Counted from the stretch's first letter, positions 1 through 30,959 are shown. The stretch is DNA of 30,959 bases from Candidatus Krumholzibacteriota bacterium (GCA_039714075.1 JBDLKA010000035.1:1-30959), one strand, 5' to 3'. Numbers and translations are program-made. Notes: generated by a model from the letters alone, not told the origin.

Positions 1-437
1 TCAGCGAGCTGGTGCGGCCCGAGGATTATCCCATCGTGCCGTTCATTACCGACATCACCGGGATTTCGCCGGACATGGTGAAGGACAAGGACACGTTCGA
101 TGTGGTCGGCCGGAAATTCCTGGAGTGGTACGGGCCGCGGAACAAGGCCATCATCGCCGCTTTCGGGGCCTACTACGACATTCCGTTGTTGAGGAAGGAA
201 TGCGCCAGGTATGGGTTGGACTACCGCACCCATATTGCGGGCGGCGCCTTTGACCTGCGGGCGGTGGCCACGGTCTGGCTGGCCGCGAACAACCACCGCA
301 CCAGCGGGCTGACCTTGAATTCGATCCTCGACAAGATGGAACTGGGCGACCGTTTCCAGGCCCACCGCGCGGTCGAGGACGCGAAGGCCGCCGCGGCGGT
401 GCTGCAGGTGCATCATCTGGGGCGAGCCTTGGATTGA
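1..437 (+). CDS. 3'-5' exonuclease, DEDDh/DnaQ-like (5'-partial; the frame is open from position 3 and the start lies upstream of the window)
   Basis: ITDITGIS..MV segment, ExoII-like 'AFGAYYD' and ExoIII 'AHRAVEDA' (H-x4-D). No ExoI motif is seen because the N-terminus is outside the window. Confidence 0.8.
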   Translation, partial: SELVRPEDYPIVPFITDITGISPDMVKDKDTFDVVGRKFLEWYGPRNKAIIAAFGAYYDIPLLRKECARYGLDYRTHIAGGAFDLRAVATVWLAANNHRTSGLTLNSILDKMELGDRFQAHRAVEDAKAAAAVLQVHHLGRALD

Positions 438-500
438 AACCCAGAGCCCGGAACCGGGCCGAAGTGGCCCGACAACCGGATGTCAGCGCTGGTGGGTCAG

Positions 501-529
501 TTGTGACCCTCCGGACAATGTGCTAATCT
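501..529 (+). promoter_or_regulatory. Candidate sigma70-type promoter for the 572 gene
   Basis: TTGTGA (501-506), 17-bp spacer, TAATCT (524-529) preceded by TGn; AT-rich patch in GC-rich DNA. Confidence 0.35.
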
Positions 530-571
530 AATGGTGATATCATCAATGAATATCCGTCCGGGAGGCTTGAC

Positions 572-1162
572 ATGTTCCGCTCCCTCTTTGTTTCCGCCCT
601 TCTGATCGTTTTGACCGCCCCCTGCCTGGGAGGAGAGATCGTCCAGATACCCCTCGATCTGGGTTCCCCTGAGCTGGCTTTGGGAGAGGACGATATCCGA
701 ATCGACTTCGATTCCGAACGCGAGCTGCCCGATATCGTCGGGGTCCGGCTTCACATCACTGGCTATTACCTGCATCATCGATCTTTCGGCTGGATATTTG
801 GAGACCCCCAAACTTACGGATATGGTAACGGAGAAGCCGGGCTTTATCAGGGATTCATCGTCGGGGAGCATCCGGAATGTGTCACCGAGTACGTGTTCGG
901 GAACACGGAAGACGGAGGAGCAACTTTCGATCTCGAACTGGAATTCGATTGCGGTGGACCGGACGTGGACTGGGCATTCCTCGCCGGAGGAGCCGGCACT
1001 CTCCTTCTGAGGAGCCTCGACTGCTACCTCCCGCCGTACCCGTTCGTCGGCCACTGTACGCCCTCGGCCTACCTGGAGTCCGCCACGCTGGTCATCCAGC
1101 TGGATTCACTGGTGGCCGTCGAACATCAGAGCTGGGGATCCATCAAGGCCCGGTATCGCTAA
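572..1162 (+). CDS. Secreted hypothetical protein with C-terminal 'SWGSIKARYR' putative sorting tail
   Basis: GGAGG RBS, hydrophobic signal peptide (MFRSLFVSALLIVLTAPCLG), acidic beta-rich body, ends VAVEHQSWGSIKARYR. Confidence 0.75.
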   Translation: MFRSLFVSALLIVLTAPCLGGEIVQIPLDLGSPELALGEDDIRIDFDSERELPDIVGVRLHITGYYLHHRSFGWIFGDPQTYGYGNGEAGLYQGFIVGEHPECVTEYVFGNTEDGGATFDLELEFDCGGPDVDWAFLAGGAGTLLLRSLDCYLPPYPFVGHCTPSAYLESATLVIQLDSLVAVEHQSWGSIKARYR

Positions 1163-1258
1163 AACCCTACACCCCCGCTGATTGAAACCATTTCCCGCCC
1201 ATTTGCGTCTGTTCTTCGGTTGGATACCGTGTAGGGAACCCGGCTCGAAAGGAACTTC

Positions 1259-2491
1259 ATGACTTGCCGCCAAATCCTCCTAACACTCACCATCCTGATA
1301 ATGAGTTCACCCGCCTATTCCAACGACAATGCGGGTTTCATCCACGGCACTGTGACCCTACATGACGGCGACCAGCACACCGGATTCATCCGCTGGGAGG
1401 ATGAGGAAGCCTTCTGGAACGACCTGTTCCACTCCCGCCAGACCGACCTCCCCTGGCTCGAACACGTGGACATGGCCGAACTCAAGGCCGAACGCAGGCG
1501 GCGCTACTTCGAAACCCACGGCATGTTCGACCGGGTCATGTGGACCCTGCACCACAAGGGCGACGAACTTCATCTTTCCCGGCTGTTCATCTGCCGGTTC
1601 GGCGACCTGGACGGTCTCGAAATCGATGACGAGGAAAATGTCACGGCCCTGATCCGTGGCGGAGAGCGGGTGCCGGTCCACGGATATTCCAACGACGTCA
1701 GCTCCGATCTCATTGTCTATCCCGCCGAAGGCGAACCGGTGGAAGTGGAGTGGGACGACCTGGCTTCAATCGATTTTTCATCGGCCCCGGCAGGTGTGGA
1801 GCCCTACGCCCAACGGCTCTATGGAAAAGTCGAATCCACCGAAGGAACGTACGAGGGTTTCATCCAGTGGGACCAGTCGGAGTGCACCTCGATCGACATT
1901 CTGGACGGGGACGATCACGAAATCCCCATGGGTGACCTCCGGTCCCTCACCAAGAACCGGAAAGGCAATTCCGATGTCGTGCTCAAGGACGGCCACGCCT
2001 TTCCTGTGTCCGGATCCAACGACGTGGGCGGCGGCAACCGCGGCGTGATGGTGGAAAACCCCGAGTGGGGCCGCGTGACGGTGGCCTGGAAGCGGTTCGT
2101 GGCGATCACTTTCATCGATGGCAAGGGCAGCGGTCCCGGCAGGGATCAGTTCCCCGCCATCGCCCCATTACAGGGAACGGTCACCGGGACAGAAGGAGAA
2201 ACCTGGATCGGACGCATTGTTTATGACCTGGATGAAGCGTACAACCGCGACATTTTCAACGGCGCCCTGCGGGATCTGGAATTCGACATCCCCTTCGGAC
2301 TGATCCGTTCCATAGAAAACAAGGGCGACGAATCCTGCCGGGTCAGCCTGGTTTCGGGACGAATCCTGGACCTGGGCGACAGCCAGGATACCGGCAAAAA
2401 ACACGGCGGACTGCTGGTTTTCGAACAGGGCATGGAAACGCCCACCTACATCCCCTGGAGCAGGGTGGGCGTCGTCACTTTCGATCAGTGA
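1259..2491 (+). CDS. Secreted hypothetical protein built from three tandem ~100-120 aa repeats
   Basis: AAGGA RBS, signal peptide ending PAYS. Three modules each begin G[TK]V..G...G.I.[WY] and contain S[NQ]D and a terminal W...I/V.F. Confidence 0.8.
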   Translation: MTCRQILLTLTILIMSSPAYSNDNAGFIHGTVTLHDGDQHTGFIRWEDEEAFWNDLFHSRQTDLPWLEHVDMAELKAERRRRYFETHGMFDRVMWTLHHKGDELHLSRLFICRFGDLDGLEIDDEENVTALIRGGERVPVHGYSNDVSSDLIVYPAEGEPVEVEWDDLASIDFSSAPAGVEPYAQRLYGKVESTEGTYEGFIQWDQSECTSIDILDGDDHEIPMGDLRSLTKNRKGNSDVVLKDGHAFPVSGSNDVGGGNRGVMVENPEWGRVTVAWKRFVAITFIDGKGSGPGRDQFPAIAPLQGTVTGTEGETWIGRIVYDLDEAYNRDIFNGALRDLEFDIPFGLIRSIENKGDESCRVSLVSGRILDLGDSQDTGKKHGGLLVFEQGMETPTYIPWSRVGVVTFDQ

Positions 2492-2501
2492 GAACCGGCC
2501 G

Positions 2502-2903
2502 TCAGGCCTCCATGAGACCGGCCAGCAGGCCCAGGCCGCCCATCAGGAACAGGAAGGCCAGATATAACACCGTCAAAACCAGGTATATGATGGTGATGAT
2601 CTTCAGGATGCGAAAACTGCGACCCAGCTCGTAGAACCCGGCCTGAAGCTCTTCGTTCGTACCGGCCTGCCGGAACAGGTCGAAGCGGTTGATCCCCTCG
2701 ATAAACCGGTGCGAGGCGATGATCAGGGGCACCCCCAGGACCGCCCCGATGATGGACAGACAGGTCAGGATGCCGTAGATGAGGCTGACCCAACCCATGA
2801 ATCGCATGTCGCCCAGGGTCCGCTCGAATCCCAACCCCATGGGGTTAACGGCGATAGCTCCTTCGGCCGCATTGTTCATTTCCCGCAAGACATGGACCTC
2901 CAT
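2502..2903 (-). CDS. DUF5362-like small membrane protein
   Basis: Hydrophobic segments 'MRFMGWVSLIYGILTCLSIIGAVLGVPLIIA' and 'FRILKIITIIYLVL..', a pattern typical of DUF5362. Confidence 0.65.
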   Translation of the reverse strand: MEVHVLREMNNAAEGAIAVNPMGLGFERTLGDMRFMGWVSLIYGILTCLSIIGAVLGVPLIIASHRFIEGINRFDLFRQAGTNEELQAGFYELGRSFRILKIITIIYLVLTVLYLAFLFLMGGLGLLAGLMEA

Positions 2904-3073
2904 GAATAAATGTCTGGAACGGTTCCTGATTTCAGGAACCTACCGGCCCGCAAACCCGCGGACCACACTTTCCGTACCCGATTCCGCTTGAATCATCGAG
3001 CCCGGTCTACCATTTTTCAAAGATGCAGGCCCTGTCAGCAGACGCTTAATGCCGCCCATGCTTCCGAGAGGAG

Positions 3074-5425
3074 ATGCCCGTGTCCGACGCCACCAAAATC
3101 TACGAGGCCCAGAAAGGCAACTTCGCCAAATGGGAGATCATCAAGGATATCGTCGATCAGCAGATCGACTTGATGCTCAACTATCGTCAAAGCGGACACC
3201 CCGGGGGCAGCCGCTCCAAGGTGCACTACTTCATCAGCCTGCTTTTGAGCGGCGCCATGCGCTGGGACATCCGGCATCCCGAAAAACGATTCGGTGACCG
3301 GTTCATCCTGGTGGCCGGACACACCGCTCCTTTGGTCTACGCCACCTTGTCGGTGTTCAACGAAGCCCTGCGCCTGATGCACGAAAAAACCGGCGACGAC
3401 AAGTACCTGGTCGGCGGCGGCAGCGAACGCATGATGACCTGGGAGGACCTGCTGGACTTCCGCAACGTCGGCGGACTGCCGGGCCACGTGGAGATGGCCG
3501 AGAAGAACCTCTTCGTGAAGTTCAACACCGGACCCAGCGGCCACGGCGCCCCCGTGTGCGCGGGCGAGGCCATGGCCCTCAAGCACGCCGGCGCCGAAGG
3601 CGTGAAGGTGTTCGGGTTCGAGGGTGAAGGCGGCCACACCGCCGGTTGCTGGCACGAGACCAAGAACACCGGTTTTGGCCTGGGCCTGGACAACCTGCAC
3701 ATGTTCATCGACTGGAACGATTTCGGGATCGACCCCCACAACACCAGCCACATCGTCAACGGCACGCCGCGGGACTGGTTCGCCCCCTACGGCTGGGACG
3801 TTCACGAAGCCGCCGACGGCAGCGACTGGGACGATGTGACCAAGGCGATAATGGAAATGACCGCCGGCGAAGGCACGCCCGGACGTCCGAAGATGATGTT
3901 CGGCAAGACCCGCAAGGGCCGCGGCTACTACAAGTACGACGCCCCCAGCCACGGTGCCCCCCACGCCCTGAACAGCGACCTGTTCTGGAAGTGCCGGGCC
4001 GACTTCACCGAGAAGTACGGCGTCACCTGGCACGGCACCGGCGAAGACGCGCCCGCCGACAAGGCCGAAATGCGCCAGCAGTTCGCCGACAACCTGAACG
4101 TGGCCCTGGACGTCCTGCGCGGCAACGAGGAACTGCTGACCTACCTGGCCGACCGCCTGGTCGAGATCGGCGACAGTGTTCCGGAAGAGATTGCCGCCTT
4201 CAACCTGAACACCGGCAAGAACCCCCTGAATGACGCCGGCCTGTTCGACATCGAAAGCTACCCCGAAGAGATGTGGGCCAAGCCCGGCACCAAGCAGCCC
4301 AACCGGGCCGGCTTCGCCAAGTGGGGCAGCTACATCAACAGCTACTGCCTGGAAAAGTATGGGCGCCCGTTGTTCCTGGTCTGCTCCGCGGACCTGGCGG
4401 GATCCACCAACATCGCCGGGTTCGGGTCGGATTTCGGCGTCATGAAGAACACCGGCTGGTACAACCGTGACGACAACATCGCCGGTGTGATTCTGCCTCA
4501 GGGCATCACCGAGTTCACCAACGCCGGCGTGATGGTGGGCATCTCGTCGGTGAACATGTCGGCCGACCCCGAGAACGAATTCAACGGGTACTACACCGCC
4601 AGCAGCACCTACGGGTCCTTCAGCTACCTGAAGTACGGCGCCATGCGCCTGTACAGCCAGATGGCCCAGGACTGCGAACTGAAGCTGGGCAAGACCATCT
4701 GGGTGGCGGGCCACAGCGGACCCGAGACCGCCGAGGACAGCCGGACCCATTTCGGCATCTTCAGCCCCTCGGCCACGCAGATGTTCCCGGACGGCCATGT
4801 CATCGACATCCATCCCTGGGAATTCAACGAAGTGCCGGTGATGCTGGCCGCGGCCATGAAGACCGACTGTCCCATCATCGCGCTGCACCTGACCCGCCCC
4901 GGCGTGGAGATTCCCGACCGCGAGGCCCTGGGCCTGGGATCGTTCAAGAACGCGGCCAAGGGCGCCTACATCCTGAGGGACTACAAGGACGGCATGCCCA
5001 AGCAGGGCGTCATAATGGTTCAAGGGACCATGAGCACCTACAATCTGATTAACGCGCTGCCGGCCATCGACGCCGCCGGCGTGAACGTCAAGATCGTGGC
5101 CGTTCCCAGCCCGCAGCTGTTCCACCTCCAGGACGAGGAGTACCAGAACAGCGTGCTGACGGTCGGGGACATGCTCAACAGCACCTACGTCACCAACCGG
5201 GCGCGGCGCACCATGACCGACTGGAACTTCAACCCGTTGGCCGACCGTTACGCCATGAGCAGCGACTGGGACGACATGTGGCGCCCCGGCGGCTCGCTGG
5301 ACGAGGTCTGTGAAAGCGCCGGCCTGGATACCGATTCCCTCGTCAACGGCGTGATCGCCTTTGCCGAGGACTGGCAGGCGCGGATGAAGGAGCTCGAACA
5401 TATGTTGGGCTCGGCGCGCGGTTGA
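3074..5425 (+). CDS. tkt: Transketolase-like TPP-dependent enzyme (divergent, 783 aa)
   Basis: SGHPGGS, DRFILVAGH, GLPGH, NTGPSGHG, ADLAGST, GITEF and ED.RTH motifs; strong GC3 codon bias; GAGGAG RBS. Confidence 0.85.
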   Translation: MPVSDATKIYEAQKGNFAKWEIIKDIVDQQIDLMLNYRQSGHPGGSRSKVHYFISLLLSGAMRWDIRHPEKRFGDRFILVAGHTAPLVYATLSVFNEALRLMHEKTGDDKYLVGGGSERMMTWEDLLDFRNVGGLPGHVEMAEKNLFVKFNTGPSGHGAPVCAGEAMALKHAGAEGVKVFGFEGEGGHTAGCWHETKNTGFGLGLDNLHMFIDWNDFGIDPHNTSHIVNGTPRDWFAPYGWDVHEAADGSDWDDVTKAIMEMTAGEGTPGRPKMMFGKTRKGRGYYKYDAPSHGAPHALNSDLFWKCRADFTEKYGVTWHGTGEDAPADKAEMRQQFADNLNVALDVLRGNEELLTYLADRLVEIGDSVPEEIAAFNLNTGKNPLNDAGLFDIESYPEEMWAKPGTKQPNRAGFAKWGSYINSYCLEKYGRPLFLVCSADLAGSTNIAGFGSDFGVMKNTGWYNRDDNIAGVILPQGITEFTNAGVMVGISSVNMSADPENEFNGYYTASSTYGSFSYLKYGAMRLYSQMAQDCELKLGKTIWVAGHSGPETAEDSRTHFGIFSPSATQMFPDGHVIDIHPWEFNEVPVMLAAAMKTDCPIIALHLTRPGVEIPDREALGLGSFKNAAKGAYILRDYKDGMPKQGVIMVQGTMSTYNLINALPAIDAAGVNVKIVAVPSPQLFHLQDEEYQNSVLTVGDMLNSTYVTNRARRTMTDWNFNPLADRYAMSSDWDDMWRPGGSLDEVCESAGLDTDSLVNGVIAFAEDWQARMKELEHMLGSARG

Positions 5426-5454
5426 TCGCCGGATTCGCAGTCCATTCAAAACAG

Positions 5455-5486
5455 CCGGCCCCCGCTCGATAGCGGGGGCCGGTTTC
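5455..5486 (+). terminator. Intrinsic terminator after tkt (possibly bidirectional)
   Basis: Perfect 12-bp stem CCGGCCCCCGCT-cgat-AGCGGGGGCCGG, then TTT; AAAA tract on the 5' side. Confidence 0.75.
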
Positions 5487-5791
5487 CGTCTCGGCCGGGA
5501 TTACGCCAGTTGTTGGGGACAACGCCACGGGGGAACGCAACGTTCGTTGCCCTTCAAAAACAAAAATGTCACCACCCGTCCTCGACGGCATCGGGTCGGG
5601 GCCAGACTTGATGTTTGTCGACCGATGTCGCTCGTAGACCAGTAAAGATAATGAATTTCCAGAATTCGGCTACCCGAGGTCCAAAAAGCAAACAAGACGG
5701 GAATTGTTCCCTGCATACGGGCGGGTTATGCTGTGGCGGTTCGGGTTCGACCCACCAGCACTCGTTCGCAAGTCGAAGGGAACGCCTTTCC

Positions 5792-7081
5792 ATGAAACCC
5801 ATCCCGCAGCAGGGAGCCACTTTCCTTCTCCTGGCCGCCATCTGGATCGCGGCCGGTCTGACTGGATGCGTGACCGCCGAAGAAACCGGCACCGTCCGCT
5901 TTGTCGAAAGCCATCCCGCCGAAACGCCGCTCGATCTGCCCGACCTCGAACAGGCCGCGGACGTCTGGCCCCGGGTCATCGACCAGACAAGCGCCCGCTT
6001 CCGGGTGGCCAGTTTCTATTACAGCCGGATCGGTGACGGACAGGACGCGCAGGCGCCGGCGGACACTCCCGACCACCTGTCCCCCATTCTGGAAGGGCTG
6101 GCCGCGGCCGCGGGAAACGGCGTGCGTGTGCAAATGATGGCCGACGGGAAATTCCAGAAGACCTACCCCGAAGTGCCCGCCTGGTTCGCCACCGTGCCCG
6201 GCGCGGAATCCCGCATCCTGGACGCGGAGGGGCACTGGGGCGGCGTCCTGCACGCCAAGTATTTCATCAGTGACGACGACCTGCTGTTCGTGGGCAGCCA
6301 GAACTGGGACTGGCGGGCGCTGGACCAGATCCACGAATTGGGCGTTCTGGTGCGGCACCGGGAACTGGCCGCCGACCTCGGCCGCGTCTTCGATATGGAT
6401 TGGGAACTGGCCGGCGCCGAAGCACCACCCCAGCCCACCGGCGAGATTTCCGACCCGGCCCAGGGCCGTCTGGAGGATTTCCCCGGTTACCCGGTCGTCA
6501 CCGCCCACGGCGACACGGTCAGAGCCCTGCTGGCCGCCAGCCCAGCCCAGGCCCTTCCCGCCGGAGTTCCCTGGGACCTGCCGCTGATGGTGGAAATGAT
6601 CGATGCCGCACGGGACTCGGTCCATCTCCAACTGCTGTCCTACGGCGTGACCGACCGGGAAAAGCGCCTGTTCGACGATCTGGACAGCGCCTTGAGACGC
6701 GCCTCCGTCCGCGGGGTCGAGGTCCGGATCATCCTGTCCAACTGGTCCAAGTCGCGCTACAGCCTCCCCTGGATCAAAAGCCTGGCCGTCCTGCCCCGCG
6801 TGGAGGTCCGGTTCACGAACATCCCCGAATATTCCAGGGGATTCATCCCCTTCGCCCGGGTCGAACACGCCAAGTTCCTGACCGTCGACGGGAACGCCCT
6901 GTGGATCGGCACTTCCAACTGGTCACGGGGGTACTTTTTCGATTCGCGCAACATCAGCCTGTTTTTCAACGGCCGGGGCGCCACCCGCGACCCCGACCGG
7001 TTTTTCAACCTGAGCTGGCACGGCCCCTACGCCGAGACCGTGGACCCGGCCGCCGATTACGCTCCGCCCAAACGCAACTGA
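5792..7081 (+). CDS. Phospholipase D family lipoprotein (two HKD motifs, PLD3/K4-like)
   Basis: HAKYFISD...GSQN and HAKFLTVD...GTSN motifs; lipobox-like LTGC after a hydrophobic stretch. The ATG at 5792 is preferred over the ORF-finder start at 5615. Confidence 0.85.
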   Translation: MKPIPQQGATFLLLAAIWIAAGLTGCVTAEETGTVRFVESHPAETPLDLPDLEQAADVWPRVIDQTSARFRVASFYYSRIGDGQDAQAPADTPDHLSPILEGLAAAAGNGVRVQMMADGKFQKTYPEVPAWFATVPGAESRILDAEGHWGGVLHAKYFISDDDLLFVGSQNWDWRALDQIHELGVLVRHRELAADLGRVFDMDWELAGAEAPPQPTGEISDPAQGRLEDFPGYPVVTAHGDTVRALLAASPAQALPAGVPWDLPLMVEMIDAARDSVHLQLLSYGVTDREKRLFDDLDSALRRASVRGVEVRIILSNWSKSRYSLPWIKSLAVLPRVEVRFTNIPEYSRGFIPFARVEHAKFLTVDGNALWIGTSNWSRGYFFDSRNISLFFNGRGATRDPDRFFNLSWHGPYAETVDPAADYAPPKRN

Positions 7082-7097
7082 CCCGAAAGGAACACCG

Positions 7098-7664
7098 ATG
7101 CAAGGCAAGGATCTTCCCGCTCGCTTCGACGCCGACCGCACCGCCCTGGTGGTGGTCGATATCCAGGAAAAATTCCGCGACCTGATCCACGGCATGGACC
7201 AGGTGGTGGCCGCATCTTCGCGCCTGATCCGTTTCTGCCAGCTGCTGGACATTCCCATCCTGGTGACCGAACACTACCCCCGCGGCCTGGGCGTGACCCT
7301 GGCCGACATCCGGCGCCTGTTCAAACCTTTCAATTGTGTCGAAAAAACAGATTTCAGCTGCTGCGGCAACAATGATTTCAATGAAGCGGTAGGAAATTTG
7401 AAGCGGGACCAGATCATCCTCTGCGGCATAGAAACCCACGTTTGCATCTACCAGACCGCTTTCGATCTGTTGCACCAGAACAAACAGGTGGCGGTGGCCG
7501 TGGACGCAGTCAGTTCCTGTTCCCCTGCCGATCGTGAAATCGGCCTCAAGCGCATGTCCGAATTGGGCGTCCAAAGCATGGGCGTGCAGATGCTGATGTT
7601 CGAAATCCTGAAAAAAGCGGGCACCGAGCAATTCAAGAAGGCCGCCCCACTTTTAAAGGAGTAG
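7098..7664 (+). CDS. Isochorismatase-family cysteine hydrolase
   Basis: TALVVVDIQE, TEHYP.GLG.T, EKTDFSC, GIETHVCIYQT, DAVSS; AAGGA RBS. Confidence 0.9.
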   Translation: MQGKDLPARFDADRTALVVVDIQEKFRDLIHGMDQVVAASSRLIRFCQLLDIPILVTEHYPRGLGVTLADIRRLFKPFNCVEKTDFSCCGNNDFNEAVGNLKRDQIILCGIETHVCIYQTAFDLLHQNKQVAVAVDAVSSCSPADREIGLKRMSELGVQSMGVQMLMFEILKKAGTEQFKKAAPLLKE

Positions 7665-7854
7665 GCCCTGGACTTCGGGCATAAATGGAACTAGACGGAC
7701 ATACCCAATAATACGGGCGTCATGGAGGGTCCCGCAGCCACGGACGGCGGAGGGCCCCGGAATGCGAGCGAGGCCGCCACACGATGTGGCGGCCCCGCGT
7801 CCCGAATTATTGGGTATGTCCGTCTAGTTCCATTTATACCCAAAGCCCAGAGCC
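7664..7854. repeat. Long palindromic element 1 (49-bp arms, MITE/REPIN-like), overlapping the 3' end of the DUF3078-like gene
   Basis: 7681-7712 is the exact reverse complement of 7806-7837 (32 bp). The arms extend to 7664/7854 with 4 mismatches. The spacer contains hairpins (GGCCGCCACA-cga-TGTGGCGGCC). Confidence 0.9.
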
Positions 7855-8870
7855 AGCGTCTGCTTGAACTGCCCGGACTTCCGAATGGCCTGCCGCACCG
7901 CCGCTTCATTGACCAGGGTGTTCGTCTCATCCACCACCGGACCGACCGTGTTGTCGTACTTGTCGTAGACCCATCGCAGGTACAGCTTGACCGAAATCAC
8001 CTTGGTGATGTTCGCAGTGAATGTATTCTCGAAGTCCACGTCCACGGTAGTTGTGTAACCGGCCAGATCATCGGGCAGCGGATTGGCCGGATCCGCAATG
8101 TTGAATCCGTCCTCGAAGGTACTCTTGCCGGAGAAGGCAAACGGCATGACGAAGGACAGCTTGGATTCCCAGTCCACCCGGCCGTCCAGGGCCCCTACCT
8201 TGTATTCGGTGATCCATTCCGCGCCGGCCTCGTTCGTGCTCTCGCTCTGGGTTTCGGTGGCGGGCGAGGGATTGAGGAAATACTTCCGGCTGTTCTGGAT
8301 GAAGGCCACGCCGACCCTGCTCATGAACTGGCGGTCTTCCTCGTCGATGAAGGTCCGGGAAATACCCGCGGATTCCTTGAAGGTCAAGGGATTGAAGCTC
8401 AACGAGCGCTGCTCGATATCGCTCAGATCCTCGAACATCGACTTGAAGTTGAAGGCGAAGTAGGGATTCCAGCCACTGTCGTAGGTCAGGCGGAACATCG
8501 ATTCGAAATCGATGAGATCGTCGGTCTTGTCGGGCCGTTTCCAGTACAGATCGCCGCCGGCGTCCCGTTCCTGGTTGTGGGTCTGGCCGTAAGCCAGTTT
8601 CAGGATGTTCCGCCAGTTGGTGCGTTCGGAAAACTGCTTCTCCAGGTTGGCGCTGAACTGGCCGTTCCAGACCACCGACCCCTTGTCCCCGCCGTTCCAG
8701 TTGTTGGTGTAGGAACTCTGCAGAATGTTCAGACTGACGTCGATTTCCTTCTGCCAAACGCCGATCTTGGATTCCTCCGCGGCCTCGTCCTGGGCCGCGG
8801 CCAGGCCGGCCAGGCCGGTAATCAGAGCCAGGGCGACCGCCACGGCCACCAATCGCTTCATTTCAAACAT
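7824..8870 (-). CDS. DUF3078-like outer-membrane beta-barrel protein
   Basis: AGGAGGAG RBS before the ATG at 8870; signal peptide ending AAA; Q..Y.NNW.GG, W.N.L.L.YG and K..D.I motifs; C-terminal alternating strand LALGFGYKWN. Confidence 0.75.
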   Translation of the reverse strand: MFEMKRLVAVAVALALITGLAGLAAAQDEAAEESKIGVWQKEIDVSLNILQSSYTNNWNGGDKGSVVWNGQFSANLEKQFSERTNWRNILKLAYGQTHNQERDAGGDLYWKRPDKTDDLIDFESMFRLTYDSGWNPYFAFNFKSMFEDLSDIEQRSLSFNPLTFKESAGISRTFIDEEDRQFMSRVGVAFIQNSRKYFLNPSPATETQSESTNEAGAEWITEYKVGALDGRVDWESKLSFVMPFAFSGKSTFEDGFNIADPANPLPDDLAGYTTTVDVDFENTFTANITKVISVKLYLRWVYDKYDNTVGPVVDETNTLVNEAAVRQAIRKSGQFKQTLALGFGYKWN

Positions 8871-8899
8871 GGACTTTCTCCTCCTGAGTTCTCCGTTGT

Positions 8900-9781
8900 T
8901 CAAGCTTCCGTCTTCTCCAGGTGCACGACCGTCTGCGGGAAGGGAATGTCGATGCCGGCGGCGTCGAAAGCTTCCTTCACGTTCTTGTGCATGTCCAGGT
9001 AGACTCCCCAGTAGTCGGCGGAATTCACCCAGGGCCGGAAAATGATGTTCACACTCGAATCGGCCAGTTCGCTCACCGCGATGGTCGTTTCGGGATCATC
9101 CAGGACCCGGCTGTCGTTCTTGGCCAGATCGGCGAGGATCTGCATGGCCCGGTTGTGGTCCGACCCGTAGCCGATGCCCATGACCATGTCCACACGGCGC
9201 GTATCGTACCCGTTGAAGTTCTTGATGGTGCCCCCGAAAACGGATCCGTTGGGCACGATGATCTTCACGTTGTCGGGCGTGCAGATGGTCGTCGAGAAGA
9301 TGGCGATCTCCACCACCTTGCCCTTGACCCCGGCGGCCTCGATGACATCGCCGGCCTTGAAGGGCCGGAACAGCAGCAGCATGACGCCCGAGGAGAAGTT
9401 GCCCAGGGTGCCCTGCAGGGCCATGCCGACGGCGAAACCGGCCGCACCGAGAATGGCCACGAAGCTGGCCGTCTGCACCCCGAACTTGCCGACAACCGCG
9501 ATCAGGGTGAACGCCATGATGGCGAAGTAGATGAGGCTGCCGACGAAGCCGGTCAGGCTGGGATCGACGCCCCGTTTGATCATGACCTTCTTGACGCTGT
9601 TGCGGATGGCGCCGGCGACGATGCGGCCGACAATCAGGATGGCCAGCGCCGTCAGGACCTGAATGGCGAAATCGGGTCCTTTTTCCGTCAACATGTTCAT
9701 CCACCTGGAAGGATCGGTCATCGATTCGGCGGCCGCTGCGGCCTCGGGACCGGCTTCGGCCTGACCCAGAAATGTCAACAT
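8900..9781 (-). CDS. mscS: Small-conductance mechanosensitive channel
   Basis: GAAGFAVGMALQGTLGNFSSG, RPFKAGD, IIVPNG, RRVD, LADSSVN, GIDIPFPQ. Confidence 0.95.
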   Translation of the reverse strand: MLTFLGQAEAGPEAAAAAESMTDPSRWMNMLTEKGPDFAIQVLTALAILIVGRIVAGAIRNSVKKVMIKRGVDPSLTGFVGSLIYFAIMAFTLIAVVGKFGVQTASFVAILGAAGFAVGMALQGTLGNFSSGVMLLLFRPFKAGDVIEAAGVKGKVVEIAIFSTTICTPDNVKIIVPNGSVFGGTIKNFNGYDTRRVDMVMGIGYGSDHNRAMQILADLAKNDSRVLDDPETTIAVSELADSSVNIIFRPWVNSADYWGVYLDMHKNVKEAFDAAGIDIPFPQTVVHLEKTEA

Positions 9782-9870
9782 TGGAATCCCCTTGGAAAGG
9801 TTTAAAAAAAATGTCCCGGTTCCCGGAAGAAAACCCCGGATCCACCAGGCAGGTCAAGTTTGAATAGGGA

Positions 9871-9898
9871 ATTCTAACTCCCAGGGGATACCGGTCAA
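9871..9898 (-). promoter_or_regulatory. Candidate sigma70 promoter for mscS and the DUF3078-like gene
   Basis: Minus strand reads TTGACC-N16-TAGAAT, about 90 bp upstream of the mscS start. Confidence 0.55.
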
Positions 9899-9955
9899 TT
9901 TAAATCTTGTTGAAAAATCTCCGATTATCCCTACAACCACATATGCCTACCTGAT

Positions 9956-11077
9956 TTATGGGATATCAAATATCACCACGTCGATGCGCCGGTTGAGAGC
10001 CCGACCTTCAGCCGTGCTGTTCAGGGCGATGGGCTTGTTCGGCCCGAAACCATCGGTGGCAATGCTCTCTTCGGCGCGACCGAGCTTCTGCTCCAGCAGG
10101 CGGGCCACCGATTCGGCACGGCGCCGCGACAGCCTCAGGTTGGCGTCATGGCCGCCGGTGTCGTCGGTATGACCTTCCACCCGGACCTGGCCCCCGGGGA
10201 ACATTTCGATGGCGGCAACGATCTTGTCCACCAAACCGTCCTGACCGGGGTTCAGGGAAGCGCTGCCCACACCGAAGGAAATGCCGTAGACCTGCATGAC
10301 GACTTCGCCCGCGCCGGTGACCAGTATTTCCCCCTCCTCGGCGGTGAGCGAGGAGCGGAGGGCGGTCACGGCTTCTTCACGTTTCTGCTTCTTTGTGAGC
10401 ACTGATTCGGCGGCGGAGCGATCGGCCTCGGCCACCCCCACGCGCAACTCGGACTCCCAAAGTTGGCGCCGCAGGGAGCTGACCTCGACTTCCAGGGCGG
10501 TGATCAGGGATTCCTGGGCGGCGGTCCGCCCCCCGACCGTTTCGCGGAACCGGCGGTTTTCCACCGTCAGGGAGTCGACCAGAACCTGCCGCTGGAGATT
10601 CGAATCATCAAGTTGATCGATGAGATCCCGGGCCAGATCCGTCCCGCTCAGCACGGGGTCCATGTCCACGCCGTAAAGGGTCCCGATTTCCGTCAGGGCC
10701 TGGTCGAACCGGCCCAGCAGCGCTTCCATGCCGCTTTTCCGGCTGCGCATGTCCTCGATGAAGGCGGCGGCGCCCACCAGACGCCGGCCATCGGTTCTGA
10801 GAGCCGCCCATTGTTCGGGTGAGGCCCCGTTCTTTTCGGCTGCGTCGAGACGGGAATCCAGGTCCCACCACGCGTGGGGCAATTGGCCCTTGGCCCCCAG
10901 TTTCTTGGCCTGTCGCATCAATTCACGGATTTCCGCCGCCGGGTCACCGGCACCCTCCTGGGCCAGCACGGGGGTACAGCCCAGCCCGCCGCCAAAGTGG
11001 GACGAACCGGACGGAACCACCGCCGCCAAAATCGAAAGGGCCAGAATCAAGACAGTCGCTTGAAGTTTCAAGATCAT
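9956..11077 (-). CDS. OmpA/MotB C-terminal domain protein with signal peptide and coiled coil
   Basis: F..GSA.L, VEGHTD..G...NLRLS.RRA.SV, G.G...P.A.N...GRA.NRRID; helical N-terminal half. Confidence 0.9.
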   Translation of the reverse strand: MILKLQATVLILALSILAAVVPSGSSHFGGGLGCTPVLAQEGAGDPAAEIRELMRQAKKLGAKGQLPHAWWDLDSRLDAAEKNGASPEQWAALRTDGRRLVGAAAFIEDMRSRKSGMEALLGRFDQALTEIGTLYGVDMDPVLSGTDLARDLIDQLDDSNLQRQVLVDSLTVENRRFRETVGGRTAAQESLITALEVEVSSLRRQLWESELRVGVAEADRSAAESVLTKKQKREEAVTALRSSLTAEEGEILVTGAGEVVMQVYGISFGVGSASLNPGQDGLVDKIVAAIEMFPGGQVRVEGHTDDTGGHDANLRLSRRRAESVARLLEQKLGRAEESIATDGFGPNKPIALNSTAEGRALNRRIDVVIFDIP

Positions 11078-12192
11078 TCCTCCAACCGGCTTCGGGAATC
11101 GGCCGGGGCCGCAACGGACCCAGCCGTCATCCCATCCTCGGTTTCTTTTCTGTGGACGACCTCCAGGGCCGTTTCCAACACCTGGTCATCAAAGATCCGG
11201 GTCATGCAATTGTAAAGGAGGCATTTTTCCTCCAGGCAGATCCGGCGGGCCGGGCAGGCCACATCCGGAACGAGCGCCCGGCTCAGCCGGCCCCGCGGGC
11301 CCCAGCGATCCGGGCTCATGGTCACCACCGGTGGGAACAAACCTACCGTCGCGCAACCCACCGCCGCGGCAATGTGCAACGGACCTGTCGAAGGACCGAT
11401 GAAAAGATCCCCCGCCGACAGGATGCCCAGGAACTCCCGCAGCGAGAACCTGTCCAGCAGAACATCGACCCCCTGGTTCAGATAGGTGGCCACAGCGGCA
11501 ACCGTGGCGCTGTCCGAGGCCGAGCCCGTGACAAAAACCCGCCACCCCGGGCGCCGGGCCAGGACGTTGGCAACCGCGGAAAAACGCGCGGGTTCCCAAT
11601 CCAGGGCCGATCCGCCGGAACCCGGATGGACAAAAACGACTTTTTCGGCCCCCTGAGCCTCTGTCCTGCGAAACTCCTGCCCGATTTCCTTCTGCCCCTC
11701 GGTCAGATGCAGGCGGGGTTCGGGGAAATCCCGGTTCTCCGAGCGGAACTGGTTCAGCCAACCGCCGGTCAGGCGGCGCGCCAAAGCCAGGTTGTGTTCC
11801 ATCTCGTGCCGCCGCCCACGGGAACGGGATTGCCACGAGCCCCGGTTCAGCAGGAACCAGCTCGAACCCTTGGAAAGGGGTCCGAACCGTTTCGAAATCC
11901 CCACCCTCTTCATCAGGCGGGCCAATTCCAACCGGTACTGGAGAATCACCACCGCGTCGAAGGCCTCCCGGCGCAGCCGGTCTTCCAGATCCGCCAGTTC
12001 CTGTTCGGTCTCATCCCCGGTCCAGGTCCAGACGGAATCGATGTGGGGATCGTTTTCCACCAGGGGCACCGATCCCGGCGCCACCATGGCCTGCACCTCC
12101 CAGTCGGGCCGCGCGGTCTTGATATCCTCGAAGACGGGCAGGGACAGGACCATGTCTCCCAGCCGGTCCGTTCTGACGATCAAAACCTTCAA
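11074..12192 (-). CDS. Glycosyltransferase family 9 (LPS heptosyltransferase-like)
   Basis: KVLIVRTDRLGDMVLSLP, HPGSGG...W and STGPLHIAAA motifs. The TTG start at 12192 overlaps the upstream TGA (TTGA); the ORF-finder extension to 12585 is spurious. Confidence 0.9.
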   Translation of the reverse strand: MKVLIVRTDRLGDMVLSLPVFEDIKTARPDWEVQAMVAPGSVPLVENDPHIDSVWTWTGDETEQELADLEDRLRREAFDAVVILQYRLELARLMKRVGISKRFGPLSKGSSWFLLNRGSWQSRSRGRRHEMEHNLALARRLTGGWLNQFRSENRDFPEPRLHLTEGQKEIGQEFRRTEAQGAEKVVFVHPGSGGSALDWEPARFSAVANVLARRPGWRVFVTGSASDSATVAAVATYLNQGVDVLLDRFSLREFLGILSAGDLFIGPSTGPLHIAAAVGCATVGLFPPVVTMSPDRWGPRGRLSRALVPDVACPARRICLEEKCLLYNCMTRIFDDQVLETALEVVHRKETEDGMTAGSVAAPADSRSRLEE

Positions 12193-12929
12193 CGGCGCCC
12201 CATCCGCCAAAGCTTGGTGTATTTGCTCAGGACGTAAAAACCGGAGGCCATGCACAGAACCGTACCGGGCAAACCGTCCAGGATGCCGCCCTTGAGCAGC
12301 CACATGCGCAGGAACGCCGCCTTGGCGCGAACCACGGCGCCGAACAGGCCGGCCCGGCGGCCCTGGGCATGCAGTTCCTCGGCGGCCAGGGTGGTGTACC
12401 GGTTCAACTTGTCGATGTACTGCTCCATGGTCTCGTAGGTGTAATGCAGCATCAGGCCGTCCAACCGGCCCACCGCACCGGTGGTCACCACCGCCTCGTG
12501 AACGGGTTTGTCGTTGAAACGCGCCCTTTCGCAGTCGAAAAGCCGGGTCACATATTCGGGATGCCAACCGCAATGCCTGATCCACTTGCCCAGAAACCGG
12601 CTCAACCGGTTGGCCATGAAGGCGGCCTCGTCCGGCTGGTCAGGTAGCGCTTCGATGGCGGCCTGCAACTCCGGTGTCACCTGCTCGTCCGAATCGATAC
12701 TCAGCACCCACCGGTTGCGGCACAGGTCGACCGCCTTCTGTTTGGTGGGCCCGAAACCAAGCCACTGTGTCTGGTGGAGAGCCGCGCCGTGCCGGGCGCA
12801 GACCTCGTCCGTGTTGTCGGAACTGCCCTGGTCCAACACGATGATCTCGTCCGCAAAGGCCACCGACTGCAGGCACCTGTCCAGGTCCGCCGCGGCGTTC
12901 AAGGTGATGATGGCCACTGAAATCTTCAC
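12189..12929 (-). CDS. Glycosyltransferase family 2 (KdtX/WaaE-like LPS core glucosyltransferase)
   Basis: ISVAIITLN, DEIIVLDQGSSDNT, W.GFG..K, WVLSIDSDE, VHE, K.NRYT, G.LDG..G. Confidence 0.9.
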   Translation of the reverse strand: MKISVAIITLNAAADLDRCLQSVAFADEIIVLDQGSSDNTDEVCARHGAALHQTQWLGFGPTKQKAVDLCRNRWVLSIDSDEQVTPELQAAIEALPDQPDEAAFMANRLSRFLGKWIRHCGWHPEYVTRLFDCERARFNDKPVHEAVVTTGAVGRLDGLMLHYTYETMEQYIDKLNRYTTLAAEELHAQGRRAGLFGAVVRAKAAFLRMWLLKGGILDGLPGTVLCMASGFYVLSKYTKLWRMGRR

Positions 12930-13966
12930 GCCGATTCCGCCTTTCGGGGCACGAGAATCACCTTGCCCACGTTCATCCGGTCCTCCAGGCGGCGGTGGGC
13001 GCGCCCGGCCTGGTCAAAGGGAACAACCGTGTCGATCACCGGGGCGATACGGCCGTCGCCCAGCATTTCCAGCAGTCGGGTCATCCAGTGCGAAGTGCGT
13101 GCCTGCTGATCCCACATCCGGCCCAGGTTCACCCCCGCGATGGACTTGTTGTCGTTCATCAACGTGACGGGATTCAACTGGAACCAGGGCACCCGGGCCA
13201 GGGTGCGCAACGCCGACAGGGTACCAGACCTTTTGCCGACCGCGGCACTGGAAAAACCGAACAGGACCAACCGGCCGCATTTGGCCAGGCTGCGATAACT
13301 CTCCATGATCCAGCGGCCGTGACGGGGCTCCAGGGCCACATCCACCCCCCGGCCGTCCGTGACGTCCCTTATTTCCTCCGCAAAATCCCGTCGGCTGGAA
13401 TCGAACACATGGATTAGCCCCTGCTCCTTCAGGTATTCGTGTTTCCCCGGCGACGCCGAACCGATGACCCGCGCCCCGGCCAGCCGGCACAACTGGATAA
13501 CCGCCTGGCCCACCCCGCCGGCGGCGGAATGGATCAGCACCAGGTCGCCCTCCGTAACCGGCGCCATGACCCTGACCATCTGCCAGGCGGTCAGGTAGTT
13601 GACCGGCACCGCCGCTGCGATTTCCGGCGTTACGGCGGCCGGTCTCTGCCAAACCAGTTCCCGGGGCAGGCAGACGAATTCACTGTAGCCCCCGAAATTG
13701 CACATCGCGACCACGGGAGCTCCGGCCAGGTCTTCCGGCACCCCGTCGCCCACCGCGTCAATCGTTCCGGCCACCTCGTAGCCGGCCACCGCCGGCAGGG
13801 CGGGCGCATCGGGATACAGTCCGCGCCGCATCATCACGTCCGCGAAATTGACCCCGGCCGCCTCCACGCGAATCCGCACCTGGCCCGCGGCGGGATCGGG
13901 TCGGGCGACCTCGCGGACCTCCATGACCCCGACTTCGCCTTTGCTGTTCATCCAGACCTGGAGCAT
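12926..13966 (-). CDS. Medium-chain dehydrogenase/reductase, VAT-1-like NADPH:quinone oxidoreductase
   Basis: GVNFAD..R.G.YP, GYE.AG, PVNYLTAW, HSAAGGVG, N.GKVIL. The ATG at 13966 follows an AAGGGG RBS. Confidence 0.9.
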   Translation of the reverse strand: MLQVWMNSKGEVGVMEVREVARPDPAAGQVRIRVEAAGVNFADVMMRRGLYPDAPALPAVAGYEVAGTIDAVGDGVPEDLAGAPVVAMCNFGGYSEFVCLPRELVWQRPAAVTPEIAAAVPVNYLTAWQMVRVMAPVTEGDLVLIHSAAGGVGQAVIQLCRLAGARVIGSASPGKHEYLKEQGLIHVFDSSRRDFAEEIRDVTDGRGVDVALEPRHGRWIMESYRSLAKCGRLVLFGFSSAAVGKRSGTLSALRTLARVPWFQLNPVTLMNDNKSIAGVNLGRMWDQQARTSHWMTRLLEMLGDGRIAPVIDTVVPFDQAGRAHRRLEDRMNVGKVILVPRKAESA

Positions 13967-13994
13967 GGTCGCATTTCCCCTTCCGGCGCCCCCG

Positions 13995-15803
13995 TCAATC
14001 GAAAGCGAATCCTCCGGGCTTGGTACCCGGCATTTCGATTTCGGGATAATCCACTCCGCCGATCTTGAACCCCAGGACAAACCCGCTTTCCTCCACGCTG
14101 TTCACGATACCGAAGCGCAGCTGGGTGGAAGGCAGAACCAGATCGGGGTTGTTGATCCGGAAACCCAGCCCGATGCTGGAATAGAATTTCTGCTGGACCA
14201 GGGGATCCTTTTCGCCCCCGATGGCTCCGACATCAGCATAGCCGAATACCATGAACCGGAACCCCATCAACGACCAGGGGGTGAACACCCGGGATTCAAG
14301 TTTCAGGATCACCCGCTGATTGCCTTTCACCTTGTTGTCGTCCAGACCGCGCAATCCCGTCTTGTTGCCCAGCAGGAGCGCGCGGTCCCAATTCCGGTTG
14401 AAGGCCAGGGTGTAGGTCAGAACGGAATAGAGACGATGATTGAATCGCTCCCCCCCCATCAGGCGCGTGATATAGACCCCGGCCAGGTTCAGGGACCCGT
14501 CCTCGACCACGTAGTCGTGGAAATATCCCCCCAGGTCGACCGCCCCCATGAAGATGTCGCCCTTGTTGCGCACCGACAGATAGGCCATCTGGAAAAAGGA
14601 ACTGGTGCGGTCGAAGAATTCGCGATCCTGATAGCCCCCGGACAGCTTGACGGTAAAGCCCGCGGGTAGATCCTCGGTTTCCCCCATCTTGAACAGGTAG
14701 CTTGTCTTGTAGTACTTCAACCTCTGATAGGTCACTCCGGCCAGATAATCCCTGGTATTGAGGAAGGCGGAATTCGTGTCCGCCGTGGCATGGGGACGCA
14801 CCCGGTAATCCTTCTTCCGGAACCTCGCCGCCGGAACCAGCATGGGACGGGCCGATTGTCCGGACGCCCGGACCCTGCTCAAGGCGACGGCGTGGCCGAC
14901 CCAATAGTCGCCCAGTTCGAATTTTTCCGGAACGCCCGCGTTGTCCCGAACATCGGTGTACTCCCACTGGCCCCCGCCCACCCACTTGATCCCCGGGTGA
15001 ACCAGGGTGCGCGTGAGTTCGGCCTGCCGGGACAGCTCCTGCCAGGAGTCTTCGAAATGGAGCCTGACATCGATGAAGGAGCCCCGCAGATTCCGTTTCC
15101 TCAGCCGCCCCTGGTAACCCAGATTGGGTTTCATGTCTCCCCGGTAGATCGCCTTGTTGTCCAGCCGGACCCCATAGCCGCCGATATTGGAAAAATAGAG
15201 ATTCGCCTCGTAGCGATCGACATCCTTGATGTTGCCCGTGACGCCGAAAGGCCACTTGTCCCTGGTTTCGACCACCACCGCGACCGTGTTGTCCCCTCCC
15301 ATCACCGGGGCCACGAGGATCCGCACATCGTTGATGAAATCCAACTCGCGCAGCATGCGTTCGGTATCGGCCAGCAGGAAGGGATCGACGGCCTGCCCGC
15401 GTTCGAAAAGGAGGTATTCCCTAATCAGGCGGTCCTTGGTGTAGGACTGGAAGGGTTTGGTCACGATGTTCAGGAGTTGCTGGCTGGTTCCCTGGTTCGA
15501 GTCCCAGTAGGGATCGAACCGTTCGACCTGATGGACCAGGACGACTTCGATGGTCTTGCCGATATAGGGGGCGTAACGGCTGACCACCTCGACCGCGCGG
15601 CCGTCCAGTTCATCACCCTGCTGGCTGGAACCTCCGAAATACCTTTTCAGAAGCTTGGTCAACCAGGAGCCGTCCTCCTGGTCGCTGTCCTGGGCCGTGA
15701 CCAGGGAATCGGGGCCGGCCGCGGTGGATTGGGCAACAGCACCTGTCACGTCCGTGATCCCGGACAGGCACAGGAAAAGCAAGCCGATGACCGCGGCCCG
15801 CAC
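13995..15803 (-). CDS. Omp85/BamA-TamA superfamily outer-membrane protein with a POTRA-like domain
   Basis: Signal peptide; 'T...LIREYLLF..G..D...L..TER.LR.L.F' POTRA-like segment; LRG loop; F...D.G and S.GLG.R strands. Confidence 0.7.
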   Translation of the reverse strand: MRAAVIGLLFLCLSGITDVTGAVAQSTAAGPDSLVTAQDSDQEDGSWLTKLLKRYFGGSSQQGDELDGRAVEVVSRYAPYIGKTIEVVLVHQVERFDPYWDSNQGTSQQLLNIVTKPFQSYTKDRLIREYLLFERGQAVDPFLLADTERMLRELDFINDVRILVAPVMGGDNTVAVVVETRDKWPFGVTGNIKDVDRYEANLYFSNIGGYGVRLDNKAIYRGDMKPNLGYQGRLRKRNLRGSFIDVRLHFEDSWQELSRQAELTRTLVHPGIKWVGGGQWEYTDVRDNAGVPEKFELGDYWVGHAVALSRVRASGQSARPMLVPAARFRKKDYRVRPHATADTNSAFLNTRDYLAGVTYQRLKYYKTSYLFKMGETEDLPAGFTVKLSGGYQDREFFDRTSSFFQMAYLSVRNKGDIFMGAVDLGGYFHDYVVEDGSLNLAGVYITRLMGGERFNHRLYSVLTYTLAFNRNWDRALLLGNKTGLRGLDDNKVKGNQRVILKLESRVFTPWSLMGFRFMVFGYADVGAIGGEKDPLVQQKFYSSIGLGFRINNPDLVLPSTQLRFGIVNSVEESGFVLGFKIGGVDYPEIEMPGTKPGGFAFD

Positions 15804-15806
15804 GTC

Positions 15807-16292
15807 TTACCTTCCGCAGCAGCGTTTGAACTTCTTGCCGCTGCCGCAAAGACAAGGGTCGTTGCGGCCCGTCTTGGGCTCTTCGCGCACCACGGGTTTC
15901 TTGGTCCCGGGCCGGCCCTCGGTAAACTTCCAGTCACCCTCCTCACGGCGGAATTCCGCCACCTCGTGATACTGCTTGTCCTCGCCGCCGTAGGTGTAAC
16001 TGGCCACGAACTCGACGGTGCCCGTTTCATCCTCGGGACCGCCGGATTCCGTGGCGAGGATTTCCAGACCGTGCCACTGGCTGTTCTCGGCCCAGTCGCG
16101 GGCGCCTTCAGCGTCCTCGTCCTTGCGGAAGTCCGGGTGGACCGACTGTTGGAGGAAGTCCATCTCCACCCGGGAATAGGCGGTGTAACGGGCGCGCATC
16201 AGTTCTTCGGCGGTGGCCGCGGCCCGTTCACCCTTGATGACCGGACCGCAGCAGTCGCCGAAATCCAGTTTAGTTCCACACGGACATTTCAT
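15807..16292 (-). CDS. ychJ: YchJ family protein with SEC-C metal-binding motifs
   Basis: N-terminal CPCG...[20 protein letters not shown]-terminal [18 protein letters not shown]. Alternative start at 16304. Confidence 0.9.
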
Positions 16293-16311
16293 TTCCCGCT
16301 CCATCGAGAGA

Positions 16312-16361
16312 GGGCCGCCGGATCCTGGATGACCATTTCTGGAGGTCCAGAGCGGCGGCCC
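16312..16361. repeat. Imperfect hairpin between the OPT gene and ychJ
   Basis: GGGCCGCCG (16312-16320) pairs with CGGCGGCCC (16353-16361), with an inner CTGGA/TCCAG pair. Confidence 0.5.
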
Positions 16362-16388
16362 GGTTATTTCCTTCTGTGCCTCGGACCG

Positions 16389-18443
16389 CTAGTCGGACGC
16401 GGCGCTGCGGGCTCCCTTGTAAAGGTAGAAGCACACACCGCAGAAGAGCACCAGCGCCAGCAGGGCCGACAGGGAATTCTCCTCGACCCAGTCGTGCATG
16501 TTCAGCGCGTGGACCACCGACCAGCCCTCGGCGTTGATCACGGTGCCGTCATGCAGGGTGCGCGTCCAGTCGTCGCTGACGAGCATCTTGCCGAAAAACA
16601 GCACCAGGGCCGCCACGACCCCCATGATGGCGCCGCCGGCCACGAAACCGGAAGCCATCAGGGTTCCCTTTTCCTTGCGCTTGCGCTGCACGTCGTCGCT
16701 GCCGCCCTTGGCCACGAAATACGACACGATGCCGCCGGCCAGGATGGGCGTGTTCAGATGCAGGGGCAGGTACATGCCCAGAGCGAAAGCCAGGGGCGGG
16801 ACACCGACCCATTCCAGCACCAGGGCCATGAAACATCCGCCCAGATACAACAGCCAGGGCGCCGGCGAACCGGTCATCAGCGGCTCGATCACCGCGGCCA
16901 TGGCGCTGGCCTGGGGCGCTTCCAACGGGTTGGGTTTGGTCGCCGTGGCTTCGCCGAAGCCGTAGGTGTCGTTCAACAGCATGATCACGCCCGCGACCGC
17001 GGCCGCGGAAAACAGGGTGCCCAGGAACTTCCACTGCTGCTGGACCCGGGGCGTCGTGCCCAGCCAGTAGCCGATCTTCAGATCGCTGATGAACCCCCCG
17101 CTCATGGAAAGCGCGGTGCAGACCACGCCGCCGATCAACAATGCGGCCACGATGCCGCCGTTATCCTTCAAGCCCACCCAGTTGAGGATCACCGAGCTGA
17201 TGATCAGGGTCATCAGCGTCATGCCCGAAACCGGGTTGGTGCCGACGATGGCGATGGCCCGCGCGGCCACCGTGGTGAACAGGAACGCGATCACCGTGAC
17301 GATCAGCAGCCCCGCGACGGCCCAGGCCAGCTTGTGCGTGACGCCGAACCAGAAGAACACGAAGACCAGGGCCAACGCCAGGACCGTCAGCGCGGAGATC
17401 CACTTCATGGGGATGTCCTTCTGCGTCCTCTCGACCGGTCCTGTTTCCGTTTTCTGACCGCCACCCATCTCGTTGGCCGCCAGCTTGAAGGCGCCCCAGA
17501 TGATGCTGCGCGACTTGAAGACCCCGATCATGCCGGCCATGGCGATGGCGCCGATGCCCACGGGCCGGACGTAGTTGAAGAAGAGGTCGCCCGGGACCAT
17601 CGCCTGCAGTTCGGCGATCTGGAATTCATTGCCGAAGAACCCGACCATCGGCACCAGAACCCACCAGGCCAGGAACGAGCCCGAGGCGATGATCAGGGCG
17701 TAGCGCAATCCGACGATGTAACCGAGGCCGATCACCGCGGCGTCCGTCAGCAGACGGAATTCCAGGCGCGGCCCGGCGGCCATACGTTCACCCCAGGCAA
17801 AGACCCGGGTGGTGAACAGTTCGCGCCAGAACCCGAAGGAACCGGACAGGAAGTTGTAGACACCGCCCAGGGCCGCGGCCTTGAGCAGGGTCGAAGCGGC
17901 GCCGCCGCCCTTTTCCCCGGCCATCAGCACCTCGGTCGAGGCGGTGGCTTCAGGAAAAGGAAACTCGCCGTGCATGTCCTTGACGAAATACCGGCGGAAG
18001 GGAATCAGGAACAGGATACCCAGCAGACCGCCCAGCAACGAAGCCATGAAGATGCGGAAAAATCCCGCCTGATCCTCCAGCCCCAGGATGTACAGCCCCG
18101 GAACGGTAAAGATGGCGCCGGCGACAATGACTCCGGAAGCCGAACCGATCGACTGGATGATGACGTTTTCCTGCAGGGCATCCTTGCGTCCCAGAGCGCT
18201 GCTCAACCCCATGGCCAAAATGGTGATGGGGATGGCCGCTTCGAAGACCTGGCCGATCTTCAGCCCCAGATAGGCGCTGGCCCCGGTAAACAGAACGGCA
18301 TAAAAAAGGCCCCAGAACAGGGAATATCCGGTCAGTTCGGGGACTATTTTCTCGGCCGGGATAACCGGCACATAGGATTCACCCTCGTTCAACCGCCGAT
18401 ATGCATTATCGGGAAGGCTTTTGGGGTTTCCGCTGACTTCCAT
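16389..18443 (-). CDS. OPT family oligopeptide transporter
   Basis: AYLGLKIG, ENVIIQ, FPE.TA..EVL, NPVSGMT, DLK.GYWLG.TP, APQA..MA; many TM helices; GGAGG RBS before the ATG at 18443. Confidence 0.95.
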   Translation of the reverse strand: MEVSGNPKSLPDNAYRRLNEGESYVPVIPAEKIVPELTGYSLFWGLFYAVLFTGASAYLGLKIGQVFEAAIPITILAMGLSSALGRKDALQENVIIQSIGSASGVIVAGAIFTVPGLYILGLEDQAGFFRIFMASLLGGLLGILFLIPFRRYFVKDMHGEFPFPEATASTEVLMAGEKGGGAASTLLKAAALGGVYNFLSGSFGFWRELFTTRVFAWGERMAAGPRLEFRLLTDAAVIGLGYIVGLRYALIIASGSFLAWWVLVPMVGFFGNEFQIAELQAMVPGDLFFNYVRPVGIGAIAMAGMIGVFKSRSIIWGAFKLAANEMGGGQKTETGPVERTQKDIPMKWISALTVLALALVFVFFWFGVTHKLAWAVAGLLIVTVIAFLFTTVAARAIAIVGTNPVSGMTLMTLIISSVILNWVGLKDNGGIVAALLIGGVVCTALSMSGGFISDLKIGYWLGTTPRVQQQWKFLGTLFSAAAVAGVIMLLNDTYGFGEATATKPNPLEAPQASAMAAVIEPLMTGSPAPWLLYLGGCFMALVLEWVGVPPLAFALGMYLPLHLNTPILAGGIVSYFVAKGGSDDVQRKRKEKGTLMASGFVAGGAIMGVVAALVLFFGKMLVSDDWTRTLHDGTVINAEGWSVVHALNMHDWVEENSLSALLALVLFCGVCFYLYKGARSAASD

Positions 18444-18709
18444 GGGCACCTCCGGACAGGGGGGCAGATAGGGACGATCGTCCCGGGACCGCGGCCGGCC
18501 GCGCGGAAGGTCCAAAGGATGGTCCCATGCGGCCGACATCGCCGGTAAACCTAACATTCCCCTAACTTTCAGACAAGCAAAGTGTCAAGCCCATCCTTGC
18601 CTCGCCACGCCCTCAGGTCATATCTTTGACTTTCGCAATTCAACCCTTGGGAACCGGCCTGTCGGGCCAGGATCCCGCAGCGCCCTGTTTTTCCGCCGGA
18701 GGCCTTTCC

Positions 18710-19969
18710 ATGCTGGACAGAAAAGCCGATTCCACGTTTCCGACCCTGATCGATCGCTTCGTCACCTACGCCAAGATCCACACCACCAGCAGCGAGGAGT
18801 CGGACACCTACCCCTCCACCGAGCGGCAGTTCGACCTGGCCCGCCTGCTGGTGGACGAGTTGAAGGCCGTCGGCCTGGCCGACGCCTCGGTGGACGACAA
18901 CTGCTACGTGACGGCCAATCTCCCGGCCAGCGCCGGCTTCGAGAACGTGCCGGCGATCGCTTTTATTTCCCACATGGACACGTACCCCGAAGTGAGCGGC
19001 GAAAACGTGGTGCCCACCTTCCACGAAAACTACCAGGGCGGCGACATCGACCTGCCCAACGAAGGGCGCAAGATCCTGGCGGCCGAAAACCCGTATCTGG
19101 CCAAGTGCCTCGGCGAGACCATCATCACCGCCGACGGGACCACCCTGCTGGGTGCCGACGACAAGGCCGGCATCGCCGAGATCATGGAGGCGCTGACCCT
19201 TATCCACGAGAACCCCGAATGGAAACACGGCCCGGTGAAGATCGCCTTCACCCCCGACGAGGAAGTCGGCCAGGGCGTCAAGCATTTCGATGTCGAGGGC
19301 TTCGGCGCGACGGTGGCCTACACCATGGACGGCGGCCAGCGCGGCGAAGTGGAGAACGAGACCTTCTGCGCCGACAGCGCCATCGTGACCTTCGTCGGCC
19401 GCGACATCCATCCCGGCTACGCCAAGGACAAGATGGTTCCCTCGGTCAAGGTGGCCGGTGAATTCGTCGCCAGCCTGCCCCGGGAAGGCGCCCCCGAAAC
19501 CACCGAGGGTATGGAGGGCTACATCCATCCCATCAGCATCAAGGGCAACACCAGCGAGACCGAGGTCCACCTGCTGATCCGGGATTTCGCCCAGGAGGGC
19601 CTGCGCCCCAAGGCCGAGATGATCGACAAGTACGCCGCCGCGGCCTGCGAGAAGTGGCCCAATTCCAGCTACAAGATCGAGATCAAGGAATACTACCGGA
19701 ACATGAAGTACGATCTGGAGAAGGAACCCCGCGCCATGGCCTACGCCCTGGAAGCGGTCAAGCGGGCGGGCATGGAGCCCCTCCAGGGTTCGATCCGGGG
19801 CGGCACCGACGGATCCACCCTGTCGGCCAAGGGCCTGCCGACGCCGAACATCTTCACCGGTGAACAGGATTTCCACGGTTACGGCGAGTGGGTCTGTGTC
19901 AAGGACATGGTGCTTGCCACGGAAACTATTCTGAAAATTATCGAGGTCTGGACGGAGAAAGAGAGCTAG
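18710..19969 (+). CDS. pepT: Peptidase T (M20B tripeptide aminopeptidase)
   Basis: HMDT, TLLGADDKAG, FTPDEE.G, T.DG, HPGYAK, IRGGTDG, P.PN.F.G...H; GGAGG RBS before the ATG at 18710. Confidence 0.95.
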   Translation: MLDRKADSTFPTLIDRFVTYAKIHTTSSEESDTYPSTERQFDLARLLVDELKAVGLADASVDDNCYVTANLPASAGFENVPAIAFISHMDTYPEVSGENVVPTFHENYQGGDIDLPNEGRKILAAENPYLAKCLGETIITADGTTLLGADDKAGIAEIMEALTLIHENPEWKHGPVKIAFTPDEEVGQGVKHFDVEGFGATVAYTMDGGQRGEVENETFCADSAIVTFVGRDIHPGYAKDKMVPSVKVAGEFVASLPREGAPETTEGMEGYIHPISIKGNTSETEVHLLIRDFAQEGLRPKAEMIDKYAAAACEKWPNSSYKIEIKEYYRNMKYDLEKEPRAMAYALEAVKRAGMEPLQGSIRGGTDGSTLSAKGLPTPNIFTGEQDFHGYGEWVCVKDMVLATETILKIIEVWTEKES

Positions 19970-20120
19970 AGAGCCTTTACAGGCCATACGCACAGGGCCC
20001 GGAAATAATCCGCAGCGCCGAAGGCGTGAGGACATTTTCCGGGCCCTGTGCGTATGGCCTGTAAAGGCTTCCTGGCTCTCCTTCCCCGTTCACCCCGGAT
20101 TTCTCAGAATAATTTTCGTG
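19918..20120. repeat. Long palindromic element 2 (MITE/REPIN-like), overlapping the 3' end of pepT
   Basis: 19972-20005 is the exact reverse complement of 20036-20069 (34 bp). Degenerate pairing continues outward to 19918/20120. The loop contains CGCC-GAA-GGCG. Confidence 0.9.
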
Positions 20121-20122
20121 TC

Positions 20123-20161
20123 TTGCGGGTATGATCTCAAAGTGATATCATACTGACATCT
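20123..20161 (+). promoter_or_regulatory. sigma70 promoter overlapped by three phased TGATATCA-like boxes (probable Arc/RHH operator)
   Basis: TTGCGG-N17-TATCAT with extended TGn; TGATCTCA (20132), TGATATCA (20143) and TGACATCT (20154) at an 11-bp period. Confidence 0.65.
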
Positions 20162-20213
20162 CACCCCCATTCAAACCCATTGGGGGAAGATGTCGAACCC
20201 GAGGGAGGCTGCG

Positions 20214-21080
20214 ATGCACACCGAAAAAACTGCCAAGACCATGTCCGGCTGGGGAATGCTGTTCCTGAACCTGGCCCTGATTGCGGCAGGTATTTACCTG
20301 TTCATTTCCGGAATCGCGCACGAATCCGTGGTGACCCTGGTGACGGGCATCGCCCTGCTGCTTCTGGGAATCACCCTGCTGGCCGGTTTGTTCATCATCA
20401 ACCCCAACGAGGCGGCCGCGCTGCTGCTGTTCGGCGCCTACAAGGGCACCTCCCGCGAGAACGGCCTTCGCTTCGCCAACCCCTTCATGCGGAAGGACAA
20501 AATTTCCCTGAAGGCCCGGAATCTTAACGGCGAACGGCTGAAGGTGAACGACCTGACGGGCAACCCCATCGAAATCGCGGCCGTCGTGGTGTGGAAGGTC
20601 GTCAATACGGCCGAAGCCCTTTTCGACGTCGATGATTACGAGGGGTACGTGACCGTCCAGAGCGAATCGGCGGTGCGGCACCTGGCCAGCGCCTATCCCT
20701 ACGATGGAAAAGAAGAGGAGCTGACTCTCCGCGGAGCCACCGACGAGATCAACGAGCACCTCAAGAAGGAACTGCAGGAGCGCCTGGACAAGGCCGGCGT
20801 GCAGGTTCTCGAGGCCCGGTTGAGCCATCTGGCCTACGCCCCGGAGATCGCCCACGCCATGCTGCAGCGGCAGCAGGCCAGCGCCGTGGTTGCCGCGCGC
20901 ACCAAGATCGTCGAAGGCGCCGTCGGCATGGTCGAGATGGCCCTGCACGAACTGGGCGAGAAGGACCTGGCCGAATTCGACGAGGACAAGAAGGCCACCA
21001 TGATCAGCAACCTTCTGGTGGTGCTGTGCAGCGAGCACGCGGCCCAGCCGGTCGTGAACACCGGCACGATCTACCAATAG
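20214..21080 (+). CDS. SPFH/Band 7 domain membrane protein
   Basis: Two N-terminal TM helices, [44 protein letters not shown] before the ATG at 20214 (alternative start 20190). Confidence 0.92.
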
Positions 21081-21087
21081 GAGCAAG

Positions 21088-21270
21088 ATGAGCGCCCGGA
21101 AGGCATTTCCACTCCGCATCAGTCCCGAGCTTTATCAGGAACTGCGGAAGTGGGCCGGGGATGAATTCCGCAGCGTCAACGGTCAGATCGAATTCCTGCT
21201 GCGCCGCGCGGTCAGCGAACGCAAGAAGAGCCGGGGTCCGGGCCCCGGCTCTGAATCGCCTGATGATTGA
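21088..21270 (+). CDS. Arc-family ribbon-helix-helix DNA-binding protein
   Basis: [38 protein letters not shown]; directly follows the SPFH gene. Confidence 0.88.
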
Positions 21271-21276
21271 ACCTGC

Positions 21277-21900
21277 CTAGGGCTCCATTTCCTGGAAAAT
21301 CAATTCCACCGGATCGACATCGGCATCGAAAGTGCTGATGAGTTTTTCGCGATAGGGACCCAAAGCCGCTTCCAGGCCGTCGGCTGGATAATCGGTGTCG
21401 GCCAAGCCCGGCCGGTCAGGCTCCAGCCATGTCCGAAAGATCAGCCGGTAGATGTATTCGTATTCCAGCGGACCCATTTCATGGGCCAGCAGGGCCTGGT
21501 TGCGGGCGGTCCAGAACCCCGCATAGGTCGGCATCAAATCAGAGCCGGTGTTGAACAGTTTCAGCAGATCCCTCAGGCCTCCGTCGCGCTGCCGCTTTTG
21601 ATCCGCCGCGAATTGCGTGCTGGCGGTGGCCATGGTCCGGCGCCAGCCGGCCAAATCTTCCCGGACGGTAAGGAACACCTCTATCCGCTCCGCGGACGGA
21701 ATGCCTCCCGCCGGTGGCCGGAATCCCTCTTCACCTTCGGTGGCCTCGCGCAGGATTCTTTCGCTGTCCGCGACCTCCTTGTACTCCTTGTTGATCCGGC
21801 CCGCGTACCAGGTGGCCACCCCCATGAACGCCAAAACGGCAAGGATCGCCACACCGCTGCCGATCATCAGGCCCAGCTTCCATTTTCCGGATTTCGTCAT
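21277..21900 (-). CDS. Hypothetical protein with one N-terminal membrane anchor
   Basis: Basic N-terminus then a hydrophobic helix (LGLMIGSGVAILAVLAFMGVATW); GAGG upstream; fills the gap downstream of the sigma-54 activator gene. Confidence 0.65.
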   Translation of the reverse strand: MTKSGKWKLGLMIGSGVAILAVLAFMGVATWYAGRINKEYKEVADSERILREATEGEEGFRPPAGGIPSAERIEVFLTVREDLAGWRRTMATASTQFAADQKRQRDGGLRDLLKLFNTGSDLMPTYAGFWTARNQALLAHEMGPLEYEYIYRLIFRTWLEPDRPGLADTDYPADGLEAALGPYREKLISTFDADVDPVELIFQEMEP

Positions 21901-21914
21901 GATCGGGTACCTCG

Positions 21915-23303
21915 TCAGTCTTCGGGTTCGAGCCCGTATTCCTTGATCTTGCGCCACAGCGTGGTCCGGTCGATTCCCAGTCTTCGCGCCGCTTTGGATC
22001 GATTCCAGCCGGTGCCGCGCAAGGCATCCCGCAGCAGGTTCTTTTCCTGGTCGCTGTGCACCGGAACGTCGTTCAACCCTTGGGCGCGGCGGCTCCCGGA
22101 GCGGAAAAGTTCGGGTGGCAGATGGCTGCCGCCGATGATCTCCCCCCGGCTCAGGACCAGGGCGTGTTCGAGGGAATTCTCCAGCTCCCGCACGTTGCCC
22201 GGCCAGTGGTGGTTCATCAGCAGCCGCAGGGCCTCGCCGGACACCGCAGGCGGTCCGGGCTGCCCCTCACGCCGGGCGATCTTGGCCAGCAGATGGGTGA
22301 TCAGCAGGGGAATATCCTCCCGCCGGTCGCGCAGCGGGGGAATGGCCAGGGACACCACCTTGATGCGGTAGAAGAAATCCTCGCGCATCCGGCCGGTGGC
22401 CAGGAGGGTTTCCAGATCGCGGTTGGTCGCCGACACCACCCTGACGTCCACGGGGATGGGCCGGTTGTCCCCCACCCGTTCGATAACCCGTTCCTGGAGC
22501 ACGCGCAGCAGTTTGACCTGGATCACGGGGCTCACATCACCGATCTCGTCCAGGAAAATCGTGCCGCCGGCCGCCTCCTGGAAGCGACCCACGCGGTCAC
22601 CCACCGCACCGGTGTACGCCCCCTTGACGTGGCCGAAGAGCTCACTTTCCAAAAGGTTTTCCGACAGGGCCGAACAGTTGACCTGGACAAAGGGACCGTC
22701 GGCCCGGCTGCTGGCCTCGTGCACGGCGCGGGCCACCAGTTCCTTGCCCGTGCCGCTTTCTCCGGTGATCAAAACCGTCGCCTCGCTGCCGGCAACGCTG
22801 GAGACCAGGTCGAACAGTTCGCGCATCTTCGGATCCCGCCCCACCAGGTTGCCCAGGCGGTGGCGGGGGCTCATCTGCTGGCGCAGGGTGGTCACCTCGG
22901 TCACGTCCCCCAGAATCAGGGCGATGCCCAGGGAAACCCCCTGCTGGTCGAGCAGGGGAGAGGTTCGCAACAGGACGTGGCCGCGCCGGCCGTCGGCCAG
23001 TTGCACCGTGGTCTGGAAATCGATGATGGCCTCCCCCGAACGCAGGGTTTCCTGCAGGACATCCTCCGGGCAGGACTTGTTTCCGAACAGATCACAGACC
23101 AGGACCCCCGCCAACTCCCGCGCGCTACGGCCCAGGATTTCCTCCGCGGCAGGGTTCATGGTCAGGATGCGCAGGTCTGCATCCAGGGCGATGATCCCCT
23201 CCCGCAGCGACCTGATAATAGAAAGCAGGCTGGTGGGCTTGATCTGGGCCAGCAGGCTTTCAATGGATAGCAAGGCGCCCTTCTCCGGTTTTTTCGCGAC
23301 CAT
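21915..23303 (-). CDS. PAS-domain sigma-54-dependent transcriptional activator (bEBP, Fis-type HTH)
   Basis: PAS (EGIIALD...NPAAEEILG), Walker [57 protein letters not shown]. Confidence 0.95.
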
Positions 23304-23325
23304 GGCCTCATTTCCCCGCTGAAGT

Positions 23326-23363
23326 GTTGAAAGCAACGATTATGTTGCAACATTTTAGTTGCA
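23326..23363. promoter_or_regulatory. Putative upstream activator sequences: overlapping GCAAC-N6-GTTGC palindromes
   Basis: GCAAC-gattat-GTTGC (23333-23348) and TGCAAC-atttta-GTTGCA (23346-23363), roughly 110-135 bp upstream of the -24 element. Confidence 0.6.
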
Positions 23364-23469
23364 AACCACACCGGGCGCAAGTGGAGTTGCGACCAGCCCA
23401 ACCGGAGCGAATAACTTAACTTGCTGAAAACCATGACCTTAATAAACTCCAAAGGGGGTTTCCTTTTAA

Positions 23470-23485
23470 TGGCACAGCTCCTGCG
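23470..23485 (+). promoter_or_regulatory. sigma-54 (-24/-12) promoter upstream of trxA
   Basis: TGGCACAGCTCCTGCG, with GG (23471-72) and GC (23483-84) at canonical spacing; divergent from a bEBP gene. Confidence 0.7.
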
Positions 23486-23558
23486 ATAGGGTTGTCCAAG
23501 CGAGAAGTGATTCAAGTTGGTGTTGCAGCCAACGGTTGTAATAACGGAGGAGAGTCCC

Positions 23559-23882
23559 ATGGCGAACGTGATGGAATTCAACGGCGATAATTTCGAGGCC
23601 GAGGTCGTAAACAGCGATGTCCCCGTTCTGGTGGATTTTTGGGCCCCCTGGTGCGGTCCCTGCAAGATGATCGGCCCCATCGTCGAGGAACTGGCCGGCG
23701 AGTTCGACGGCAAGGTGAAGATCGGTAAGGTCAACGTGGACAACAATCAGGACCTGGCCGCGAAATTCGGCATCCGCGGCATTCCCACGGTCATGCTCTT
23801 CAAGGGCGGCGAATCCATCAACAGTTTCGTCGGTCTGCGCCCCAAGGAAGATCTGGCCGCGGCCCTCAACGCCGCGTTGTAA
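23559..23882 (+). CDS. trxA: Thioredoxin
   Basis: VLVDFWAPWCGPCK, cis-Pro motif GIPT; GGAGGAG RBS before the ATG at 23559. Confidence 0.97.
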   Translation: MANVMEFNGDNFEAEVVNSDVPVLVDFWAPWCGPCKMIGPIVEELAGEFDGKVKIGKVNVDNNQDLAAKFGIRGIPTVMLFKGGESINSFVGLRPKEDLAAALNAAL

Positions 23883-23924
23883 CCAGCCCCGATCATCCCC
23901 TTGAGGGAGGTATCTCCCTCGCCC

Positions 23925-23965
23925 GGTCGTCGGCCCTCCCCCTGGGCCGGCGGCCATTTTTATTT
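23925..23965 (+). terminator. Intrinsic terminator after trxA
   Basis: 12-bp stem GGTCGTCGGCCC/GGGCCGGCGGCC (two G-U pairs) followed by ATTTTTATTT. Confidence 0.75.
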
Positions 23966-24085
23966 GCCCGCCGGAACCGGTTTGGGAAAAACTGATTGAA
24001 GACAGAGGCTAGCCCGGCCGATATCTTTATATGGGTCTGGCGAAAGCATTTTCCCGCATCCCCAACACCAGGAAACGGATCCACC

Positions 24086-24997
24086 ATGGCCGGAATCATG
24101 AATGGCATGAAAAACATCTTCCGCGGCAACGACCTCAAGAACAACGTGTTCTTCATCGTGTTCGACAGTTGCCGCTGGGATGCCTACCAGGCTGCCAAGA
24201 CCCCCAATCTGGACCGGATCGGCCAGGCCGAAAAGCGGTACAGCTACGCCAGCTGGACCAGCCCCAGCCACTACACCTTCCTGATGGGCATGGTGCCCCA
24301 CCAAAGCCCCAAGGGGGTGTTCGCGTCCAACGTCTACCGCGACGAGTTCTCCCTCTGGTCGGAGCGGCTAAACATCAAGGATGTGGAATTCGGGAAGTTC
24401 GTCCCCCAGCTTTCCCTGCCCCACTTCCTGAAAAACCAGGGTTATCGCACCGAGGGGATCGTCAGCCTGCCGGTGCTGAACCCCATGACCAGCATGTCGG
24501 CCCATTTCGACCGCTACGACCTGGCCCCCAGCCACAACGACCTGGGTACGATCCTGGACGGCGACGGGGACTTCAAGGGCATCGAGATTTCCCGGGAACA
24601 GCCGGGGTTCTTCTTCATCAACACCGGGGAAACCCATTACCCGTACCTGTTGCCCGGCGAGTCCGGCGAGGACCTGCCCCACATCAGCGGCGTGCACGGC
24701 GTCTTCAAGCACCTGGACGATTTCCTGAAAAATCCCTCGGAATTCCTCACGGGCCGCAAACAGGACGAATTTTTCACGCCCGAACAGTTCCGCGAATTCT
24801 ATGAAAAACAGATCGCCTGTGTCGAACACCTGGATGGGGTCGTGGGCAAGCTCATGGACCGCTGTCCGGAAAACACCCACTTCATGATCATGTCCGATCA
24901 CGGAGAGCTGTTCGGAGAGGACGGTTATTTCGGGCACGGACCCATCTTCCACGAAAAGGTTTTCGAGGTGTTCTACCTGGAGGGAAAGTTGCCCTGA
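24086..24997 (+). CDS. Sulfatase-like / alkaline phosphatase superfamily metalloenzyme (Thr-type, cytoplasmic)
   Basis: NVFFIVFDSCRWD, TPNLD, SWTSPSH, ETHYPY, SDHGE.FGE.G..GHG; no signal peptide. Start is uncertain among nearby ATGs. Confidence 0.8.
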   Translation: MAGIMNGMKNIFRGNDLKNNVFFIVFDSCRWDAYQAAKTPNLDRIGQAEKRYSYASWTSPSHYTFLMGMVPHQSPKGVFASNVYRDEFSLWSERLNIKDVEFGKFVPQLSLPHFLKNQGYRTEGIVSLPVLNPMTSMSAHFDRYDLAPSHNDLGTILDGDGDFKGIEISREQPGFFFINTGETHYPYLLPGESGEDLPHISGVHGVFKHLDDFLKNPSEFLTGRKQDEFFTPEQFREFYEKQIACVEHLDGVVGKLMDRCPENTHFMIMSDHGELFGEDGYFGHGPIFHEKVFEVFYLEGKLP

Positions 24998-25013
24998 CCA
25001 TGTGCGGGAAGAC

Positions 25014-25976
25014 ATGAAACTGGTATTGCTTATGCTGATCCTGGGGTCGGATGCGACGTCCGCCGTCGTCGAGGTGGCCCCCGGCGAACAACTGACCGTG
25101 TGCAGTGAAGGCCCCGCGGACGGCGAACCGGTCGTGTTGGTTCCAGGCCTGTCGGGCTGCTCCTACGGTTTTCGCAACCTGACGCCCCTGCTGCATGAAC
25201 AGGGCTTGTGGACGATCATCATCGAACCGCTGGCCGTGGGAGAATCATCCCGGCCCGCGGACGCGGACTACACCATGACCGCGCAGGCCGCGCGCCTGGG
25301 CGCCGCGCTGGACGACCTGAACATCTCGAACGCCGTTATCGTCGCCCAGGGAATCGGCGGCGCCATGGTCTTCCGGTTGGCCGTCGAAAGGCCCGAGTTG
25401 CTGGCCGGCTTCATCTCCATCGAGGCCGGTCCGGCGGAAACGGCCATATCCCCCACCATCAGAAGCACCCTGAAGCTGGCCAAGACCGTGGCCAGGATCG
25501 GGGGCAAAAACATCCTGCGTGACCGCTACGCCGAGAACCTGAAAAATGGTTCCGGCGACATCGCCTGGATCGACCGGCGCACCGTGGGACGATATTTCCG
25601 CGGCACCGGCCGGGACATTCCCGCCGCCATGAATGCCCTGGCCGCCATGACCGAACAGGCCGAACCCTGGGCATTGGTCCCGCGGCTACCGGAAATCCGG
25701 GTCCCCGTCGTGGTCCTGCTGGGGACCGCGCCCCATGACGGCGAACTCAGCGAGGAAGATATCGCGCATTTGGATCAGGGGCTGCCGGACGTGGCATTCC
25801 GGGAAATTCCCGGCGCTGGTCACTTCATCTACGAAGAACAACCGCAGGCCGTGGCGCTTGCGGTCAGCGAACTGGTCCGGAAACTGACCGCGGGCGGCGC
25901 CCCGTCGTCAGTCACCGTCCCGATGTCGGGCGACGATGGCCCCGGCGACCTCGTCAAGCCCCGTTACGCTCCCTAG
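25014..25976 (+). CDS. Alpha/beta-hydrolase fold protein lacking the nucleophile serine
   Basis: PVVLVPG, G.G.S-like 'AVGESSRP..ADY', IPGAGHFIYEEQP. The nucleophile elbow reads AQGIGG instead of GHSxGG. Confidence 0.8.
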   Translation: MKLVLLMLILGSDATSAVVEVAPGEQLTVCSEGPADGEPVVLVPGLSGCSYGFRNLTPLLHEQGLWTIIIEPLAVGESSRPADADYTMTAQAARLGAALDDLNISNAVIVAQGIGGAMVFRLAVERPELLAGFISIEAGPAETAISPTIRSTLKLAKTVARIGGKNILRDRYAENLKNGSGDIAWIDRRTVGRYFRGTGRDIPAAMNALAAMTEQAEPWALVPRLPEIRVPVVVLLGTAPHDGELSEEDIAHLDQGLPDVAFREIPGAGHFIYEEQPQAVALAVSELVRKLTAGGAPSSVTVPMSGDDGPGDLVKPRYAP

Positions 25977-26819
25977 CAACTCCCGCGCACCCTTGCCCCA
26001 CCCCATCAACGGCACCGGATTGAGAGTGTGCCTCCGGGTCGAAGCATCCTCCAGGTTGCCGTGATCGCTGGTCACCAGGACCATGGTGTCCCGGGCCAGA
26101 TCGTCCGCGAGTTCCTTGAGCAGGGCCTGCAAAAAAATCTCCAGCCGTGACAGTTCCCGGCAGATCCGGCCCGCATCGCCACTGTGCCCGGCCTTGTCCG
26201 ACTGGAAATATTCGAACAGGGTAAAATGATTGGCGCGTCCGGCCCGGCCCAGGATCCGGCCGGCCTGCGCGGGGTCCAGCGGTTCCAGGTCGAACCCGCG
26301 GGAAATCAGCTCGGCGTTGGTGAATTCCTGATAGATGGACCGGCCGGCCCGGACATCGTCCAGGGTGGCAAAAGGCAGGTCGGCAGCCAGGTTGGCCACC
26401 GTGGTCGCCGATAGGGTCAATTGCCGTTCCCGGCTCAATTCCCAGAAACGAGGTCGGTACGCGTTGAGAAACCGGGCCTGCAGACCCAGATCAGTCAGGG
26501 ATTTCAGGAGGGAATTTTCCAGCAGGACTTCCCGCAGTTTCTCATTGGGAAATCCGGTCAGGTGTTTGCCCAGGACGCCCTGGGCGTTGACGCCGGTCAA
26601 CAGGGTGGTCTGGCCGGTGGCGCTCTGGGGGACGCCGTCCACGCCCAGGACTGCGTCCAGGGGTATGGCCCAGCCGGTTGACGCATGGGGCCGCACCGCA
26701 TCCCGCCGGGCGGGAAGCCGGAAGATTTCACCCCCGTAGGCGTGCTGGGGATTGACCTGCGGGTCGGGTTTTCCCCAGCCCAGGCCATCGATGAATACCA
26801 GGATCGTCCGTTTGTTCAT
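25908..26819 (-). CDS. Metalloenzyme of the phosphoglycerate mutase/phosphopentomutase-like (AlkP) superfamily
   Basis: LVFIDGLG.G, PQSATGQT..LTG.N, D.AGH, TSDHGNLED, HT.NPVP. Confidence 0.85.
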   Translation of the reverse strand: MNKRTILVFIDGLGWGKPDPQVNPQHAYGGEIFRLPARRDAVRPHASTGWAIPLDAVLGVDGVPQSATGQTTLLTGVNAQGVLGKHLTGFPNEKLREVLLENSLLKSLTDLGLQARFLNAYRPRFWELSRERQLTLSATTVANLAADLPFATLDDVRAGRSIYQEFTNAELISRGFDLEPLDPAQAGRILGRAGRANHFTLFEYFQSDKAGHSGDAGRICRELSRLEIFLQALLKELADDLARDTMVLVTSDHGNLEDASTRRHTLNPVPLMGWGKGARELLGSVTGLDEVAGAIVARHRDGD

Positions 26820-26975
26820 GCCTTCCAATCAGTCTCCGGAGGGACAAAAACGCAAGGACCCGCTCCCGGTATCCTGAGATCCAGGTTGAATTGTGGGAGC
26901 CCGGAGGAGTAACTTTGCCAAACAGGTTATATTTGTCGGATACGGTTGCGCCCATTTCGCTTTTGGAGACAATTC

Positions 26976-29351
<2,376 letters not shown>

Positions 29352-29428
29352 AAAACAGGATCCCCGTCAGGATCAAAGTGATTCTTTCCACCGCAATTCC
29401 TTTGCCTGGGGGCGGGAAACCCGCCGGA

Positions 29429-30460
29429 TCATTGACCGGATTCGAAGGGGTAGACTACTTCCCAATCGGCCTTCATGTCCACGACCGTCCACCCGTCGTT
29501 GTGGGCCTGGACCAGGGCCTGGTCGAGCCGGCCCACGTGGGAATCCCGGTCGTAGGCCCATTCCCGCTCGGCGTCCGTGTGGTGGACCAGCAGCATCAGG
29601 CGGCGTCCCTGCCCGGCCGCGGTCCACTGCAACATCTGGTGATCGCCGTCCGAGTTGCCGAAGGCGGCAACAGGGCGCCGGCCGATCATGTTATCGATGC
29701 CCACGGGCTTGGTCGCCTTGTCGTCGATGAAATCAAGCTCGGCCAGTCGGACCAGGACCGGACCGGTATCGCGCATCTCGAAAACCTTCTTGATGCGGCT
29801 ACCGATGACCTGCTCCGGGGGAATCCCGTATACCTCCTCGACCCACGGCCGCATGAAATCGATGCCGCCGCCGGACACGATGAAAGTTTTGAAGCCGTTG
29901 TCGCGCAGATAATCAAGGAGTTCCAGCATGGGTTGGAAGACCAGTTCGGGATAGGGCCGGTCGAAGCGCGGATGCCGGGCCGCGCCGATCCACTCGCGGA
30001 CGATATCCGTGAACTCGTCGGTGGTCATGCCCGCATGCGTGGCCATCACCAGTTCCAGGATGCCCTTCTCCCCGCTTGCCGCCAGGGCCTCCATGTCGTT
30101 TTCCAAAACAGCCTGGAAGGGTTGGGTCGTCTTCCACTCGGGATGGTCGTCCGCCATCTGCTTCACCCGGTCGATGGCGAAGAACAGCTGGAAATACGCC
30201 GGCTTTTCCGACCACAGGGTGCCGTCGTTGTCGAACACCGCAATGCGTTCCGGGACGGGAACAAAATCCGGCCCGGCCTCGTCGGTGACGGCCTTGACGA
30301 ACCCCATGACATTATTTTTGGTGGCGCCCTCGTTCCAGGAAGGCAAGGGATCGCCGGGATCCAGGTCCGCGTAGCACCCCGAAACCAGCAGGACCACGAT
30401 CACCCAGGACAGTCGACTCCAGGGGAATCGGGACATCAATTTTTTTTCCTCGCAGCTCAT
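29429..30460 (-). CDS. HAD-superfamily hydrolase (nonspecific acid phosphatase-like), probable lipoprotein
   Basis: LPSWN.G, AVFDNDGTLWSE, IVSGGG, K, AFGNSDGD; hydrophobic stretch then VSGC lipobox-like. Confidence 0.9.
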   Translation of the reverse strand: MSCEEKKLMSRFPWSRLSWVIVVLLVSGCYADLDPGDPLPSWNEGATKNNVMGFVKAVTDEAGPDFVPVPERIAVFDNDGTLWSEKPAYFQLFFAIDRVKQMADDHPEWKTTQPFQAVLENDMEALAASGEKGILELVMATHAGMTTDEFTDIVREWIGAARHPRFDRPYPELVFQPMLELLDYLRDNGFKTFIVSGGGIDFMRPWVEEVYGIPPEQVIGSRIKKVFEMRDTGPVLVRLAELDFIDDKATKPVGIDNMIGRRPVAAFGNSDGDHQMLQWTAAGQGRRLMLLVHHTDAEREWAYDRDSHVGRLDQALVQAHNDGWTVVDMKADWEVVYPFESGQ

Positions 30461-30571
30461 TGCGCTCTCCCTCCGATAAAAATCCTTTGATTAATGAGTT
30501 GTTGAATTCCGCCAGAAAGTGTACATTTTCCCTCCGATAATGCAACAACACTCAACTGGAGGGAGAAGAAG

Positions 30572-30959
30572 ATGAACGGGAAGAGTGGATTTTTCCGACT
30601 AATATTGGGAGGCTTGCTGCTCCTGGCCTTGGCCGGTTCGGCCCTAGCCGCGGACAAACCCAATATCGTCGTCATCTGGGGCGACGACATCGGGCAGGCC
30701 AACCTGAGCGCCTACACCAAGGGCGTGATGGGCTACCGCACCCCCAACATCGACAGTGTCGCCGAAGAAGGCATGATCTTCACCGACTACTACGCCGAGC
30801 AGAGCTGCACCGCCGGGCGCGCGGCCTTCATCATGGGCCAGAGCGTGTTCCGGTCCGGACTGAGCAAGGTCGGCCTTCCGGGCGCGGATCTCGGCATGCA
30901 ACCCGAGGATCCCACCATCGCCAGGCTGCTCAAGGAACACGGCTACGCCACCGGCCAGT
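30572..30959 (+). CDS. Arylsulfatase (formylglycine-dependent S1), 3'-partial; absent from the ORF track
   Basis: Manual translation gives [41 protein letters not shown]...TPNID...[14 protein letters not shown]...[10 protein letters not shown], with a CxAxR motif, signal peptide and GGAGGGAG RBS. Confidence 0.93.

Follow-up and report, generated by a model that had tools for sequence, protein, structure and literature searches.

Two palindromes at gene ends

The window (the whole stretch of DNA analysed, 30,959 nt of a Candidatus Krumholzibacteriota genome) contains two long palindromes that overlap the 3' ends of genes. Their features are the following:

7098..7664, plus strand, isochorismatase-family gene (ORF list; Pfam PF00857, E 9.5e-33)
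7664..7680, no strand, element 1 left outer arm, decayed mirror of the final codons of the minus-strand DUF3078 gene
7681..7712, no strand, element 1 perfect left stem, 32 bp
7713..7805, plus strand, element 1 apex, family A, weak TwoAYGGAY match (Rfam)
7806..7837, no strand, element 1 perfect right stem, 32 bp
7827..8903 (ORF 7824..8903), minus strand, DUF3078 gene (Pfam PF11276, E 2.8e-11)
18626..19969, plus strand, M20-family peptidase gene (ORF list; Pfam PF01546 and PF07687)
19972..20005, no strand, element 2 perfect left stem, 34 bp, begins 2 nt past the stop
20006..20035, plus strand, element 2 apex, family B, TAATCCGCAG-CGCC-GAA-GGCG-TGAGGACAT
20036..20069, no strand, element 2 perfect right stem, 34 bp
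20070..20120, no strand, element 2 right outer arm, decayed mirror of the final ~50 nt of the peptidase gene

The arms of element 1 (7664-7717 / 7801-7854) are 91% complementary and include a perfect stem of 32 bp (7681-7712 / 7806-7837) around a loop of 93 nt. The last base of the isochorismatase-family stop codon (TAG, 7662-7664) opens the left outer arm, which reads GGCCCTGGACTTCGGGC against GGCTCTGGGCTTTGGGT of the DUF3078 gene end. The 3' end of the latter gene is the donor arm; the right stem holds its minus-strand stop (TAG, 7824-7826) together with its final three codons and a portion of the one before them (..KWN*). The apex is composed of CAUGGAGG, a hairpin with an ACGGAC loop, CCGGAAUGC and a second hairpin, GGCCGCCACACGAUGUGGCGGCC, and matches a paralogue (C131) at 88% over 89 nt. 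Against Rfam RF01731, element 1 scores 36.1 bits (cut-off 43), E 2e-4.

Element 2 has arms at 19949-20014 / 20027-20092, a perfect stem of 34 bp (19972-20005 / 20036-20069), a loop of 30 nt, and a self-reverse match over 19918-20120 (79%, E 3.6e-39). Here the donor outer arm is formed by the last ~50 nt of the peptidase gene, whose TAG stop lies at 19967-19969. The right outer arm mirrors it with small indels, the stop included, although with CTGG replacing CTAG, and the orthologues carry their own versions. The family to which element 2 belongs is undescribed, with the apex TAATCCGCAG-small hairpin-GAGGACAT, and the orientation of this copy to its host gene is the less common one. Folded as RNA, elements 1 and 2 reach -127.4 kcal/mol (z -12.9) and -117.7 kcal/mol (z -17.7), and none of 200 shuffles folds as well.

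A genome-wide set of palindromes with one design

The cataloguing of inverted repeats that the earlier note had proposed gave, for the genome of the window (G000), 57 perfect inverted repeats of at least 18 bp with loops of up to 160 nt, versus 0, 0 and 0 in three second-order Markov shuffles, where the longest stems had 14-16 bp. Both palindromes of the window are real and far beyond chance, and the five features that the earlier note listed for them can all be seen there. It might be argued that they come from chimeric inverted joins or adapter remnants, as the genome comes as a MAG broken into 260 contigs and several contigs of its relatives end at or inside elements. However, none would be expected by chance, species-specific versions occupy the same loci in eight separately assembled genomes and at 80 loci from other metagenomes, the apex hairpins covary and the flanks continue into different genes on either side. 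Chance or assembly artefact has a negligible probability and is refuted by the cross-genome conservation.

Fifty of the 57 repeats could be assigned to five families with conserved loops; patterns placed 44 of them, and inspection by eye or Rfam the other six. The two palindromes are members of families A and B among at least five that share one design, and the undescribed common architecture suspected from the two elements thus holds well beyond them. Among the 41 genomes searched, nearly all occurrences of the five families fall in a single genus of uncultured marine bacteria. Each element carries a conserved apex, 20-95 nt long, which varies far less than its stems. The inner 7-12 bp of the basal stem are common to the family (family B reads ..ATCCGGG beside TAAT), and the remaining 20-50 bp are private to the locus. 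No two copies in G000 share arms beyond ~12 bp, and in another genome (G005) four copies combine exactly the same 41-nt apex with unrelated arms. The perfect part of the stem spans 20-46 bp, a range that includes the 32-34 bp reported for the two elements. Across 52 elements, pairing is 100% to 20 bp, falls to 0.65 at 40-45 bp and reaches background at ~60-65 bp from the loop, so the total length of about 190-200 bp is general. Where pairing decays, transitions make up most of the mismatches, as read from the per-element pairing strings.

G000 holds 23 matches to the family-B pattern and each of the seven other genomes of the genus 11-19, against 0 in the reversed control; all genomes are incomplete MAGs, and orthologous copies and related populations make such counts non-independent. 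Over 68 distinct family-B copies, the flanking TAAT (88-100%) and AT (87-99%), both outside the search pattern, are conserved, the arm beside the apex is 50-68% conserved and fades outward, and the small apex hairpins covary. CCGCAG, GAGGAC and CCGCAG..GAGG were part of the pattern that defined these copies, and the constancy of CCGCAG..GAGG in family B is therefore by construction. This string, which had been proposed as a core common to both elements, is literally present in the two, but only two of the eight family-A copies in the genome carry CCGCAG and the others read CCGGAG, CGGGAG, TCGGAG or CCGTAG, so the identity between families is partly coincidence. Common descent of the family A and B apexes was considered and is not supported.

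Stop codons, position and polarity

With gene calls from a crude purpose-made caller, the extended palindrome reaches the stop codon or the coding sequence at 45 of 60 host ends. The mirroring of the host 3' end by outer arms that decay outward is therefore a general property. The host may also be non-coding, as one family-A stem includes the last ~12 nt of tmRNA.

Both host stops in the window are TAG within CTAG (19966-19969, plus strand; 7824-7827, minus strand), and the earlier note had placed the start of the elements there. TAG is indeed enriched among host stops (32/60 vs 891/3040, or 29%, genome-wide, p = 1e-4; 48/70 in the metagenome set). However, the CTAG context is not (6/32 TAG hosts vs 251/891 genome-wide), nor is GTAG (17/32 vs 40%, p = 0.15), and the distance from stop codon to perfect stem ranges from -25 to +39 nt. 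Gaps between convergent genes hold 25 of 48 elements (538/2786 genome-wide, p = 4e-7) and divergent gaps hold two. Apex polarity follows the host gene in 16 of 18 cases in G000 (p = 0.0013) and in 34 locus clusters vs 3 from other metagenome assemblies. The apex is strand-specific, since its polarity follows the host gene in ~90% of cases, and its putative role is most likely that of a signal at gene ends, with transcription, transcripts or a single DNA strand as its target.

Inheritance across the genus

Comparison of the genomes indicates long residence: the elements have been passed on vertically at fixed sites beside gene 3' ends. Within the genus, 34 of the 39 family-B elements examined adjoin a family-B element at the matching G000 locus, and the one clear case of presence/absence looks like an element lost from G000. 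Six species carry an element at the peptidase locus, all with different yet self-complementary arms, and four of them have the apex flipped. At the locus of element 1, occupied in G001, G004, G005 and G002, flips are found in G005 and G002. Alignment confirmed apex flips at two loci (C17 and C7), and the apex can invert in place. By the same comparisons, the arms diverge fast between species and remain Watson-Crick complementary near the apex in each one, and the non-genic arm follows each species' own gene sequence. In this sense, the G001 orthologue of element 1 has a change in the last codon of the DUF3078 gene (AAC->GAC) that is mirrored on the opposite arm. One mirror arm in G001 repeats the last 8 codons of its own gene in a perfect 60-bp stem, while the same locus in G000 has a decayed mirror. 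Moreover, in a genome of another genus (G019), two paralogues 4.3 kb apart share apex and 30-bp arms, have private mirrored outer flanks, and differ by one substitution that is present in mirror form on both arms. These cases, together with the tmRNA end, bear out the suggestion that the palindrome extends by copying neighbouring DNA.

The same suggestion had included mobilisation in trans. Non-autonomous elements that are still moved by, for example, a HUH/RAYT-type enzyme, target (C)TAG stops and then mirror the flanks would fit the multi-copy families and the TAG enrichment in both host sets, and strand-specific insertion beside TAG would give the strict polarity to the host gene. The apex and 30-bp arms common to the G019 paralogues and the identical G005 apex on four unrelated arm pairs may be read in this way too. 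Apex-strand loops are mostly GAA or GCA, of the type that forms stable DNA mini-hairpins, and Y1_Tnp genes are present in G000. Nevertheless, we consider current mobilisation improbable. Most within-genus copies are orthologous, the clear absence looks like a loss, the distance from stop codon to apex varies widely, neither CTAG nor GTAG is enriched and tmRNA is among the hosts. The search for a HUH partner found Y1_Tnp (PF01797) in two of the eight genus genomes (76-93% complete), near no apex and with none consistent; those of G000 lie on two tiny contigs (C247 and C256, 66% GC) that do not carry the apex motif. The sole match on a viral contig is due to chance, within coding-like sequence and without arms. 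Thus, of the mobile element first imagined, the copying of flanks stands; current movement is countered by the 34/39 orthologous copies and by arms that no two G000 copies share beyond ~12 bp, and a HUH partner is not supported.

The presence of the same apex variant at several loci of one lineage suggests inter-locus exchange or some mobility.

Proposed copying between arms

Occupied orthologous loci, self-complementary arms, flips and a mirror that follows the gene support copying in place, and not current transposition. Our best explanation, to which we give a probability of roughly 55%, is that the arms of these old, inherited elements are kept identical by in-place arm-to-arm copying. Repeated copying at the DNA level would keep the arms identical and let the palindrome creep outward, either by intramolecular replication template switching (quasi-palindrome correction) or by gene conversion between arms; judging from the sequences, template switching is the most likely process. 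It has been described to create and maintain perfect hairpins (PMC8794818, accessible text) and to extend identity between quasi-palindrome arms (PMC3820800 and PMC7202029, accessible text). Copying would begin at the apex and run for variable lengths, which may explain the gradient from perfect to decayed pairing. Selection on the neighbouring gene would set the direction, with the gene as donor and the intergenic side as recipient, and recombination between arms would flip the apex. The ancestral spreading unit was probably an apex with a short stem, ~50 nt. Exactly one mismatch in the inner 30 bp is seen in 19 of 78 metagenome copies, so the homogenisation of arms is not instantaneous.

These elements may instead be ordinary structured RNAs of the 3'-UTR, with stems kept by RNA-level selection and stepwise compensatory substitutions, and an apex that binds a protein, e.g., CsrA at GGA loops. 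In agreement, elements lie after genes and are largely absent from divergent promoter gaps (2/48), the apexes take the polarity of the host gene, covariation is seen in the small apex hairpins and a csrA gene is present. Family A matches RF01731, where two of seven G000 copies pass the 43-bit gathering score (C131 47.2, C12 43.3) and the others stay below it (C67 41.4, C10 41, C50 37.4, C6 36.2, window copy 36.1), part of each score being due to the generic long stem. The loop of the first family-A hairpin is ACGGAC (ATGGAT in paralogues) and that of the second is CACACGAUGUG (ACAGGAUGU in C131 and G004), with GGA in some copies only. Binding of AYGGAY loops by Csr/Rsm has been proposed for TwoAYGGAY (10.64898/2026.09.22.753630, accessible text). 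However, fast arm evolution that stays strictly Watson-Crick near the apex is unexpected under stepwise compensation, flipped apexes persist at orthologous loci, mirrors reach as far as 24 nt and beyond into the coding sequence and undergo recopying, and no U-tract follows the hairpins in 20 single-host family B and C elements. Inner-stem mismatches are more often G.T than A.C (19:3, 12:6 and 10:3 in three sets) on the apex strand, antisense to the host mRNA in ~90% of cases, and a simple mRNA 3'-UTR hairpin does not fit a wobble excess on that strand. We therefore regard the RNA reading as unlikely. Part of what is ascribed here to arm copying could be imitated by strong selection for pairing if turnover is rapid. 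Arm-to-arm copying, on its side, neither predicts the mismatch bias nor explains the TAG enrichment.

Arm-to-arm copying may also belong to a lineage-specific process that is still operating, a proposal that we put forward tentatively and would not yet favour. A gene-end seed of ~50 nt would enlarge by copying the adjoining DNA, coding and tmRNA ends included, keep its arms identical, flip its apex and exchange variants between loci, and would be tied to TAG genes and to one DNA strand by acting at the end of transcription or translation. If true, this would constitute an undescribed class of self-mirroring genetic element.

A conserved apex on private, self-renewing stems is the inverse of the usual REP/MITE logic. 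The elements provide a natural record, over many loci and several species, of how long perfect hairpins arise, grow and remain perfect, a question that work on template switching has left open. They also call for caution in RNA-motif discovery, as paired changes in a basal stem need not mean selection on an RNA fold; if the lineage-specific process is true, the basal-stem "covariation" of repeat-like motifs such as TwoAYGGAY can come from DNA copying and not from RNA-level selection. In addition, copying into coding 3' ends can shape protein C-termini and stop codons, and the strict strand polarity and TAG bias may point to a so far unrecognised signal at the gene ends of a poorly known lineage.

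Comparison with known systems

The REP/REPIN-RAYT system and GTAG-tagged palindromic repeats consist of short multi-copy extragenic palindromes. Like REP/REPIN, our elements are enriched after genes and between convergent genes and form inverted doublets. REPs have conserved arms and variable loops, whereas here the apex is conserved and the arms are private beyond 7-12 bp; also, the GTAG tag is not enriched (p = 0.15) and no Y1/RAYT gene is consistent among the eight genus genomes. MITEs are improbable, as only 7-12 bp beside the apex are shared and the flanks compared are duplicated inverted, not direct. IS200/IS605-type PATEs were rejected, given one central apex, no conserved ends and a variable stop-to-stem distance (-25 to +39 nt). 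Intrinsic (Rho-independent) terminators were discarded too: no T-run follows the distal arm in 20 of 20 single-host family B and C elements, and stems of 20-46 bp are far longer than usual in terminators.

The closest described motif is TwoAYGGAY, i.e., RF01731 (PMC2864571), which was extended in Pseudomonas by a later report whose accessible text gives its function as unknown and suspects a mobile-like expansion (10.64898/2026.09.22.753630). Both have a long basal stem that carries hairpins, the first of which has an AYGGAY-type loop here, several copies per genome and often oppositely oriented doublets a few hundred bp apart, and family A scores 36-47 bits on the model. Unlike TwoAYGGAY, the second hairpin loop here is ACA(C/G)GAUGU and not AYGGAY. 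Outer sequence is conserved between copies in two Psychromonas rows of its seed alignment, and most positions are reported as conserved in Pseudomonas (10.64898/2026.09.22.753630, accessible text), while here the outer sequence is private. The accessible text of both reports (PMC2864571; 10.64898/2026.09.22.753630) does not mention private stems that mirror gene ends or apex flips.

Quasi-palindrome template switching corresponds to the process proposed here, as a single event turns one arm into the perfect complement of its partner, extends identity outward and yields apparent compensatory changes (PMC8794818, PMC5453318, PMC3820800, PMC7202029). In the accessible text of these reports it is described as sporadic and at single loci (rRNA, miRNA genes, reporter genes), not as a standing behaviour of multi-copy bacterial gene-end repeats with a conserved apex. 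Finally, under the "hairpin rule" of Mimiviridae, a private palindrome directly after each coding region marks the transcript end (PMC4402537, accessible text). Our elements resemble these hairpins in that each host gene end has its own private palindrome; those of Mimiviridae differ in belonging to a giant virus, in having no conserved apex and in being served by a dedicated RNase III-like enzyme and polyadenylation (PMC4402537).

Results

Two palindromes belong to families with a conserved loop

The genome under study (G000; 4.06 Mb, 260 contigs, 62% GC), whose contig C35 in its full length constitutes the window, was searched for perfect inverted repeats with a seed of 12 and a loop of up to 160. 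We found 57 in the long class (stems of at least 18 bp) and none in each of three second-order Markov shuffles. Each locus has arms of its own, whereas the loops, here called apexes, group into a few conserved families. In total 50 of the 57 could be assigned, 44 by pattern and six more, all in families A-C, with Rfam or by inspection. The genome-wide catalogue that the earlier note had asked for thus shows that the two palindromes of the window are not alone.

Apex families in G000, with copies assigned by pattern
Family A: apex of ~85 nt, ..CGTCATGGAGG..GCCAYGGAYGGCGGAG..CCGGAATGC..hairpin; 6 copies
Family B: apex TAATCCGCAG-[small hairpin]-GAGGACAT; 27 copies
Family C: apex TTAG-[..]-ATGC; 6 copies
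Family D: apex GGCGAATC..GCGCTGAGC; 2 copies
Family E: apex of ~115 nt; 3 copies

In 68 distinct family-B copies, gathered with the pattern CCGCAG..GAGGAC, the flanks of the apex are nearly invariant (TAAT 88-100%, AT 87-99%), the two sides of the inner hairpin covary (CGCC/GGCG, GGCC/GGCC, CCCC/GGGG, GGGC/GCCC, as well as longer forms), the hairpin loops are mostly GAA or GCA, and the arm beside the apex carries a fading consensus, ATCCGGG (50-68%). A UNCG tetraloop on the reverse strand was considered and rejected, the loops being triloops. The CCGCAG..GAGG core that had been attributed to both palindromes is indeed characteristic of family B, but only two of eight family-A copies have it. 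In family E (C26:1360-1521, C32:33236-33395, C16:48866-49017) the arms are conserved among copies, unlike in the other families, and start at the host stop codon (TAGGT(T/C)GTGCCT...), so that the element itself may supply the stop codon of the adjoining (host) gene.

The two loci of the window are as follows.

7098-7664, + strand: isochorismatase-family gene, stop TAG, convergent with the DUF3078 gene
7681-7712 / 7806-7837: perfect 32-bp stem of element 1 (family A), enclosing a 93-nt apex
7824-8903, - strand: DUF3078 gene, stop TAG inside CTAG at 7824-7827
18626-19969, + strand: M20-family peptidase gene, stop TAG inside CTAG, followed by element 2
19972-20005 / 20036-20069: perfect 34-bp stem of element 2 (family B), enclosing a 30-nt apex
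Downstream of element 2, same strand as the peptidase gene: SPFH/Band 7 gene

Element 1 sits between its two convergent genes, and its perfect stem takes in the DUF3078 stop together with the three preceding codons and part of a fourth; on the left, a decayed inverted copy of further DUF3078 codons occupies the 17 bp beyond the stem. To the right of element 2, as far as ~20120, the last ~50 nt of the peptidase gene recur in inverted orientation, decayed and with small indels. As RNA, element 1 folds at -127.4 kcal/mol (z -12.9) and element 2 at -117.7 kcal/mol (z -17.7). The window had no Rfam match at the gathering threshold, and no Rfam family matched family B; the Rfam matches of element 2 were generic miRNA-precursor models only, which reflect the hairpin shape.

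Between element 2 and the SPFH/Band 7 gene, the motif TATGATCTCAAAGTGATATCATA (20130-20152) is almost invariant while the surrounding intergenic DNA varies, as compared in the five orthologous loci with a readable downstream region (the G001 locus diverges there); it has dyad symmetry and is a likely promoter or operator. An imperfect overlapping palindrome (GTGTTGAAAGCAACGATTATGTTGCAA / TTGCAACATTTTAGTTGCAAACCACAC, 74%, with repeated TTGCAA(C) words) lies at 23324-23371, in the divergent promoter region where a - strand gene (21915-23336) and a + strand gene (23517-23882) start, and is unrelated to families A-E.

Distribution

By a strict pattern, family B counts 23 copies in G000 and 11-19 per genome in the seven others of its genus; outside it, three of 17 further genera of the same taxonomic family have 1-4 copies, the 16 genomes from other families have none, and the reversed control gave 0. 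Family A, searched with the model of the motif that it resembles (RF01731), was present in six of the eight genomes of the genus and in 0 of 33 outside, and family C (as a 15-mer) in five of eight and 0 of 33; all genomes compared are incomplete MAGs, and the relatives were read in part. A scan of contigs across phyla with AATCCGCAGN{3,33}GAGGAC was too loose, with chance matches in unrelated phyla among those listed, and RF01731 was not found in five unrelated genomes reached through such loci. The single match on a viral contig, without arms and within coding-like sequence, was set aside as chance. In other metagenome assemblies 88 stretches were reported, and 80 loci were read, yielding 87 elements in 67 locus clusters; here as elsewhere, orthologues and related populations inflate the counts.

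Position at gene ends and polarity

According to gene calls from our own codon model, whose set includes weak ORFs, 25 of 48 elements in G000 lie in convergent gaps, a class that makes up 538 of the 2786 gene pairs in the genome (p = 4e-7), and two lie in divergent gaps. Host genes have a codon score above the genome median (0.32 vs 0.27, p = 2e-5, in the same set). For the 60 gene ends next to an element, the stop is followed by the perfect stem after a median of 6.5 nt, and 45 of them have their stop or coding sequence within the extended palindrome, which bears out the mirrored coding flanks described earlier. No T-run follows the hairpin in any of 20 single-host elements of families B and C. 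As to the proposed targeting of stop codons within CTAG, TAG is over-represented among host stops (32 of 60 vs 29% genome-wide, p = 1e-4; 48 of 70 in the metagenome set; at most 36% in every gene class tested), but neither the CTAG context (6/32) nor GTAG (17/32) is enriched. Stop codons as such are not required, because at C50:1850-2125 a tmRNA gene (RF00023, 70.6 bits for a stretch that cuts its 5' end) lies immediately upstream of a family-A element whose perfect 37-bp stem contains the last ~12 nt of the tmRNA 3' end, ..CGCCTCCACCA.

Of the 18 family-B elements in G000 with a single adjacent host gene, 16 have the apex strand antisense to it (p = 0.0013), element 2 being one of the two exceptions; the metagenome set has the same polarity (34 clusters vs 3). 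Doublets of - then + orientation are frequent and would fit convergent gene pairs with one element per gene, of which C115 and C126 appear to be examples. Replication strand was discarded as the cause of polarity: the sign of GC skew agrees in 20 of 27 cases, but elements that share a contig and differ in polarity follow the direction of their genes. The polarity argues for a strand-specific role of the apex. Among mismatches within the inner 30 bp, read on the apex strand, G.T exceeds A.C by 19:3, 12:6 and 10:3 in three partly related sets (41:12 by simple addition), and the strand with the G.T excess lies opposite the host mRNA. Three readings would suit the bias equally: a hairpin formed by that DNA strand, an antisense transcript, or biased repair on the other strand. 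A csrA gene is present, and the GGA-containing loops of family A would suit CsrA as putative targets.

Evolution in place

The elements keep their places while their arms change. Within the genus, 34 of 39 family-B elements examined adjoin a G000 element. In a single case, at C70, an element is clearly absent from G000; it seems to have been lost there, since apex matches stand next to the orthologous gene in four or more other species of the genus. The peptidase locus holds a family-B element in G000, G007, G006, G001, G005 and G003; its apex is conserved, yet inverted in four of these six species, and its arms differ in each, indels included, and are self-complementary in all. Two clades have distinct peptidase gene ends (..GAGAGCTAG vs ..GAACGTTGA), and the mirrors match respectively. 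The element 1 locus is occupied also in G001, G004, G005 and G002, with the apex flipped in G005 and G002, and a change of the last DUF3078 codon from AAC to GAC in G001 is mirrored on the other arm. Apex flips were also confirmed by direct alignment at C17 and C7. At C17 the G001 stem runs for 60 bp without a mismatch and repeats that genome's own last eight codons, whereas in G000 the mirror of those codons has decayed; the recopying of the mirror from the gene therefore postdates the divergence of the species.

In G019, of another genus, two paralogues 4.3 kb apart have the apex and 30-bp arms in common; one arm position differs, the difference is mirrored on the opposite arm, and the outer mirrored flank is private to each. 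G005 carries four identical 41-nt apexes on unrelated arms, and this variant occupies loci whose G000 orthologues have other variants, which hints that apexes are exchanged between loci.

In contigs of four DNA runs, X1 word depth was even in every bin, and no piece bridging either palindrome was among those listed. Several contigs of relatives end at or within palindromes, for example L031 (G003:C182), and one terminates in a long poly-G run; the palindromes appear to break short-read assemblies.

Discussion

Stepwise compensatory substitution does not easily account for arms that diverge fast and yet keep perfect Watson-Crick pairing beside the apex, nor for the graded outward decay, for single differences that appear on both arms, for coding flanks that have been recopied or for apexes that have flipped. 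We infer repeated copying from arm to arm, with intramolecular template switching or conversion as the candidate processes, which would produce all five features, the flips through recombination between arms. As the family-wide consensus fades away from the apex, the data suggest that the unit that originally spread was the apex with a short stem, and that the remaining stem grew locally.

As to the enzymes, the earlier note had proposed mobilisation in trans and named HUH enzymes among the candidates to look for; an HUH partner finds no support here: Y1/HUH transposase genes occur in only two of eight genomes of the genus, none near any apex. Y1_Tnp-like ORFs lie on C247 (1316 nt) and C256 (1081 nt), of 66% GC vs 62% for the genome, the latter bounded by a terminal inverted repeat of ~27 nt; these contigs may represent a separate IS/RAYT-like element or contamination. 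SbcD (TIGR00619) had no match over the curated cut-off in 41 genomes sampled from the class, while eight of 14 control genomes pass; XseA is present. As it went undetected across all 41, a loss of SbcD was dismissed as a lineage-specific permissive factor, although its absence, not specific to the genus, may be permissive.

In the literature covered, we found no relevant prior account of mobile hairpins with a conserved loop and a variable stem. Family A resembles the RNA motif TwoAYGGAY: the gathering score is 43 bits, and of seven copies in G000, which range from 36.1 to 47.2 bits, two pass it, while element 1, at 36.1 bits, lies below it. For the proposed copying, three papers document the general process at single loci (PMC8794818, PMC3820800, PMC7202029).
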